Assembly (NCBI GenBank): GCA_031431655.1
Contig: JANPDV010000311.1
Span: 177 to 64,176 of the forward strand
Length of the DNA stretch: 64,000 nt
Source: Gammaproteobacteria bacterium
GTDB taxonomy: Bacteria > Pseudomonadota > Gammaproteobacteria > Steroidobacterales > Steroidobacteraceae
Direction of reading: 5' to 3'
This document shows positions 1 to 64,000 of the stretch, piece after piece. The notes under the pieces are model-generated. The model worked only from the letters and a program-made list of their open reading frames with translations, ran no database searches and was not told the DNA's origin. Within the stretch, counting starts at the first letter, position 1; each line of letters begins with the position of its first letter. Position numbers and translations under genes: made by a program.

Positions 1-439
1 GGCCCAGATCCGCGCAGATGCGATCGAGCTGCTGTTTCGCACCAGTCGCACCGATGATGGCGGGATCGAAGTGCGCGAGGTATTGGGTTAGCAGCGCCGG
101 TGTATCGCGCTCGGGATCGACGCTAAGGAACACAACCTGCAGCTCAGTGCGCTGCTGCAGGCGCGCCCTGAGCCCGGCGAGCGTCACCAGCGTCGTCGGG
201 CAGACGTCCGGGCAATTGGTGAAACCCGCGAACACCACGGTCCACCGGCGTTCAAAAACACTGCGAGTCAGCGGGCGCGCGTGCTGGTCGAGGAGTACGA
301 ACTCACCCAGCGGCACGCGTTGCGGCATGGCCGTCCCGGACCGCAGAGCGACCGGCACGGACGGTCTGCGCAGGACCACCAGCGTGATGGCCAGCATCAG
401 TGCCAGAGGCAGCAGCCAGAGAATCCGGCGAATCCGCAT
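1..439 (-). CDS. SCO1/SenC family copper chaperone / thiol-disulfide oxidoreductase (C-terminal part lies beyond the window start)
   Basis: Hand translation of the minus strand from ATG at 439-437 gives MRIRRILWLLPLALMLAITLVV... with FAGFTNCPDVCPTTL (CxxxC) and FLSVDPERDTP, typical SCO1/SenC motifs. Absent from the ORF track because it runs off the window. Confidence 0.8.
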   Translation of the reverse strand, partial: MRIRRILWLLPLALMLAITLVVLRRPSVPVALRSGTAMPQRVPLGEFVLLDQHARPLTRSVFERRWTVVFAGFTNCPDVCPTTLVTLAGLRARLQQRTELQVVFLSVDPERDTPALLTQYLAHFDPAIIGATGAKQQLDRICADLG

Positions 440-703
440 GCGCCCTCCATCCACGGAATCGGCGGCGAGTATATGCCCGAAGCCAGGACTCTATGAATCG
501 CCACCTCCGGCGCTCCCGATCACCCTGCTGCTGGCAATGGCCCCGGGCGCCGGGCGTCGCGCCCTGCGGCGATTCGACATTTCCCCGGGAGATTTGACGT
601 AGCGGCGACGGCACGGGTGGCTGTGACCCGCGTCACGGTGCACTGCGCCTGCCGGTGGTCTATTGCGGCGGTCTCCATTCAAACAACAACGGGAGTCCCT
701 ATC

Positions 704-871
704 GTGATGAATTCCAAACGAAACGCAAAGCTTCCCTCGCTCGATCCGTCACGCCTGCTGGGCGTGCGCCTCGGCACGACTGCCGCGGGTGCCAAGCTCG
801 GTGGCCAGAAGGGCGCGCCTGTGCGCCTCGATTCGAAGACAGGGCCGAAACTCGGTTTCAGCAAGAGCTGA
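704..871 (+). CDS. Small cationic Gly/Lys-rich peptide, candidate RiPP precursor (start GTG 704 or ATG 707)
   Basis: In-frame part of ORF 617..871: (V)MNSKRNAKLPSLDPSRLLGVRLGTTAAGAKLGGQKGAPVRLDSKTGPKLGFSKS. GGGAG at 691-695 precedes GTG 704 / ATG 707. GC3 about 70 percent by hand count. It sits directly upstream of the HExxH and ATP-grasp-like genes and is followed by a hairpin. Confidence 0.5.
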   Translation: MMNSKRNAKLPSLDPSRLLGVRLGTTAAGAKLGGQKGAPVRLDSKTGPKLGFSKS

Positions 872-880
872 GATTGGCCT

Positions 881-906
881 GGTCGGCTGTCTCGCGACAG
901 CCGACC
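881..906 (+). terminator. Perfect 11-bp stem / 4-nt loop hairpin after the small peptide gene (attenuator-like, no U-tract)
   Basis: ggtcggctgtc-tcgc-gacagccgacc, 10 nt after the TGA at 869-871 and 52 nt before the next ATG (958). Followed by GGGGCCC rather than a T-run. Confidence 0.4.
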
Positions 907-957
907 GGGGCCCGCAGCAGGCCGTACCCCGCAGCGCAACAGGACGGGCCCTCCGCC

Positions 958-1995
958 ATGACGATTCATCTTCGATTCGCACCCGACCCGGTGCGTGCGC
1001 AGTTGCTGGACCGGCGCATGCACGTGGAGCTCGCCTCGAGCGTGCGCTACCTCTCGAGGCAATGCGCCGGGTACGTGCCCCACGACGGCGTGGCGATACG
1101 CAGGTTCGCAGCGCGGATTGCACGCGGTGCACGCTTCGGGCCGCTGACATTCCTGGACTATTACGATGGCGTCACCGCGGCCCAGGGCGACGATCCAGAG
1201 ACCTGTGCGCTGGCTTTCGCGCGGCTCGCGTCCGCCGAGCCCGCGCCGGCAGCGCTGCGCATCGAACCCTTGCTCGACGCGACGACCTGCGAGCGCAGCC
1301 GCCGGTTTGCCGACGCGATGCTCGGTGCCGAGTTCCTCGACGTCGGTCTGCTGCCGCCGCCAGCCTCGATGGAGCGGTCCAACGAGAGCCGGCTGCTGGA
1401 GGCGCTGGCGCTGATGCAGGCCACCAGCCCCGCGCTTTGCGGCGAGTTCCGCGCGCTGGTCCGCGAGCTGGTACCCATGGTCGGCGACCCGTCGCGAGCC
1501 TTCATGATCGACGGCGGTTCCCACTATCAGCTCTGGGGCAGCCTGTTCGTCAACATGGCGAGGCACGCCACCCCGCAGGCAATGCTCGAGGTGCTGACGC
1601 ATGAAGCAGCCCACTCGCTGCTGTTCGGCCTGTGCACGCACGAGGTCCTGACGCTGAACGACGCCGCGGAGCGCTATCCCTCGCCGCTGCGGACCGACGA
1701 ACGTCCGATGGATGGCATCTATCACGCCGCTTTCGTGTCGGCACGCATGCACCTTGCGAGCAGTGATCTGCTGGCCAGCGGTCGGCTCGATGCCGCGGCC
1801 GCCGCCGAGGCGCGCGATGCCCGCGATCGCGATCTCGCCAACTTCGAGGCCGGCTACGCCGTGGTGCGCAGGCACGCGCAACTGACGGGTCTCGGCGCCG
1901 CACTGATGGCCGGGGCGCGCGACTACATCGAGTCGGCTCGCGCGCCGTTGCACGCGGTCGGTGGCATCCGGCCGGCGTTGGCTGCCAGCGCCTGA
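958..1995 (+). CDS. HExxH-motif peptide-modification protein (aKG-HExxH-type peptide beta-hydroxylase-like, TIGR04267-like)
   Basis: Internal ATG of ORF 655..1995 (MTIHLRF...). LTHEAAHSLLFGL has HExxH at nt 1600-1614. The downstream ERYPSPLRTDERPMDGIYHAAF resembles the Y-x-(S/A)-P-W/L-R-x-D-x-R-P-x-x-G pattern I recall for this family. Not checked against an HMM. Confidence 0.7.
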   Translation: MTIHLRFAPDPVRAQLLDRRMHVELASSVRYLSRQCAGYVPHDGVAIRRFAARIARGARFGPLTFLDYYDGVTAAQGDDPETCALAFARLASAEPAPAALRIEPLLDATTCERSRRFADAMLGAEFLDVGLLPPPASMERSNESRLLEALALMQATSPALCGEFRALVRELVPMVGDPSRAFMIDGGSHYQLWGSLFVNMARHATPQAMLEVLTHEAAHSLLFGLCTHEVLTLNDAAERYPSPLRTDERPMDGIYHAAFVSARMHLASSDLLASGRLDAAAAAEARDARDRDLANFEAGYAVVRRHAQLTGLGAALMAGARDYIESARAPLHAVGGIRPALAASA

Positions 1996-2007
1996 AGTCG
2001 GCCGCGC

Positions 2008-2973
2008 GTGATCATCGTCCTGACGACCGCCGCGCACGACTACACGCACAAGGTCTTCGACCGCACCGGCCGATTCGAGCTGCGTCGAATGAGCTATGGC
2101 CGCGCCCTGACCGAGAAGCGCCTGCCGCGCGCAACCTACCTGTTCACGGACCTGGACCGCCTGAACTTCTGGGAACTCGAACTTGCCGCGCGCCTCTACC
2201 GCCAGCTCGCCGACGCGGGGCTGCGGGCGCTCAATGATCCCGCGCGCGTGCGGCTGCGCTACAGCCTGCTGCGCAAACTCAAGGATGAGGGCCGCAACAC
2301 TTTCGATGTCTGGCGCCTGGAGGACACGCGCCGGCCCGCCGCAAGCGACTATCCCGTGTTCCTGCGCACCGAGTCGGCGCACCGCGGCAACCTGACGGAC
2401 CTGATCGACACGCCGGAAGCCCTGGACCAGGCGATCGAGACCGCGCTCGCCAGCGGCATGCCGCGGCGCGAGCTGCTGATCGTGCAGTTCTGCGGCGAGG
2501 CGCTGCGACCCGGCCTGTTCGTCAAGCAGGCAGTGTTCCGGATCGGCGATCGCTTCATCACCGCTCCGCAGGTCATGGAGGGGCACTGGACCGCAAAGTA
2601 CGGCGCCAAGGGGCTTGCGACCCAGGAAGACTTCGAGGATGACCATCGTGCCGTGCTCGGGAATCGGTACGGTGACAGCCTGCGGGGCGCGTTCGACTCC
2701 GGCTGCGTGCAATACGGTCGTGTCGACTTCTCGATCGTCCGTCACCAGCCCCAGGTCTACGAGATCAACACCAATCCGCACTACAGCCCGAATCTCACGG
2801 CGGATAATCCGTTGCGGATGGAAGCGGTGCGGTTCTGCCGTCAGGCGCAGGTCGACGCGCTCGCGGCGCTCGACGGTCCGGCCTCGGGCCGCAGCGTCGC
2901 TATCGGCGGCTGGCAGCTCGAAGCCCAGCGCGGCCATGATCGGTGGCTGCTGCAGACGCGCTGGACGCCTTAG
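2008..2973 (+). CDS. ATP-grasp-like ligase domain protein
   Basis: 321 aa, GTG start 12 nt after the previous stop. The layout resembles the ATP-grasp fold: YPVFLRTESAHRG... (central domain), ELLIVQFCGE..., and a C-terminal YGRVDFSIVRHQPQVYEINTNP matching the (V/I)D(F/Y)...(Y/V)-E-I-N-x-x-P Mg/ATP-site signature. Confidence 0.55.
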   Translation: MIIVLTTAAHDYTHKVFDRTGRFELRRMSYGRALTEKRLPRATYLFTDLDRLNFWELELAARLYRQLADAGLRALNDPARVRLRYSLLRKLKDEGRNTFDVWRLEDTRRPAASDYPVFLRTESAHRGNLTDLIDTPEALDQAIETALASGMPRRELLIVQFCGEALRPGLFVKQAVFRIGDRFITAPQVMEGHWTAKYGAKGLATQEDFEDDHRAVLGNRYGDSLRGAFDSGCVQYGRVDFSIVRHQPQVYEINTNPHYSPNLTADNPLRMEAVRFCRQAQVDALAALDGPASGRSVAIGGWQLEAQRGHDRWLLQTRWTP

Positions 2974-3006
2974 GCGTCAACCCCCACACCCACCCGCACT
3001 GCTGCG

Positions 3007-3864
3007 TCAGCGCGGCGACGACTGCAGGTACGCCGCACCGGTCTTGTTCTCCGCGATCGTCGCGAGCAGCTTTTCGATCGTGGGTTGCAGGATCGGTCCC
3101 ATGATCGGCGCGGTATGGCCACCGGCGATGATCTCGAGCGGGTACCGGGCCATCAGCGCGCGAAACGCCGCGACGCGCGCAGCCTGGTTTCGCTGCTGCA
3201 TGCCATTGAAAGGCATCGCCGGACGGTCGGTCGCCTGTTTCACCTGCTCAGCGGACATCTCGTGCAGCATCGTGCCGCAGACATTCGCGTCGTGCAGGTG
3301 GATGTAGCCGAAGCCATCGGCCGTGAACAGCAGCCTGCGCTTTGTATCGTAGGCCCACATGGAGCCGCTGAGGTCCTTCCAGATTGCATCTAGGACCACG
3401 AACTCGCGGTCGCCGAGGTCGAGGCGCTCGCCGTGCTTCATGGGAACGAGGCGATCGAGGTCGACCTCGGGATGGAACAGGTGATAGTCGCGCACGTCGC
3501 CGACAGCGATCGCCTTCGGGTACTTCTGCAGCAACCGACCGAGATTGCCGGAATGCGGTATTTCCTGGTGGGTGGGGAAGACGTAGTCGAGCGTGCGACC
3601 CTGCAGCACGGACTCGAGCTGACCCTCGAGCGAATACCAGTGGGCGAAGTGGCCGGTGTCGACCATCAGCGTCCTGGTCGCGCCGAGGATCAGGTAGGCG
3701 AGGCAGGGCTCGTGCGTGACGGGCCTGCGTTTCGCCGCTGGCCCCGGCCAGCCGGCCGAATTGGAGCAGCCGCCGACCCAGGCGAAGTCTGGCAACACCA
3801 TCCTGGGGAGCCCGCCGCGCACGATGTACGCGCGCTGGATGACGTCGTTCAGCAGTTCAGGCAT
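3007..3864 (-). CDS. MBL-fold protein of the flavodiiron/ODP type (variant metal motif), no signal peptide
   Basis: 285 aa. LAYLILGATRTLMVDTG..., THQEIPHSGN (H-x-E-x-P-H versus H-x-E-x-D-H), FTADGFGYIH and IIAGGHTAP align by eye with the flavodiiron-protein MBL domain. Its start overlaps the upstream stop by 8 nt (ATGCCTGA). Confidence 0.6.
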   Translation of the reverse strand: MPELLNDVIQRAYIVRGGLPRMVLPDFAWVGGCSNSAGWPGPAAKRRPVTHEPCLAYLILGATRTLMVDTGHFAHWYSLEGQLESVLQGRTLDYVFPTHQEIPHSGNLGRLLQKYPKAIAVGDVRDYHLFHPEVDLDRLVPMKHGERLDLGDREFVVLDAIWKDLSGSMWAYDTKRRLLFTADGFGYIHLHDANVCGTMLHEMSAEQVKQATDRPAMPFNGMQQRNQAARVAAFRALMARYPLEIIAGGHTAPIMGPILQPTIEKLLATIAENKTGAAYLQSSPR

Positions 3865-4846
3865 AGCGCATCCGCTCCTCGTCCGGGAGCGCGCTCGCTG
3901 CGCGCAGCGCCTTCACGGCCAGCTTCACGTGTGCGGCGACGGCCTCGCGACCGCGGATCACGCAGCCGTGCACCGGCGCGATCATGCGCACGTCGAGCTG
4001 CTGGAAAATCGACTCGAAGCGCTCGATCATCGCGGGGTACTGCGCCTCGCGCATCCAGTTCATGCGCGCGACGATCTCGCGTGCGACCACGTCAACCGAC
4101 GGCAGGTACTTCGCGGAGTCGATGACGGGCGCAGAAGCGTCGTCCCTGGCGTGCCGGAAGCCGAAGAAATCCGACGTGAACAGGCAGCCGGTCGTCTCTT
4201 CGTACACCCATTGCGTGATCAGCATCTGCTTGGCGACGGCCTCGAGCCAGCGCAGGCGCAGGTCGCCGAGACTGCGCGCGGTGTCGTTCCTCGCTTCCTC
4301 GATCGGGATGCGACCGAGGAAATCGCGCACTTCCATGATCGAGACGGCCGGATCGTTGATCCACTCGAGGATGCCGCCCGCGCTGCCGAACAGCAGCGTC
4401 GGGTTGCGGCAGGTGCCGAGCACCAGGCCCAGGTTGCCGATGCAGTCGTACTCGTTGCGCGTGTAGTGCAGCCAGACCTTGCGGCTCCCGACCAGCGTCG
4501 CGAGCGCGGACTCCATGGCCGGTCGGGCGATCGGCATGCCGAGATCCACGAAGACGCAGTGGTCCTGGTCCGTCAGGACGTAGGAGTTCAGCGGTTCCCA
4601 CGCGTCGAGATCGCCCGGCAGCCAGCTGAGGCGCTCGGCGCGGACCATGCAGCCGACGCGGTAGAGCCGGTCGGGAACGAGGGCCGTTATCGTCTGGTTC
4701 GCGGCAAAGGCGCGCCTGCCGCCGGACTCGAGCGCCGACCGCGGTCGGGCCACGGACGCGACGGCAGGGTCACCCCGAAGCAGCGCCATGATCGCCGCGG
4801 CGGACGCGCCGCCCATGATGCGCCTGCGATCAATGCCGCGAGACAT
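3857..4846 (-). CDS. Tat-signal-bearing, degenerate MBL/flavodiiron-type fold protein
   Basis: Preferred start is ATG 4846, with AGGA 7 nt upstream. N-terminus MSRGIDRRRIMGGASAAAIMALL is twin-arginine-like. YTRNEYDCIGNLG occupies the H-x-E-x-D-H position (E and D kept, His replaced). FTSDFFGFRH and APVHGCV are conserved. The ORF could extend to 4930. Confidence 0.55.
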   Translation of the reverse strand: MSRGIDRRRIMGGASAAAIMALLRGDPAVASVARPRSALESGGRRAFAANQTITALVPDRLYRVGCMVRAERLSWLPGDLDAWEPLNSYVLTDQDHCVFVDLGMPIARPAMESALATLVGSRKVWLHYTRNEYDCIGNLGLVLGTCRNPTLLFGSAGGILEWINDPAVSIMEVRDFLGRIPIEEARNDTARSLGDLRLRWLEAVAKQMLITQWVYEETTGCLFTSDFFGFRHARDDASAPVIDSAKYLPSVDVVAREIVARMNWMREAQYPAMIERFESIFQQLDVRMIAPVHGCVIRGREAVAAHVKLAVKALRAASALPDEERMRYA

Positions 4847-4943
4847 AGAGCGATCCTGCGTGAATTCGACCTGCCGGATGGTCGCGCGTCTCGCGCAGAA
4901 AATCCATCGCCGCGGCGAGCGGGCGTGCACGCCCGCATCGTTG

Positions 4944-5687
4944 CTACATCGCCGGTACGCGCGCGGGCACCGGACTTGCCCACTTCGCCACCGTCTCCGA
5001 GACGTTCTGGCGCAGCGTCTCCTTGATCGCGTGGAACTTCGGGTAGGTCGGGTGCTTCTCGGTCAGTTGTGCACGCAGCGCCAGCTTGGCCTCGGGGGCA
5101 GCCGCGTAGGCCTTGTCGTCCACGTAGGCCTTCACGAGAATCGAGTTGGCCGGGTCCCCGGCGCCCTCGGCGCGCTCGACGTACATCGTGTAGGCGTGCA
5201 TCAGCCGGGCGGTGCGCTGGCCTTCCATCAGCGGCACGATGTAGCCCTCGCTGAACTCGCGATAGCGATCCACTGAAGTCGTAAGGCGATAGACGTTGAC
5301 CTCGAATACCGCCGGTCGCGGGTCATAGGCGGGGTCGACGCCGCTGACCACCGCATCGACACGGCGCACTCGTGAACCCGCCGGCAACTTAGAGGCGGAC
5401 TGCTGGCGCCAGCGCAGGTATTCCGGCTCGCTCGCAAACTCCACGATCCCCAGCGAAGCGAACCCCGGCTCCTTCTGCGCTACCGCATCGAGCCAGATCA
5501 CCTGCGACGCGGGGCCCGCGTCGCGCCAGGCAGCGGCGGCGCGCTGCACGGCTGCAGAATCCGTTGATCCGCCCGGCAGCGTTACCAGGGCAGTGGCTCG
5601 CTGCGCGACCGCTGGAGCGCCCGCCCATGCGACCAGCGATACGAACGCGAGGGCGACGAGACGCGCAGCAATACGCACTGGTTTCAT
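4944..5687 (-). CDS. Secreted protein of unknown function (signal peptide; C-terminal half looks like an alpha+beta ferredoxin-like/Dabb-type domain)
   Basis: MKPVRIAARLVALAFVSLVAWAGAPAVAQ signal. GAGG overlaps the upstream stop, with a 7-nt gap to the CitMHS gene. No recognisable catalytic motif. Confidence 0.45.
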   Translation of the reverse strand: MKPVRIAARLVALAFVSLVAWAGAPAVAQRATALVTLPGGSTDSAAVQRAAAAWRDAGPASQVIWLDAVAQKEPGFASLGIVEFASEPEYLRWRQQSASKLPAGSRVRRVDAVVSGVDPAYDPRPAVFEVNVYRLTTSVDRYREFSEGYIVPLMEGQRTARLMHAYTMYVERAEGAGDPANSILVKAYVDDKAYAAAPEAKLALRAQLTEKHPTYPKFHAIKETLRQNVSETVAKWASPVPARVPAM

Positions 5688-5694
5688 GAAGACC

Positions 5695-7038
5695 TCAGTT
5701 TCGGGCAAGAGGGAAGATTCCGAACAACAATGCCGCCACCAGCATCATGACGCAGATGAGGATGGCCCACTTCAACGCAAATCGCTGGTGATCGCCAAAC
5801 TCGACACCGGCGAGCGCCACCAGCAGGTAGGTGGACGGCACCAGCGGGCTGAGCAGATGCACCGGCTGGCCGATCAGCGAGGCACGCGCCATCTCGACGG
5901 GTGTGATGCCGTACGCCTGCGCCGCTTCCGCGACGATTGGCAGTACGCCGAAGTAGAAAGCATCGTTGGAAATGAAGAACGTAAACGGCAGGCTGGCGAG
6001 CGCGGTGATCGTCGCCAGGTACGGACCCAGCGACGGCGGCACGATCGCGAGGAAACTCTTCGACATGGCATCGACCATGCCCGTGCCGTTCAGGATGCCG
6101 GTGAAGACCCCGGCGGCGAAGATCACGGCCACCACCGCCAGCACGTTCTTGGAGTGCGCGGCGATGCGCTCGCGCTGCTCGGCAAGGTTCGGATAGTTGA
6201 TGACAAGCGCAAGGCTGAAAGCAATCATGAAAAGTACCGGCAGCGGCAGGGCACCGGCGACCAGGGCGACCATCAGCGCCAAAGTCAGTGCCGCATTGAC
6301 CCACAGCAGCTTCGGGCGGCGCAGTCGGGCCACGTCGTCGTCCGTGGCGGCGTCGGCCGCAGCGACGTCCGCATCGCTGTCGATGCCGCCTGGCGCCCGC
6401 GGTGGACCCTCCCATGACAGCGAGCCGAGTCGCTCGCGCTCACGCCGCCCCAGGATCCAGGCGAACAGCACGACGCCGAGTACGCCCACCGCCATCGCCG
6501 GCAGCATCGGCACGAACACGTCGGCCGGGTCGACATGCAGCGCCGCCGCCGCCCGGGCCAGTGGCCCGCCCCAGGGAGTCAGGTTCATCACGCCGCTGGC
6601 CAGCATCGCGACGCAGGTCAGACTGAGCGGATCGAGCCTGAGGCGGCGGTACAGCGGCAGCATCGAGGCGACGGTGATCATATAGGTCGTCGAGCCGTCG
6701 CCGTCCAGCGAGACGAACAGCGCCAGCAAGGCCGCTCCCATCACCACGCGCAGCGGATCGCCACGCACCGCCGCCAGGATCCGCCGCACCACCGGATCGA
6801 ACAGCCCCGCGTCGATCATCACGCCGAAGTACAGGATCGCGAACATCAGCATGACGGCCGTGGGCGCCAGCGTCCGCAGCCCGTCGAGCATCATCTTGCC
6901 GAGCTCGGGCCCGGCGAAACCGCCCAGCAGCGCGAACAGGATCGGGATCGCGATCAGGGCCACGACCGGCAGCAGCCGCCGGGACATGATCAGGTACATG
7001 AACGTGATGACCATCCCGAAGCCGAGCATGGTCAGCAA
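5695..7038 (-). CDS. CitMHS family citrate(-metal):H+ symporter-like transporter
   Basis: 447 aa polytopic membrane protein. The N-terminus MLTMLGFGMVITFMYLIMSRRL... and overall pattern are typical of CitM/CitH. It carries an acidic Asp/Ala-rich central loop. Confidence 0.75.
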   Translation of the reverse strand: MLTMLGFGMVITFMYLIMSRRLLPVVALIAIPILFALLGGFAGPELGKMMLDGLRTLAPTAVMLMFAILYFGVMIDAGLFDPVVRRILAAVRGDPLRVVMGAALLALFVSLDGDGSTTYMITVASMLPLYRRLRLDPLSLTCVAMLASGVMNLTPWGGPLARAAAALHVDPADVFVPMLPAMAVGVLGVVLFAWILGRRERERLGSLSWEGPPRAPGGIDSDADVAAADAATDDDVARLRRPKLLWVNAALTLALMVALVAGALPLPVLFMIAFSLALVINYPNLAEQRERIAAHSKNVLAVVAVIFAAGVFTGILNGTGMVDAMSKSFLAIVPPSLGPYLATITALASLPFTFFISNDAFYFGVLPIVAEAAQAYGITPVEMARASLIGQPVHLLSPLVPSTYLLVALAGVEFGDHQRFALKWAILICVMMLVAALLFGIFPLARN

Positions 7039-7112
7039 GTCAGATACTCCCCAGGCTTACACAAGCTCACGCGCACTCGGTGAGGTCATCTCGATCGATG
7101 TTGTCGCGCCGG

Positions 7113-9497
7113 TTATCGGCTCATATCGTACTTGAACGAAAGCACCACGTTGCGCGGAGCACCCGGCTGGATCTGGAAGTCGCCGGCAAAACCGCCCGTT
7201 TCGATGTACTGCCTGTTCAGCAGGTTGGAGACGCGCAGCGTCGTGCTGACACGGTTGCGCGTGTAGTAGAGCCCGAGATCGGCTGTCGCATAGCCCGGCA
7301 TCGTGAACGCGAGCGAATTCAGCGTCGGCGGCGCGCTCGCCGCCGCGGTATTGAACACCGTCGGAAGAATGCCGAGGCGGAACCCTGTGTATACGAGCCC
7401 AAGGCCGAAGCCGAATCCTTCCAACGGTCCTGAACTGAAATCGTACCGCGACCAGATGTGCGCGGCATGCAGCGGCGCATTCAGAAGTCGCGACCCGAGC
7501 TGTGCAGGTACGTTGGTCTTCTTGATCTCGGTGTCGGTGTAGGTGTAGCCGAATGTGACCTGCCAGTCGTCGGTCACACTGGCATTCATTTCGAGTTCGA
7601 GGCCCTGGGCCTGCTCCTCGCCGTTCTGCGTGGTGCAGGCGGGCTGATTGCAGACGATGCCATTGACGCTGACGCCGGTTGCCACGGTTCCGAAAGCGTT
7701 TTCCTTGTTGATGCGATACAGGGCGAGCGTCGTGCTCAGGCGCTTGTCGAACGTTTCCGACTTGAAGCCGAGCTCAACCTGCTTGCCCTCCTCGGGCACC
7801 AGCGATGCGCCGGGCAGTGGCAGCGCAGTGGATGCAGGCGCCACGAACGAGGTGCTGTAGCTCAGGTAGTACGACCAGCTCTCGTTGGGCTGGAACAGGA
7901 TACCTGCCGCCGGAAACACGTCGCTCGCACTGCTATCCGTTCGCGGCAACAGGTTGCCGGCGGCATCCCGCTGCTTCAGCTCCTCCTGGGACTGACGCTC
8001 CTTGGAGTAACGCAGGCCGATCATGCCCTTCCAGTTGTCGCTGAGCTTGACCAGATCGGTGACGTACGCTCCGAAGCTGTTGTTGACCGTATAGCGCCGG
8101 TTCAGACCCGGCCCTGGTGGCAGTGCACTCAGAGGGAGTATCGGCAGACCGGCAATATTGGCCAGATAGTTTGGTGCGTAGATCGAAATATCGAGCGTGC
8201 ACTGGTTGCGCGTCAGCGAGGTGAAGCGCGCCTCGGTCGTGCCCAGTGCCGCCAGCTGCGCCGCGGCGGTGGTGCCGCCGCAAAGGCCGGTGGCCGCCGT
8301 GGGTGCGTTGAAGAACTGCCGCCGGTCGAAATCCGAGGTCTCACGCCCACCATTGACGCCCACCAGCAGCTGATGCGACACACCACCGGTGTCGAACGGG
8401 ATGTTGAGCGTGCTGTCGGCGAACCGGTAGGTACGCTTGTTGATCTGATCGCGCGCCCGTCGACCGACCGTCGTCCCGACACGGCTGGTGCCGACGTCGA
8501 TCGTGCGGATCGCGAAGCTCTCATAGCCCTTGGTATCGTCGGAGTTCCGGACGCTGCGAACCGCTGTGTTCCACTTGATCCCGTTCTCGAACTCGTGGGC
8601 CACGGTCAATGCTCCCGTATACCCCGTCTCCTTCTGCAGATCGTCGGGCTGCTGGTAGCGCGTTACCCGGGGCGCCAGCAGGCGGTAGTCGCGATTGGGC
8701 GCGACCAGGAAGTTGTCGATCGACTGCTCTCCATGCCGATACTCGAGCGCCAAAGTTGCACTGGTGCGATCCGTTGCCTTCCAGGTAATGCTCGGAGCCA
8801 GGAACTGGATCTGTTCGTTGGCCGCGAAGCGAAACGAATCGACGTCGCCGTACTCGGCGATCAGCCGATACAGGAACCGCTCGCTTGTCCCGACAGGCCC
8901 GGAGAAGTCCGCCGATGCGGTATATCCGGAGTTGTCGCCGACACTGATGCCGTCGCCCGCCCAGCCGCTCATGCGCAGGCCGAATTCCGCGACGCGTTCG
9001 GCCTGGGGCCGCTTGACATTGATGTTGACGAACCCGCCAGGCTGCGACTGCCCATAGAGAACGGACGCAGGCCCCTTGACCACTTCGATGCGATCCACGT
9101 TGATGGTCGGCGGTGAGCCGAAACGCGATCCGAGTCCCGGCAACCCATCGACCATTATTGAATTGCGGTCATTGTTGCCACTCTTGAAGCCGCGCAACGA
9201 CAGGTCGTAGCCGGTGTTGCCGGCCCGCTGCACGCCGGTCATGTACTTGTACAGGTCGGCCATGCGCGTGGTTTCAATGGCCGTCATGAAGGCATCGGTG
9301 TACGTGGTCACCGTGAAGGGGATGTCGCGCACCGGCACGTCGAGCTTGAGTGCCGCGGACGCTTCCTCGGCAATAAAGCGGCCCTTCACGACCACTTCCT
9401 CCAGTTCCTCGGTGTTCTGGCCGAGCGCAATCCCCGGAATGATCCCGACTGCGAACCCCGTGGCAATGCTCAGCCAGACTTTTTTAAGTGCAGCCAT
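7113..9497 (-). CDS. TonB-dependent outer-membrane receptor
   Basis: 794 aa. Signal peptide, plug region (EEVVVKGRF..., VRDIPFTV..., IEVVKGPASVLYG) and a long beta-barrel. Ends LSFKY-DMSR. Confidence 0.85.
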   Translation of the reverse strand: MAALKKVWLSIATGFAVGIIPGIALGQNTEELEEVVVKGRFIAEEASAALKLDVPVRDIPFTVTTYTDAFMTAIETTRMADLYKYMTGVQRAGNTGYDLSLRGFKSGNNDRNSIMVDGLPGLGSRFGSPPTINVDRIEVVKGPASVLYGQSQPGGFVNINVKRPQAERVAEFGLRMSGWAGDGISVGDNSGYTASADFSGPVGTSERFLYRLIAEYGDVDSFRFAANEQIQFLAPSITWKATDRTSATLALEYRHGEQSIDNFLVAPNRDYRLLAPRVTRYQQPDDLQKETGYTGALTVAHEFENGIKWNTAVRSVRNSDDTKGYESFAIRTIDVGTSRVGTTVGRRARDQINKRTYRFADSTLNIPFDTGGVSHQLLVGVNGGRETSDFDRRQFFNAPTAATGLCGGTTAAAQLAALGTTEARFTSLTRNQCTLDISIYAPNYLANIAGLPILPLSALPPGPGLNRRYTVNNSFGAYVTDLVKLSDNWKGMIGLRYSKERQSQEELKQRDAAGNLLPRTDSSASDVFPAAGILFQPNESWSYYLSYSTSFVAPASTALPLPGASLVPEEGKQVELGFKSETFDKRLSTTLALYRINKENAFGTVATGVSVNGIVCNQPACTTQNGEEQAQGLELEMNASVTDDWQVTFGYTYTDTEIKKTNVPAQLGSRLLNAPLHAAHIWSRYDFSSGPLEGFGFGLGLVYTGFRLGILPTVFNTAAASAPPTLNSLAFTMPGYATADLGLYYTRNRVSTTLRVSNLLNRQYIETGGFAGDFQIQPGAPRNVVLSFKYDMSR

Positions 9498-9762
9498 ACC
9501 CCCTCCCCCAGATTCACCGCCATTCCCTGAGAATCGATGAACGGCGCTCGTCTTGTCAAAATCTTATGCGAAGCCTGATTGCCACTCAGCCAGCACTCTC
9601 CGGCACCGGTAGACCATGGGTGGCTGGGCATGGCAGCTCAAAGTCGTGTATTCGTCGCGTCAGTGCGCTGGCGATCGAGTATCTGGACCGCCCGGCCGGG
9701 CGCTTGAGCCAGGGCCTTGACCCGGACGATACTGTCTGATCTTTCGAACTTGCGAGGCAACC

Positions 9763-10809
9763 ATGACTCCGTTGATTCGAACTGGAATCATCAGTGCGCT
9801 GCTGCTTGGCGCATCGACTGCTCTGGCGCTCAAACACGCCCCGCCGCAGTACCGCGTCGAAGTCGATCCCTCGATCCCGGCATGGACTCCCGGAGCAGTG
9901 GTGATAGAGCCGGAGGAGGAGTTCAACGTCGTCGGCGCGGACGTCATGGACGAAATCACCCTCGCGTGGATCAAGCGATTCCGGGCCGCGTATCCGCAAC
10001 TCAGCGTGACCCTGGAAGCCCGTGCCTCCGGAAGCGGGGGACCGGCGCTGGTCGCGGGCCGCGCCCACGCTGCGCCGGTCGGTCGCGAACTGCTTCCGGC
10101 CGAAGAACAGGCCTTCATCGCGAAGTTCGGCTATCCGCCGCTGGCGATCCGCGTCGCCACGGGCAGCGTCAGCTCCCTCGGGAAGACCGCTGCCACGGTC
10201 ATCCTGGTGCACAAGGACAATCCGATCGAGGGTTTGACCCTCGCCCAGCTTGATGCCATCTATTCGACCACGCGCAGACGCGGCCACGTCCCCATCAATA
10301 CCTGGGGAGATCTCGGTGTAAAGGGCATCCTGGCAGGGCAACCTGTAAAGCTGTACGGCCTCAAGCCGCCCAATGGCATCGAGCGCTTCTTCAACATCGT
10401 CGCCCTGCAGGGAGGCAACTACCGGGAAGGAATTCAGTACGTAAAGAGCGAGGGGTTCACCCACGCGTTCACCTTTGCGGCCAACGACATGGCGCGCAAT
10501 ACCAATGGCCTGACCTATGCGCTGCTGGCCAATGTCACGCCGGACGTCAAGGTGGTGCCCGTCGCGCGCAACGCGGGGGAGCCGTTCGTGGCGCCGACCC
10601 TGGGCAACGTGGCATCGCACGCCTACCCGCTCAGCCGCTACGTCTATATCTTCGTCAATCGCGCTCCCGGCAAAGCGCTGGATCCCAAGACCCGGGAGTT
10701 CCTCAAGCTGGTGCTCAGCCGTGAAGGACAGCAGGCCGTCTCGGACGAGGGGGTTTACATCCCGCTCCGCGCCGAAGTCGTGCGCGAAGAGCTGGCCAAA
10801 CTGGAGTAG
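9763..10809 (+). CDS. PstS-like (PBP_like_2) periplasmic substrate-binding protein
   Basis: 348 aa with signal peptide. ARASGSGGPALVAG and AHAYPLSRYVYIFVN are typical of phosphate-binding-protein-fold SBPs. Confidence 0.65.
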   Translation: MTPLIRTGIISALLLGASTALALKHAPPQYRVEVDPSIPAWTPGAVVIEPEEEFNVVGADVMDEITLAWIKRFRAAYPQLSVTLEARASGSGGPALVAGRAHAAPVGRELLPAEEQAFIAKFGYPPLAIRVATGSVSSLGKTAATVILVHKDNPIEGLTLAQLDAIYSTTRRRGHVPINTWGDLGVKGILAGQPVKLYGLKPPNGIERFFNIVALQGGNYREGIQYVKSEGFTHAFTFAANDMARNTNGLTYALLANVTPDVKVVPVARNAGEPFVAPTLGNVASHAYPLSRYVYIFVNRAPGKALDPKTREFLKLVLSREGQQAVSDEGVYIPLRAEVVREELAKLE

Positions 10810-10813
10810 CGCC

Positions 10814-12316
10814 ATGACTGACCATGGGCGTTTTCTGCTGGCGCTGGTTGCACTGGCCAACTTCGGAAGCGGACTGGCTGCGGCCGGCGTGACCGGAGTC
10901 ACTGCGCAGTCCCGCATTCAGCACGTGCTGATGATCAGCGTGGACGGCATGCACGCGATCGACCTCGCCCTGTACGTGCGGAACAATCCGGCGTCGACGA
11001 TGGCGGTGCTTGCCGATCGCGGGGTGAACTACCCGAACGCCCGGACCCCGTTGTTAGGCGATTCATCGCCAGGGCTGGTGTCGCTGGCGACGGGCGGCAC
11101 GCCCTCGGTCACCGGCATCATCTACAGCCCGACCTATGATCGCGCCTTGTCCCCGCCCGGCGACACGCTCTGCGCGACGCGCGGCACCGTGTATTACATC
11201 GATGAAAAGCCCGTGAAGGACCGCAATCGGGAAGACTCCGGCGGAGGCATCGACTCCGACAAGCTGCCCCGCGACCCGGCGCGCGGCTGCGCCCCGGTAT
11301 ACCCGCATCACCTGATGCGGGTGAACACCGTGTTCGAGGTGCTGCAGCAGGCCGGTCACCGTACAGCCTGGATCGACCAGCACGAAATGTACAACGACCT
11401 GATCCAGGGCCCGTCGGGCCGCGGCATCACCGACAGTCGCGCGCTCGAACGCAAAGGCACACCCGGGAACTTCGCGGGCGCCACTGCGCAGGATGGCCGG
11501 CGGGTCGAGCTGCTGCTCAACCAGATCCGTGGTCTCGACAGTTTCGGCAGGCAGCGGGTTGGCGTGCCCAGGCTCTACGGCATGGGTTTCATCAGCTTCG
11601 GCATGTTGCAGAAGAGCGAGGGCTACGCCGACGCACGCGGCGCGCTGGGCGACGGCAAGCTCAAGGCGACACTCGACTTCGTCGACAGTTCGCTCGGCAG
11701 GATCGTGGCCGAGCTGCGCACGCATCGACTCTACGACAACACGCTGATCCTCCTCACCGCGAAGCACGGACAGTCCCCAATCGACCTGCGCCGTCGCCGC
11801 GTCATCGACCGGAACATCATTCGCAATGCCGTGAACGGCGTGCAGCCGGGCCTGTTGGCGCACGGATCGCTCGATTCCGTCGGCCTGTTGTGGTTGAAGG
11901 ATGCGAGCAAGACCGACGCCGCCGTGGAGGCGCTGCGCACGAATCAGACCCTGGCGGGGATCCAGAAGATCTACTGGGGCGACAGCGCCACGGCGCTGGT
12001 GAACCTGCCGGCCAACGACAGCCGGGCGCCGGATATCTTCATCCAGCCCGAGCTCGGCGTGTTCTATGCTGATGCGATCGACAGTCCGGAAACGCGGGCG
12101 CTGCTTGCAGAGCACGGCGGCATGCTCGATGAAGACACCAACGTGCCATTGCTGTTGTCGTTCGCCGGGGCCGGCGGACAGACGATCAACAGCGGCGTTG
12201 GTACTCAACAGGTGGCGCCGACGATCCTGCGCGCATTCGGCATCGACACCTACAAGCTGCAGGCGGTGCAACGGGAGCACACGGCCCCGCTTCCCGGCAT
12301 CGCGTTCCGGAGATAG
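10814..12316 (+). CDS. Alkaline-phosphatase-superfamily enzyme (nucleotide pyrophosphatase/phosphodiesterase-like)
   Basis: Internal ATG of ORF 10517..12316 (MTDHGRFLLALVALANF...). HVLMISVDGMHAIDL, GDSSPGLVSLATGG and LLTAKHGQSP match the type I phosphodiesterase/NPP metal and nucleophile regions. Confidence 0.7.
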   Translation: MTDHGRFLLALVALANFGSGLAAAGVTGVTAQSRIQHVLMISVDGMHAIDLALYVRNNPASTMAVLADRGVNYPNARTPLLGDSSPGLVSLATGGTPSVTGIIYSPTYDRALSPPGDTLCATRGTVYYIDEKPVKDRNREDSGGGIDSDKLPRDPARGCAPVYPHHLMRVNTVFEVLQQAGHRTAWIDQHEMYNDLIQGPSGRGITDSRALERKGTPGNFAGATAQDGRRVELLLNQIRGLDSFGRQRVGVPRLYGMGFISFGMLQKSEGYADARGALGDGKLKATLDFVDSSLGRIVAELRTHRLYDNTLILLTAKHGQSPIDLRRRRVIDRNIIRNAVNGVQPGLLAHGSLDSVGLLWLKDASKTDAAVEALRTNQTLAGIQKIYWGDSATALVNLPANDSRAPDIFIQPELGVFYADAIDSPETRALLAEHGGMLDEDTNVPLLLSFAGAGGQTINSGVGTQQVAPTILRAFGIDTYKLQAVQREHTAPLPGIAFRR

Positions 12317-12322
12317 ACCCGT

Positions 12323-13510
12323 ATGCGAGCAGGCTCCATGACTCAAGCCCGTCGCGGCGTCATAGCCCTGGTGGCCGCAACCCTCGGTGGTAGCGCTGCG
12401 CTCACGCTGGCCGCCGATGGCTGGGTCGAAGCCCCATTGGAGACTTTGCCGCGGGCAGTGCCGCAGAGCGAAGCGGAGAAGGAACAGGGCCGTCAGCACG
12501 GGCGAACGCTGCCGACGCCGGAGCGTCTGCAGCCAACCGTCGACGCCGCGCTGCCGGACTATCAACCGCGGCGGGACATCCGGATCGCCGGTCGCTTCAC
12601 GGGCGCGGCATCGGATGTACTTCCGGGCCTCGTTGGCATGTGGTTCGAGCGCTTCCGCAAGGTCTACCCGGGTGCGGAACTCAGCATCGCGCCGCCCTAC
12701 GCGGGCAGCCTGGGGGCCAGGGAACTAATCAACGAGAAGCTGGACTTCGCGTTCGTATCGCGCGAGCTGAAGCCCGACGACACGTCGGAGTTCGTGGCCC
12801 GATTCGGCTACCCGCCCCTGTCGCTGCCGGTATCGGCAGGCAGCTTCCGCCATTTCGGTTTCCTCGATGCCGTGGGCGTCATCGTTCATCCGGACAATCC
12901 GCTGCGCCAGTTGACGTTCGCGCAGCTGGATCGTGTCTTCTCGAGTACCCAGCACCACGGCGGCAAGCCTGCGACGCGCTGGGGCGATCTGGGTCTGGGT
13001 GGCGTCTGGGCAGACCAGCCGATTCACGTCTATGGCGTCAAGCCCTGGAACGGATTCGAGGAGTTCTTCCGGCAACGCGTGTTGAACGTCGGTACGCAGC
13101 GCGGCGAGTGGCGCAATGGCATGACCCTGGACGCCACCGTGTTTCCGATTGCCGGCCGTGTCGCTGCGGATCGACTCGGCATTGCGTACACCGGTCTCGC
13201 GTACCTCGATGTGCCCGTGCGGCTGCTCGCATTGCGTGCGGACCCGGAAGCCTCGTACACAAGCCCCAGCCACGAGAACGTCGCCAGCGCCCGCTATCCG
13301 CTGACGCGACTGATCTATCTCAATCTCAACCGCAGACCGGGTGAACCCCTGCCACCGGTACTGGAGGAGTTGGCGAAGTTCATTCTCAGCCGGCAGGGGC
13401 AACAAGCCGTGGTCGATCAGGCCGTGTTCATGCCGCTGACGGCGACCCAGGCGCGCGCTGGCCGGGCCCTATTGGCGGCACCGCAATCACCACGACGGGT
13501 GAAACCTTGA
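12323..13510 (+). CDS. PstS-like (PBP_like_2) periplasmic substrate-binding protein, second paralogue
   Basis: 395 aa. GGAGA lies 9 nt upstream of the ATG. Signal-like N-terminus. FGYPPLSLPV and ARYPLTRLIYLNLN parallel the 9763 protein. Confidence 0.65.
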   Translation: MRAGSMTQARRGVIALVAATLGGSAALTLAADGWVEAPLETLPRAVPQSEAEKEQGRQHGRTLPTPERLQPTVDAALPDYQPRRDIRIAGRFTGAASDVLPGLVGMWFERFRKVYPGAELSIAPPYAGSLGARELINEKLDFAFVSRELKPDDTSEFVARFGYPPLSLPVSAGSFRHFGFLDAVGVIVHPDNPLRQLTFAQLDRVFSSTQHHGGKPATRWGDLGLGGVWADQPIHVYGVKPWNGFEEFFRQRVLNVGTQRGEWRNGMTLDATVFPIAGRVAADRLGIAYTGLAYLDVPVRLLALRADPEASYTSPSHENVASARYPLTRLIYLNLNRRPGEPLPPVLEELAKFILSRQGQQAVVDQAVFMPLTATQARAGRALLAAPQSPRRVKP

Positions 13511-14232
13511 AGAATCTCGCATCCGCCGTCGCCGTACTGCTGCTGCTGGCCTGTCCACCGACGTCGTCGAAGGACGCGGATGTCGCCCGCGCGAGCAAGG
13601 CAAAGCAGGCGCTGCTCGTGGTGCAGCTTGCGGCTGCGGATTCAATCCCGGCCTCCGACCTTGCCGTCAAGGCTCGCCTCGAAGCGGCCGGCTTCCAGGT
13701 GCGCATGGTCGATCATGCGGAGCCCGCCACCGCGGCAACGGGGCGCGATCTGGTGCTGATTTCATCCAGCGTCAGCGCCAACAAGCTCGAAGGCCGCTAT
13801 CGCGACGTCAGTATCCCGATCGTTGTCTGGGAATCCTATGCATTGCCGCACATGGGCATGTCCGGCCGCAGGGAAGAGACTGACTTCGGTACGCGCGAGA
13901 AGGAACGCTACCTGTGGATGGTGAACGCGCCGCACGCGCTGTCGGCCGGCCTGCCAGCGGGCATGCTGAACGTCTACGCGAAGGGCGCTGGCATGAACTG
14001 GGGCAAGCCCGGGCTGGGCGCCACCATCATCGCGACGATCTCCGGCCAACCCGATCACGTTGCCGAATTCGCCTACGAGAAAGGCGCGACGATGGACTAT
14101 GAAAGCATCGCACCCGCGCGGCGCGTGTTCCTGTTCCTCGACAGCGCCACCTTTCCGAATCTCAACGACGCCGGGCTGAAGCTATTCGACGCGGCGGTCA
14201 CCTGGGCGGTGGGCGACTCGGCGAAGCAGTAG
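13507..14232 (+). CDS. Lipoprotein of unknown function
   Basis: TTG start overlaps the upstream TGA (TTGA). Lipobox-like LLLLAC. No motif recognised. Confidence 0.45.
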   Translation: MKNLASAVAVLLLLACPPTSSKDADVARASKAKQALLVVQLAAADSIPASDLAVKARLEAAGFQVRMVDHAEPATAATGRDLVLISSSVSANKLEGRYRDVSIPIVVWESYALPHMGMSGRREETDFGTREKERYLWMVNAPHALSAGLPAGMLNVYAKGAGMNWGKPGLGATIIATISGQPDHVAEFAYEKGATMDYESIAPARRVFLFLDSATFPNLNDAGLKLFDAAVTWAVGDSAKQ

Positions 14233-14240
14233 ACACCCCG

Positions 14241-15289
14241 ATGGCCTCGCTCCTGTCGTGGAAAGCCAGGGTGCTCGGCGTGCACCGCTGGGCGGGCCTC
14301 GTTCTCGGGCCGGTGCTGCTGGTAATGGCCTCGACAGGAATCATCAATCTGTGGCGGCCGGCGCTCGAGCCCTTGATCTCCGCGGACCTGCTGACCGTGG
14401 CGCCCTGTTCGACGCGTGTGCCGATCGACGTGCTGACTGCCAACGCCCAACTGGCGCATCCGGCCGGCAAGCTCGACTACGTGCGTATTCTTGCTGCCGA
14501 CCCGGGTTCGCAGCGACTGCCTGCAGCGCGCGTGCGATTCACCGACCAGCTGTTCGTCTATCTCAATCCCTGCACCGGGGAAGTCCTGGGTGAGCGCACC
14601 CGCTACGGGGGCCTGCTCGGCCGCGTGGAGCAGCTGCACATCTTCCGCTATCGCGCAGACCGCGAGCGGAGCCTGGTGTCGCCGCTGGTCGCGAGCGCAT
14701 TCGCGCTGGCGCTGATTGGCGGCGGCCTGTTCGTCTGGTGGCCCAGACACGCCGCAGCCGCAAAGGTCGCGCTGCAGCTGAAGACGCGTCTGCAGGGCCC
14801 CGCGCGCAGCCTGCACCGGCACAAGACGCTTGGTGTCTACGTGTGCCTTATCCTCCTGTTGCAGGTAGCGACGGCCCTGCCGCTGTCGTTCGCCTGGTAC
14901 AAGGACGGCCTGTATCGCCTGACCGGCTCGGCACTGCCTGCGCCTGCTCCATTGTCACGCCCCTCTCCGTCGAGCGGGGCCGCCACGGCGCGACTCTCGA
15001 TGGAGTCGTTCTGGCAGGTAGCGCAGCGCCGGACGCACCCCACGTGAATGCGCGCGCGATGCTCTACGTGGACGCCTACTCCGGGAAAGTGCTTCGGTTC
15101 GTGCCTTACGCGGACAGCAGCCCGGGGCACAAGCTGTATTTCTGGACGCTGTCGTTCCACATGGGCACCGTCGGCGGACTTGCCGGAAAGCGGATGCTCA
15201 TGGGCAGTACAGGGTCCCTGATATTCATCGGCTTCCTCGGGATTCGCAGCTACCTGCGCAGGCGACTGCACCGCCACGCTGCGTCATGA
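14241..15289 (+). pseudogene. PepSY-associated TM-helix protein (PiuB-like), interrupted by a frameshift near 15020-15045
   Basis: ORF 14241..15047 carries the N-terminal TM and PepSY parts and stops at TGA 15045-15047. The continuation ...APDAPHVNARAMLYVDAYSGKVLRF...FWTLSFHMGTVGG... reads in the frame of ORF 14738..15289. Confidence 0.6.
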
Positions 15290-15314
15290 CTCGTACAGCC
15301 CCCGCGATCCGCAG

Positions 15315-17558
15315 CTACTTCGGACCGCCGAAGCGGGTGGTCACCGACAGCTTGATCGACGGCGGCAGGTTCGGATTGACGAGGCTCGATGCCGTTGCTG
15401 ACCAGTAGCGCTTGCGCGTCACGTTGTCGGCGTACAGGCGGAACGTGGTCTCATTGCCAAACAATTCCACGTTGTACCGGCCACCCAGATCCAGCGTCGT
15501 GAAGCCACCGACCACCGCCGTGTTGGTCTGGTTGATCGGCCGGTCACCGGTGTGGAACAACCCGCCGGACAGCGAAAGCCCTGGCACGGACTGCAGCCGG
15601 TACTCGATGAACAGGGACCCGGTGAACCGCGGCGTGTTCTCGGGCCGCAGCCCGACCTGGGCCGGGCTCAGCGTCTTCTCCTGCTTCGCATCGAGCGACA
15701 TCGCGGTCGCGTAGATCGACAGGTTCTCGCTGACTTCGCCGGACGCGCTGAACTCGAAGCCCTTGTAGCGGGTGCGGCCATCCTGGCCGAAGATCCGCGT
15801 GGTCGGGTTCGTGAAGGCGGAGACCCGGTCGATGTCGAAGTAGCCGATGGTGAGCAGCGTCTTGCCAACCTCGGCCTTGATACCTACTTCGAACTGCTCG
15901 GATGTGTTCGGCGCCAGCACCTCACCTGCGTTGAGCGCCGCGACCGGTGCGACGCCGCCTTCCTCCAGGCCCTCGATGTAGGTGCCGTAGATGCTGAGCC
16001 CGTCGCGCGGCTTGATCACGATGCCGAATGCCGGCGTGGTCTCGTCAACCACGTAGGGCGTGCCCGCCCCGGTGGCGACGACGCGCGTCACGCTCTCGTA
16101 GTCGGTCTGGCGCACGCCCACCAGCAGCTGAAGCCATTCCTTGTAGCTGATCCGGTCGAACAGGTAGATGCCCTGGTCGTCGATCTGGTTGCGGGTGCTG
16201 ACCACGCGGGCGGGCAGCGCGACCTCGGGCAACGCCAGGCCGGAGTAGAGGTTGGGCTGGAAAGTCAGGTTCGATCCGCCGTTGCAGCCGGTCGGTGCGG
16301 CGCCGGTGCCGGTGCGTCCAAAGCAGAACGCCGGATTGCTGGTCACTTCGGCGACGCGCTGGTTCTTGGTGTAGCCCAGGGTCAGTTCGTGCTTCAGTGG
16401 CCCGGTGCGAAACGCGCCGGACAGTTCGGTCCGGTAGTTCTCGTTCTCATTGAGGTTGCCGTTGGTCAGCGTCGCGCGAACAGTGCCGTTGCCAGTGGCG
16501 AGGTTGAAGTTCTCGAACTGCGAGAAGAAGCGATTGCGCGTCAGGTTCGAGCGCCCGCCCGATACGCTCAGCTCCCAGTCGCGGGCGAAACGCCAGCGCG
16601 CCGCCAGCAGCAGGTTGTCCTCGTAGCCGTCGCCCTGCATCCAGTCGCCGCCGAGGTTCTTCGTCGGGTTGGGCAGCGGCGGCAGCACGGCGTTTGCGCC
16701 GACGATGTAGGTGGTCGGCTCCGAATAGGTCTTGTCGATGCGCTCGACGTCGAGTTCGACCGTCAGGTTGTCGACCGGCCGCCAATCGGCGGCGATGCTG
16801 CCGAAGCTGCGGTCGCCGCTGGTGTTGTCGACGCCGATATCCAGGTCGGAGTAGAGCGCGTTGACGCGCACGCCGAACTTGCCATCGAGAAACGACTGGC
16901 CGTAGTCGACGTGTCCCCCGACCGTGCCGAAGCGATTGCCGTTGAGCGTCGCGTCCAGGATCATCTCGTCATTGCGCGGTGGGCGCTTGGACGTCAGATT
17001 CACGATGCCCGAGGGCGTCGTGAACCCGTAGTACAGCGCCGACACACCCTTGAGCACTTCGACGCGCTCCTTGTTCTCGATTGGCAGGTCGATCAGGTTC
17101 ACGATCGGCAGCGCGCCGTTGAGACGGTAGTTGCCGCGGTTCTCGACCACGATGCCGCGGATCGCCATGTTGGAGTAGAGCGCGTTGTTCAGCTGGGCCG
17201 ACGTGACGCCGGCGGTATTGCGCAGCGCGTCGTAGAGCTGCGTCACCTGCTGCGCGTCCAGCAGCTCGCGGGTCAGCACGTTCACGGTGAGCGGCGTGTC
17301 GATCAGCGCCGCGCCGCGGAAGGTGCCAGCCTGCACCAGGTCGGCGGCGAAGCTCTTGCGGCGGTCCGCGGTGATGACCACTTCCTCGAGCAGGCTGTCG
17401 TCGGCCGGCTTGGCACGCGACCCGGTGGGCGCGTCCTGCGCGGGTGCGGCCAATGGCAATGCCAGCGCTGCGACGAGCAGTGCCCGTGCCACGGCAGCAG
17501 CAACCGCGCGGGTGCGGCGCGCCTCAATCTGAGCGCTGATGTTCGAAGTGCTTGTCAT
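15315..17558 (-). CDS. TonB-dependent outer-membrane receptor (siderophore-receptor-like)
   Basis: 747 aa. Signal peptide, plug (EEVVITADRRK, VEVLKGVSALYYG) and barrel. Ends SVTTRF-GGPK. Confidence 0.85.
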   Translation of the reverse strand: MTSTSNISAQIEARRTRAVAAAVARALLVAALALPLAAPAQDAPTGSRAKPADDSLLEEVVITADRRKSFAADLVQAGTFRGAALIDTPLTVNVLTRELLDAQQVTQLYDALRNTAGVTSAQLNNALYSNMAIRGIVVENRGNYRLNGALPIVNLIDLPIENKERVEVLKGVSALYYGFTTPSGIVNLTSKRPPRNDEMILDATLNGNRFGTVGGHVDYGQSFLDGKFGVRVNALYSDLDIGVDNTSGDRSFGSIAADWRPVDNLTVELDVERIDKTYSEPTTYIVGANAVLPPLPNPTKNLGGDWMQGDGYEDNLLLAARWRFARDWELSVSGGRSNLTRNRFFSQFENFNLATGNGTVRATLTNGNLNENENYRTELSGAFRTGPLKHELTLGYTKNQRVAEVTSNPAFCFGRTGTGAAPTGCNGGSNLTFQPNLYSGLALPEVALPARVVSTRNQIDDQGIYLFDRISYKEWLQLLVGVRQTDYESVTRVVATGAGTPYVVDETTPAFGIVIKPRDGLSIYGTYIEGLEEGGVAPVAALNAGEVLAPNTSEQFEVGIKAEVGKTLLTIGYFDIDRVSAFTNPTTRIFGQDGRTRYKGFEFSASGEVSENLSIYATAMSLDAKQEKTLSPAQVGLRPENTPRFTGSLFIEYRLQSVPGLSLSGGLFHTGDRPINQTNTAVVGGFTTLDLGGRYNVELFGNETTFRLYADNVTRKRYWSATASSLVNPNLPPSIKLSVTTRFGGPK

Positions 17559-17576
17559 GTCATGTTCCCCTGAATC

Positions 17577-19391
17577 TCACCAACCCACTGCATAGACCGA
17601 AGAAACCGGTCCCCACCAACCGTCCTCCGAGCCCAGCCGCCGCGGATCGGCGCCGCCGGACATGAATCCGGTCGACGGATCGCGCGTGACGCCGTTCACG
17701 CTGCCCTCGTCCGATGGAATCACGTTGATCTCATAGCCGCGACGCCGCAGCTCGGCGATGGTGGCGGGGTCGACGCGCTCCTCGACATCGAACTTCGGCG
17801 GCACGTCGGTGCCGGTCTCCTGGTACCCGCCATAGATCATGCGCGGCGCCGTCACGGCACCCTGCACGTCCATGCCGAAGTCGACGATGTTGGCGATCAC
17901 CTGGGCGAGACGCTGCCAGATGCCGTCGGAACCGGGCGTGCCGATCGCGAGCCACGGCTCGCCATTCTTCAGCACGATCAGCGGCGACTGATTGGAACGC
18001 GGCCGCCGGCCGGGGCCGAGCTTCGACGGGCTGTCCGCCTCGGTGTGCAGATGACGCAGCTGGTTGCTGAACAGGACGCCCGTGTCGGCCGCGACGACGC
18101 CGGAGCCGTACCACGCGCCGAGCGTCTGCGTCAGCGCCACCATGTTGCCGGCCGCATCCACGACCGTCAGGTGCGTGGTGTTCACCTTGTCGGGCTTCGA
18201 CGCGCGCGCGCCAGGCGCAGGCTTACCGCGCCGTGGCACCGCTGCGTCCGATGGCGGCGGCACTACCGGCATCGTCGTGTCGGGCGAGATCAGCTTGCGC
18301 CGCTCGGCGGCATATTCCCGGCTCAGCAGCCGCGCCATCGGCACGGCGACGAACTCCGGATCGGCGACATAGCGATTGCGATCCGCAATCGCCAGTCGCT
18401 GTACCTCGCCGATCAGGTGCAGATACGCGCCGCTGTTGTGACCGAGCGCCTTCAGATCGAAGCCTTCCAGCAGGCGCAACTGCATCAGCACGGCGACACC
18501 GCTGCTGTTCGGCGGTTGCGTGTAGACCTGGTAACCGCGGTAATCGACCGAGATCGGCTCGACCCAGCTCGCCTCATAGGCCGCGAGGTCCTCGTACGCG
18601 AGGATTCCGCCGTTCGCGGCGTAGAAGTCCGCGATGCGCCGCGCGATGTCGCCCTTGTAGAACACGTCCGCGCCGTCGCTGGCAATGCGCTTCAGTGTGC
18701 GTGCCAGGTCCGGCTGCCGGAACACCTCACTGACCCGCGGCAGGCGATCCTGCGGAAAGAACGTGCGCTTCGTGCTCGGATAGCTGCGCAGTTCCTGCTC
18801 GTGCACGCCGAGAATGCCGACGAACTCCTCGGTGACGAGAAAGCCCTGCTCGGCCAGTTCGATCGCGGGCTGCAGCACTTCCGCCCACGGCCGCACGCCG
18901 TACTTGCGATGCAGTTCGGCGTAGCCCTTCAGGTTGGAGGGCACCGGCGTCGACAGGTACCCCATCTTGTAGGGCTTGCACGCGAGTCGCTCGATGGTTG
19001 CCGCCCTGGGTGCCACGCCGTAGAAGTTCAGCGCCCGCACCGCGCGTTCCTTCGCGACGTACACGGTTGCAAAGCCCTGGCCCCCGATCGTGGAATTCTT
19101 TGGGTCGACGACGGTGGTGGCAACGGCAGCCGCGACCGCCGCATCGAAGGCGTTGCCGCCGGCCAGCAGCAGGCGCATGCCGGCCATCGACGACAGCGGA
19201 TGCAGCGACGTGACGACACCGACGCGGCCGGTGACGGGCGGCCGCGTCAGTTCGTCGCGCGGTGCACTGTCGACCGGTGCGGGCCGCTCCGCCACCGGCG
19301 CGGCGCTCGAAGCGGCGGGCCAGGCGGCAACGACCGCGGCAGCCAGCGCCAGACCTAATAATGGAACCGCCCTGCTGCGAACCCGCCTCAC
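17577..19391 (-). CDS. ggt: Gamma-glutamyltransferase
   Basis: 604 aa with signal peptide. Autoprocessing/nucleophile region NTTHLTVVDAAGNMVALTQTLG and GGADPRR near the C-terminus. GTG start overlaps the upstream TGA. Confidence 0.9.
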   Translation of the reverse strand: MRRVRSRAVPLLGLALAAAVVAAWPAASSAAPVAERPAPVDSAPRDELTRPPVTGRVGVVTSLHPLSSMAGMRLLLAGGNAFDAAVAAAVATTVVDPKNSTIGGQGFATVYVAKERAVRALNFYGVAPRAATIERLACKPYKMGYLSTPVPSNLKGYAELHRKYGVRPWAEVLQPAIELAEQGFLVTEEFVGILGVHEQELRSYPSTKRTFFPQDRLPRVSEVFRQPDLARTLKRIASDGADVFYKGDIARRIADFYAANGGILAYEDLAAYEASWVEPISVDYRGYQVYTQPPNSSGVAVLMQLRLLEGFDLKALGHNSGAYLHLIGEVQRLAIADRNRYVADPEFVAVPMARLLSREYAAERRKLISPDTTMPVVPPPSDAAVPRRGKPAPGARASKPDKVNTTHLTVVDAAGNMVALTQTLGAWYGSGVVAADTGVLFSNQLRHLHTEADSPSKLGPGRRPRSNQSPLIVLKNGEPWLAIGTPGSDGIWQRLAQVIANIVDFGMDVQGAVTAPRMIYGGYQETGTDVPPKFDVEERVDPATIAELRRRGYEINVIPSDEGSVNGVTRDPSTGFMSGGADPRRLGSEDGWWGPVSSVYAVGW

Positions 19392-20458
19392 TTCAGATGG
19401 CGCCCGAGGAACTCGACGATCCGGTTCAGCGAATCCACGGCCTGTTCCGAGTCGCCTTCGCTGTAGCCGTGACCGCCCGGCGCACGCTCATACAGCTTGT
19501 ATTCGTACTTCTTGCCGTTGGCCTTCAGCGCTTCGACCAGCCGCTCGCTGTGCAGCGTGTGCGGCACAGTCCGGTCGTACGTGGTCGCGTGGATCAGCAG
19601 CGGCGCCTCGATCTTCTCGACATGCATGATCGGGCTCGCGTCGATGTACGCCTGCAGGTTCTCGAACGGCATGCCCTTGAAATGCGGTTCCCTGGCCACT
19701 TCCTGCCGGCGGTACTCCGGCTTGTACGCCATGTACATCAGGAAATCCGCCAGGCCGACCACGTCTACTGCGGCCTTGAAGCGCTTCGGCTGCTTCTGGA
19801 TCGCGAGCAACGTGACCATGCCGCCACGACTGCGGCCGACGATGCCCATGCGGTTGCCGTCGATGAACGGCTTGCCGGCGAAGTGATTCGCCGCCGACAG
19901 CACGTCGTCGACATCGCCCGCACCGTATTCCTGCGCGTCGTACCACTCCTTGCCGTAGCCGCGACTGCCGCGATACTCCGGAAACACGACGACATAGCCC
20001 TCGCGAACGAAGCGCTCGATGAAGCCGAAGAACTCCTCGTCGAGCGAGAAGTGAAAGCCGCCGTGCACCGCGACCAGCGCCGGGTACTTGCGGCCCGACT
20101 CCATCCGTACGGGCGTGAACTGCCAGGTCGGGATCAGGTCGGCGTTGACGTTCGGCACCATCACCCGCTCCATGCGGATGCGGTCGCCATACCGCTGGTT
20201 GAAGGTGACGGCAATGAGCTTCTGGTTCACCTCGTACTGCAGGTGGATCAGCAGATCGAGCTTGGTCTGGGTGTCCTTGGCGTCGGGGTTGATGAACGTC
20301 TGCAGTTCATCGCCACGGCGTGCAGGCGCGGCCGCCGCATCCTCCGCGTGCGACGGCATCGCGGAGAAACCGAGAGGCAGCAGCATCAGGAACGCGACAG
20401 TCCACGCTCCCCTGGCTCCGCATGCTGCCTTCGACGCAAGCGTCCGGCGAGTCTTCAT
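19388..20458 (-). CDS. S9-family (prolyl oligopeptidase/dienelactone hydrolase-like) alpha/beta hydrolase
   Basis: 356 aa with signal-like N-terminus. Nucleophile elbow GIVGRSRGG (G-x-S-x-G), and YERAPGGHGY containing the probable catalytic His. Confidence 0.7.
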   Translation of the reverse strand: MKTRRTLASKAACGARGAWTVAFLMLLPLGFSAMPSHAEDAAAAPARRGDELQTFINPDAKDTQTKLDLLIHLQYEVNQKLIAVTFNQRYGDRIRMERVMVPNVNADLIPTWQFTPVRMESGRKYPALVAVHGGFHFSLDEEFFGFIERFVREGYVVVFPEYRGSRGYGKEWYDAQEYGAGDVDDVLSAANHFAGKPFIDGNRMGIVGRSRGGMVTLLAIQKQPKRFKAAVDVVGLADFLMYMAYKPEYRRQEVAREPHFKGMPFENLQAYIDASPIMHVEKIEAPLLIHATTYDRTVPHTLHSERLVEALKANGKKYEYKLYERAPGGHGYSEGDSEQAVDSLNRIVEFLGRHLK

Positions 20459-20529
20459 TGGTCAAACCCCTGTTCGCCCGCAATAGCCGCCGGCGATCGA
20501 CTGATGCTCCAGTGCAACGCCGTGCGCGT

Positions 20530-21633
20530 CTAGGGGGCCGATGCTTCGATCGGCCGACGCGTCCGCGAGGCGCTCATCCGGTGGCGCCAAAACGACACCA
20601 GGCCGGCCGTGAGCAGCAGGCACAGCCCCGTTCCGCTCAGCAGCCAGAACCAGCGATGCACGGGCCCGAACAGCAGGCCGATGTGCAGGGGATAAAGGGT
20701 ATCGTCGTAGGCGCCGGGGACCCCGGCCAGGCGGGCGTCGCGAGCGGAAAGGATACGTCCGGCGGCTGGATCCAGCGTGATGTTGGAACGACCGTTGGGA
20801 TGGTCCTCGCCGGGCAGCCGCAACTTCATGGACCAGCTCGTTCCAGCGGCGCCCCGCGCAGGCTCCAGCTGCGTAATTTCTCCCCCGGGGAACACCGTGC
20901 GCAGCGCAGCAAGCGCAGCCTGCCCATCGTCCGGTGCGAAGGCCTGCTGCGCATCGGCAAGCGTCAGCGTCGCGGCGGCGGACGCAAGCGGCTTCAACCA
21001 CGCTCGCACCGTCGGGTTGTGTGCCATCAACGTGCCGGTCGTCACGTTCATCAGAAACAGCGCACCCGCCGCACCGCCGAGCGCAAGGTGCAGCCGCAGC
21101 CACTGCGGACGTCCGCCGCCGCGGGGCACGAGGTCGCGTGCGCGCCAACCCGCCCGCAACGGCCACCACAACACCAGGCCCACCAGCATCGACGCCACCG
21201 CGATCGGCCCGAGCACCCTGACGACCGTATCGCCGGTCGCGCCGCTGGCCAGGTGTTCATGCAGATCGATCAGCACGCGTTCGACGCGCAACCGCAGCGG
21301 CACGCTGGCCTCGGCCTGCGATCGGCCCACGCGCCAGTACGCCAGGTCACCGCTCGCGGCCTCGACCACATGAAACGCGCGTGACCCGCGCGCAACCTGC
21401 ACCGAATCGGCAGCCTGCAGCGCAGGCAGGCTGATCAGCCGCGCCACTTCGGCGTCACTGCTGCGGGAGTCCGCAGTGCTCCCTGGCGTGAAGCGCCAGT
21501 CAGCCGGAACGAACAGCGTGTCCTTGAACAGCAGCGCCGTACCGGTAGCCACGATCAGCAGCAGCGGCAGGGCCAGGGTCACTCCGACCCAGGCGTGAAC
21601 CCGGGCGAGGGTCGGGCGTCTTTTCGCGGACAT
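20530..21633 (-). CDS. PepSY-associated TM-helix domain protein
   Basis: 367 aa. ARVHAWVGVTLALPLLLIVATGTALLF and C-terminal YPLHIGLLFGPVHRWFWLLSG are typical of the family. Confidence 0.7.
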   Translation of the reverse strand: MSAKRRPTLARVHAWVGVTLALPLLLIVATGTALLFKDTLFVPADWRFTPGSTADSRSSDAEVARLISLPALQAADSVQVARGSRAFHVVEAASGDLAYWRVGRSQAEASVPLRLRVERVLIDLHEHLASGATGDTVVRVLGPIAVASMLVGLVLWWPLRAGWRARDLVPRGGGRPQWLRLHLALGGAAGALFLMNVTTGTLMAHNPTVRAWLKPLASAAATLTLADAQQAFAPDDGQAALAALRTVFPGGEITQLEPARGAAGTSWSMKLRLPGEDHPNGRSNITLDPAAGRILSARDARLAGVPGAYDDTLYPLHIGLLFGPVHRWFWLLSGTGLCLLLTAGLVSFWRHRMSASRTRRPIEASAP

Positions 21634-21645
21634 GCCCGCAACTTA

Positions 21646-22560
21646 TCACGAGCCGGAGCGAGCGATTTCCAACGGCCGGGCGGATCCCCGCTCGCCGGCA
21701 GCCTTGCTCGGACGGCGGGCGTCCTGCTGCGCGCGCAGCTCCGCGAACTGCGGATCGATCTCGAAAGAGTAACCGTCCCACCAACCGTCGCGCGCCGGAT
21801 CGAAGCGCCGCGGTGCGGCCCATCGCTGCTGCAGCGCGGCGCGCTTCAGCGCGTGTTGTGCCGCCGCCCGCAGCGTCTCCGGCGACCCGGCAGCGGACGA
21901 CATCGGCGGCAGCACCGCCATCGCAACCCGCTGGGCATAGCGCAGCGTCGGCGCGAACGGATACTCCCAGACGCGGTGCGTCCCCGCCAGCATCACCGGC
22001 AGGATCGGCAGGCGCAGCGCCTGCGCGAGATGAAACGCGCCGCAGCGGAAGGCGGTCTGGATGCCGAGCAGCGTGCCCTGCGGAAACATCGCGATGCTCT
22101 CGCCGCGGGCCACGCAGAGACGGGCTTCACGCAACAGGCGACGATAGCTCGCGGCACCGCGTTCGGGGTCGACCCGCAGGTGCGCGAGCGCCGTGATGGC
22201 CGGCCCGAACTCGGGCCAGTCGAAGATCTCCTCACGGACGGCACAGCGCAGCGGTACCGGCAACAGCGCCAGGCACAGGGCATCGAGCACGCCCTCGTGC
22301 AAAGCAACGATCAGGAACGGACCGCCCTCCACGTGGTGCAGCCCGCCGATCTGCAGCTGCACACCCAGATGCCGCAGCAGGGAACTCGCAGCCAGCCGCT
22401 GTGCCGCGGCGCGCGACTGCACGGATGCGTCCGGCGGCGTCGCGGCGAGTCGTCGCAACGTCGACTGCAGCAACCCGCGGCCGCGCAGCAGGAAGCGCAG
22501 CTGCGCGAGCCGACCCTCGGCCTCAAGGCGCAGCGGGTTTGGCGGGGCTTTCGACAGCAT
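21646..22560 (-). CDS. PlsC-type lysophospholipid acyltransferase
   Basis: LIVALHEGVLDA (H-x4-D) and MFPQGTL motifs. The start is uncertain (ATG 22560 or 22587); both overlap the upstream gene end. Confidence 0.6.
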   Translation of the reverse strand: MLSKAPPNPLRLEAEGRLAQLRFLLRGRGLLQSTLRRLAATPPDASVQSRAAAQRLAASSLLRHLGVQLQIGGLHHVEGGPFLIVALHEGVLDALCLALLPVPLRCAVREEIFDWPEFGPAITALAHLRVDPERGAASYRRLLREARLCVARGESIAMFPQGTLLGIQTAFRCGAFHLAQALRLPILPVMLAGTHRVWEYPFAPTLRYAQRVAMAVLPPMSSAAGSPETLRAAAQHALKRAALQQRWAAPRRFDPARDGWWDGYSFEIDPQFAELRAQQDARRPSKAAGERGSARPLEIARSGS

Positions 22561-23167
22561 CGGATTCACTGCGGGTTCGCAGGGCAACCATCAGCCCGGG
22601 CAGTTCGCGCTCGAGGCTCGAACGCACCAGCCATTTGGGCACGTACATCCGCGGCTGCAGGAGCACTCGATAGCGCACCAGCGTGGCCAGCCCGTCATCG
22701 AGCGGCTCCAGCATCCAGCTGCCCTCGTTGATCGCGAGATCGCCCGACAGCGCCCTGAAGTCGACGCGCCGGTCGGGCACATACGTGGCGCGGAACGTGT
22801 AGCGGATGCCGGGCAGGAACCAGCCGTAGTCGACCTCGTGCTCGATGTCGTCCCAACTGCCGTCGGCGGCGCTCGCGTGCCGCTCGCAGCGCCGCAGGTG
22901 AGGCACGAACTCAAGCGCCTGGACGCAGTCGATCATCAGCGCGAATACGCGCGCCGGCGGCGCGTCGATTCGTACCGCGGCACGCACGAAGCGAGTGCTG
23001 GGCGTGCGGGCGGCGGCCGGGTGAGCCTCGATCCACACCTCACGACGCTGCAACTGGGCCCACTGGGCCTCGGTGAACGTCCACTCGGGCGGCTCCACCA
23101 CAGCTTCCGCCCACGCGTGTCCGCCGATCGCCACCAGCAGCCAGGGCCACAGCAGGCGGCCCGTCAC
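22523..23167 (-). CDS. SRPBCC (polyketide cyclase/dehydrase-like) domain protein
   Basis: GTG 23167 overlaps the upstream TGA (GTGA). N-terminal hydrophobic segment. RIDAPPARVFALMIDC...EGSWMLEPL pattern fits the SRPBCC fold. Confidence 0.5.
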   Translation of the reverse strand: MTGRLLWPWLLVAIGGHAWAEAVVEPPEWTFTEAQWAQLQRREVWIEAHPAAARTPSTRFVRAAVRIDAPPARVFALMIDCVQALEFVPHLRRCERHASAADGSWDDIEHEVDYGWFLPGIRYTFRATYVPDRRVDFRALSGDLAINEGSWMLEPLDDGLATLVRYRVLLQPRMYVPKWLVRSSLERELPGLMVALRTRSESDAVESPAKPAAP

Positions 23168-24030
23168 GATCGCGGTGCCGCCATCGTGGCGCGAGCGGCG
23201 GCCGGCGCGTCGTTCAGCGTCCAGTCGTAGTCCAGAAAGCGCAGCTTCGTGCGACTGGCGGCCAGTCGCCTCGACAACTCCGCATCGGCCGCCGGCGCAT
23301 GCCGCGCAGCGAATGCGCGTATCCCCACCTGGACATCGCCGCCGCCCAGGGGCGCGAAGTCCTCGCCGAACCACTTGAAGATGGTCGATACCTCCAGGGC
23401 GTCCGCAACGCTGGACAGCCGCAGGCCACGGATGCGATCGGCCATGAAGACCCGCGCCTGGTCGTCGAGCTGCGCCTCGAGCGTCGCCGCGCGGTACGGC
23501 TCGGGCCGCAACGGCGGGCAACTGCGGGCCGCGCACACCAGCGCCACGTGCACGCGGGGCTCGCGGAACTGCGGGCGGATGGTCCGGTGCTCGATGTCAT
23601 CGAGCGACAGCAGCCTGCCGGCAACTCGATGCCGCCGCTCGCCGAACGCGCCGGGGACCTGCCAGATACTGTTCGCAGGAAAGGCCACGCCGACCAGCGT
23701 GCGCCCTTTGATGGGATAGCGGTCGACTACCGTCCGCAGCACCAGCGCGTTATACGAATTGATCCAGAACGCGAGTTGCTGCTCGCGGCTGAAGCCGGCG
23801 AGCGTCGCGGCGTCCAGCGCCGCGAGCTCCTGCAGGTACCCGTCGAGCGTCGCCCGCTCAGCCTGCAGCGCCGCGTAGTCCACCTGACCCTGGCGCACGT
23901 GTGCCCGCAGCACGCGCTCGAAGCGCGCGTGCGCGTGGTCAAAACTGCCCGGCGCAGGCGACTCAGCACCGGACGCGCTGCCGCACAGCAGCAGGCCGAC
24001 TACCAGCGCCGTCCCGACTCGCCTCCGCAT
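23164..24030 (-). CDS. DUF547 domain protein (secreted)
   Basis: 288 aa with signal peptide. AFWINSYNALVLRTV and HVALVCAARSCPPL are the hallmark DUF547 motifs as I recall them. Confidence 0.65.
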   Translation of the reverse strand: MRRRVGTALVVGLLLCGSASGAESPAPGSFDHAHARFERVLRAHVRQGQVDYAALQAERATLDGYLQELAALDAATLAGFSREQQLAFWINSYNALVLRTVVDRYPIKGRTLVGVAFPANSIWQVPGAFGERRHRVAGRLLSLDDIEHRTIRPQFREPRVHVALVCAARSCPPLRPEPYRAATLEAQLDDQARVFMADRIRGLRLSSVADALEVSTIFKWFGEDFAPLGGGDVQVGIRAFAARHAPAADAELSRRLAASRTKLRFLDYDWTLNDAPAAARATMAAPRS

Positions 24031-24101
24031 GAGCGCCCACCCTGTTGACCTGGTCGCATTGAGTCAGACCGGTCGCAGGCGCGCAATGTTTCAGGCGCAG
24101 A

Positions 24102-25994
24102 TCAGCTGCCGATCACGCCCCCGTCGTCCTTGGTGACAATGATCGTCGCCGAGCGCGGACGTCCGCCGCTCTCGCCCTCCGGCCAGGAGCTGTAGCGCTT
24201 GGGATTGTCGGGAGCATTGGTACCGGTCGGTGCCTCGCCCGGATGCTGGATGCCAACGAACATCGTGCGCTCGTCCGGCGTGACGAACACTCCGGTGATC
24301 TCGCAGACATTCGGGCCAGTAAGGAAGCGCCGGGTCTCGCGCGTGCGCGGATCGGCGCACAGCATCTGGTTGTTGCCGAAACCGGCGTAGGCGCCGGCGT
24401 TGATCGTGCTGCCGGACACGTCAGTCTGGATCCACAGCCGTCCGCTCGGCGCGACATAGATCCCGTCCGGCGAGCCGTATTTGTCACCGACGATGTCCGA
24501 GCCGGTCGCCGCGCTCTGCGGATCGCCCGCGAGCGCGAAGATCTCCCAGGCGAAAGTCGGCTCAGTCCAGTCGTTCCGATACGACCACTGGATGATGTGG
24601 CCGTAGGGGTTCGGGGCGCGCGGGTTCGCGGCGTCTACCGGTGCCTGTCCGGCGGCACCACGACGACTGTTGTTGGTCAGCGTCGCGATCGCGGTCAATG
24701 ACTCGGGGAACGTGTCGATCCACTCCGGTCGATCCATCCTGGTCGCGCCCACACAGTCCGCAGCGCCGCGCGTGTTGATCAGGATGTCCGCCAGGCTCCA
24801 GCCGGCGAGCGCGGGATTGTCCGGCGTCAGCGGCAACCATTCGCCAAAACCACCCGCGTCGAATCGCGCCACGTACAGCGTGCCGTCGTTGAGCGGATGA
24901 ATGCCGCGCCGGAAGGAGCGCCGCCAGGGCAGGCGCGACACGTAGCGATAGATGTACTCGAACTGCTCATCGTCGCCGCTGTATACGACCACTCGGCCGT
25001 CGAGCGCCTCCTGCACCCAGGCGCCTTCATGCTTGAAGCGACCCAGTGCGGTTCGCTTGACGGGAGTCGAGCGCGGATCGAACGGGTTGATCTCGGTGAC
25101 CCAGCCGAAGCGGTTCGCCTCGTTGGGTTCGGCATCCGCGGAGAAGCGCGAGTCCGTCGTATGCCACAGGTAACCGAAGCCCGCGGCCGTGATGCCATAG
25201 CGCCGCTCCAGCTCGGTCTGGGTGCCGGTCTTGCGGAAGTAGCCGTTGAAGTTTTCTTCGCAGGCCAGGTACGTGCCCCACGGCGTGTAGCCCATCGCGC
25301 AGTTGTTCAGCGTGCCCAGCACCCAGCGACCGGTCGGATCGGCGCTGGTGCGCAGGCGCTCGTCGCCGCGCGCCGGGCCGCCGATCATGATGCGCGTATT
25401 GCCGGTGATGCGGCGCGCGTAGTACGAAGGCCGCACTACCCGCCATTCGCCGCCGCGACGGGCGACTTCGACGATGCCAACGCCGTGAGCCGCCAGTGAC
25501 TTGCGGGTCTTCTCGGCGTTCCAGTTCGCCGTGCCGTCCTTGAACAGCAGTACGTCGTCCGTGTACTCGTGGTTCTGCACCAGCAGGCCGCGGCTCGAAC
25601 CCTGCAGCGGGAAGTACACGAGGCCGTCGTTGTGCATGCCCCACTGCTTTTCCTGGTCGGCAGCGGTGTCGCTGGCGTCGGGCTTGAACGCCGGACCGGT
25701 GGAGATCGGGTCGCCCCAGGCGATCAGCACTTTGGCGGTGTAGCCCGCCGGTACCAGCACCCGGTCCGCGCTGGACACGGGAATCCCCTGGAACCCGAGC
25801 AGCGGCCGGCCGTCGTTGGTCGCCGAGGCCGGCACCGCATGCAGTAACGAGCCGACGCCACCCAGCGATGCGGCCACCGCAGCGGCAACGCCGCCACCGA
25901 GCAGCCCGCGTCGTGTGAGGCGCGCCTGTACGACGTCTTCGAAAGTCGGGTTGTCGGACAGATTGCTGATGATGTCGTCGTCGACGATGGACAT
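24102..25994 (-). CDS. phoX: PhoX-family Tat-exported alkaline phosphatase (DUF839)
   Basis: 630 aa. N-terminal RLTRRGLLGGGVAAAVAASLGG twin-arginine signal. Beta-propeller-like body with FVTPDERTMFVGIQHPGE near the C-terminus. Confidence 0.8.
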   Translation of the reverse strand: MSIVDDDIISNLSDNPTFEDVVQARLTRRGLLGGGVAAAVAASLGGVGSLLHAVPASATNDGRPLLGFQGIPVSSADRVLVPAGYTAKVLIAWGDPISTGPAFKPDASDTAADQEKQWGMHNDGLVYFPLQGSSRGLLVQNHEYTDDVLLFKDGTANWNAEKTRKSLAAHGVGIVEVARRGGEWRVVRPSYYARRITGNTRIMIGGPARGDERLRTSADPTGRWVLGTLNNCAMGYTPWGTYLACEENFNGYFRKTGTQTELERRYGITAAGFGYLWHTTDSRFSADAEPNEANRFGWVTEINPFDPRSTPVKRTALGRFKHEGAWVQEALDGRVVVYSGDDEQFEYIYRYVSRLPWRRSFRRGIHPLNDGTLYVARFDAGGFGEWLPLTPDNPALAGWSLADILINTRGAADCVGATRMDRPEWIDTFPESLTAIATLTNNSRRGAAGQAPVDAANPRAPNPYGHIIQWSYRNDWTEPTFAWEIFALAGDPQSAATGSDIVGDKYGSPDGIYVAPSGRLWIQTDVSGSTINAGAYAGFGNNQMLCADPRTRETRRFLTGPNVCEITGVFVTPDERTMFVGIQHPGEAPTGTNAPDNPKRYSSWPEGESGGRPRSATIIVTKDDGGVIGS

Positions 25995-26059
25995 GCGGTG
26001 GCTCCGGAGTGTCGGGCGCGGAAATCGCGCGACACGGAGCTTCGACGTGCCGTGTTACT

Positions 26060-26428
26060 TCAACGCTGCAAAGGCGTGACGGTTTCGCGAAGGCGATCGA
26101 GATCGATCTGTTCGAGCGCAAGCTGCGCCTGTTCGCGCACCGCGACGTCGGCCGAACCGGCGTCTTCGATCAGGTCTGCGAGCGCCGGCTCTGCCGCGAA
26201 CATGCGCGCGGATTCCTCGGCGACGAGCTCGCCTGGCTGTGCCGGAGGCGGTGCGGCAATCGAAGGCTCGGCATCGCTCGCTACGCCGCGCCAGCTCGCG
26301 GGCCCCGGGTCCGGGACCAATGCCGCGGCCGGCGGCGTACTGCTCGCCCGCGTGGCCAGATATCCCACAGCTCCAGCCGCCGCAAGCGCGGCAGCGAGAA
26401 CCCAGACTTGCGTGGGCGGTCGGGACAT
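26060..26428 (-). CDS. Hypothetical membrane-anchored protein
   Basis: 122 aa. One N-terminal TM, a Pro/Ala-rich linker and an acidic C-terminal helix. No motif recognised. Confidence 0.35.
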   Translation of the reverse strand: MSRPPTQVWVLAAALAAAGAVGYLATRASSTPPAAALVPDPGPASWRGVASDAEPSIAAPPPAQPGELVAEESARMFAAEPALADLIEDAGSADVAVREQAQLALEQIDLDRLRETVTPLQR

Positions 26429-26452
26429 CGACCCAACGCTAGCAGCGGATTG

Positions 26453-27418
26453 TTAAGGCCTCGCGACGGTCGGGGTACCGCCCGTTCGCGGCCGCGCCTT
26501 GGCCAGCGCCTCGTCGAGCATCTGCACCAGCGCCTCGCGGTCGTAGGTATAGGCCTGACCCTCGTTGAGCTGCACCAGCTCCCGAACCGCCTGCCGGATC
26601 GTGAACCGCGCCTCGCTCTCGTTCGGCACGATCATGTAGCGCCGCTGGGGTTTCGGCTCGGACAGCGCACGCGACACGGCCTCGGCGACTTCATCGGGTG
26701 GCTTGTACTGCGCGCGCTGTGCGAGCGGATTATCTGGCTGGCCCTGCCGGCGCGCCGCCGTGGCGCCGATCTCACTGTTGTAGTTGCCCGGCTCGACGAC
26801 GCTGACCGCAACGCCGAGTGGCTCCATCTGGGCAGCCAGCGAATCGGTGAACGCTTCCACCGCGTGCTTGCTCATGCTGTACACGCCGAGGTCGCGCCCG
26901 GAAAGGATGCCGGAGATCGAGCCGATGGTGGTGATGCGGCCCTTGGAGGCAACGATCAACGGCGTGAACGCGCGCGTTACCCGAAACGGGCCATACATGT
27001 TCACCTGCATCACGAAATCGAAGTCCGCGTCGGAGGTCTGCGCGAACGGGCCGCTGACGGCGACTCCCGCGTTGTTGACCAGGCCATACAGGCCGCGACC
27101 TGCCCTGGTGATGGTTTCAACGGCGGCGGCGATCTGCGCCGGATCGGTCACATCCAGCCGGATCGGCTGCACGTTGCGGATGGTCGCCAGCGCGGCGAGG
27201 TCCGCGTCCTTGCGGGCGCCGGCGTAGACGAAGTAACCGTCACGCGCGAGACGTTCGGTGACGTAGCGGCCGATGCCCGTACTGGCCCCGGTGACGAGGA
27301 TGGCACGCGGCGCGAGGTTGTCCTGCTTGCCGTCCGTTCCTGCCGCTCCGGCGGCCCCCATGCCGAACAGCGCGCACGACAGTGCCGCCAGCATTGCGAG
27401 TTTCGAGGAGACCTGCAT
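26453..27418 (-). CDS. SDR family oxidoreductase with N-terminal signal/anchor-like segment
   Basis: Internal ATG 27418 (MQVSSKLAMLAALSCALFG...). TGASTGIGR cofactor motif, NNAG, and YSMSKHA (Y-x3-K). Confidence 0.8.
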   Translation of the reverse strand: MQVSSKLAMLAALSCALFGMGAAGAAGTDGKQDNLAPRAILVTGASTGIGRYVTERLARDGYFVYAGARKDADLAALATIRNVQPIRLDVTDPAQIAAAVETITRAGRGLYGLVNNAGVAVSGPFAQTSDADFDFVMQVNMYGPFRVTRAFTPLIVASKGRITTIGSISGILSGRDLGVYSMSKHAVEAFTDSLAAQMEPLGVAVSVVEPGNYNSEIGATAARRQGQPDNPLAQRAQYKPPDEVAEAVSRALSEPKPQRRYMIVPNESEARFTIRQAVRELVQLNEGQAYTYDREALVQMLDEALAKARPRTGGTPTVARP

Positions 27419-27468
27419 GGGATGTGCCCTGATGATTGGCCCGGCGCTCCCGGGCGGGCACAGTCTAC

Positions 27469-27777
27469 CTAAGGCTTGGCGGTACGCTTCAACTCGTGCC
27501 GATAGACGAAGCAGGCGCCGAAGCGACGCGCATCGCGCACCGGGCCGCGCTGACCGGGCTGCAGCTTCTTCGGGTCCCCGATCCACCCGTGCTCGCGCAC
27601 CTTCGTGACCCGATAGCCGTCGTCGGCGATGTACAGCCTGGCGATCGCCAGGGCGCCCGATTGCAGCGGAAAATCCACCCAGCACTCGACCACGGCGCGT
27701 TGCTGGGATTTCGGCATGCGCACGCCTGCTTTGGCGCGGACGTCGATCATGAAGAAGTGCATTGGCCGTGGTTTCAT
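27469..27777 (-). CDS. Hypothetical small protein
   Basis: Start is trimmed to ATG 27777, the first start that clears the upstream gene end at 27824. No motif recognised. Confidence 0.3.
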   Translation of the reverse strand: MKPRPMHFFMIDVRAKAGVRMPKSQQRAVVECWVDFPLQSGALAIARLYIADDGYRVTKVREHGWIGDPKKLQPGQRGPVRDARRFGACFVYRHELKRTAKP

Positions 27778-27823
27778 GGGCCGCGAGCGTAACGACTTGG
27801 CGCGCTGCCCGCCAGCCTGAAGG

Positions 27824-28825
27824 TCATCGCACGTCCAGCGTCTTGCCCATGCGCGCGCAAGGCACCTGGACACCCGTCGACGTAGGCACCAGAACCCTCT
27901 CGATCAGCTCGAATCCGCACGCGCGATACAAAGGCTCGCCCGCCACCGTTGCCATCAGCTCCAGCTCCCGGAAGCCCGCGCGCGCGGCCGCCGCCTCGCA
28001 GTGCGCCAGCACGGTTCGCCCGACGCCACGGCGCGCGAACTTAGGGTGGGTATACATGGCGCGTATCCGGGCCGGCTCGGTCGACGGATCCAGCAGTCGC
28101 GCACTGCGGCCCGCGGTGTGATCGCCGCCGAACAGGGTGGCGCGGCGACTCCAACCGCCGCAACCGGCTATCTGGCCGTCCAGCTCGACGACGAAATAGG
28201 TGCCGTCCTCGATCAGCTGGGTGTCGAGTCCCATGAACTCGAAGGACGCCCGTGTAGCAGGCTCGTCCAGGACGGCGCCAACCAGTTCGCGAATCGACTC
28301 GTTCATCAGTGAGTGCAGCTGCGGTAGCTCCGCCTGGGTTGCGAGTCGGACCGGGGATGGCAGCGCAGCGGACGCCCCCGGCGCATCAGGCGACGGGAAA
28401 ACGTGCCTGAACGTAAAGGCGGCTACCGTCGGCCCTGCGGTACGCAGCAGCGCCAGCCTCTCGCTCGCCTCCTCGATGCTCGGGCGATGTCCCGTCGGCA
28501 CCCACCAGAGCACCATGAACGCCTCGTGCATCCGCTCGAACCACTCCTTGCGGCGGCGCATGATCTCGAGGTGCGCGGACTTGTAGACGAAATGCGAAAG
28601 CGAGTCGATATCGCGCCACGTGGAGATATTGACCAGCCTGTCCGCGCCCATCGGCCGCAGCGCCGTGGCATCGCCTGCGTCGGTCTGCAGTCGCCAGACG
28701 AACCCGGGCGCATCGTCCGCCAGCGCATTGATGCGCTCGATGTTCGCCACGAAGTCCGCCATGCCCGGAGACTCCATGGGCTCGCGCATCGTGGCGATGT
28801 TCAACTGGGCCAGTTCGTAGCCCAC
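27824..28825 (-). CDS. DUF3291 domain fused to a GNAT N-acetyltransferase domain
   Basis: GTG 28825 gives (M)GYELAQLNIATMREPMESPGMADFV..., a DUF3291-like N-terminus. The C-terminal half has the GNAT pattern QIAGCGGW...MYTHPKFARRGVGRTVL...ACGFE. Confidence 0.6.
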   Translation of the reverse strand: MGYELAQLNIATMREPMESPGMADFVANIERINALADDAPGFVWRLQTDAGDATALRPMGADRLVNISTWRDIDSLSHFVYKSAHLEIMRRRKEWFERMHEAFMVLWWVPTGHRPSIEEASERLALLRTAGPTVAAFTFRHVFPSPDAPGASAALPSPVRLATQAELPQLHSLMNESIRELVGAVLDEPATRASFEFMGLDTQLIEDGTYFVVELDGQIAGCGGWSRRATLFGGDHTAGRSARLLDPSTEPARIRAMYTHPKFARRGVGRTVLAHCEAAAARAGFRELELMATVAGEPLYRACGFELIERVLVPTSTGVQVPCARMGKTLDVR

Positions 28826-28842
28826 GATGGCGTGCACCGCTG

Positions 28843-29544
28843 CTAGCCCGTGAAGCGTGAAACCAGGGCTTTGTCCTGCGGCACTTCCGGCGAGAACTCG
28901 CGCGCGTCGGCGAAGGCACGGACGAACGCCGGTCGTTTCGCCAGCGTGGATACGTAGCGCCGGAACAGCTCCGGCCGGCACAGACCATAGCCGCGCGCCC
29001 AGGTCACGCTGTGGCCGACGATGCAATCCGCCGCAGTAAAGCGTTCGCCACAGATGAAGGGTGCCCGTTCGAGTCGCGCCGCGATCTGCGGTTCGGCCTC
29101 TTCCACGAACTTCCTGCGATAGCGGGCGATGGTGCGCGCGTCCCGTTCCGCTACCGGCAGCACGTGCTCGTGGATGCGGATCTGCCACAGCATCATGTCC
29201 ATCCAGGTCGACCCAAAATGCAGCATCTGCAGATAGTCGGCGCGCTCAGGCGAAGCCCCCGGCGACGGCGCGAGTTGCTTGTCCGGGTAGGCGTCAGCGA
29301 GGAACGCCACGATAGCGGCGCTTTCGAACACCCGCTGCGTAGCGCCGGTGTCCCAGGTGATCTCGAGCACCGGCACCGCGTGATTCGGGTTCAGGCGCAG
29401 GAAGTCCGCGCTGTACTGGGCACCGTCGTAGAGCGCGACTCTTTCGACCTCGAAGTCATCGCCCACGACTTCGTGCAACGCCCATTTCGCCCTGGCGCTG
29501 CGCGAGGCAGGGAAGTGGTGGAGCTTGAGATGCTGGATGTTCAT
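28843..29544 (-). CDS. Glutathione S-transferase
   Basis: Internal ATG 29544 (MNIQHLKLHHFPASRSARAKWAL...). NPNHAVPVLE and ESAAIVAFLA motifs in the N-terminal thioredoxin-like domain. Confidence 0.8.
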   Translation of the reverse strand: MNIQHLKLHHFPASRSARAKWALHEVVGDDFEVERVALYDGAQYSADFLRLNPNHAVPVLEITWDTGATQRVFESAAIVAFLADAYPDKQLAPSPGASPERADYLQMLHFGSTWMDMMLWQIRIHEHVLPVAERDARTIARYRRKFVEEAEPQIAARLERAPFICGERFTAADCIVGHSVTWARGYGLCRPELFRRYVSTLAKRPAFVRAFADAREFSPEVPQDKALVSRFTG

Positions 29545-29644
29545 TGCATGGTCGCCTCGAGACGTCGGTCCGGTCCGCGTCCGCAAGCGCTCCATCGAGG
29601 CCGGCAGGTCGGATTTGCGGTAAGGTAAAGGCTCCGAGGAGGTA

Positions 29645-31453
29645 GTGCCATGCCAACTCGAATACCGCAGCGTCAGCCGTTCGTCCGTGACGTACGGCAC
29701 CGTCAAGCAGCTGCCCCACAACCGCAACGGCTTGTGGTTCATCGGCCGCGAGACGATCGAAAGCGACGCCTTTACCGACCTCCAGGAGAACTACGGCCCG
29801 TTGGCGATCGGGGCGTGCGTCGCCGTCGAGAAGCGCGGCAATCGCGCACGGAGGATCATGACCGTGCGCAGCACAGCCGCATGGGGCCGGCCGCTCCCGA
29901 GCGCGTCCTGCGGTAGCGGCGCGCGGACGATGCAGCGCTCATCGGCCGTCGCGCTCACGCTGTCGGTCGCGGCGCATGCCTTGCTGCTCTGGGCGTGGCA
30001 CGCACCGGGTCAGGATTCAACGGAACTCCGCGCGCCGCCGGATTTCAGGTTCTGGATCGAGCGCCCGGCGGATCGCGACGTGGCGAGTGATGACGTGGGT
30101 CAGCTGGCGCATTCGACCGCCAACCGCGTCCCGCGGCCTTCGTCGGCGCCCGAGTCGAAAAAGCAGGCCCTGCCTGACGCCACGACGGCCGAGCCCGTCG
30201 CGGCTTCGAACCTCGGCGACACCCCGATCACCGTCGCAGACGTTCCGCCGGAGCCGCCCGCGTCGGAGGTCAGCGACACCGCGGACGCCGAGGTGATCAG
30301 CGTCATTGCCGCGAGCGGCACGACGATGCCGTCCGCCGAGCGCCAGATGCTCTCGAGCCGCGTCAAGGCGTGGTCACAGAGCTTCCAGGGCGCGCAGCTG
30401 CTCGGCACGCGCGTGACGTGGCAGGAGAGTGGCCAGCGCTACACGGCAGCGCTGCAACGCGTGCCGGCCAGCAGCCCGACCGACATCGAGCGCGTGCTCG
30501 TCGACCTCGAGACGCAGCAGGATGGCCGGCTGCTGAAGAGCCGGATGCAGATGAAGCGGCTCGCGTTCTCCCATTTCAATCAGCTCGTCGACCACTGGGA
30601 CACCGACGTGCAGCTGCACGACGACGAGATCGTCGGCCGCTTCCACAGCAACACGAAGCTGATCGTTGGCTGGGACCGCGATGCTGCGCCACGATTTCTC
30701 GGCCCGGTAACGACCGCGGCGCGCTCCATCGACATCACGGACGCGGTGCACCCGCGTGCCTGGCGCGAGATTTTTCGAGGCGGCGTGGAGATGGGGGCAC
30801 AGCGCATCGTGCTGCGACGCTACGACTACGGCTTCGCGCAGGACGCGCGCGCCGTGCCCACACCGACGCAGAGCTTTGCGGCGGCTACCGAGCTGGTATT
30901 CGAGGCGGATGGCCGCATCCGGTGGCGCGCCGCCGATTCCGCCGATCCGCTGCGCACCGTCGACGTCGGCAGCGGTGCCGTATTCCTCACCGGCGGTCCC
31001 GGCGTAACGCTGTTTGTCAGCGGTACCGTGCGCGGCACGGTCCTGGTCTATTCACCGCAGGATATCGTCATCGTCGGCAGCCTGAGATATGCGCGGGATC
31101 CGCGTGAGAACCCGCAGTCACGGGATTACCTGGGACTCGCTGCCGACAACGACGTGGTGGTGGCGGGCAGCGACCGGACCGGGCCGGGCGATCTGCAAAT
31201 CGACGCCGCGATATACGCGCGCCGACGGTTTGAAGTGCGCGATTTCGAGACGCGGCGCCAGGGCACCCTGGTTGTGTACGGCAGTCTTTCGGCCGGCAGC
31301 CTGTCGGCGACCGAGCCGCGCTACGCGACCAGGGTCGAGTTCGACCCACGATTCGAGTCGACCCGACCACCAGGCTTCCCGATTACGGACCGCTACGAAC
31401 TGGAGAGCTGGGATGGCCTGTGGACGCCGGCCGAAGGGCTCGCTCCACCCTGA
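29645..31453 (+). CDS. Hypothetical single-pass membrane protein with a large C-terminal extracytoplasmic domain (start uncertain: 29645, 29687, 29858 or 29930)
   Basis: High GC3 (roughly 85-90 percent by hand count) in this frame from about 29650 onward. TM segment SSAVALTLSVAAHALLLWAW. Pro/Ala-rich linker. No catalytic motif recognised. Confidence 0.5.
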   Translation: MPCQLEYRSVSRSSVTYGTVKQLPHNRNGLWFIGRETIESDAFTDLQENYGPLAIGACVAVEKRGNRARRIMTVRSTAAWGRPLPSASCGSGARTMQRSSAVALTLSVAAHALLLWAWHAPGQDSTELRAPPDFRFWIERPADRDVASDDVGQLAHSTANRVPRPSSAPESKKQALPDATTAEPVAASNLGDTPITVADVPPEPPASEVSDTADAEVISVIAASGTTMPSAERQMLSSRVKAWSQSFQGAQLLGTRVTWQESGQRYTAALQRVPASSPTDIERVLVDLETQQDGRLLKSRMQMKRLAFSHFNQLVDHWDTDVQLHDDEIVGRFHSNTKLIVGWDRDAAPRFLGPVTTAARSIDITDAVHPRAWREIFRGGVEMGAQRIVLRRYDYGFAQDARAVPTPTQSFAAATELVFEADGRIRWRAADSADPLRTVDVGSGAVFLTGGPGVTLFVSGTVRGTVLVYSPQDIVIVGSLRYARDPRENPQSRDYLGLAADNDVVVAGSDRTGPGDLQIDAAIYARRRFEVRDFETRRQGTLVVYGSLSAGSLSATEPRYATRVEFDPRFESTRPPGFPITDRYELESWDGLWTPAEGLAPP

Positions 31454-31555
31454 GGCCGCTCGCGACAGCGGGCGCCTGCCTTGCCTGCGACACCTCGTCC
31501 GATGTTGCTGGCAATCCTTGGTTAGTATTCCTGGTGGGCAATGAGGAGGCGCGGC

Positions 31556-31924
31556 GTGGCTAGCAAGTGGTTGGACAGTCTGCTTGGTCGCGAAGCGCCG
31601 CAGGCCAGGACCGCTCCCGGCACCGCCAAACGCCCGAACGCTTTTCAGTCCGTGAGCGTGAGTCCATGCGCCGAGGCGTGTCAGGCGGCGCTGCTGTTGC
31701 GCGACAAGCCCTTCCTGGTGCAGAAGGCGCCACGCCTGCCGCTGCCCGAGTGTTCACGGCCGACGAAATGCACCTGCCGGTTCAGCAAACACATGGACCG
31801 GCGGTCGAAGGAAGACAAGCGTTCGCCGTACGCAGACTCGCGCAGCATCACCTACGCCGGCAGCGAGAAGCGCGGCTCGCCGGGCCGGCGCACGACGGAC
31901 TTGGGTAAGGGCAAGAAAAAATGA
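31556..31924 (+). CDS. Small basic Cys-containing protein, unknown function
   Basis: GAGGAG lies 7 nt upstream of GTG 31556. Five Cys (CAEAC..., [14 protein letters not shown]) and a Lys/Arg-rich tail. Convergent with gyrB. Confidence 0.35.
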
Positions 31925-31939
31925 GCGCGGCAGCGCCGC

Positions 31940-36124
<4,185 letters not shown>

Positions 36125-36127
36125 TTA

Positions 36128-37192
36128 TTATACCTTTTTGACGCCGCCACGTTCCACGTGAAACACCGCTTCGGGCGCACCGAAAAGAGCGAAGTCCCGC
36201 GTCAGCGCCGTGATGATCATCTGGGCTTCCAGCGCCTTCACCCGCGTGATCAGGACGTCCAGTCGCCCGCGGTCAAGCTCCGCGCTCGGGTCATCGAGTA
36301 GCAGGGTGGGTACCGTCTCCTGGGTTGCCTTCAGGTACTCGAGCTGCAGCAGCACCAGCCCTGCCCCGGCGAGCTTCTGCTGACCTCGCGAGAGCACCTC
36401 CCTGGCGTGCTTGCCGCCGACCCGCAGCGTGACGTCCGCCCGGTGAGGTCCAACCGTGGTGCTGCCACGCTCGCGATCGCGGGTCTCAGCCCGCTGCAGC
36501 GCCTCCGCCAGCGGCGTGCCGCGCTCCCATCCGCCCTGAAGTCCGAGCGCCACGGGCACGCCCACCAGGGCTTCGCAGAGGGACTCCCAGCCTGCCGCGA
36601 GGCGCTCAAAAGCCCGCGCGCGAAACCCTGCCAGCCGTTCGCCTTCGGATACCAGCTGACTGTCCCAGGCGCCAAGGTCGCTAACCCCGGTCATCAGCGC
36701 CGCGTTGCGCTGCCGGAGCACCCGCTGGTAGCGGCTCCAGGTGTCCGCAAAACCAGGTTCCACGTGGAACACCAGCCAGTCGAGCCAGCGGCGACGCACC
36801 GAAGGGCCTTCCTCTATCAGCCGATGAAGCTCCGGATCCAGGATCTCCACCGGGAAAATACGCGCCATCTCCGCCAGCGCTGGGGGTGTCTGCTGGTCGA
36901 TCCGTGCCCGGGTCGCAGCGCCGCGCTCGATTTCGATACCCAGGCTGTGATCGAGACCGTCTGCGAACACGGTGCCCCGGATCCGGCAGACGCTCTCTTG
37001 ATTGCTGATCACCCGTTCGCTGGAACGCGTGCGGAACGAGCGGCCCCGCCCGAGGAGGTAAGCAGCCTCCAGGATGGAGGTCTTGCCAGCCCCGTTTTCG
37101 CCGAAGATCAGGTTGCTATGGGGTGCGAGGGCAAGATGCGCACTGTGAATGCAGCGGAGCCCCTTGATCCAGAGCTCCGAAAGCTGTCGCAA
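36128..37192 (-). CDS. recF: DNA replication/repair protein RecF
   Basis: 354 aa. Walker A GENGAGKTSILEA and signature-like LLLDDPSAELD. Canonical position between dnaN and gyrB. Confidence 0.9.
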   Translation of the reverse strand: MRQLSELWIKGLRCIHSAHLALAPHSNLIFGENGAGKTSILEAAYLLGRGRSFRTRSSERVISNQESVCRIRGTVFADGLDHSLGIEIERGAATRARIDQQTPPALAEMARIFPVEILDPELHRLIEEGPSVRRRWLDWLVFHVEPGFADTWSRYQRVLRQRNAALMTGVSDLGAWDSQLVSEGERLAGFRARAFERLAAGWESLCEALVGVPVALGLQGGWERGTPLAEALQRAETRDRERGSTTVGPHRADVTLRVGGKHAREVLSRGQQKLAGAGLVLLQLEYLKATQETVPTLLLDDPSAELDRGRLDVLITRVKALEAQMIITALTRDFALFGAPEAVFHVERGGVKKV

Positions 37193-37195
37193 TGG

Positions 37196-38293
37196 TCAGA
37201 GCCTCATCGGCATCACGACGTACTTCGCCGCACTGGAACCAGGCTGCGTCAGCAGGCCGCTACTGTTTGAGTCGCTCAGCCCCAACTGGACGCGATCTCC
37301 GTCGATCGCGCTGAGAGCGTCGAGCAAATAGTTGACATTGAAGCCGATCTCCATCTCCTCACCGCTGTAATCGACTTCTATCTGGTCCTCAGCCTCTTCC
37401 TGCTCCGGATTGTGTGCCATCAGCGTCAGTTGGTTGTTTTTCAACGCCAGGCGGATGCCCCGGAACTTTTCGTTGGACAGGATGGCCGTCCGCTGCAAGG
37501 CAAGCCGCAATGTCTGGCAATCGGCCTCGATCCGCTTGGTCGGAGCGCTCGGGATAACGCGGCCATATTCCGGGAACCGCCCGTCAATGAGCTTTGATGT
37601 AAAGCGAACGTCGCCGATCGTGGCACGCACGTGGCTGCTACCAATCTGCAGCTCGATGTTGCCATCGCTGCCCAGCAAACGTTGCAGCTCGGCGACACCC
37701 TTGCGCGGGATGATGACCTGTTGGCGCGTCGCCACGTTCGTTTCCAGCGGGCATTCGCACAAGGACAACCGGTGGCCGTCCGTCGCAACCGCTCGCAGCA
37801 CCTTGCCTTCGGCCTCCAGCAGCAGGCCATTGAGGTAGTAGCGAACGTCCTGCTGGGCCATGGAAAAGTGCGTCTTGTCGATCAACCGCCTGAACGCCGC
37901 CTGCGGCACCACCAGGGTCTGCAGCGCGCTGCTCTCGTCGACGACTGGAAACTCCGCTGCCGGCAGCATCGCCAGGGTGAAGCGGCTGCGGCCGGCGCGG
38001 ATCGATAGCCGCTCGCCTTCCGTTGCAATCGTTACCGCCGTCGAGTCCGGCAGCGCCTTGAGGATATCGAGGAACTTGCGACCAGGCACCGTAACGTCGC
38101 CGCTCTGTGCGCCGCTGAGTTCGCGCGTTGCGACCAGTTCGACCTCGAGGTCCGTGCCGGTCATGCTCAGCCGGTTGTTGCGGGCGCCTATCAGGACGTT
38201 GGACAAGATCGGCATGGTTTGCCGGCGTTCCACCACGCCGATTACCGCCTGCAGGGGCGCCAGGATCTCTTCGCGGGTCGCAGTGAACTTCAT
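37196..38293 (-). CDS. dnaN: DNA polymerase III beta sliding clamp
   Basis: 365 aa. MKFTATREEILAPLQAVIGVVERRQTMPILSNVL... and C-terminal YVVMPMRL are typical of DnaN. Confidence 0.95.
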   Translation of the reverse strand: MKFTATREEILAPLQAVIGVVERRQTMPILSNVLIGARNNRLSMTGTDLEVELVATRELSGAQSGDVTVPGRKFLDILKALPDSTAVTIATEGERLSIRAGRSRFTLAMLPAAEFPVVDESSALQTLVVPQAAFRRLIDKTHFSMAQQDVRYYLNGLLLEAEGKVLRAVATDGHRLSLCECPLETNVATRQQVIIPRKGVAELQRLLGSDGNIELQIGSSHVRATIGDVRFTSKLIDGRFPEYGRVIPSAPTKRIEADCQTLRLALQRTAILSNEKFRGIRLALKNNQLTLMAHNPEQEEAEDQIEVDYSGEEMEIGFNVNYLLDALSAIDGDRVQLGLSDSNSSGLLTQPGSSAAKYVVMPMRL

Positions 38294-38517
38294 GAGCGGG
38301 CTTTCTCTGAATCTGAAATCTTTGGAGGGTTGAGGATTCTAAGAGTAGTTGTTGTAGCTATAGAGCCTGTGAATGGCTGAACAACCGTTCTTATCGCAGG
38401 TAAATCAGCCTGTTGCAGCCGCTCGGGTGCGGGTGTAACAGCGGGGTGAACTGCCTGCGTGCTGTGGACGAAGTGTGCGCGATTTCGGGTGGATTGGGCA
38501 TCCACAATTTTTCCCCA
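38294..38517. promoter_or_regulatory. Candidate oriC / dnaN control region (DnaA-box-like 9-mers plus an AT-richer stretch)
   Basis: tgtggacga (38464-38472, 7/9 to TGTGGATAA), ggtggattg (38489-38497, 6/9) and gcatccaca (38498-38506, 7/9 to TTATCCACA). The AT-enriched segment 38307-38365 includes tctgaatctgaaatc. Confidence 0.45.
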
Positions 38518-39879
38518 TCATCCGGCCAGGGTCCTCAACAGGTTTGAGTAATCGTCGCGCGTCTGTGGCTCGGTTTCGCGCAGTTCGGCAATGCGTTTGC
38601 AGGCGTGCATCACGGTGGTGTGATCACGGCCGCCGAACGCATCGCCGATCTCCGGCAGGCTGCGCGTGGTCAGTTCCCGGGCGAGTGCCATTGCGACCTG
38701 GCGCGGGCGGGCGATCGAGCGGGAGCGTCGCTGCGAAGTAAGGTCGGTGACCCGGAGCTTGAAATAGTCCGCCACCGTCTTCTGGATGTTGTCGATCGTG
38801 ACGAGCTTGGCCTGCAGTGCCAGCAGGTCCTTGAGTGCCTCGGCTGCCACGTCCACCGAGAGGTCCTGACCGGTAAAACGGGCGTTTGCGATCACCCGGC
38901 GCAATGCACCCTCGAGTTCGCGCACATTGCTGCGGATGCGCTTGGCGATGAAGAAAGCCACCTCGTCGGGCACGCGGACGCCGGCCGCCTCGCCCTTGCT
39001 GATGAGGATCGCCGCGCAGGTCTCCAGTTCCGGAGGTTCGATCGCAACTGTCAGGCCCCAGCCAAACCGGGATTTCAGGCGTTCCTCCAGGCCGGTGACT
39101 TCCTTCGGATAGCGGTCGCAGGTCAGCACGACCTGCTGTTGCCCTTCGAGCAGGGCATTGAAGGTATGGAAGAACTCTTCCTGCGAACGGTCCTTGCCGG
39201 CAAAGAACTGGATGTCGTCGATCAGCAGCGCATCGAGCGAGCGGTAGGCGGTCTTGAAGTCCGCCATCTGGTTGTGCTGCAACGCCTTGACCATGTCGCC
39301 GACGAAGCGCTCGGAATGCACGTAGGCGATGCGCGCCAGCGGGTTGCGCGCGCGGATCGCATGGCCGACGGCGTGCATCAAGTGGGTCTTTCCGAGGCCG
39401 ACGCCGCCGTAGAGAAACAGCGGGTTATAGGCTCGGCCGGGATTCTCCCCGACCTGCAATGCCGCAGCCTTGGCGAGCTGGTTGCTCTTGCCGACGACGA
39501 AATTCTCGAAGGTGAACTCGGGGTTCAGGCGGCCCCCGACCACGAGCCCATCCGTGTGCCTGATGCGCCCGAAGGTCAGGCCTTCATCACTATTGCGCGG
39601 CGCTGACGGCGCTGGTTCGTTGGCAACCGCGGCCGGGCGGGAGCCCACCTCGACGGTGACGATCGGTGGGTCACCCACGGTGCTGGCGCGGATCAACTCG
39701 CCGATCCGGCCGAAGAGATTGCTCTGGATCCAGTCGACCACGAACGCGTTCGGGGCGAGGAGCTTCAGTGCTCCGTCACCCTCGATGGCCTGGAGCGGAC
39801 GCACCCAGGTGTTGTATTGCTGTTCGGGCAGTTCCTCGGCGAGCGCGCGCGCACACCGGGCCCACAGGGACGCTTCCAC
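38518..39879 (-). CDS. dnaA: Chromosomal replication initiator DnaA
   Basis: AAA+ Walker [14 protein letters not shown], box VII/sensor motifs, and C-terminal DNA-binding domain ([20 protein letters not shown]..., DHTTVMHA). GTG 39879 gives (M)[12 protein letters not shown], matching E. coli MSLSLWQQCL spacing. Alternative starts at 39894 and 39963. Confidence 0.93.
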
Positions 39880-39984
39880 GCGCGGACCTACCATTCGCTC
39901 GACCGGCCAGAAAAGGGCGGGAAGTCTAACCCCAAGGCTGTACCGGCCTGAAGGCGTTTGCACCGGCGGAAGTGCCGGAACGGC

Positions 39985-40013
39985 TTGACACCCCGGACCC
40001 TGCCGCTTACGCT
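39985..40013 (+). promoter_or_regulatory. Sigma70-type promoter candidate for rpmH-rnpA
   Basis: TTGACA (39985-39990), a 17-nt spacer, then TACGCT (40008-40013), about 50 nt upstream of the rpmH ATG. Confidence 0.5.
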
Positions 40014-40063
40014 CTGCGCCCTTTTTTGCGACTGTTTTTAGGTAGTTAGGGCGGAAAATTCAA

Positions 40064-40201
40064 ATGTCGAAGCGCACTTACCAGCCGAGCAAGGTCCGCC
40101 GCGCACGCACGCACGGTTTCCGTGCCCGCATGGCGACGAAGAAGGGTCGCCAGGTCCTCGCCCGCCGTCGCGCCAAGGGTCGCAAGAAGCTGATTCCCTG
40201 A
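40064..40201 (+). CDS. rpmH: 50S ribosomal protein L34
   Basis: Hand translation gives [45 protein letters not shown] (45 aa). Too short for the ORF track. Confidence 0.95.
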
Positions 40202-40257
40202 CGTCCGGGGTTCCTGCTTCCAACGCCGCGCGGCCGCGCACGCCAACAGGTGCCCTC

Positions 40258-40644
40258 ATGGCCGGCGAGATCTCCGCGCGGCCTCTCGGTTACCCGCCCG
40301 CCCTGCGACTGCTGAACAAAGCAGCCTTCGAAGTGGTCTATGCTCGCGGCCGGCGTTCCGGCAACGCGGTTTTCGGGCTCAGCGTTCTGGAACGCGAGCC
40401 GGGTGCACCGCGGCTCGGAATGTCGGTAGGCGTCAAGGTTGCCGGTAGCGCGGTCGAGCGCAACCGGATCCGTCGGGTCATCCGCGAGAGCTTCCGGCTC
40501 GCGCAGCACGACCTCGCAGACCTCGACCTGGTGGTAACCGCACGCGGTGGCGCGCGCGGTGTTGCGAATGCGCAGCTGCGCGCGAGTCTGGCAGCGCTGT
40601 GGAGCAAGTGGGCCAAGCCATGCGGCGCCTCGTCCAAGCCCTGA
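40258..40644 (+). CDS. rnpA: Ribonuclease P protein component
   Basis: 128 aa. [12 protein letters not shown]..., [16 protein letters not shown] (RNR motif). Located directly after rpmH. Confidence 0.9.
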
Positions 40645-40913
40645 TCCGGGCCTATCAATTGATCGTGAGCCCCTGGCTGGGGCCACGCTGCCGTTTCTAT
40701 CCTTCCTGCTCGCACTACGCCCATGAGGCGATCGGTCGCTTCGGTGCGCTGCGCGGCGGCTGGCTTGCGCTGCGGCGGCTGGGTCGCTGCCATCCGTGGC
40801 ATCCGGGCGGCATCGACATGGTGCCCGAGACGCTCGGCGCTACCGACAATGCACTCTCTCATCATCCCGATTGCGCGCACTGCGCAACGCCTAACCAGAA
40901 AGCGATGCCGTGA
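40620..40913 (+). CDS. yidD: Membrane protein insertion efficiency factor YidD
   Basis: [38 protein letters not shown]...[12 protein letters not shown]. Overlaps the rnpA 3' end as usual. Has a C-terminal extension of about 25 aa. Confidence 0.85.
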
Positions 40914-42670
40914 CTTCGACGAACCTGCGAATGTTCCTGTGGGTGGGCCTGTTCCTGGCGCTGTACCTCAATTACGAAGCCTGGATGCGCGACTACGGCC
41001 CGAAGCCGGGCGCTGTGCCGCCGGCGGTAGCCACCAGCCCGTCGGAGTCCGCGCTGGGCGGCAACATTCCGAGTGCGGCAGTGCCCGCTGCAACGGGAGC
41101 GGCGACTGCTGCGGCTCCGGCCGCGGCTGCACTGGCGGCGACGCCGCCCGTGCCATCGGTCGCACCCGCCGTCAGCGCCGGCGCCGGTGCGGCGCCTGCA
41201 ACCGGCCTGGCCGAAGGTGGCGAAGTCGTAACGGTGCGGACGGACGTACTCGACCTGAAGATCGGCCTGGTGGGCGGCGAGCTCAGGCACGCCGACCTGC
41301 TCACCTATCCGCTGGTCAAGGGCGAGCAGAAGCCGGTGCGTCTCTTCACGCGCGAAGGTCGAGAAGGCTTCTTCGTGCTGCAGACCGGGCTCGCAGGCGC
41401 AACGGCGAACAGCCCGCATCCGACGCACCTGGCGGCATTCAGCGCGCCGCAGCTTTCCTACGAGATGCCGGTCGGACAGAACGAGCTGCGCGTGCCGCTG
41501 ACCTGGACCGACGGCAACGGCGTCACGGTGATGAAGACCTTCATCCTGCGCCGCGGCCAGTACCGCATCGATCTGGAGTACTCGGTACAGAACGCCGGCA
41601 GCGCGCCCTGGCAGGCTGCGTCGTATGCGCAGTTCCTGCGCGACGACATCCTGATCGAGCGCTCGATGTTCAATGTGGAGAGCTACGCGTTCAAGGGACC
41701 CTCGTACTACGACGGCACCAAGTACCACAAGCTCAGCATTACCAACGACGCGGACCGCGCGCTGTCGCGTGACATCCAGGCCGGCTGGCTCGCAGCGCTG
41801 CAGCATCACTTCGTCGCCGCGGTGGTGCCGTCCCCGGCCACGGCCTATCGATACGCCATGAAGGTGGACGGCCGCCAGTACCTGCTGTCGGCGGTCGGGC
41901 CGATGCAGACCGTGGCGCCCGGTGCGAGTGCGACGTTGAAGGAAACGCTGTTCGTCGGTCCGAAGCTGCAGGCGCAGCTGACGCTGACGGGCCCGGAGCT
42001 GGACCTGGTGGCCGACTACGGCATGCTCGCGATCCTGGCGCGGCCGCTGTTCTGGATGCTGGAGCAGGCGCACAAGATCACCGGCAACTGGGGCTGGGCG
42101 ATCATCATCATCACCTTCCTGCTGAAGCTCGCGTTCTATCCGCTGTCCGAGACCTCGGGCAAATCGATGGCGAAGATGCGCGTACTGGCGCCACGCATCA
42201 AGAACCTGCAGGACACCTACAAGGACGATCGCGAAAAGCTCGGCAAGGCGATGATGGAGATGTACCAGCGGGAGAAGATCAACCCGCTCGCCGGCTGCCT
42301 GCCGATCCTGATCCAGATGCCGGTGTTCTTCGCGTTCTACTGGGTGCTGCTCGAGAGCGTCGAGATGCGCCAGGCGCCGTTCATGGCCTGGATCCAGGAC
42401 CTGTCGGCGAAGGATCCGTTCTTCGTGCTGCCGGCGATCATGGCCGGTGCGATGTTCATTCAATACAAGCTGAATCCTGCGCCGCCGGATCCGATCCAGG
42501 CCAAGGTGTTCATGTTCCTGCCGCTGATCATGTCGGTCACGTTCGCGTTTTTCCCGGCCGGCCTGGTGCTGTACTGGGTGACGAACACCGTCCTGTCGAT
42601 CGCACAGCAGTGGAACATCAACCGGCGCATAGAAGCGGCGGCCAGGAAGGGCAAGGCCGCCGAGGCTTAG
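40910..42670 (+). CDS. yidC: Membrane protein insertase YidC
   Basis: 586 aa. GTG start overlaps the yidD TGA. Contains [46 protein letters not shown] and [16 protein letters not shown]. Confidence 0.95.
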
Positions 42671-42679
42671 AATGGTCGC

Positions 42680-44041
42680 ATGATCGGCCCCGACACCATC
42701 GTCGCCTCGGCCACGCCACCGGGTCGCGGCGGGATCGGTGTCGTTCGTGTCTCGGGTCCGGCCGTGCGCGAAATCACCGTGCTGATGCTCGGCGCTCTGC
42801 CGCGGCCGAGGTTCGCGACGCTGGCCGCGTTCCGCGACGCGTCCGGCGACAGCATCGACATCGGACTGGCCCTTTACTTCGACGCGCCGCGTTCCTACAC
42901 CGGAGAGGACGTGCTGGAGCTGCACGGACACGGCAGCCCGATCGTCGCCGAGGCACTGGTGGCACGCGTCGTCGAACTGGGGGCGCGTCGCGCGCAGCCG
43001 GGCGAGTTCACGCAGCGCGCTTACCTCAACGACAAGATCGACCTGGCCCAGGCCGAGGCGGTGGCGGACGTCGTCGATGCCGGGTCACGCGAAGCCGCGC
43101 GCGCGGCGATGCGTTCGCTGCAGGGCGAGTTCTCGGCGATGGTGGACGAACTGGTCGAAAGCGTGGTCGAACTGCGCACCTATGTGGAGGCGGCCATCGA
43201 CTTTCCGGAAGAGGAAGTGGACTTCCTCGCCGACGCCGAGCTGGCCGAGAGGTTCGACGACGTGCGCTCGCGGCTCGACCGAGTCGGGCGCAGCGCGGCG
43301 CAGGGTCGCGTGCTGCGCGATGGCATGACCGTGGTCATCGCGGGGCGGCCGAATGCCGGCAAGTCCAGCCTGCTGAACCGCCTGGCCGGCTACGACGCGG
43401 CCATCGTCACGCCGATTGCGGGCACCACGCGTGACGTGGTGCGCGTGCCGCTGGATATCGACGGCATGCCGCTGCACGTGCTGGATACTGCCGGCCTGCG
43501 TGAGGGCGTGGGCGATGAGGTGGAGCAGGAGGGAATGCGGCGCGCACGCGACGAGATGGCGCGCGCGGACCGCGTGCTGTTCGTGGTCGATGCCGCGGTC
43601 GACCCGGGCGCCCGCTCGCTGCTGGAGGAGAAAGAGCTGTTGCCGGACGGCGTGCCGATCACGCTGGTGCTGAACAAGTGCGACCTCGCCACCGGCGTGC
43701 CGCTGGAAGATACGATCACGTTGACGGGGCCGAAGTGGGTGGCGATCTCGGCGAAGACGGGCGAGGGCATGGAACTGCTGCGCGACCACCTGAAGCAGGC
43801 CATGGGCTACAGCACCCCCGAAGCCGGCGCCGTCTCGGCCCGCGCACGGCACCTCGAAGCCCTGGCGCGCGCGCGCGTGCATCTGGAGGCAGCGGCAAAC
43901 CAGCTGACCGAGACCCGCGCCGGGGAACTGGTGGCCGAGGAACTGCGCGGCGCGCAGCAGGCGCTCGGCGAGATCACCGGCGAGTTCTCCAGCGACGACC
44001 TGCTGGGGCGGATTTTCTCCAGCTTCTGCATCGGCAAGTGA
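42680..44041 (+). CDS. mnmE: tRNA modification GTPase MnmE
   Basis: 453 aa. TIVASATPPGRGGIGVVRVSG, G1 GRPNAGKSSLLN, DTAG, NKCD, and C-terminal FCIGK. Confidence 0.95.
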   Translation: MIGPDTIVASATPPGRGGIGVVRVSGPAVREITVLMLGALPRPRFATLAAFRDASGDSIDIGLALYFDAPRSYTGEDVLELHGHGSPIVAEALVARVVELGARRAQPGEFTQRAYLNDKIDLAQAEAVADVVDAGSREAARAAMRSLQGEFSAMVDELVESVVELRTYVEAAIDFPEEEVDFLADAELAERFDDVRSRLDRVGRSAAQGRVLRDGMTVVIAGRPNAGKSSLLNRLAGYDAAIVTPIAGTTRDVVRVPLDIDGMPLHVLDTAGLREGVGDEVEQEGMRRARDEMARADRVLFVVDAAVDPGARSLLEEKELLPDGVPITLVLNKCDLATGVPLEDTITLTGPKWVAISAKTGEGMELLRDHLKQAMGYSTPEAGAVSARARHLEALARARVHLEAAANQLTETRAGELVAEELRGAQQALGEITGEFSSDDLLGRIFSSFCIGK

Positions 44042-44047
44042 CGGCGC

Positions 44048-44887
44048 ATGCCTGAGGGCCCCGAGATGCGGCGCGCCGCGGATGAGCTGGCCCGGGTGCT
44101 GAAGGGCCAGGTCGCGCGCCACGTGTGGTTCAAGTTTCCCGGATTGGCGCGCGCCGGCCGAGAGCTGAGCGGGCAGACCCTGCGCGACGTCGAGGCCCGC
44201 GGCAAGGCATTGCTGCTGCACTTCTCCGGCGGTCAGAGCGTGTACACGCACAACCAGCTGTACGGCAAATGGCTGGTGGGTCCGTCAGGGACGCGACCCG
44301 AGACCGCGCGCGACCTGCGGCTGGCAGTCGAGACGCGCACCCATGCGGCGCTGCTGTACAGCGCATCGGAGATCGACGTGCTCGCGTCAGCCCGCATCGC
44401 ACAGCACCCTTACGTTGCGAAGCTTGGCGTCGAGTTGCTGGCGCCGCAGACCACCGCGGCAGATGTACTGCGCATGGTTGCAGCGCCGCGCTTCGCGCGC
44501 CGACCGCTGGGCGTGCTGCTGCTCGACCAGGGGTTCCTGGCCGGCGTCGGCAACTATCTGCGCAGCGAAATCCTGTTCGCGGCACGGCTGCACCCGGACG
44601 CGAGGCCCGCCGACCTGTCCGACGCCGAGCGGCAGCGCCTCGCGCGCGCCGCGTTACTGATTACGCGCCGCGCCTATCGCACCCGGGGCGTGACCAACAC
44701 GGCCGCGCGGGCCCGTGCCCTGAAGGCACAGGGCCTGGCATTCGCCGAGTATCGCCACTGCGTGTTCGACCGGCGCGACGCGGATTGCTACCACTGCGGC
44801 ACGTCGCGCAGTGTGCAGCGCGTGATGCATGCGGGTCGCCAGCTCTACTCCTGCCGCGTCTGCCAGCCCGAGCTGCGCCGCGCATGA
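44048..44887 (+). CDS. nei: Endonuclease VIII (Fpg/Nei family DNA glycosylase)
   Basis: MPEGPEMRRAAD..., HNQLYGKW, LLDQGFLAGVGNYLRSEILF, and a C-terminal zinc finger CYHCG...CRVCQ. Colinear by eye with E. coli Nei. Confidence 0.8.
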   Translation: MPEGPEMRRAADELARVLKGQVARHVWFKFPGLARAGRELSGQTLRDVEARGKALLLHFSGGQSVYTHNQLYGKWLVGPSGTRPETARDLRLAVETRTHAALLYSASEIDVLASARIAQHPYVAKLGVELLAPQTTAADVLRMVAAPRFARRPLGVLLLDQGFLAGVGNYLRSEILFAARLHPDARPADLSDAERQRLARAALLITRRAYRTRGVTNTAARARALKAQGLAFAEYRHCVFDRRDADCYHCGTSRSVQRVMHAGRQLYSCRVCQPELRRA

Positions 44888-45354
44888 GCCGTCGTGTCGA
44901 ACTGCCCGCCGCCTGGCGCGCGACGCTGCAGGAACTGTTCGGTGAGTCGGTCGACGACGTACGGATCTACGAACACGCGCGCCGCCTGATGCTGCACGGC
45001 CGCGCCATCGCAACCACGCGCCGCGCGCGGATCTACCTGCGCGGCTCGGCCGAGGACTTCTTCCGCGATCCGGCGCTGGTGCTGCACGAGTTCTTCCACG
45101 TGCTGCGGCAGTGGCGGCCGCGCGAGCTCACGGTGACACGCTACCTCACCGAGCTGCTGCGGCGCGGCTACTGGGACAACCGCTTCGAGGTCGAGGCGCG
45201 CGAGTTCGTCGACGATCACCTGCACCGCTTCCGGGCGCTGCTGTCGCGGCATGACGGCGCCTATCAGTCCGGTGACCCTGGCGGAGCATCGACCGTGGCG
45301 CGGATCGACCTGCGCAGCGGCAAGAAGCCGCGGTCGTCGCAGCGCGATGCGTGA
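44884..45354 (+). CDS. DUF4157-like small protein with HExxH motif
   Basis: ATG overlaps the nei TGA (ATGA). IATTRRARIYLRG... then LVLHEFFHVLRQW, reminiscent of the DUF4157 putative metallopeptidase domain. Confidence 0.5.
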   Translation: MSRRVELPAAWRATLQELFGESVDDVRIYEHARRLMLHGRAIATTRRARIYLRGSAEDFFRDPALVLHEFFHVLRQWRPRELTVTRYLTELLRRGYWDNRFEVEAREFVDDHLHRFRALLSRHDGAYQSGDPGGASTVARIDLRSGKKPRSSQRDA

Positions 45355-45369
45355 ACGCGGGCTCGGGCC

Positions 45370-46548
45370 TCAGCCCAGGATCGACTCACGTTCGTAGAGC
45401 CGCCCGGCAAGCCAGGCGAGCGCGGCGCCCAGCGCCAGGCTGACGCTCGCCGACACCAGCAGGTTCAGCGGTCCGAGCGGTTCGTCGCGCAGCAGGCTGG
45501 TCATCAGGAAGTGCTGGCTCAACGAGGGCACGGCCATCAGCGGCAGCGAGGGTTTGAGTCCCAGCAGGCCGATGAAGGCGAGCGGCAGCGTGGGCAGCAT
45601 CATCGCGAAGCCCAGGTACGACTGGGCCTCGCGGTAGCTGCGGGTGAACGAGGCAATCACGGTCATCAGCGCGGCGCCGGCGGGGATCAGCGGCATGCAC
45701 ACGCCGATCAGCCCAAGTACCGTGAGCGGCCCGAGGTTGGCCGTCATGCCGAAATCCTCGAGACGGACGAAGCGCACGGCGATCGAGCAGGCCGACACGG
45801 TCAGCACGAGCGATACGAACATGTAGGCGCAGGTGGCGAGGATCTTGCCGTAGATGATCTGGCGGCGCGGCACGGGCGTGGTCAGCAGCGCCTCCAGCGA
45901 GCCGCGTTCGCGCTCACCGGCGGTCGCATCGATCGCCAGGTATATGCCGCCCATCAGCATCGCGAAGATGATCAGGTAGCTCATGATGCCGAGCGCCAGC
46001 ACGGCGCGGCTGCGCGGCGTCGAGACGTCCAGGTCCTGCACGGCCAGCGGCGCGACGCTCAGCGGGTCGACACCGCGCGCGACCAGCCGGCTCTGCGCGA
46101 GGCCCTGGCCATAGGCGGCGAGCAGCCGCTGCACGCGGGCGACGTAGCGGCTGTTGAACATGTCGGAGTCGTCGGCGTACAGCAGCAGCGGGGCGGGCTC
46201 GGCTGCGCCGAGTCGGGCGCCGAAATCCTCTGGAATCTCCAGCACCAGTTTCTCGCGCTTGTCGAGCACCGCGGCCCGCGCGCGCGCGTCGTCCAGCGCC
46301 ACGGCGTGCACCTCGACGTTCTGCTCGCGCAGGAAGCGCACCAGGTTTGGCGCGCGCTCGACGTGCGAGACGGCGATCCGGAAGGGGGTGTCGAAGTCGC
46401 GCTCGCCGCGCTCCAGCATCAGCTGCAGCGACAGTGCCAGCAGCAGCGGTCCGATCAGCGGCCCGAACACCAGTGCCGCCAGCAGCGTGCGCCGGTCGCG
46501 CAGGTTCTCGATGAATTCCTTGCGGAACACGGTCAGCAGCGCGCGCAT
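45370..46548 (-). CDS. ABC-2 type transporter permease (NatB-like)
   Basis: 392 aa. MRALLTVFRKEFIENLRDRRTL..., a large periplasmic loop and then 5 C-terminal TM segments. Coupled to the upstream ATPase gene (TGATG). Confidence 0.7.
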   Translation of the reverse strand: MRALLTVFRKEFIENLRDRRTLLAALVFGPLIGPLLLALSLQLMLERGERDFDTPFRIAVSHVERAPNLVRFLREQNVEVHAVALDDARARAAVLDKREKLVLEIPEDFGARLGAAEPAPLLLYADDSDMFNSRYVARVQRLLAAYGQGLAQSRLVARGVDPLSVAPLAVQDLDVSTPRSRAVLALGIMSYLIIFAMLMGGIYLAIDATAGERERGSLEALLTTPVPRRQIIYGKILATCAYMFVSLVLTVSACSIAVRFVRLEDFGMTANLGPLTVLGLIGVCMPLIPAGAALMTVIASFTRSYREAQSYLGFAMMLPTLPLAFIGLLGLKPSLPLMAVPSLSQHFLMTSLLRDEPLGPLNLLVSASVSLALGAALAWLAGRLYERESILG

Positions 46549-47279
46549 CAGGCCAGGCCCTCTTCGCTGCCGATCAGCCGCACGAACGCGTCTTCCAGCG
46601 CCTCGGCACCGCCGGCGGTGCGAATGCTCTCGGGTGTGCCCTGCGCGACCACGGTGCCGCGCGCGATCACCACGATGTCATCGCAGAGCGCGGCGACTTC
46701 CTGCATCACATGGCTGGAGAACAGCACGCAGTGGCCGGCGGCCTTCAGGCGCAGCAGCAGCGCGCGCAGGTTGCGGACTGCCATCACGTCCAGGCCGTTG
46801 GTCGGCTCGTCGAGCACGACGTTGCGCGGCGCATGGATCAGCGCCCGCGCCAGCGCTGTCTTGAGGCGCTGCCCCTGCGAGAAGCCCTTCGCATGCCGGT
46901 CGGCGAACTCGCCCATCTCGAGCAGCCCGATCAGCTCGGTGGCGCGGTTCTCGCGCTGCGCGCGATCCAGGCCGTGCAGCTCGCCGAAGTACAGCATGTT
47001 CTCGCGCGCGCTGAGGTGGGGGTAGAGCCCGGACGAGTGCGACAGCACGCCAATGCGGCGCCGGGCGCCCAGCGGGTCGGCGGCGACGTCGACGCCGTCG
47101 ATCAGCGCCGCGCCCGAGTCGGCGCGCAGTACCGTGCACAGCATGCGCAGCGTGGTGGACTTGCCCGCGCCGTTGGGGCCGAGCAGCCCGGTGATGCGGC
47201 CATCGCGAGCCAGCAGGCTGACGTCGTGCACCGCCGTGACCGGCCCGAAGCGCTTGGCGAGCGAGCGCGCCTCGATCAT
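46548..47279 (-). CDS. ABC transporter ATP-binding protein (NatA-like)
   Basis: Internal ATG 47279 ([12 protein letters not shown]...). Walker A GPNGAGKSTT, signature FSQGQRLK, Walker B VVLDEPTNGLD. Confidence 0.85.
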   Translation of the reverse strand: MIEARSLAKRFGPVTAVHDVSLLARDGRITGLLGPNGAGKSTTLRMLCTVLRADSGAALIDGVDVAADPLGARRRIGVLSHSSGLYPHLSARENMLYFGELHGLDRAQRENRATELIGLLEMGEFADRHAKGFSQGQRLKTALARALIHAPRNVVLDEPTNGLDVMAVRNLRALLLRLKAAGHCVLFSSHVMQEVAALCDDIVVIARGTVVAQGTPESIRTAGGAEALEDAFVRLIGSEEGLA

Positions 47280-48829
47280 GGTGCAGGCCCCGCAGCATTG
47301 ATGAAGAACGGCGGCGGTCGGGAGCGGGCAAGGCAACGCGTGTCGAGCGCCGCGGGATCTGCATCGCGCAGGAAGTCGGCGAAGATGCGGTCGATGCAGG
47401 GCTGGGTCACCTGGCCGTGGCCGGCGCCTGCCACCACGACATGCCTAGCGCGACTCAGGCCGCGCTGGCTGCGCGACGCGTTGGCCGGAGGGGTAACCGG
47501 ATCGTCCTCGCCCGACAGCAGCAGTGCCGGGACGTCCGACTTCAGCGGGGCGCGCAGGTCCGTATCCAGCACGCCGCGTGGCCAGGTGGAGCACAGCCAG
47601 CGCAGGCCATCGAGCGCCTCGACGCCGAGATAGGTGCTGGCGAGCTGGGCGCGATCGACCCGGGCGTCGTCGACGAACGGCAGATCCTCGGTACAGACGA
47701 CCGAATTGTGCATGCCGTAGGCGAGCAGGTTGCCGGTGGACGCTTCGATCATCAGGTACAGGCCGGCGAGCGGCAGGAAGTTGCGCTGGCGCTGCGCGGC
47801 GGCGAGCGCGTACGGGAGCATCGCCGCAGATCCCGACGAATAGCTCTGCAGGCGCAGCACGGCCGCCAGGTGCCTGGCCGAGAAGCGCAGCGTGCGCGGC
47901 GCGGCGCTGCGTGGATCCGGCAGGCTGACCTCGACCGGCGCGGTCTGCAGCTCCGCGCGCAGCGCCCGATACGCCGCGCTCGGGTCACCGAAGGCCTTGC
48001 GGCATTCCCCATCGAGCCGGCAACGCGCCAGGATGCGGTCGAGGGCGGCTTCGGCGTCCGTGGCGATGGCCGGCCCCAGCGACAGCCCGGGCGGCGCCAC
48101 GCCATCGAGGATCACGCTGCGGGTGTGCTGCGGAAAGCGCCGCAGGTAATGCTGCGCGACGCGCGTGCCGTACGACACGCCGTAGAGATTGATCTGCTCG
48201 TAGCCGAGCGCCGCACGCACGGCATCGAGATCACGGACCGCCACGCTGGTGGTGAACTGGGTCAGGTCGTGCTGCGCCTGCAGCGTGTCGCGGCAGCGAG
48301 CGGTAACCGCGACGATGTCGGCTTCGCGACCCTCGAGCAGCACCTCATCCGACAAGCCGCAGGTCAGCGGCGTTGAACGGCCGGTGCCGCGCTGATCGAC
48401 CAGCACGATGTCCCGATCCCGGCCAACCCGGGCGAAGGCCTGGGCGACGCCGGTGTACATGTCCGCCGTGCCCATGCCAGGGCCGCCGGCGATCAGGAAC
48501 AGCGGGTCCGACCGGCTGCGCCGGTTGATCGCCGGCACGCGCGCGACGAACAGGCGAACCTGCCGGCCAGTCGGGCTGGAGGCATCCTCGGGTACCGACA
48601 GCGTGGCGCACTCGGCCGTGTAGGCGCGCAGCCGCGAGGCGTGTTCCAGGCGGCAGGGGGTGAATCGCGGCGCTGCCCCAGCCCGGGTCGCGCTGGCCTG
48701 GTTCGCGTCGGGCCGGTTCGCCTGCGCGCCAGCGACCGGGACCGCGACCAGCCCTGCCCACGCCAGGCCCAGCAACGCCGCGCGTGCAAGCAGGGTCCGA
48801 ACGGCGCGGCAAGGCGAGGGGGATGTCAT
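47276..48829 (-). CDS. Secreted alpha/beta hydrolase (tripeptidyl aminopeptidase/TAP-like)
   Basis: 517 aa with signal peptide. [11 protein letters not shown] oxyanion region, nucleophile elbow LYGVSYGT, and C-terminal GAGHG. Confidence 0.7.
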
Positions 48830-48905
48830 TGGGCGCGGCGATCCTGCCTACAATACGCGCCCTCTTCAAGCCGCAAATCCGGGTATCGGAAGCATCGGGT
48901 CGAGC

Positions 48906-50846
48906 ATGCGTTTCGCACACTCTTTCGAGGTCATCGTGATCGGTGGCGGCCACGCCGGCACCGAGGCCGCGCTCGCGTCCGCGCGTATGGGGCGCGCAAC
49001 ACTGCTGCTGACCCAGAGCGTCGAGACGCTCGGCGCGATGAGCTGCAACCCGGCCTTCGGCGGCATCGGCAAGGGCCACCTGGTGCGCGAGATCGACGCG
49101 CTGGGCGGGGCGATGGCACAGGCCGCCGACGCCGCCGCGATCCAGGCCCGCACCCTGAACGGCAGCAAGGGTCCGGCGGTGCGCGCGACCCGCATCCAGG
49201 CCGACCGGGCGCTGTACCGGCGGGCGATCCGCAGCCGCCTGGAGAACCAGCCGAACCTGTCCGTCTTCCAGCAGGAGGTCGCCGACCTGGTGGTCGAGGA
49301 CGGCCGGGTACGCGGGGCAGTCACCATAACTGGCATCGTGTTCGAGGCGCGCGCGGTGGTGCTGACGGTCGGCACGTTCCTCGGTGGTCGTATCCATGTC
49401 GGCCTGGACAACCACGCCGGCGGCCGCGCCGGCGACCCAGCTTCGAACGCGCTGGCCGCCCGGCTGCGGGCCCTGCCGCTGCGGGTCGGTCGGCTGAAGA
49501 CCGGCACGCCGCCGCGGCTCGATGGCCGGACGATCGACTACAGCCGGACCCTGCCCCAGCACAGCGACGAGCCACGACCGGTGTTTTCGTTCCTTGGGCG
49601 AGTCAATAACCATCCACAACAGCTTCCTTGTCACATCACTGCGACCAATGAGCGCACGCACGCGCTGATCCGCGCCGGCTGCGATCGCTCGCCGATGTTC
49701 ACCGGCAAGATCGAAGGCGTGGGCCCGCGCTACTGCCCGTCGGTCGAGGACAAGGTCCACCGCTTCGCCGACAAGACCTCGCACCAGATCTTCCTCGAGC
49801 CCGAGGGGCTGACCACGAACGAGGTCTACCCAAATGGCATCTCGACCAGCCTGCCGTTCGATGTGCAGCAGGCCTTTGTTGCGACCATCCCGGGCCTGGA
49901 GCGAGTTCACATAACGCGCCCCGGTTATGCGATCGAGTACGACTACTTCGACCCGCGCGACCTGGCCCCCAGCCTCGAGACCAAGTGCATCGCCGGGCTG
50001 TACTTCGCCGGCCAGATCAACGGCACCACCGGCTACGAAGAGGCCGGCGCCCAGGGCCTGGTCGCCGGACTCAACGCAGCCCGTGCGGTGCGCGATGAAG
50101 CGCCGTGGACCCCGCTGCGCAGTGAGTCTTACATCGGTGTGCTGATCGACGACCTAGTGACCCGCGGCACGCGCGAGCCATATCGCATGTTCACCAGCCG
50201 CGCCGAGCATCGGCTGCTGTTGCGCGAAGACAACGCTGACCTGCGGCTGACGCCACAGGGCCGTGCGCTGGGCCTGGTGGACGACACGCGCTGGGCGCTT
50301 TTCGAGCGCAAGCGCGACGGTGCCCAAGCCGAGGTCCAGAGGCTCAGCGCAGTGCGGGTGAACCGGCTGAACGCGGTAACGGGCGCGGCCGTCGCCGCGT
50401 GGTCGGAGCGCGTGCTGGGCGGGCCGCTGCCGCGCGACCTGTCCGCGTTCGAACTGCTGCGTCGGCCGGACGTCAGCCTGCAGTCGCTCGACGAATTGCT
50501 GCAGGCGCTTGGGCCAGCACCAACGGCGGCGGTCGGCTCAGCCTGGGCTGCGCTCGACGATCGCCTGCCGCGCGAGATCCGCCTGCAGCTCGAGGTGCGC
50601 GCCAAGTACCACGGCTACATCGAGCGCCAGGCCGACGAGATTGAACGCCAGCGGCACAGCGAGCAGCTCGCGCTGCCGTCGGACCTCGACTACGCCGCGA
50701 TCCGCGGTCTGTCGCATGAGGCACGCCAGAAGCTGATGGACGTACGCCCGACCACGCTCGGCCAGGCGGCACGCGTCCCCGGCGTCACCCCGGCTGCGAT
50801 CTCGCTGATGCTGATCCACCTGAAGAAGCGTCGCGCCGCGGCATGA
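48906..50846 (+). CDS. mnmG: tRNA uridine 5-carboxymethylaminomethyl modification enzyme MnmG (GidA)
   Basis: Internal ATG 48906. [26 protein letters not shown] motif, [24 protein letters not shown], and [16 protein letters not shown]. Confidence 0.95.
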
Positions 50847-50867
50847 ACGCGGCCACTGCGACGCTGT

Positions 50868-51506
50868 TCAAGGCCTGCGAACAGCCTCCGCAGCTTCGGC
50901 CATCGCCGCGATGGCCGCGTCGCCCCGTTCGCGCAACCCCTGCAGCACACCCGCGCGATCCGCTTCGGTCTTGTTCTGCCCCAGCTTCAGTTTGCACAGC
51001 GCGCGGCTGATCGGTATCTCGAGGCCGACAATCGCACCCAGTATCTTCTGCACGTAGTCCGCGGGAGCATCGGAGACGGCCCAGGGCTCGGACCGCGCGG
51101 CCTCATGCTGGGTCGTGAGGCGATCGACGAGTCCGCGCAGCCAGACGGCGTCGTGCACAAAGGTGATCGGACCGTAGCAGTGCGCCACGGCGTAGGCCCA
51201 GGTGGGCACTACCTTGCCGGTCTGCTGCTTGGTCGGATACCAGGACGGCGTGATGTACGCCTCGGGTCCCTGGAACACGACCAGCACCTCGCCGCCGGCC
51301 GCGCCGCTCTGCCACAGTGGGTTGGCGCGGGCGATATGCGCGCGCAGCACGCCGTGCCCGTGCGCGGCGGCGTCGAGCTCGAACGGCACGTGATTCGCGA
51401 CCAGGCCTGCGGCGGTCTGCGCAACCAGCGTGCCCAGAGGGTGCGCGCGAATCAGACTGGCGAGGGTTTCGGAGTCGGTAGCTTCGAAATGCTTCGGCAG
51501 GTACAT
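50868..51506 (-). CDS. FMN-binding negative transcriptional regulator (PaiB family)
   Basis: MYLPKHFEATDSETLASLIRAHPLGTLV..., GHGVLRAHIARANPLW, and KLKLGQNK near the C-terminus. Confidence 0.75.
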   Translation of the reverse strand: MYLPKHFEATDSETLASLIRAHPLGTLVAQTAAGLVANHVPFELDAAAHGHGVLRAHIARANPLWQSGAAGGEVLVVFQGPEAYITPSWYPTKQQTGKVVPTWAYAVAHCYGPITFVHDAVWLRGLVDRLTTQHEAARSEPWAVSDAPADYVQKILGAIVGLEIPISRALCKLKLGQNKTEADRAGVLQGLRERGDAAIAAMAEAAEAVRRP

Positions 51507-51522
51507 CGGGGTTCCGCAACGC

Positions 51523-52635
51523 TCAGCCCGTACCCGGCACCAGCGGCACGGTCTCCTGCACCCAGTTGTCGGACGTGCGCCGGTCCGGACACGGAATCGT
51601 TACGGCGAAGTCGCCGAGCCGGGCGTTCAGCGCCTTGACGTCGATCTTCCAGCCGAGCGCGTCCCACTTCTTCAGCCACTCGCGATACGCCGCGATCGCC
51701 GCATCGCCGGGGACCAGTACTTCCTTGGTATTGGTGTCGGGCGTCCGCACGGGATTGAGGTTCTGTACAACGGCCATGTCCTCCTGCACGACCCGCAGGG
51801 TGACGTCTTCCATGCGCTTCTCGTGCATGTCCTCCATCAGCCAGTTGCGCATCGAAACCAGGTACAGCTTGGTGTTCGACTCGTCGATCGGCGCCTCGAA
51901 CAGGTACTGATGGAAGGAGTTGGTCGCGGTCAGGTCGATGTAGGTGACGAGCTGGTTCGGGCCCTGGTGCCAGGAGCCGGCGGCGCCGACGCGCGGGCCC
52001 TGCCGTACGCCCGCAAGCGCGGTGTCCTCGTTCTTGCTGCCGCCGAACTTCATGTAGTGCTTGCTGCCCCAGGGGATCTGCTCGATCGGCAGCGGCGTGC
52101 GCTGCTGCTCGGGCGACAGCGAGGGCTGGCCCTGCGCCTGGTGCACGAATTCATTGTGGATCGGGTCGAGGCCGTTCTCGATCGAGCGCTCGTAGTAGGC
52201 CTTGAGGTCGAACGCGAACAGCTGCGCGCGCCACTGCGGCGTGCCGTACTCCTCGATGTCATACAGCGGCGGCCGCTCGGCCTCGGGCAGGTCGCCCAGG
52301 AACGCGAACACGAGGCCGTACTTTTCCTGCACGGGATACGCATCGACCTTGGCACGCGCCGGCAGCTTCGCGTCCGCGCCCAGCGACGGGATCTTCGTGC
52401 AGCGCCCGTCGCCGCCATACTCCCAGCCGTGATAGGGACAGGCGACCGAGTTGCCCTTGACCTTGCCGAGACCGAGCGCGCCGCCGCGATGCGCGCAGGT
52501 GTCCGAGAGCACGCGCGCCTTGCCGTCCGTGTCGCGGAACGCGACGAACGGCAGGCAGAGTCGTTTGACGCGCAGCGGCTTCTCCGCCGTCACCTCGCCG
52601 CTCAGCGCCATCGGATACCAGAAATTGATGTACAT
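51523..52635 (-). CDS. Rieske [2Fe-2S] non-heme iron oxygenase, alpha-subunit type
   Basis: CAHRGGAL...CPYHGW (C-x-H ... C-x2-H Rieske motif) and ENGLDPIHNEFVH (D-x2-H-x4-H mononuclear iron motif). Confidence 0.8.
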   Translation of the reverse strand: MYINFWYPMALSGEVTAEKPLRVKRLCLPFVAFRDTDGKARVLSDTCAHRGGALGLGKVKGNSVACPYHGWEYGGDGRCTKIPSLGADAKLPARAKVDAYPVQEKYGLVFAFLGDLPEAERPPLYDIEEYGTPQWRAQLFAFDLKAYYERSIENGLDPIHNEFVHQAQGQPSLSPEQQRTPLPIEQIPWGSKHYMKFGGSKNEDTALAGVRQGPRVGAAGSWHQGPNQLVTYIDLTATNSFHQYLFEAPIDESNTKLYLVSMRNWLMEDMHEKRMEDVTLRVVQEDMAVVQNLNPVRTPDTNTKEVLVPGDAAIAAYREWLKKWDALGWKIDVKALNARLGDFAVTIPCPDRRTSDNWVQETVPLVPGTG

Positions 52636-52704
52636 CGTGCCGGACTCCCTCAGAGGATAGGCTCGATTATTCCCCAGGTGCCGCGCAGCCGGACGGACGC
52701 GGGC

Positions 52705-53172
52705 TCAGCCGATGGGCGAGTCACCGCCGACCGGTCGTTCGATCTTTCTTGCCAGCACGATGGATGTCGAGGTGCGCGAGACACCTTCGAGCTCGCCGAT
52801 CGAGTCGAGCAGCCGGTCGAGCTGCTCGGGACCCGCCGCCACCAGCAGCGCGATGTAGTCGTTGTCGCCGCTCACGGCGCTGAGCTGGCGCACTTCCGGC
52901 ATGCGCTGCAGCTCGCGCACCACCTCGCGTCCCGCCTTCGGCGCGACGCAGATGCCGACATACGCCTGCAGCTCCGGTGCGCCGGCCGCGCTGCCAAGCT
53001 TGACGGTGTAACCGAGGATCCGACCGTCGCGCTCCAGCCGGCGCATCCGCGCGATCACGGTGGTGCGCGCAGTGCCGAGCTGGCGCGCCAGATTGGCGAC
53101 AGACTCGCGCGCGTTCTGGATCAGCAGCGCGGTCAGACGCTGGTCGAGGGGATCGGGCGGCGTCGCAGCCAT
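52705..53172 (-). CDS. Lrp/AsnC family transcriptional regulator
   Basis: Internal ATG 53172. LDQRLTALLIQNARESVANLARQLGTARTTVIARMRRLERDGRILGY HTH, plus a C-terminal ACT-like (RAM) domain. Confidence 0.85.
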   Translation of the reverse strand: MAATPPDPLDQRLTALLIQNARESVANLARQLGTARTTVIARMRRLERDGRILGYTVKLGSAAGAPELQAYVGICVAPKAGREVVRELQRMPEVRQLSAVSGDNDYIALLVAAGPEQLDRLLDSIGELEGVSRTSTSIVLARKIERPVGGDSPIG

Positions 53173-53244
53173 CGAGAAGCCTTTCACTACATTCTGGAAG
53201 ATATGCGTTCGTATTCTGACGTAGTTGAATGCTATTACGTCAGT

Positions 53245-54123
53245 ATGGACGTCGCTTTGTCTATAGGGGCGGGGCAAGCTTCCGATGGATTGCGCTCGGA
53301 CACAGCCCCGACGGAGACCGCCACGAAAGTCCTGCTGCTCGGTGCCGGCCACATCGGCGAGACCATCGCCCGCCTGCTGTCCGAGACCGGCGATTACCGC
53401 GTCGCCGTGGTCGACGAAAGCGCGCAGTCGTTGCAGCGGCTGGCGGGCCTCGATGTCGCGCGCCGCGCGCTGCCACTACTTCGACCTCACCAAAGACGTG
53501 CACGCCACGCGCAGCATCCGCGAACTGGCGGCTGATGCGACCACCGCCTTCATGCCGCAGTGCGGACTGGCCCCGGGCTTCATCGGCATCGTGGGCCACC
53601 ACCTCGCCAAACAATTCGACACGCTGCACGAGGTCAAGATGCGCGTTGGCGCGCTGCCGGCGTTTCCGACCAATGCGCTGAAGTACAACCTGACCTGGAG
53701 CGTCGACGGCCTGATCAACGAGTACTGCCACGCCTGCGAGGAGATTCGCGACGGCCAGCCGATCGAGGTACTGCCGATGGAAGGACTGGAGCCTTCTCGC
53801 TCGACGGCGTGGAGTACGAAGCGTTCAACACCTCCGGCGGCCTCGGCACGCTGTGCGAAACGCTGGCCGGCCGCGTCAGCCTGGAGTACAGCAGCGACGT
53901 GGGCCAGGTGCTGCACCAGGTCGAGGGGTCGCGCGCGATGTACACCCTGCGTGGCGACGAAATCCACGTGCGCGCGAAGATCGTGTCGACCAGGTTGCAG
54001 CCGAATCCGGCGTATGCAGACGATGTGGAGATGGCCTGGACGCAACCGGTCGGCAGCCCTGGCCTGCGGCCGCTGCAGGCGCCGCTGGCGGAGCCTGGGC
54101 AGCTGACCGCCGGCGGGGTTTGA
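53245..54123 (+). pseudogene. Saccharopine/lysine dehydrogenase-family gene disrupted by at least two frameshifts
   Basis: Frame 1: KVLLLGAGHIGETIARLLSETGDYRVAVVDES (Rossmann), which stops at 53535. The homologous continuation HYFDLTKDVHATRSI...CGLAPGFIG...LKYNLTWSVDGLINEY reads in another frame (about 53470-53790). FSLDGVEYEAFNTSGGLGTL then returns to the first frame. Confidence 0.6.
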
Positions 54124-54173
54124 AAGTAAGTTATGATCGCGCTGAGCGCAGTCGTGCGCTCAGCGAAGAGCCA

Positions 54174-55079
54174 ATGACAGAAACCCGCACGACTCCCGCT
54201 GCAGATCCACAACCTGGCGGTGTCGGCGATTCCGACGTCGACCTGCGCACCCTGCTGTCGCAACTCTGGCGGCGGCGTTGGCTCATCCTCACCATTACTC
54301 TGGCCTTTACGGCAATTCTCGCCGCCGTAGCCTTCCTGACCACCCCCGTCTATCGGGCCAGCACGGTGCTCGCGCTGGGCAATGTCGACCGCAATGGCGC
54401 TGGCGCGCTTGGTGCGATGATCGGGCAGTTCGGCGGCCTAGCATCGCTCGCTGGCCTGAATGTCGGCGGCGCTGGCGATTCCGACACGGAGGTCTCGCTG
54501 GCGGTGCTGCGCTCCCGGCAGTTCACGGAGGCTTTCATTCGCGACCGGAAGCTGCTTCCGGTGCTGTTCGACGACCGCTGGGATGCTGGCACTGCAACCT
54601 GGAAGGGGCCGAAGAAAGACTGGCCGACGCTGGCCCAGGGCTACAAATTCTTCGATCGCGAGGTCCGCTCGATCGCTTACGACCGCAAAACCGGGCTCGT
54701 GACGCTGCAGATCGACTGGCGCGATCCCGAAATCGCGGCGCAATGGGCCAACGAACTGGTCACGCGCGCCAACGCCGAGATGCGACGGCGCGCGATCCAG
54801 GATGCCCGCGCCTCGATCGACTATCTGGAAAAGGAACTGTCCGCGACTACGACGGTGGACACGCGCACGGCCATCAGCCGGCTCATGGAGGCACAGATCA
54901 GGCAGCGCATGTTGGCCAACGTCACATTCGAATACGCATTTAAAGTGATCGACGCGGCGCTGGCACCCGACCTCAAGGACATGATCCGGCCAAAGCGGCT
55001 GCTGCTGGTTGCCTTCGGCGCCGTGCTCGGCATGCTCGTTGCAGTGATCGTCGCCCTGCTGATGCGCCGCGGCGCCTAG
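54174..55079 (+). CDS. wzz: Polysaccharide chain-length determinant (Wzz-type) protein
   Basis: Internal ATG 54174. N-terminal TM after DLRTLLSQLWRRRWLIL, YRASTVL, a coiled periplasmic segment, and a C-terminal TM RPKRLLLVAFGAVLGMLVAVIVALL. Confidence 0.65.
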   Translation: MTETRTTPAADPQPGGVGDSDVDLRTLLSQLWRRRWLILTITLAFTAILAAVAFLTTPVYRASTVLALGNVDRNGAGALGAMIGQFGGLASLAGLNVGGAGDSDTEVSLAVLRSRQFTEAFIRDRKLLPVLFDDRWDAGTATWKGPKKDWPTLAQGYKFFDREVRSIAYDRKTGLVTLQIDWRDPEIAAQWANELVTRANAEMRRRAIQDARASIDYLEKELSATTTVDTRTAISRLMEAQIRQRMLANVTFEYAFKVIDAALAPDLKDMIRPKRLLLVAFGAVLGMLVAVIVALLMRRGA

Positions 55080-55107
55080 GCTCGCATGTCAGGGAGACGC
55101 TGAGGGA

Positions 55108-56421
55108 ATGGGGCGCCCGAACCGCGCCTTCGACCGACGCCTGGTGCGCAACGTCGGCTGGAACCTCGTCGGCACGCTGCTGCCGATACTGGTTGCGGTG
55201 ATAGCGATCCCGCCGCTGATCCGGGAACTCGGCGCTGCGCGCTTTGGGGTGTTGACGCTGGCTTGGATGGTGGCAGGCTACTTCAGTCTGTTCGACCTCG
55301 GTCTCGGCCGTGCGATGACGCAGCTGGTGGCCGAGAAAATTGGCCGCGACGAGCGACCCGGAATTCCGCCGCTCGTCTGGACGGCCATGACGCTGATGAC
55401 GGCGCTTGGGATTGCGGGCGGAGGGCTCATCGCACTCGCCTCGCCCTGGTTGGTCGGCCAGGTGTTGGAAATCCCGGTGGCGTTGCGCGCGGAAACGCTC
55501 TCGGCGTTCTACATTCTCGCCGCGTCGATTCCGATCGTCATCGGCACCACCGGGCTGCGCGGCATCCTCGAAGCGCACCAGCAGTTCGCGCTGGTCAACG
55601 TGGTGCGGATCCCGCTGGGCGTCGTGAACTATCTCGGTCCATTGCTGGTGCTGCCGTTCTACAACAGCCTGCCCGCGATGGTGCTGACCCTGGTGCTGTC
55701 GCGGCTGCTGTCGTGGCTCGCGTACCTCGCGATCTGCCTGTACAGCCACCCCGACCTGCGCGGTCGACGCGGCGTGGAGCGCAGCGAAATGCGCGCGCTG
55801 CTCGCGTACGGCGGCTGGATGACGCTCAGCAACGTCGCGGCGCCCCTGCTGCTGTACCTCGGCCGGCTGCTGATCGCCGTATTCGTATCAGCCGAGGCGG
55901 TTGCGTACTTTTCCACGCCCTACGACGTTGTGACCAACCTGCTGTTGATCCCCAGTGTGTTCGTCGGTGTGCTGTACCCGGCGTTCGCACAGATGTTCCA
56001 GAGCGATTCCACCGGCGTGCGCCCGCTTTACCGACGCTCGATGCTGCAGATCGGCGCGGCGATGCTGCCGCTGGTGCTGCTCACGTGGTTTTTCGCCCGT
56101 CCCGGCCTGCAGTGGTGGATCAACGAGGAATTTGCACGCGAGGGTTTCCGCGTCGCCCAGTGGTTGGCAGTCGGGATGTTCATCAACAGTTTCGGCCATC
56201 TCTCGCAGGCGCTGGTGCAGAGCTTTGGCCGACCGGACATAACCGCTAAGCTTCACGTCGGGGAGCTGTTCGCCTACGTGCCTTACCTGTGGTGGCTCAT
56301 CGATGCCTGGGGCATCGAGGGCGCGGCGGTGGCGTGGGTAATTCGCGTCACGATCAGCACGGCTGTGCTGGCCGTGCTCGCCAACCGCTGTATGGCGGGG
56401 TCGATGGCAAGAAGATTTTAG
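55108..56421 (+). CDS. wzx: Oligosaccharide flippase (Wzx, MOP superfamily)
   Basis: 437 aa with about 12 TM. The N-terminal pattern VRNVGWNLVGTLLPILVAVIAIPPLIRELGAARFGVL is typical of polysaccharide-biosynthesis flippases. Confidence 0.7.
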   Translation: MGRPNRAFDRRLVRNVGWNLVGTLLPILVAVIAIPPLIRELGAARFGVLTLAWMVAGYFSLFDLGLGRAMTQLVAEKIGRDERPGIPPLVWTAMTLMTALGIAGGGLIALASPWLVGQVLEIPVALRAETLSAFYILAASIPIVIGTTGLRGILEAHQQFALVNVVRIPLGVVNYLGPLLVLPFYNSLPAMVLTLVLSRLLSWLAYLAICLYSHPDLRGRRGVERSEMRALLAYGGWMTLSNVAAPLLLYLGRLLIAVFVSAEAVAYFSTPYDVVTNLLLIPSVFVGVLYPAFAQMFQSDSTGVRPLYRRSMLQIGAAMLPLVLLTWFFARPGLQWWINEEFAREGFRVAQWLAVGMFINSFGHLSQALVQSFGRPDITAKLHVGELFAYVPYLWWLIDAWGIEGAAVAWVIRVTISTAVLAVLANRCMAGSMARRF

Positions 56422-56430
56422 GCAGGTTCA

Positions 56431-58170
56431 ATGAACGTTCAGTCCGTCGTTTCAAATGAGCTAAGGCAGGATGCGTCGTCTGTCTGGGTCCTTGCGGGCC
56501 ATGACCGCTTCGGCTACTCCGACGGCGCGGAGTCCGAGCAGTACCTCGAGCGGGCGTTCCGCGCCGCGAGCGATCTCAGCACCACCTCCGTCGAGCTCGA
56601 GGCGTGGATCAAGGACTGGCCGAGCGAGTACCACCTTACGGTCAAGCGTGCGCAGCTGCTGTCGGGCTTCCGTTTCGACCGCGGCCTCAAGGTGCTCGAA
56701 GTCGGCTGCGGCTGCGGCGCCATCACGCGCTTCCTCGGCGAGAACTTCGACGACGTGGTGTCGGTGGAAGGCAGCATCAATCGCGCACGGCTCGCGCGGC
56801 TGCGAACGCGCGACCTGCCAGGCGTCACGATCCTCTGTGCACCATTCCAGGAAATCCAGTTCAGCCGCAAGTTCGACATCGTCTTCTGCATCGGCGTGTA
56901 CGAGTACTCGGCCAGTTTCGTGCCGGGGGAAAACCCCTACGACTCGGTCCTCGACTATTTCAGCGACCTGCTGACACCAGACGGTATGGTCGTCATCGCG
57001 ATCGAGAACCAGTTCGGACTCAAGTATTTCACCTCGGCCACCGAGGACCATCTCGGGGTACGCTTCGAGGGCCTCGAGGGGTATCACGTCAACCCCGGCA
57101 AGGTGCGCACGTTCGGCAAGTTGGAGCTCGAGCAGAACCTCCGGCCGCGTTTCCCGGACATCCGCTTCTATTACCCGTGCCCGGACTACAAGCTGCCCGA
57201 CTGCGTCCTTAGCGAGGACTTCATGGGTTCGACTCGGGCCGGCGAGCTGGTGTCGCAACTGAAGTCGCGCGATTATTCCGCCAGGCTGCCGACACTTTTC
57301 GACGAGGCGAGCACCGCGCTTGAGCTCGCGCGCAACAGGATGCTGCCGTTTTTCTCGAATTCCTTTCTAGTGTTCGCGGGCAAGACGGCGATCCACGGCG
57401 CCGAGTTCGGTCAGGCCGCGTACCTGGTGTCGTCGTCGCGGCGCGCGCAGTTCCGTACCCGCACGCGTATCGTCGACGTGGGCGATGGCCGGCTGCGGGT
57501 AGAGAAGGAGCCGTTGTCGGGCGCCAGCAGCACCGAGGCCGGAAAAGTCACGCTGCGAGCGACGCAGTCGCCGTGGATCGACACGCTGTCGCTGCATTCG
57601 ACTACCTACCTTCGGGCGCGGTCTTCTAAACGCAGCCTCGCCGGGATGTTCGAGCCCTGCGCTGCGTGGGTTGCCTTTCTGCGCTCGAAGGCAAAGAAAA
57701 ACGACGGCGTGGAATGGCTCGACGGCAGTTACATCGACTGCACCTGGCACAACGTGTTCCCGGACGGCAACGGCTTCGAGTTCGTGGATCGCGAATGGAC
57801 CTGGAGCCAGGACATTCGCCTGACTGTGGTCGTGATCCGCGCGATCTACTATTTCCTGGTGCGCACCGAGGAGCAGCCTGGCCTGTCGCGCCACCTGTCG
57901 CGGCGCAGTGGCCGCGCGCTGATCGTCGAGATCGCCAAAGGCCTTGGCGTCGCGCCCGGTCCGGCCGATTTCGCCGAGTTCGTCGAACTCGAATCCGGTT
58001 TCCAGTCGCTGGTCTTCGACGTCGACCCGGTGCGCTACCGCGCGGCGCTCGGCTGGTTCCTCAAAGACCGCGCCAGCCTCGGGGCCTTCCGCACGTGTCG
58101 CAGGATTGCGCTGCGGCTGCGCGCCTCGGCGGAAGCACGGTTCGGCATTTCACTGGGGCAAGTCAAATGA
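56431..58170 (+). CDS. Class I SAM-dependent methyltransferase with a C-terminal domain of about 330 aa of unknown function
   Basis: SAM motif I LKVLEVGCGCGAITRFL and post-I DDVVSVEGS. The C-terminal two-thirds has no motif I recognise. Confidence 0.6.
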   Translation: MNVQSVVSNELRQDASSVWVLAGHDRFGYSDGAESEQYLERAFRAASDLSTTSVELEAWIKDWPSEYHLTVKRAQLLSGFRFDRGLKVLEVGCGCGAITRFLGENFDDVVSVEGSINRARLARLRTRDLPGVTILCAPFQEIQFSRKFDIVFCIGVYEYSASFVPGENPYDSVLDYFSDLLTPDGMVVIAIENQFGLKYFTSATEDHLGVRFEGLEGYHVNPGKVRTFGKLELEQNLRPRFPDIRFYYPCPDYKLPDCVLSEDFMGSTRAGELVSQLKSRDYSARLPTLFDEASTALELARNRMLPFFSNSFLVFAGKTAIHGAEFGQAAYLVSSSRRAQFRTRTRIVDVGDGRLRVEKEPLSGASSTEAGKVTLRATQSPWIDTLSLHSTTYLRARSSKRSLAGMFEPCAAWVAFLRSKAKKNDGVEWLDGSYIDCTWHNVFPDGNGFEFVDREWTWSQDIRLTVVVIRAIYYFLVRTEEQPGLSRHLSRRSGRALIVEIAKGLGVAPGPADFAEFVELESGFQSLVFDVDPVRYRAALGWFLKDRASLGAFRTCRRIALRLRASAEARFGISLGQVK

Positions 58171-58940
58171 AGGCAGTGATCCTGGCGGGCGGCCTCGGCA
58201 CCCGCATTTCCGAGGAAACCCACCTGCGGCCGAAGCCGATGATCGAAATCGGCGGCCGCCCGATTCTCTGGCACATCCTCAAACTCTATTCGGCTCACGG
58301 AGTGAACGAGTTCGTGATCTGCTGCGGCTACAAGGGCTACGTGATCAAGGAATACTTCGCCAACTACTTCCTGCACATGTCAGACGTCAGCTTCGACATG
58401 GTCAGCAACCGCATGGAGGTGCACCAGCACAAGGCCGAGCCCTGGCGCGTCACGTTGGTCGACACCGGCGACGATACGATGACTGGCGGCCGGCTCAAGC
58501 GCGTCGCCGGGTATGTTGCAGCCGAAGAGGCTTTCTGTTTCACCTACGGCGACGGTATCAGCGACGTCGACATTGGCGCCACTATCGACTTCCACCGCCG
58601 TCACGGTCGCATGGCCACGGTTACCGCAGTGCAGCCCCCGGGCCGCTACGGCGCGCTCTCCATGGCGGGCGAACAAGTGAAGGGCTTCACCGAAAAACCC
58701 CGTGGCGATGGCGGCTTGATCAACGGTGGCTTCTTCGTGCTGTCGCCGAAGTGCATCGATCTCATCGATGGCGACCAGGTCAGCTGGGAAAGCGCACCGC
58801 TGACTCGGCTGGCGGCGATGGGTGAGCTGATGGCGTTCGAACATCGCGGATTCTGGCAACCGATGGACACACTACGGGAGAAAAATCTTCTCGAGGAGCT
58901 CTGGACATCCGGGCGCGCGCCGTGGAAATCCTGGGAATGA
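58167..58940 (+). CDS. rfbF: Glucose-1-phosphate cytidylyltransferase
   Basis: MKAVILAGGLGTRISEETHLRPKPMIEIGGRPILWHILKLYSAHGVNEFVICCGYKGYVIKEYF is near-canonical RfbF/DdhA. ATGA overlap with the upstream gene. Confidence 0.9.
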   Translation: MKAVILAGGLGTRISEETHLRPKPMIEIGGRPILWHILKLYSAHGVNEFVICCGYKGYVIKEYFANYFLHMSDVSFDMVSNRMEVHQHKAEPWRVTLVDTGDDTMTGGRLKRVAGYVAAEEAFCFTYGDGISDVDIGATIDFHRRHGRMATVTAVQPPGRYGALSMAGEQVKGFTEKPRGDGGLINGGFFVLSPKCIDLIDGDQVSWESAPLTRLAAMGELMAFEHRGFWQPMDTLREKNLLEELWTSGRAPWKSWE

Positions 58941-60013
58941 TCGCTGCCGCGGGTCCGGACGCCGCGTTCTGGCGCGGCAAACGCGTGCTGGTGACGGGCC
59001 ACACTGGCTTCAAGGGCGCTTGGCTCGCGTACTGGCTGCGACGCATGGGCGCCAGCGTCGCGGGGCTCGCGCTCGCGCCACAACGCGCGCCGAACCTGCA
59101 CGACCTGCTCGGCGCGGGCGCTGCCGCCGGTCACCGCGTGTGCGACATTCGCGATGCCGCGGCCACGGCGGCAGTTACGGCCACGGCCCGGCCGGAGATT
59201 GTCTTTCACCTGGCCGCACAGGCGCTGGTGCGCCACGGCTACCGGGATCCGCTTGAGACGTTCCACATCAACGTGCAGGGCACGGCCAACGTACTCGAGG
59301 CCGTGCGCCTGGCCGGCAGCGCACGCGCCGTTGTCGTCGTCACTACGGACAAGGTCTACAGCAACCTCGAAGAGCCCTTCCCGTACCGCGAGAGCGATGC
59401 GCTGGGCGGGCACGATCCCTACAGTGCGAGCAAGGCCGCCGCGGAGATCATCGTAGCCAGTTACCGCGAGGCGTTTCTGTCGGAACTCGGCGTCGCAGTG
59501 GCCTCGGCACGTGCCGGCAACGTGATCGGCGGCGGTGACTGGTCGGACGACCGCCTGATTCCCGACGCGGTGCGTGCCTGGACGGCAGGACAGCCGGTTG
59601 CGATCCGGCGACCGAACGCAGTGCGTCCTTGGCAGCATGTGCTTGAACCGCTTGCGGGGTACCTTCGCCTCGCGGAGCACCTCTGGCGGGACCCAGCGCA
59701 CGCGGGCGCCTACAACTTCGGTCCGGACACTCACGAGGCGGCAACGGTCGAGCATGTCATTCGGCTGGCGCGCGAGACCTACGGCAGCGGCGCGATCGCC
59801 TGGGGCGACGGCACCGAGGGACCGCACGAGGCTGGCTGGCTCGCACTCGAGGTCGCCAAAGCGCGCAACGTTCTCGGTGTGCGCCCGCGCTGGCCGCTCG
59901 CCGAGGGCGTACTTCGGACGATGGACTGGTATCGCCAGCTCGCGACGGGCGCCAGCGCGGCGGCGCTGTGCGGCGCCGACATCGACGCCTTCGAATCCGG
60001 CCCGCAAGCCTGA
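58937..60013 (+). CDS. rfbG: CDP-glucose 4,6-dehydratase
   Basis: FWRGKRVLVTGHTGFKGAWLAYWL, VVTTDKVY and YSASKAAAE (Y-x3-K). ATGA overlap with rfbF. Confidence 0.85.
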   Translation: MIAAAGPDAAFWRGKRVLVTGHTGFKGAWLAYWLRRMGASVAGLALAPQRAPNLHDLLGAGAAAGHRVCDIRDAAATAAVTATARPEIVFHLAAQALVRHGYRDPLETFHINVQGTANVLEAVRLAGSARAVVVVTTDKVYSNLEEPFPYRESDALGGHDPYSASKAAAEIIVASYREAFLSELGVAVASARAGNVIGGGDWSDDRLIPDAVRAWTAGQPVAIRRPNAVRPWQHVLEPLAGYLRLAEHLWRDPAHAGAYNFGPDTHEAATVEHVIRLARETYGSGAIAWGDGTEGPHEAGWLALEVAKARNVLGVRPRWPLAEGVLRTMDWYRQLATGASAAALCGADIDAFESGPQA

Positions 60014-60022
60014 GCCCGTACG

Positions 60023-60583
60023 ATGAGCCGGTTTCGCATTGTCGACACGACCCTGTCGGACCTGAAGGTGGTGGTCCGCGAGCGCCGCACCGACGAGCGC
60101 GGCTTCCTGTCGCGGCTGTTCTGCGCGGAAGATCTGGCCGCTGCCGGCTGGCGCGGTGGCATCGCGCAGATCAATCAGACGGTCACCCACCGGCCGCACA
60201 GCGTGCGGGGACTGCACTTCCAGCGGCCTCCACACGCCGAGGCGAAGCTCGTCAGCTGCCTGCACGGGCGCGTCTGGGACGTCGCGGTGGACCTGCGTGC
60301 TGCTTCGCCGACTCTGCTGCACTGGCATGCGGAAGAACTCTCTGCCGACAACGGCCGGGCACTGCTGATCCCGGCAGGATTCGCGCACGGCTTCCAGGTG
60401 CTCGAACCTGACAGCGAACTGGTTTATCTGCATTCAGTCCCCTATGCGCCGGGAAGCGAAGGGGCCCTCAACGCGCTGGATCCGCGCCTTGCAATCGCGT
60501 GGCCAATGCGGGTCGGCGAACGCTCGGCGCGCGACCAGGCCCATCCGCTGCTGACCGATGACTTTCAGGGAATCGCCGTATGA
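60023..60583 (+). CDS. RfbC-family NDP-4-keto-6-deoxyhexose 3,5- (or 5-) epimerase
   Basis: DERGFLSRLF, VRGLHFQ, KLVSCLHGRVWDVAVDLR, and PAGFAHGFQVL (cupin fold). Confidence 0.75.
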   Translation: MSRFRIVDTTLSDLKVVVRERRTDERGFLSRLFCAEDLAAAGWRGGIAQINQTVTHRPHSVRGLHFQRPPHAEAKLVSCLHGRVWDVAVDLRAASPTLLHWHAEELSADNGRALLIPAGFAHGFQVLEPDSELVYLHSVPYAPGSEGALNALDPRLAIAWPMRVGERSARDQAHPLLTDDFQGIAV

Positions 60584-61806
60584 ACTGTCGTCACTGCACC
60601 GCCAGGCTCGACCTCACCTTGATCGACCTCGGCAGCGCGCCGCCGTCGAATGCCTACCTGACGACAACCTCTCTGTATGCCCCCGAGAAGACGTTCCCGC
60701 TGGTCGTGATGGTCTGTACGCAGTGCTGGCTGGTGCAGACTCGCGATTTCGCCGACGCTGGAGAGCTGTTCTCGAGCGATTACGCCTACTTCAGCAGCTT
60801 CTCGAGCAGCTGGCTCGAACATGCCGAGCGCTATGTGACGTCCATGACACAACGCCTCGGCCTCGGTCCGAGCAACCACGTGATCGAGGTTGCCTCGAAC
60901 GACGGCTACCTGCTGCAGTACGTGGCGGCGCGCGGCATTCCCTGCACCGGCATCGAGCCGACGGCGAGCACCGCCGCAGCGGCGCGTGCGAAGGGGATCG
61001 AGACCGTGGAGTCTTTCTTCGGTGCCGAGCTGGGCCTGAAACTCGCGGCAGAAGGGCGCCAGGCGGACCTCACGGCCGCCAACAACGTGCTTGCGCATGT
61101 GCCGGATATCAACGACTTCCTGACCGGCTTCGTGCACCTGCTGAAGCCCGACGGCGTCGCCACTTTCGAATTCCCGCACCTTTCGAAGCTGATCGCGGAG
61201 AACCAGTTCGACACCATTTACCATGAGCACTTTTCCTACCTGTCGCTCACGGCCGTAGACACCGTGTTCAGGGCCAATGGCCTGTCCGTGTTCGACGTCG
61301 AGGAGCTGCCGACCCATGGCGGCAGTCTGCGCGTCCACGCGCAGCGTACGAGCTCCGGCAAGCGGCCCGTCGCCGCGGCGGTCCAGAGCATGCTCGAGCA
61401 CGAGACGGCCGAGGGTGCGCGCTCCCGCGACTACTACAGCGGCTTCCAGACGCGCGCCGAGAAGGTGAAGGACGACTTCCTGCGCTTCCTGCTGCGGGCA
61501 AAACACGATGGCAAGACGGTGGTCGGCTATGGCGCTGCGGCCAAGGGCAATACGCTCATGAACTTTGCCGGTTGCCGCCGCGACATGATGTCGTTCGTGG
61601 TCGATCGCAATCCTGCGAAGCAGGGCCGTTTCATGCCTGGCAGCCGCATCCCGATCATCGACGAACAGGCCCTGCGCGATACTCGGCCCGACTACGTGGT
61701 GATCCTGCCGTGGAACCTGCGCACCGAGGTCTCGCGCCAGCTCGACTACATCCGCGCCTGGGGCGGTCGTTTCGTGACGGCGGTTCCGGAGCTGGAGATC
61801 AGCTAG
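60580..61806 (+). CDS. NDP-hexose C-methyltransferase (TylCIII-like)
   Basis: N-terminal Cys cluster CRHC...CTQC (zinc-ribbon-like), LIDLGSAPPSNAY, a SAM domain VIEVASNDGYLL, and a C-terminal domain VGYGAAAKGNTLMNF typical of sugar C-methyltransferases. Confidence 0.7.
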   Translation: MNCRHCTARLDLTLIDLGSAPPSNAYLTTTSLYAPEKTFPLVVMVCTQCWLVQTRDFADAGELFSSDYAYFSSFSSSWLEHAERYVTSMTQRLGLGPSNHVIEVASNDGYLLQYVAARGIPCTGIEPTASTAAAARAKGIETVESFFGAELGLKLAAEGRQADLTAANNVLAHVPDINDFLTGFVHLLKPDGVATFEFPHLSKLIAENQFDTIYHEHFSYLSLTAVDTVFRANGLSVFDVEELPTHGGSLRVHAQRTSSGKRPVAAAVQSMLEHETAEGARSRDYYSGFQTRAEKVKDDFLRFLLRAKHDGKTVVGYGAAAKGNTLMNFAGCRRDMMSFVVDRNPAKQGRFMPGSRIPIIDEQALRDTRPDYVVILPWNLRTEVSRQLDYIRAWGGRFVTAVPELEIS

Positions 61807-62663
61807 TGAAGGTCGCGGTCAGCGGGGCGTCGGGCTTTATCGGTGGGCAGGTGCTCAGTGAACTCGCACGTCGCGGCTGCGACGTGGTGGCCACCTCGCG
61901 CGGCGGGCAGCCTCTGGCCAGCACGCCCGTCAACGTGCGCTGGACCGCACTCGACCTGCACGCGGCTGCATCTGGCGCCTTCGAGCGGCTTGGGCGGCCG
62001 GACGTTCTGGTGCATCTCGCATGGCAGGGGCTGCCGAACTATCGCTCCCTGCATCATTTCGAAACTGAGCTGCCAGCGCAGTACGCCTTTCTTTCGGGTC
62101 TGGTGCAACAGGGACTGAAGGCCATGGTCGTCGCTGGCACCTGCTTGGAGTACGGCTTCCAGTCGGGCCCGCTCGCGGCGTCGCTCGCGACACGTCCGGA
62201 CAACCCCTATGGCTTTGCCAAGGACTGCCTGCGCCGCCAGTTGCAGTTCCTGCAGGCGCGCACCGCATTCCGCCTGGGCTGGGCGCGGCTCTTTTACGTG
62301 TATGGTCCGGGCCAGGCCGGCAGCTCGCTGTTTCCGCTACTGCAGCAGGCCGTCGCGCGCGGCGACCGCAGCTTTCCGATGTCCGGCGGTGAGCAGCAGC
62401 GTGACTACCTGCCCGTGACCGAAGTTGCCCGTCAGTTCGCGGATCTGGCGGCGGCGGCCGCCAGCCCCGGCGCTGAACCCGGCGTCGTCAATGTTTGCAG
62501 CGGCCGCCCGATCACGGTTCGCGCCCTCGTGGAAGGCTGGATTCGCGAACACGGCTGGTCGATCGAGCTGGAGCTCGGTCGACTGCCGTATCCGGACCAT
62601 GAGCCGATGGATTTCTGGGGCGTGCCCACGGCCGGCAGCGCTGCACAACGCTCGCGTGGCTGA
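61806..62663 (+). CDS. NAD(P)-dependent epimerase/dehydratase family protein (probable NDP-sugar 4-ketoreductase)
   Basis: GTG 61806 shares its first base (61806) with the upstream TAG (61804-61806). VAVSGASGFIGGQV Rossmann motif and YGFAKDC (Y-x3-K). Confidence 0.7.
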   Translation: MKVAVSGASGFIGGQVLSELARRGCDVVATSRGGQPLASTPVNVRWTALDLHAAASGAFERLGRPDVLVHLAWQGLPNYRSLHHFETELPAQYAFLSGLVQQGLKAMVVAGTCLEYGFQSGPLAASLATRPDNPYGFAKDCLRRQLQFLQARTAFRLGWARLFYVYGPGQAGSSLFPLLQQAVARGDRSFPMSGGEQQRDYLPVTEVARQFADLAAAAASPGAEPGVVNVCSGRPITVRALVEGWIREHGWSIELELGRLPYPDHEPMDFWGVPTAGSAAQRSRG

Positions 62664-63930
62664 CGTGCGCACCGTGCAGCAAGTCGGTGCCGCGCCAGCC
62701 CCCGACGCTTCACGCGCAGCGGCGCCAAGCCGTGGGTGGCGCGCGTTGCTGGTGCCGCTGCTGGTGCTGTTCATGCTGTCGTGCATTTTCGACCCTGCCG
62801 ACCGCGTGCTCAGCCTCAAGGTGCCGCTGTTCGTCGCCTGCTGGGCGTTGACGATCATGCATTGCGCGTTCCACCGCGAGCGCAGCCGCCTGCCACTCGA
62901 ACTCGTCGTCTACACCCTGCTGTTCGTGGCGATCCCATTCGCGTCAATCGTGGGCTACTACGTCACTGGCGGCGGAGATCCTTTCCAGGGCCTGCCGCTG
63001 CTCAAAGGCTATGCGCTGGTATCCCTTGGCGTGCTGCTTTACCTCAACCGCATCGATGTCCTCCCGTACTTCGCGGCCGTGCTGACCGGGCTCGCGCTGC
63101 TCATCGTCGGGGTAGCGGCGGCCGTGGCGGCGAACCCGGAACTGTACGACCTGCTCTACCTGCCCGGCGCGCTGTCCGGCCTGCTTTACCTCGACCGGCG
63201 CGACTACGGGGGCCTCGTGCTGCTGCAGGTGTACTTCGTCACCTCGCCGATGCTCGTCGTTTCGATCGCCTACTACTTTCACCTCGCCAGGACCCATGCG
63301 GTGCGACGTCGCCGCCTGTTCTACGCCGCGCTGTCCGCACTGAGTTGTGCGGCGATGTTCGTCGCTGGCACGCGCAGCAACATCATCGTGGCGCTGCTGC
63401 TGCCGCTCGCGCTGGTGCTGCTGTACTCGCGGTCGCGGCTCAATGGCGCGCTGCTCAGCGCCGCCGCCGCTGCGCTGGTTGCGGGACTGTTCCTGGAGGA
63501 GATCTCCCAGCTGTTCGACCCCACCGAAGTCTCGAACTTCACCAAGCTCTCGCTGCTGCGGGATTACGCCGAGACGCTGTCACAGCCGCTGCAACTGCTG
63601 GCGGGCACCGGGCTCGGCGCCTGGCAGTTCTGGGAGGCCAAGGGCATGAGCTTCTTCATCAGCGAGCTCACCTACCTGGAAATGATCCGCAATTTCGGCC
63701 TTTTCGGCGCGCTGCTGATGCTGGCACTGCTGCTCTACCCCGTGGTATACGCATTCGCGCTGCGGCGTGCGTCGGCGCAGCGCAACCTGGCGCTCGCCTG
63801 GGCTTTTTATCTGCTGATGTGCTTTTCGAACCCAAACCTTTTTTCGTCGATGGGAATTCTCGTGCTGTCTGTGGTGCTCGCCAACCTGTTCCGCCTCGAC
63901 CGCTCGCCGCGCCCGTCGTTCGCGCCATGA
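62656..63930 (+). CDS. O-antigen polymerase/ligase-like polytopic membrane protein (Wzy-like); start uncertain
   Basis: About 10 TM segments, low-complexity hydrophobic sequence, and a position between the sugar genes and a glycosyltransferase. No strict motif. Confidence 0.5.
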   Translation: MADVRTVQQVGAAPAPDASRAAAPSRGWRALLVPLLVLFMLSCIFDPADRVLSLKVPLFVACWALTIMHCAFHRERSRLPLELVVYTLLFVAIPFASIVGYYVTGGGDPFQGLPLLKGYALVSLGVLLYLNRIDVLPYFAAVLTGLALLIVGVAAAVAANPELYDLLYLPGALSGLLYLDRRDYGGLVLLQVYFVTSPMLVVSIAYYFHLARTHAVRRRRLFYAALSALSCAAMFVAGTRSNIIVALLLPLALVLLYSRSRLNGALLSAAAAALVAGLFLEEISQLFDPTEVSNFTKLSLLRDYAETLSQPLQLLAGTGLGAWQFWEAKGMSFFISELTYLEMIRNFGLFGALLMLALLLYPVVYAFALRRASAQRNLALAWAFYLLMCFSNPNLFSSMGILVLSVVLANLFRLDRSPRPSFAP

Positions 63931-64000
63931 TGCGCTTCAGCATTTTTCTACCGGTCCGAAACGGCTGGCCGTACGTGCGCGACTGCGTCGACAGCATCCT
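63927..64000 (+). CDS. Family 2 glycosyltransferase, N-terminal fragment (continues beyond the window)
   Basis: Hand translation gives MMRFSIFLPVRNGWPYVRDCVDSI, matching the GT2 N-terminal pattern (S-I-x-x-P-x-x-N). ATGA overlap with the upstream gene. Confidence 0.5.
   Translation, partial: MMRFSIFLPVRNGWPYVRDCVDSI

Follow-up and report, generated by a model that had tools for sequence, protein, structure and literature searches.

A three-gene cassette found in at least six bacterial phyla, possibly encoding an undescribed family of RiPP-like peptides

A cassette of three genes recurs in at least six bacterial phyla. It encodes a small peptide with a leader and a repeated core, a predicted hydroxylase of the aKG-HExxH type and a ligase with the ATP-grasp fold. 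On balance, the best explanation is a compact operon for a RiPP-like peptide of an undescribed family, with the mechanism proposed below. The preliminary description of this DNA had stated that no characterised RiPP class was known to pair an HExxH hydroxylase with an ATP-grasp enzyme and lack a radical SAM, and no HExxH/ATP-grasp pair in a RiPP cluster was found in the searchable literature. None of the curated models covers the three-gene system. Because the cassette occurs in six or more phyla and a description is missing from the searchable literature, its product most likely represents a novel type of ribosomally made peptide natural product.

Gene layout and the precursor family

The three ORFs (about 2.3 kb in total) are all on the + strand of the window, that is, the whole 64-kb stretch of DNA that was analysed (Table 1). 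The ORFs, their shared direction, the GGGAG, the hairpin, the HEAAH motif, the 12-nt gap between the 345-aa and 321-aa ORFs and the YGRVDFSI...VYEINTNP signature were recovered where the preliminary description had placed them. With GTG 704 as the start, the small ORF is 55 aa long. The upstream neighbour of the cassette is a divergent SCO1/SenC gene. Two ODP-type metallo-beta-lactamase-fold genes, a gene for a 254-aa unknown protein, a CitMHS transporter and a TonB-dependent receptor lie downstream. The absence of a protease or exporter beside the cassette was borne out, as no radical SAM, protease or exporter genes were detected among the immediate neighbours, up to 9.5 kb downstream. PADLOC models of anti-phage defence matched none of the three proteins.

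Table 1. Coordinates of the cassette features in the window
Feature	Position (nt)	Strand	Basis
Shine-Dalgarno-like GGGAG	691..695	+	Direct sequence reading; 11 nt 5' of ATG 707, 8 nt 5' of alternative GTG 704
Precursor peptide gene, 54 aa: MNSKRNAKLPSLDPSRLLGVRLGTTAAGAKLGGQKGAPVRLDSKTGPKLGFSKS	707..871	+	Sole leader-HMM match; family position; SRA gene calls
Leader recognition motif L12-D-P-S-R-L-L-G-V-R-L22	740..772	+	Alignment of 83 precursor peptides; HMM matches
Core repeat 1, A-K-L-G-G-Q-K	791..811	+	K-phi-G-x-x-K variant of the family K-phi-G-x-K unit; motif statistics
Core repeat 2, P-K-L-G-F-S-K	845..865	+	Motif statistics; equivalent site in closest relatives
Stem-loop between precursor and HExxH genes	881..906	+	11-bp perfect stem (881-891/896-906), UCGC loop
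aKG-HExxH-type peptide hydroxylase (predicted), 345 aa	958..1995	+	TIGR04267, AF2, Foldseek
HEAAH metal-binding motif, H215, E216, H219	1600..1614	+	Invariant in 27 homologues
ATP-grasp-fold ligase, unnamed family, 321 aa, GTG start	2008..2973	+	AF2, Foldseek, homologues
ATP-grasp catalytic signature Y-G-R238-V-D240-F ... Y-E252-I-N254-T-N-P	2713..2778	+	Conservation, Ddl profile alignment

A leader HMM was trained on homologues of the window peptide, which was itself excluded. The small-ORF frame was its only match (E = 0.002; runner-up frame 1.3) among the 1,131 stop-to-stop frames of the window. Since a model built without the window peptide picks this frame alone, the pattern in the window is beyond chance. 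Two independent SRA assemblies with 99.95% identity to the window also carry a gene call for the 54-aa ORF.

The alignment of 83 peptides gave the leader consensus phi-D-x-S/T/W-K/R-L-L-G-F-R/K/D-L/I/Q. The core of the family, to which the 54-aa product belongs, consists of (K-phi-G-x)n repeats, where phi is Leu, Ile or Val. The phi-G-x-K motif was observed 219 times, against 16.6 ± 3.9 in shuffles. The window peptide has no strict phi-G-x-K and carries K-L-G-x-x-K twice instead, a spacing seen in a minority of the K-phi-G motifs outside it (9/170). The counterparts of its second repeat in the closest relatives are PKLGFK (L001) and AKLGFK (L081). Arrays comprise 1-10 units, and single-unit precursors are common.

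Directly 5' of the HExxH gene and in its direction, about 74 of 81 loci carry small ORFs with the LLGF leader; thus the short Lys/Gly-rich ORF, whose place before the enzyme pair was to be checked, precedes the HExxH gene in nearly every locus. One to five are present per locus, often as 2-5 copies or as multi-leader/multi-core fusions. The pN/pS ratio among the Hyphomonas peptide copies is 0.1-0.19, which indicates purifying selection on these copies. Small precursor genes with a conserved leader and a core that varies or repeats, adjoining modifying enzymes and kept across taxa, are the general mark of a RiPP cluster, and this arrangement is found here.

The 92-nt region 869-960, between the peptide and HExxH genes, folds at -46.1 kcal/mol (z = -2.2). 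Across the loci, many of the peptide-HExxH intergenic regions fold better than shuffles (median z -1.5, 41% below -2). A T-run is missing 3' of the stem-loop, and no canonical terminator was found. The stem-loop probably keeps the peptide mRNA in excess over the enzyme mRNA.

The two predicted modifying enzymes

TIGR04267, the aKG-HExxH model to which the 345-aa protein had been provisionally assigned, scored it at 110.5 bits (cutoff 40), and the domain spans residues 148-319 (nt 1399-1914), which align with profile positions 3-176 of 177. The AF2 model (pLDDT 93.6) matched only solved aKG-HExxH structures in a Foldseek search of the PDB, namely ChlBHExxH 8s5f (E 7e-11, TM 0.63-0.73, about 350 columns) and SjiH 22ob (E 1e-7), with no other match below E 0.6. 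Besides HEAAH, the residues S242-P-L-R245-x-D247-x-R249-P-M-D-G253 and H256 are invariant in 27 homologues; the segment ERYPSPLRTDERPMDG corresponds to residues 238-253. HEAAH and this downstream block align with HEHRH ... PSPWREDLRP..G..H of ChlH. Sequence and predicted fold together mark the 345-aa protein as a bona fide aKG-HExxH enzyme.

The characterised aKG-HExxH enzymes carry out leader-dependent beta-hydroxylation of His, Asp, Phe, Gln or Pro (PMC13060819, PMC12636437), and the reactions of these oxygenases "at present cannot be predicted" (PMC13060819). PflC/PosC of the same family cleave the backbone oxidatively, and hydrolytically without the leader (PMC12636437), so hydroxylation by the 345-aa enzyme is not guaranteed. 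By the PflC/PosC precedent, the HExxH enzyme could attack the glycine C-alpha at phi-Gly (cf. PflC/PosC on Ala in ARMD) or hydrolyse the chain there, and the ATP-grasp enzyme could religate or cyclise the units. The glycine after the aliphatic residue is invariant by construction of the motif, the K-phi-G register stays constant while the lysine spacing varies (0, 1 or 2 residues), the cassette encodes no protease, and arrays of up to ten units resemble multi-core precursors. However, just one aKG-HExxH subgroup is known to cleave, many precursors have a single unit, and oxidative cleavage would leave a C-terminal amide that ATP-grasp enzymes do not accept. We regard this entirely speculative reading as very unlikely.

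The 321-aa protein had been called ATP-grasp-like from two short motifs. It has no Pfam match at E ≤ 1 and nothing in NCBIfam but a 12-bit Ddl fragment, so no ATP-grasp model in these libraries recognises it; we assume that their ATP-grasp models include those for ATP-grasp peptide maturases. The assignment is upheld by the fold and by a profile match to the Ddl motif. The AF2 model (pLDDT 90) has the three-domain ATP-grasp fold. Foldseek returned 293 PDB matches at E ≤ 1e-3; the best were RimK, Ddl, LysX/ArgX and PruB (E ~3e-9), and the best 50 of the 293 were almost all ATP-grasp ligases. YGRVDFSI and VYEINTNP occupy residues 236-243 and 250-257, of which G237, R238, D240, F241, Y251, E252, I253, N254, N256 and P257 are invariant in 27 homologues. 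In the family profile, this signature aligns with WGRADFML...LEVNTAPG of Ddl (E 0.0035), and R238, D240, E252 and N254 are predicted by this alignment to be Mg/ATP-binding residues of the Ddl type. The 321-aa protein represents an unnamed family inside the ATP-grasp superfamily, for which 1,080 homologues were found and which forms 2,079 clusters at 50% identity.

Gene linkage, spread and partner exchange

The two enzyme genes are co-located in other genomes, as the preliminary description had asked to be checked. In 74/81 loci, no more than 1.6 kb separates the ATP-grasp gene from an HExxH homologue, and six of the seven exceptions have no upstream sequence. The loci belong to Alpha-, Beta- and Gammaproteobacteria, Gemmatimonadota, Cyanobacteria, Planctomycetota, Verrucomicrobiota and Myxococcota. 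The term "orphan", if it meant rare, does not hold for a large family spread over several phyla with some 2,000 clusters at 50% identity. The claim that a radical SAM partner is lacking stands, both for the window cassette and for the gene families recurring across the 81 loci. Cultured carriers include Alkalilimnicola ehrlichii MLHE-1, Thioalkalivibrio paradoxus, Pseudomonas sp. N040 and Hyphomonas spp. An HExxH homologue is encoded in Lignipirellula cremea. The cassette is abundant in marine metagenomes, where the Hyphomonas peptide alone occurs on more than 600 contigs.

A reciprocal analysis used 80 metagenome loci found by a search with the HExxH protein. A peptide of the precursor family was present in 64 of them and the 321-aa ATP-grasp in 50. 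Another 16 loci encode a cyanophycin-synthetase-like ATP-grasp of about 620 aa in place of the 321-aa ligase, and the two never co-occur. No sequence relationship between the two families was detectable. The ~620-aa protein matches the cyanophycin synthetase N and G domains, N-acetylglutaminylglutamine synthetase and the GshAB ATP-grasp. It covers positions ~115-566 of the 871-position cyanophycin synthetase model and lacks most of the C-terminal part, which we take to be the Mur-ligase-like M domain. The exchange of the 321-aa ligase for the ~620-aa one is a non-orthologous replacement of the same function. Since 16/80 loci swap the 321-aa ligase for another ATP-grasp, an ATP-grasp partner looks required, and the swap in the same context provides a clean natural experiment on the ligase step. 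Of the two enzyme genes, the HExxH gene accompanies the peptide more constantly and is not an accessory. In one locus (L062), the peptide and ATP-grasp genes occur with no HExxH gene within 6 kb, and some loci with HExxH and peptide genes (e.g., L153) have no ATP-grasp in the sequence available. Both enzymes very probably share the peptide as substrate.

No protease or dedicated exporter is conserved across the neighbourhoods of the 81 loci. A gene for a MOP/Wzx-type flippase lies between the two enzyme genes in 14/81 loci and is missing from the window; the absence of an exporter from the window does not extend to the whole family, in which about one locus in six has an exporter candidate. 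The flippase may instead point to envelope glycan metabolism, in which the peptide would not be the (sole) substrate, an amino compound, for example, would be amide-linked to a uronic or nonulosonic acid, and the small ORF would be a regulatory or structural peptide. GT2 glycosyltransferases in the operon in Verrucomicrobia and Devosia loci, one of them fused to the ATP-grasp (P0309), and the sugar genes that surround the cassette in Alkalilimnicola and Thioalkalivibrio fit this reading. It is highly improbable, however, because all characterised aKG-HExxH enzymes use ribosomal peptides, and no other feature is as tightly linked to the HExxH gene as the peptide gene, which many loci carry in multiple copies and which shows a leader/core architecture. 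The other genes surrounding the module are not conserved, and no glycan genes are near the cassette in the window. We likewise give little credence to an unprecedented product, a gene-encoded peptide decoration of surface polysaccharide, in which the ATP-grasp would amide-link the lysines to carboxylate-bearing glycans or lipid-linked sugars, the hydroxyls made by the HExxH enzyme would be O-glycosylated, and the Wzx-type flippase would export the conjugate.

Proposed mechanism and comparison with known systems

We propose that the 54-aa product of 707-871 is the substrate, in which the N-terminal part with LDPSRLLGVRL would serve for recognition and the C-terminal part would present the lysine-centred K-phi-G-x-K-type units. 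The 345-aa Fe(II)/alpha-ketoglutarate enzyme would dock on the leader and oxidise a C-H bond of every unit. All characterised members suggest, by analogy, a side-chain beta-hydroxylation, and it is reasonably likely that the enzyme hydroxylates inside the repeat unit. Our first guess for the site is the invariant aliphatic residue before the invariant glycine, and the second is the lysine. The 321-aa enzyme would use ATP to form an acyl-phosphate and then build an amide, or with lower probability an ester, on these units. The nucleophile is most likely the epsilon-amine of the conserved lysine, since many cores lack Asp or Glu, and the carboxylate would most likely come from a free amino acid or another small acid. 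Acylation of the lysine side chain with an external carboxylate, again by analogy, is put forward tentatively as one possible outcome. The product would be a branched, isopeptide-decorated cationic peptide. Leader removal and export would be carried out by genes outside the cassette; in about one locus in six, the MOP-type transporter gene lies within it. We infer this chemistry (the residue oxidised, the group ligated and the order of the steps) by analogy.

The structures closest to the 321-aa protein, RimK, Ddl and LysX/ArgX (among the best 50 of 293 matches), extend a C-terminal carboxylate, as do the relatives of the ~620-aa partner. The ATP-grasp might therefore phosphorylate the C-terminal alpha-carboxylate of the peptide and add one or more free amino acids, while the HExxH enzyme independently hydroxylates the repeats. 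RimK, Ddl, GshB and the G domain of cyanophycin synthetase, the nearest relatives of the two partners by structure and sequence, couple a free amino acid to an activated C-terminal alpha-carboxylate, so such an extension fits them better than lysine acylation, and the C-terminal carboxylate is the sole carboxylate common to every precursor. However, RimK- and LysX-type enzymes require a defined acidic C-terminus, which the precursors do not offer. Their last residue varies (A, S, T, K, V, G, R and others), as does its distance from the final repeat (1-28 residues). This model would also not account for a lysine that is so strictly conserved and repeated. C-terminal addition is therefore improbable, and modification within the repeats is preferred.

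If this interpretation holds, the cassette defines a new RiPP class by its precursor, its ATP-grasp family and the HExxH partnership. The precursor family (LLGF leader, (K-phi-G-x)n core) and the ATP-grasp family (~2,000 clusters at 50% identity) would both be undescribed. The recently discovered aKG-HExxH oxygenases would gain a new partnership, with aliphatic or lysine residues joining their substrates, and the ATP-grasp chemistry of RiPPs would reach past Asp/Glu-based macrocycles. The small size of the cassette and the cultured carriers make it amenable to a direct test by co-expression and mass spectrometry.

The cassette shares with graspetides (microviridin, plesiocin and related omega-ester/omega-amide peptides) a ribosomal precursor, a conserved leader motif, an often repeated core and an adjoining ATP-grasp, the class-defining enzyme of graspetides. 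An Fe/2OG hydroxylase is added in some graspetide clusters, such as SmaO in a group-18 cluster (PMC12186529). The ATP-grasp could accordingly link lysine to Asp or Glu side chains as an omega-amide, with the HExxH enzyme as a secondary tailoring hydroxylase like SmaO, and 75/83 cores contain some Asp or Glu. However, 8/83 cores have neither, no acidic position is conserved in the 83 cores, and a Thr/Ser pairing is not conserved either. The lack of a conserved acidic residue in the cores makes the graspetide-style ester or amide macrocycle, an option named in the preliminary description, unlikely. In addition, the 321-aa protein matches no curated model and resembles RimK, Ddl and LysX more closely in structure (best 50 of 293), with no microviridin or plesiocin ligase, and no macrocyclase of the MdnB/MdnC type, among the matches listed. 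The hydroxylase is occasional in graspetide clusters, whereas it is obligatory in the cassette. We therefore see only a small chance of a graspetide-like macrocyclisation.

RimK, LysX and the cyanophycin synthetase G domain give the best structural matches to the 321-aa protein (best 50 of 293), and the ~620-aa alternative partner shares homology with CphA1 (N and G domains); both partners would, like these enzymes, act on a polypeptide. The cassette peptide differs in having no conserved acidic C-terminus, and these systems offer no parallel to an ATP-grasp paired with both a hydroxylase and a leader-bearing peptide. In the PGM1-type peptide ligase of pheganomycin, the ATP-grasp activates a small non-ribosomal carboxylate, and the amine of a ribosomal peptide is the nucleophile. 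Our proposal for lysine acylation follows the same logic, although PGM1 acylates the N-terminal alpha-amine of leaderless peptides. The HExxH systems with radical SAM/SPASM enzymes (FxSxx-COOH, triceptide rSAM-HExxH fusions) use the same hydroxylase family but differ from the window cassette and the conserved module, which have no radical SAM.

The aKG-HExxH hydroxylases (TIGR04267/IPR026337: ChlH/ChlBH, SjiH, BpmH, PflC/PosC, PesO) are the closest known relatives of the 345-aa enzyme in the HMM score above the cutoff, the invariant HExxH and downstream P-x-R-x-D-x-R-P...G..H, the predicted fold matching 8s5f and 22ob over the whole length, and the position of the gene beside a short precursor gene whose N-terminal leader is conserved. 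The presumed (K-phi-G-x)n substrates differ in lacking conserved His, Asp, Phe, Gln and Pro, the residues known to be hydroxylated (PMC13060819). The cassette enzyme also stands alone, with no fused or adjacent radical SAM, MNIO or lanthipeptide enzyme, and its fixed partner is an ATP-grasp ligase.

Gene layout and surroundings of the cassette

Bases 704–2973 of the window hold three co-directional ORFs, as the preliminary description had placed them. The 92-nt region containing the hairpin showed a folding energy of −46.1 kcal/mol (z = −2.2), with no T-tract 3′ of the hairpin. Neither a canonical sigma-70 promoter nor an intrinsic terminator was found on the plus strand around the cassette. 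At the homologous loci, the folding of the spacer between the peptide and HExxH genes clearly surpasses that of shuffled sequence in about 41% of cases. RiPP clusters commonly keep precursor mRNA in excess. The window hairpin fits both the folded spacers elsewhere and such an excess, to which it may contribute. A 752-aa ORF antisense to the entire cassette was rejected as a GC-rich shadow frame; other overlapping ORFs of 100–450 aa in other frames are likewise shadow frames of this DNA (about 68% GC) and not genes.

Positions of the cassette genes and of features at homologous loci
Locus	Feature	Position	Strand	Remark
Window	54-aa ORF	707–871	+	Alternative GTG start at 704; GGGAG 5′ at 691–695
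Window	Stem-loop	881–906	+	Perfect 11-bp stem; between the 54-aa and 345-aa ORFs
Window	345-aa ORF	958–1995	+	HEAAH at nt 1600–1614
Window	321-aa ORF	2008–2973	+	GTG start; 12 nt past the 345-aa ORF; YGRVDF...YEINTNP
Window	752-aa ORF	679–2937	−	Rejected
Window	ODP-family gene, first	3007–3864	−	
Window	ODP-family gene, second	3857–4930	−	
L069	Multi-module precursor	5490–5858	−	
L062	LLGF-type peptide	5704–5901	−	
L062	ATP-grasp	6001–6963	+	
L002	Flippase	4499–5989		
L018	Flippase	4498–5976		
L119	~620-aa protein	5981–7828	−	
L130	~620-aa protein	2702–4579	+	
L127	~620-aa protein	1014–2954	+	
L139	~620-aa protein	2379–4241	−	
L145	~620-aa protein	2629–4734	+	
11 more metagenome loci	~620-aa protein			
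L139	DUF6065 protein	6004–6819	+	
L153	DUF6065 protein	5120–5878	+	
L154	DUF6065 protein			
L157	DUF6065 protein			

The genes flanking the cassette are unrelated to peptide maturation: a divergent SCO1/SenC gene on the 5′ side, and on the 3′ side two ODP-type metallo-beta-lactamase-fold genes followed by genes for a 254-aa unknown protein, a CitMHS transporter and a TonB-dependent receptor. The ODP-family genes are in tandem with an 8-nt overlap and point towards the 3′ end of the ATP-grasp gene. Their products have a flavodiiron-like N-terminal domain (a weak match in the second protein), and the pair has no evident tie to the cassette. The GC content was uniform across the region (0.64–0.71) and gave no signal of horizontal transfer. 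Scans of the 64-kb window detected zero tRNA genes and zero Rfam families at the gathering threshold. PADLOC gave no matches for the three cassette proteins, and the cassette is not a known defence system.

Precursor peptides and the two enzymes

One to five small ORFs (40–120 aa) lie directly upstream of the HExxH gene and co-directional with it in essentially all loci with enough sequence, and the short Lys/Gly-rich ORF about which the preliminary description had asked proved to be a regular feature. These ORFs share an N-terminal leader motif, phi-D-x-(S/T/W)-(K/R)-L-L-G-(F/L/Y)-(R/K/D)-(L/I/Q). The C-terminal core consists of lysine-centred units in a tetrapeptide register, (K-phi-G-x)n, where phi is Leu, Ile or Val, with 1–10 units, flanked by G/A/K before and P/phi-G-x-K after. 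The phi-G-x-K motif occurred 219 times in 83 peptides; shuffling of the cores gave 16.6 ± 3.9. In further support of the family, pN/pS among Hyphomonas copies of the peptide was 0.1–0.19. Neither Pfam nor NCBIfam matched any peptide of the precursor family, and those that are annotated are listed as "hypothetical protein".

In the window peptide, the leader motif reads LDPSRLLGVRL and the core units are AKLGGQK and PKLGFSK. The lysines in these units are one residue further apart than usual, as in a minority (9 of 170) of the K-phi-G motifs elsewhere. A tblastn search of the 54-aa peptide against 80 loci gave no matches because the peptide is too short and its complexity too low; the loci were therefore screened by leader HMM and by motif. 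A homologue search in 5.8 billion sequences returned only the peptide itself, since E-values at that size are too harsh for 54 aa. With the leader HMM, which was built without the window peptide, that peptide was the only match among 1,131 window frames (E = 0.002). By these motif and profile matches, the 54-aa ORF is assigned to the conserved precursor family.

Variants of the precursor keep the leader/core logic. They include a Hyphomonas form (LLGFSNLRDAKNDTMVGCKGG...RRRGGKRFFKFW), a Mesorhizobium-type form with two leader-core modules per ORF (VDLDTLLKV...GVSVGLKP) and one Xanthobacteraceae precursor with four such modules. Two to four complete leader-plus-core modules per ORF were found at locus L069 and at loci L055, L059, L060 and L063 (150–180-aa ORFs); one example has four repeats of KLDE(S/T)KLLGLRTNGYAVGxK. 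The multi-module precursors suggest that the "leader" motif may be recognised internally, and raise the question of whether it is ever cleaved off.

The 345-aa protein had no match in Pfam, and scored 110.5 bits against TIGR04267 ("aKG-HExxH-type peptide beta-hydroxylase"; cutoff 40). Its sequence similarity to ChlH (8s5f) and to a radical-SAM-fused homologue (22nu) was weak. Compared with the whole PDB, an AF2 model from a 27-homologue alignment (pLDDT 93.6) matched only the HExxH domain of ChlBHExxH (E = 7e-11, TM 0.63–0.73) and SjiH, in alignments of about 350 columns. As the match has this span, the whole protein is predicted to be an aKG-HExxH fold without an extra recognition domain. Residues H215, E216 and H219 and the block S-P-L-R245-x-D-x-R249-P-M-D-G...H256 are invariant in the 27 homologues; active-site roles of single residues are putative assignments by alignment. 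The 345-aa hydroxylase belongs to the aKG-HExxH family and shows all of its testable defining features.

Searches of Pfam and NCBIfam with the 321-aa protein showed nothing beyond a 12-bit Ddl (D-Ala-D-Ala ligase) fragment, and a sequence search of the PDB gave no match. Its AF2 model (pLDDT 90) has an ATP-grasp fold, and the closest folds among the PDB matches listed were RimK, Ddl, LysX/ArgX and PruB (E about 3e-9). The family profile aligned G-R238-x-D240-F...E252-x-N254-T-x-P to the catalytic WGRADF...EVNTAPG of Ddl (E = 0.0035). The protein is tied to known enzymes by the family profile and fold search only, and its family within the ATP-grasp superfamily has no name. Both enzyme calls of the preliminary description were thus borne out: the aKG-type hydroxylase by the TIGR04267 score and predicted fold, and the ATP-grasp-like ligase, called from motifs, by predicted fold and Ddl profile.

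Fusions were observed in the 321-aa family. C-terminal TPR fusions were present in six of ten long proteins tested (P0324, P0333, P0332, P0331, P0284 and P0281). One member (P0309, 683 aa) is joined to a GT2 glycosyltransferase, and another (P0262, 618 aa) is a tandem duplication of the ATP-grasp, each seen once. The fusions point to putative peptide binding and, in some lineages, glycosylation.

Distribution, gene linkage and ligase exchange

The 321-aa protein has 1,080 homologues in a 90%-clustered collection and forms 2,079 clusters at 50% identity, 1,230 of them with E ≤ 1e-30. Eighty genomic loci with the ATP-grasp gene were fetched (81 including the window), from Alpha-, Beta- and Gammaproteobacteria, Gemmatimonadota, Synechococcus, Planctomycetota, Verrucomicrobiota and Myxococcota. 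The cassette had been taken for an orphan; with this many clusters in several phyla it is instead a widespread module. The two enzymes are indeed co-localised: an HExxH homologue lies within 1.6 kb of the ATP-grasp gene in 74 of the 81 loci, and six of the other seven have no upstream sequence. The sole clear exception among genome loci is L062 (Myxococcota), with an LLGF-type peptide and the ATP-grasp, and no HExxH gene within 6 kb.

Three layouts were found. The HExxH and ATP-grasp genes are divergent in 44 loci, with a 250–780-bp spacer between them, and adjacent and co-directional in 14 loci besides the window. In 14 others, a gene for a ~490-aa MOP/Wzx-type flippase (Polysacc_synt_3) stands between HExxH and ATP-grasp, as in L002, L018 and 12 further loci. 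Such flippases normally move lipid-linked oligosaccharides. All-vs-all ORF clustering of the 81 loci showed no conserved fourth gene (protease, ABC/PCAT exporter or RRE protein). Besides the flippase, recurrence was limited to generic ABC ATPases, GT2 and response regulators, each in at most 10 loci, and the wider neighbourhoods differ from locus to locus. Sugar-modifying genes surround the cassette in two cultured haloalkaliphiles, Alkalilimnicola ehrlichii MLHE-1 (L082, CP000453) and Thioalkalivibrio paradoxus (L085, CP007029), including NeuB, a CMP-sugar transferase, GT1, GT4 and GT61 glycosyltransferases, epimerases and MdoG. The homologue of the window peptide in A. ehrlichii MLHE-1 has 53 aa and is encoded at 6794–6955 of L082.

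The HExxH alignment was searched against metagenome contigs and gave 80 loci, of which 64 have an LLGF-type peptide and 50 the 321-aa ATP-grasp. At 16 loci the 321-aa ATP-grasp is absent and a ~620-aa protein is encoded beside the peptide and HExxH genes; short contigs account for most of the other 14. In the cyanophycin synthetase model, the ~620-aa protein aligns to positions ~115–566 of 871, which we take to be the N and G (ATP-grasp) domains; the M domain is apparently missing for the most part. Further matches of this protein were to N-acetylglutaminylglutamine synthetase, the GshAB ATP-grasp and Pfam RimK/ATP-grasp_5. The two ATP-grasps never co-occur in the 80 metagenome loci, and hhalign detected no relation between the 321-aa family and this CphA-like partner. 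One hydroxylase subfamily and precursor family is thus paired with either of two unlike ligases, and this exchange is the strongest evidence in the analysis that the pathway includes ATP-dependent ligation as an integral step. Truncated CphA-like enzymes that act on a ribosomal peptide would be interesting in themselves.

In four metagenome loci, the gene directly 3′ of HExxH encodes a DUF6065 protein (Pfam E about 1e-90), which may be a further tailoring component; the CphA-like ATP-grasp is present in three of the four.

Proposed chemistry and comparison with known systems

The enzyme identities, the three-gene linkage and the precursor architecture are established, and from them we infer the chemistry of the pathway. 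Characterised aKG-HExxH enzymes are leader-dependent Fe/aKG oxygenases on ribosomal peptides that beta-hydroxylate His, Asp, Phe, Gln or Pro, and PflC/PosC also cut the backbone oxidatively (PMC12636437, PMC13060819). By analogy, the HExxH enzyme would bind the leader and oxidise each core unit. Beta-hydroxylation of Leu/Ile/Val would be favoured because the invariant dipeptide is aliphatic-Gly; oxidation of lysine is the alternative.

To our knowledge, the reaction of an ATP-grasp enzyme always couples an acyl-phosphate with a nucleophile. Graspetide-type side-chain macrocycles were excluded as a general mechanism, since no carboxylate is conserved across the cores and 8 of 83 cores are devoid of carboxylates. 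This leaves the conserved lysine amine as nucleophile and an external carboxylate as its partner. We tentatively prefer, as a possible rather than a probable reading, that the lysine amine attacks an external carboxylate activated by the ATP-grasp. A RimK- or CphA-like extension of the C-terminus is another option, as are more exotic ligation schemes.

By core chemistry, the cassette precursors fall outside the graspetides. The rSAM/SPASM-HExxH systems have an rSAM gene, whereas the cassette has none, in agreement with the preliminary description. The finding is real, and the overall interpretation in that description holds. The pairing of HExxH and ATP-grasp is undescribed in the full-text literature searched, in which subscription papers are partly covered, so an earlier description is possible. 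Its nearest published parallel, a graspetide cluster, includes a canonical Fe/2OG hydroxylase (PMC12186529). The cassette is widespread and experimentally tractable, and its novelty is best described as that of a precursor family, an ATP-grasp family and an enzyme partnership within RiPP biosynthetic clusters.

Follow-up and report, generated by a model that had tools for sequence, protein, structure and literature searches.

A Lys/Gly-repeat peptide gene conserved upstream of an αKG-HExxH hydroxylase gene and a divergent ATP-grasp gene: a putative three-gene RiPP cassette

Features of the locus

The window analysed here is a continuous stretch of 64,000 nucleotides from a gammaproteobacterial contig. 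Close to its start, three genes follow one another on the plus strand in the order precursor peptide (707-871), HExxH protein (958-1995) and ATP-grasp protein (2008-2973). The features of this part of the window are listed below.

2-439, minus strand: SCO1/SenC gene, unrelated to the cassette
691-695, plus strand: Shine-Dalgarno-like GGGAG, 8 nt 5' of the GTG at 704 and 11 nt 5' of the ATG at 707
707-871, plus strand: predicted precursor peptide gene, ATG at 707, stop codon at 869-871, 54 aa plus stop
740-772, plus strand: predicted leader motif LDPSRLLGVRL (residues 12-22), from the family peptide lists and the HMM alignment
773-868, plus strand: predicted Lys/Gly-rich core (residues 23-54), from the family core statistics
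788-811, plus strand: canonical core unit GAKLGGQK, from the family core statistics
842-865, plus strand: canonical core unit GPKLGFSK, from the family core statistics
878-909, plus strand: GC-rich hairpin of 14 bp, CCUGGUCGGCUGUC-UCGC-GACAGCCGACCGGG, 7 nt past the precursor stop codon, with no T-run
958-1995, plus strand: predicted αKG-HExxH-type peptide hydroxylase of 345 aa (TIGR04267), with its HEAAH motif at 1600-1614
2008-2973, plus strand: putative divergent ATP-grasp ligase-like protein of 321 aa with a GTG start, from its fold and its Mg/ATP-site residues
3007-3864 and 3857-4930, minus strand: two MBL/ODP protein genes, unrelated
5695-7038, minus strand: CitMHS permease gene, unrelated
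7113-9497, minus strand: TonB-dependent receptor gene, unrelated

Were translation to begin at the GTG at 704 instead, the precursor peptide would be one residue longer. A scan for promoters and terminators near the precursor ORF found no plus-strand promoter and no canonical terminator. Nine proteins encoded in 1-9497 were scanned, namely the cassette proteins, the neighbours listed above and one unknown protein. None of the unrelated neighbour genes of the window is kept in the related loci, and the two downstream MBL/ODP genes, which had been considered as members of the cluster, were rejected because they are conserved in no related locus. A 752-aa antisense ORF at 679-2937 was also rejected, as a high-GC artefact that mirrors the real genes.

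Distribution of the cassette

An alignment of the HExxH protein was scanned against one genome per GTDB species. This gave 238 stretches with a relative, and the best 80 of these 238 were analysed. The 80 loci come from Alpha-, Beta- and Gammaproteobacteria, Planctomycetota, Verrucomicrobiota, Cyanobacteria (Synechococcus), Gemmatimonadota, Myxococcota and Bacteroidota. A small ORF that is positive with the HMM of the peptide family lies directly upstream of the HExxH gene, always on the same strand, in 76 of the 80 loci, and two copies of the precursor gene are found in nine of the 80. In the other four loci no more than about 140 nt separate the HExxH gene from the end of the contig. Some ATP-grasp partner accompanies the HExxH gene in 77 of the 80. 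Judged by these gene neighbourhoods, the peptide, the predicted hydroxylase and the putative ATP-grasp protein are co-inherited across phyla as a three-gene cassette.

The complete genome of Alkalilimnicola ehrlichii MLHE-1 carries the cassette, and its 53-aa peptide is a called gene, MDKTDGINLDARRLLGFRLDSSVRTGAKVGDKVLDRTTTIGAKVGGKVGMKVT. The cassette is also present in Synechococcus sp. CBW1107, and cultured carriers besides A. ehrlichii include Thioalkalivibrio paradoxus, Quisquiliibacterium transsilvanicum and Parvibaculum sedimenti. In most loci, the window included, the cassette comprises neither a protease nor a dedicated exporter, so that leader removal and secretion are unsupported by the gene content.

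The precursor gene

The 54-aa product of 707-871 is MNSKRNAKLPSLDPSRLLGVRLGTTAAGAKLGGQKGAPVRLDSKTGPKLGFSKS. It contains 7 Lys, 4 Arg, 2 Asp (D13 and D42), 8 Gly and a single Phe, and has no Glu, Cys, Trp, Tyr or His; VRLGT, AKLGG and PKLGF all occur in it, and it ends in GFSKS. A preliminary description of this DNA had given the position of the ORF, its residue counts and three occurrences of (K/R)-L-G, all of which were found to be correct on recount. It had also proposed that the ORF encodes a precursor peptide lying upstream of an HExxH/ATP-grasp pair, and had named a lack of conservation across homologous loci as what would speak against this. A peptide of the family was found in 76 of the 80 loci, and the ORF of the window was recognised by the family HMM with E=1.6e-8.

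For that match the HMM was built from 75 peptides of other loci, without the peptide of the window, and applied to 1131 six-frame segments of the window. The precursor ORF scored 30.7 bits, and the runner-up segment had E=0.57. Within the precursor frame pN/pS is between 0.14 and 0.56 across 14 pairs of related peptides (pooled 0.35). At the nearest locus found in another genome the DNA has diverged and the motifs of the precursor protein have been kept. The GC content of the ORF peaks at the third codon position (0.71, against 0.62 and 0.55 at the others), although this value is lower than the 0.84-0.86 of the two downstream genes. A gene for the identical 54-aa protein has been called in an NCBI record, and also on two Logan contigs, where the order of the genes is the same. 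A search of 400-1100 with Rfam gave only a sub-threshold match of a miRNA model to the hairpin, and no riboswitch or leader RNA.

The HMM match, the pN/pS values, the retention of motifs at the nearest locus despite DNA divergence and the absence of an Rfam family in 400-1100 together indicate that 707-871 is a conserved gene for a small peptide and is translated; as far as sequence comparison can tell, a chance ORF or an untranslated leader is effectively excluded. Spurious ORFs are common in high-GC DNA, and a GC3 of only 0.71 and a stable hairpin just downstream could be taken to mean that 707-871 is either a regulatory RNA acting in cis or an untranslated frame that arose by chance in the GC-rich DNA 5' of the HExxH gene, but the likelihood of this is negligible given amino-acid conservation across Pseudomonadota, Planctomycetota, Verrucomicrobiota, Cyanobacteria, Gemmatimonadota and Myxococcota despite DNA divergence, a Shine-Dalgarno-like site, and the HMM, pN/pS and Rfam results above.

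The peptide of the window has no match in Pfam or in NCBIfam (the latter at E<=0.1), and seven more typical members of the precursor family have none in NCBIfam. A word-index search with the single peptide and an exhaustive phmmer search of 1.84 billion representatives returned nothing beyond the identical sequence. As the peptide is short and of low complexity, its relatives were recovered only through synteny; membership of the precursor family therefore rests on synteny-guided detection.

The hairpin at 878-909 lies in a 95-nt region with an MFE of -47.2 kcal/mol and a z score of -2.1. Of the 76 family peptides, 23 have a comparable hairpin (z<-2) within the first 70 nt past the precursor stop codon, in some cases with a T-run behind it. 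Such a hairpin downstream of the precursor gene is usual in RiPP operons, where it raises the level of the precursor transcript relative to the enzyme genes. The hairpin of the window is a candidate stabiliser or attenuator of the precursor transcript.

Leader and core of the precursor family

The leader of the family has the consensus L-D-x-(S/T)-(K/R)-L-(L/Y/F)-G-(F/Y)-(K/R)-(I/L), which follows 2-12 N-terminal residues. The core that comes after it has a median length of 40 residues and consists of 18% Gly, 15% Lys and 12.5% Ala (76 cores). Its canonical unit is G-(A/S)-K-Φ-G-x-K, often with a Lys at every fourth residue. Around any core Lys, Gly is found at -2/+2 in 65-68% of cases and another Lys at -4/+4 in 51-57%, and the residue at +1 is V, I, L, P, A or T. 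In a double unit the first of the basic residues is at times Arg, which gives (A/V)R(L/I)G(S/A)KxG. Acidic residues in the core are not conserved; their median number is two, nine of the 76 cores have none, and they hold no fixed register to the Lys residues. The C-termini of the family also vary freely (18 end in A, 11 in V, 8 in D, and others are found). From these alignments, Lys and its flanking Gly residues appear as the conserved features of the core, and Lys is the only near-invariant side chain in it.

Besides the two canonical units, the core of the window peptide holds the degenerate units VRLD and SKTG, which form a degenerate double unit, VRLDSKTG. Relatives read (A/V)R(L/I)G(S/A)KxG at this place, which indicates that D42 replaces a usual Gly and is not conserved. 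The position of D13, in the leader, is commonly Asp and is another residue in some family peptides. With only three K-x-G units, the G-to-D change and a leader Val in place of Phe, the window peptide is, by its alignment, a rather degenerate member of the family.

The (K/R)-L-G motifs pointed out in the preliminary description are therefore of two kinds. AKLGG and PKLGF belong to canonical core units, as had been thought, whereas VRLG is the end of the leader motif. The internal two-unit repeat that had been proposed (LDPSRLLGVRLG / LDSKTGPKLG) mixes leader with core and is not upheld. The comparison of small upstream ORFs suggested there showed that the KLG core units fit the family pattern G-(A/S/P)-K-Φ-G, that the position of D13 is commonly but not always Asp, and that D42 and the C-terminus are not conserved.

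The HExxH hydroxylase

The protein encoded by 958-1995 matches TIGR04267 with an E-value of 8.9e-32 and 110.5 bits, where the curated cutoff is 40. H215, E216 and H219 are invariant across 30 HExxH homologues. Its AF2 model has a pLDDT of 93.6, and the best PDB matches of this model in Foldseek are the HExxH domain of ChlBH (8s5f, E 3.6e-11, TM 0.64-0.73) and SjiH (22ob). By score, invariant motif and ChlBH fold, the protein is predicted to be a TIGR04267 αKG-HExxH hydroxylase. It has been shown that αKG-HExxH enzymes β-hydroxylate several consecutive residues of a precursor in a leader-dependent manner, that Asp β-hydroxylation is within their repertoire, and that they are capable of α-C-H chemistry that leads to backbone cleavage (PMC12636437).

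The ATP-grasp partners

The ATP-grasp gene begins 12 nt downstream of the stop codon of the HExxH gene. Its 321-aa product falls in no Pfam or NCBIfam family and is matched by none of their ATP-grasp models. Its AF2 model has a pLDDT of 91.9, and Foldseek relates this model to RimK, Ddl and LysX/ArgX with E of about 1e-8 and TM of about 0.5; the graspetide ligase PruB (9bou) stands at rank 43 among the fold matches. When 34 homologues were made into a profile, it aligned with the Mg-site motif of Ddl, GRxDF...E-I-N-T-x-P; R238, D240, E252 and N254 are invariant. From its model and its conserved residues, the 321-aa protein is a divergent ATP-grasp enzyme with an intact predicted catalytic site. 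More than 1000 homologues of it are found in metagenomes.

This short type of ATP-grasp protein accompanies the HExxH gene in 59 of the 80 loci. In 18 others the partner is a long protein of 620-680 aa, the central part of which resembles the N/G (ATP-grasp) region of cyanophycin synthetase (E 1e-66 to 1e-71). The two types are mutually exclusive. Comparison of the short with the long partner by hhalign gave no significant sequence relationship, and they are therefore treated as analogous members of one superfamily and not as orthologues. Why should two ATP-grasp lineages serve one type of peptide? Their interchange argues that ATP-dependent ligation is a required function of the cassette. Of the three loci that lack an ATP-grasp gene, two are on truncated contigs and the third has a GT2 glycosyltransferase and an ABC transporter instead.

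Relation to known systems

The known RiPP pathways with αKG-HExxH enzymes include the ChlBH triceptides, PflC/PosC, BipH/BpmH of biphenomycin, and nitrilobacillin. The cassette shares with them the enzyme family (TIGR04267, with a ChlBH-like fold) and a small precursor gene that adjoins the enzyme gene. Multi-site, leader-dependent hydroxylation of one peptide has been established for such pathways (PMC12636437) and is proposed for the cassette. The known substrates, which are Asp/His in cyclophanes, consecutive Gln with ARMD cleavage, oTyr and Pro, do not have a Lys/Gly-repeat core, and in no case is an ATP-grasp protein the sole additional enzyme. No rSAM, MNIO or nitroreductase accompanies the enzymes of the cassette.

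In actinobacteria, the FXSXX-COOH peptide (FxsA), the FxsB radical SAM protein and an HExxH protein form systems that are described by TIGR04268, TIGR04269 and TIGR04267. The likeness to the cassette consists of a TIGR04267-type HExxH protein beside a small peptide gene. However, the Phe of the window peptide is at -4 and not at -5, the terminus is not conserved, and there is no match to TIGR04268. No radical-SAM match and no radical SAM/SPASM partner was seen among the nine proteins scanned in 1-9497, and the host phyla differ. The cassette is not a member of the FXSXX-COOH/FxsB group, and the resemblance of GFSKS to FxSxx-COOH in the preliminary description turns out to be coincidental.

Corallotide is closest to the cassette in its logic, as it is made from a five-repeat precursor by an ATP-grasp ligase and a 2OG hydroxylase that act around Lys; its precursor carries a conserved acceptor Asp in every repeat, and its enzymes are a canonical 2OG-Fe(II) oxygenase and a ligase that counts among the recognised graspetide synthetases (PMC13097080). 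In contrast, the cassette has unconserved acidic residues, an oxygenase of the HExxH fold, and a separate ATP-grasp lineage that is missed by Pfam. Since no acceptor residues are conserved, the cassette lies outside the definition of a graspetide.

The best matches of the ATP-grasp partners, RimK, LysX/ArgX and the G-domain of cyanophycin synthetase, act on peptide or protein carboxylates. These ligases have only 13-18% sequence identity with the 321-aa protein, which has no S6, LysW or cyanophycin substrate context. The peptide beside it has a basic repeat and a variable C-terminus, unlike the RimK, LysX and cyanophycin settings.

Many family cores (...GAKIGAKIGGKVG...) have nearly the same alternation of Lys, Ile, Gly and Ala as (KIGAKI)3, a synthetic peptide designed as an amphipathic β-strand antimicrobial, a likeness that is compositional only (PMC5667891). 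No description of the cassette or of its chemistry was found in the searchable literature, and the 2024 network analysis of ChlBH is outside that scope. Neither the precursor family nor the short ATP-grasp protein has a curated model in Pfam or NCBIfam. The cassette is rated as a genuine variant of the RiPP/αKG-HExxH theme, and one that is apparently uncharacterised.

Proposed pathway and alternatives

It is very probable that 707-871 encodes the ribosomal substrate, or precursor peptide, of a cassette formed with an αKG-HExxH hydroxylase and an ATP-grasp ligase. On the evidence of the genes themselves, the two neighbouring enzymes most likely modify this peptide. The leader would dock the precursor on one or both enzymes, and the Fe(II)/2-oxoglutarate HExxH enzyme would then hydroxylate the repeat units of the core iteratively. 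Lys is the likeliest target of hydroxylation, since it is the only near-invariant side chain of the core, and the residue that follows Lys is the alternative. The ATP-grasp step would come next, as a ligation mediated by an acyl phosphate. The favoured form of this step is ligation of a free carboxylate or amino acid onto the ε-amine of Lys or onto the new hydroxyl; alternatively, the C-terminal carboxylate may be extended with a free amino acid, as by RimK, LysX and the G-domain of CphA. The end product is predicted to be a polycationic modified peptide. Ligation to side chains is favoured because it would explain why Lys is conserved and repeated while acidic residues and termini are not.

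Taken further, the cassette could represent an undescribed RiPP class, in which every repeat of a (G-x-K-Φ)n peptide is hydroxylated and the ATP-grasp enzyme then uses a free carboxylate or amino acid to acylate each Lys or each new hydroxyl. This is put forward tentatively, as a possibility that falls short of being probable.

An ATP-grasp protein that acts in the manner of RimK or CphA on the C-terminal α-carboxylate only, and adds one or more free amino acids, would leave the Lys units as sites of hydroxylation or recognition only. In structure the short enzyme comes closest to RimK, LysX/ArgX and Ddl, and the long partner matches the G-domain region of cyanophycin synthetase, Ngg and GshAB; as far as is known, all of these enzymes link the carboxylate of a peptide or amino acid to the α-amino group of a free amino acid. 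However, RimK and CphA recognise defined termini and the C-terminal residues of the peptides are highly variable, and a single terminal reaction would leave the repeated, conserved Lys unit unexplained. This alternative is considered doubtful.

The hydroxylated peptide might also be a cell-envelope or glycan-linked product with glycosylated hydroxyls, as opposed to a classical secreted natural product. The locus with a GT2 gene and an ABC transporter where the ATP-grasp gene is expected points in this direction. So do the GT2 genes, which are the commonest flanking family (8 of 143 flanking genes), the MOP/Wzx-type flippase that lies between the HExxH and ATP-grasp genes in nine loci, and the NeuB, CMP-sugar and GT1 genes that adjoin the cassette of A. 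ehrlichii. A product of this kind is nevertheless unlikely, as most loci, the window among them, have no glycan genes nearby, the flanking genes are otherwise heterogeneous, and MOP-family proteins may be plain exporters. For the preferred pathway of hydroxylation followed by ligation, the GT2 gene in place of a ligase and the scattered glycan genes are a hint that the installed hydroxyl may be a handle for the second step.

The preliminary description had considered classic multi-lactone graspetide chemistry unlikely, which is supported by the lack of conserved Asp/Glu acceptors in the core, and had instead favoured Asp β-hydroxylation and/or a Lys-Asp isopeptide, or ligation of the C-terminus, with GFSKS taken as akin to FXSXX-COOH. 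There is a precedent in corallotide, where a Lys-Asp isopeptide is formed before Lys is hydroxylated (PMC13097080), and Asp is one of the residues that αKG-HExxH enzymes are able to β-hydroxylate (PMC12636437). Two Asp residues occur in the window peptide, and PruB is among the fold matches of the ATP-grasp protein, if at rank 43. However, D13 is in the leader and D42 stands in place of the usual Gly. Since the acidic residues of the core are unconserved (none in nine of 76) and have no register to Lys, neither Asp hydroxylation nor a Lys-Asp isopeptide has family-wide support. The C-termini are equally unconserved, the peptide has no NCBIfam match, no radical-SAM protein was seen among the scanned neighbours, and the ATP-grasp protein, which no Pfam ATP-grasp model matches, is closer to RimK, Ddl and LysX. 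Graspetide-like chemistry of this kind is very unlikely.

Significance

It is only recently that the αKG-HExxH enzymes were recognised to hydroxylate peptides, and new chemistry has come from each cluster studied since. So far this chemistry comprises β-hydroxylation of Asp, His, Gln, Pro and oTyr, and oxidative backbone cleavage. The present cassette is compact and widespread, and it combines an unrecognised ATP-grasp lineage with an unmodelled precursor; it therefore offers a testable route to a new modification of Lys repeats and to a new ATP-grasp activity. The leader and core motif lets annotators find these unannotated small genes. If the tentative reading of the cassette as a new RiPP class is true, the pathway would yield a polycationic peptide that is either branched and cyanophycin-like or decorated with esters, and the interchange of RimK-like and CphA-G-like partners would be a convergent recruitment for the same side-chain ligation.

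Precursors and modifying enzymes in related loci

The ATP-grasp partner varies among related loci that encode HExxH homologues. Among the best 80 of 238 stretches, the short ATP-grasp gene is missing in 18 loci, where it is replaced by a gene for a 620-680 aa protein that matches, at E 1e-66 to 1e-71, the N/G-domain region of cyanophycin synthetase. The short and long types are mutually exclusive across the 80 loci. Two of the 18 loci with the long type are:

L008:4976-6910, - strand, cyanophycin-synthetase-like protein
L051:1691-3721, + strand, cyanophycin-synthetase-like protein

Nine loci (L014, L020, L029, L038, L043, L044, L060, L064 and L066) carry two copies of the precursor gene each. 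The leaders of the paired peptides are near-identical and the cores have diverged. A near-identical leader with a diverged core is the usual pattern in RiPP precursor families, and the paired copies of the Lys/Gly-repeat precursor show the same contrast.

The second structural relative of the window HExxH protein is SjiH-Ni (PDB 22ob, E 6.7e-8; release date 2026-02-11). No paper on SjiH was found in the literature searched, and it may therefore be a newly characterised αKG-HExxH enzyme.

Other features of the window

878-909, GC-rich 14 bp hairpin without a T-run, directly 3' of the precursor stop codon
3007-3864 and 3857-4930, - strand, tandem metallo-β-lactamase-fold/ODP-family (di-iron, flavorubredoxin-like) proteins
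679-2937, - strand, 752 aa antisense ORF across the entire cassette

Similar hairpins lie 3' of the precursor gene in about one third of the related loci, and those of L004, L026 and L054 resemble intrinsic terminators. The tandem genes overlap by 8 nt; the pair is not conserved beside the cassette in other loci. The antisense ORF was rejected as a high-GC artefact because its "homologues" elsewhere mirror the real genes.

Possible links to glycan genes and export

Alkalilimnicola ehrlichii MLHE-1, CP000453.1 2675475-2688446, locus containing the cassette
L047:5298-6038 and 6384-8150, GT2 glycosyltransferase and ABC transporter
L004:4950-6491, MOP/Wzx-type flippase (Polysacc_synt_3)

In A. ehrlichii MLHE-1, genes of nonulosonic-acid-type sugar biosynthesis (NeuB, CMP-sugar synthase and GT1) adjoin the cassette divergently, and the 53 aa precursor is a called gene without a name. 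The Alcaligenaceae locus L047 encodes the peptide and the HExxH protein and has no ATP-grasp gene. Since the GT2 glycosyltransferase and ABC transporter genes take its place, there are hints that the hydroxyl put on the peptide may be glycosylated in this locus. The flippase gene lies between the HExxH and ATP-grasp genes in L004 and eight other loci, where its product could be an exporter or a tie to glycan metabolism.
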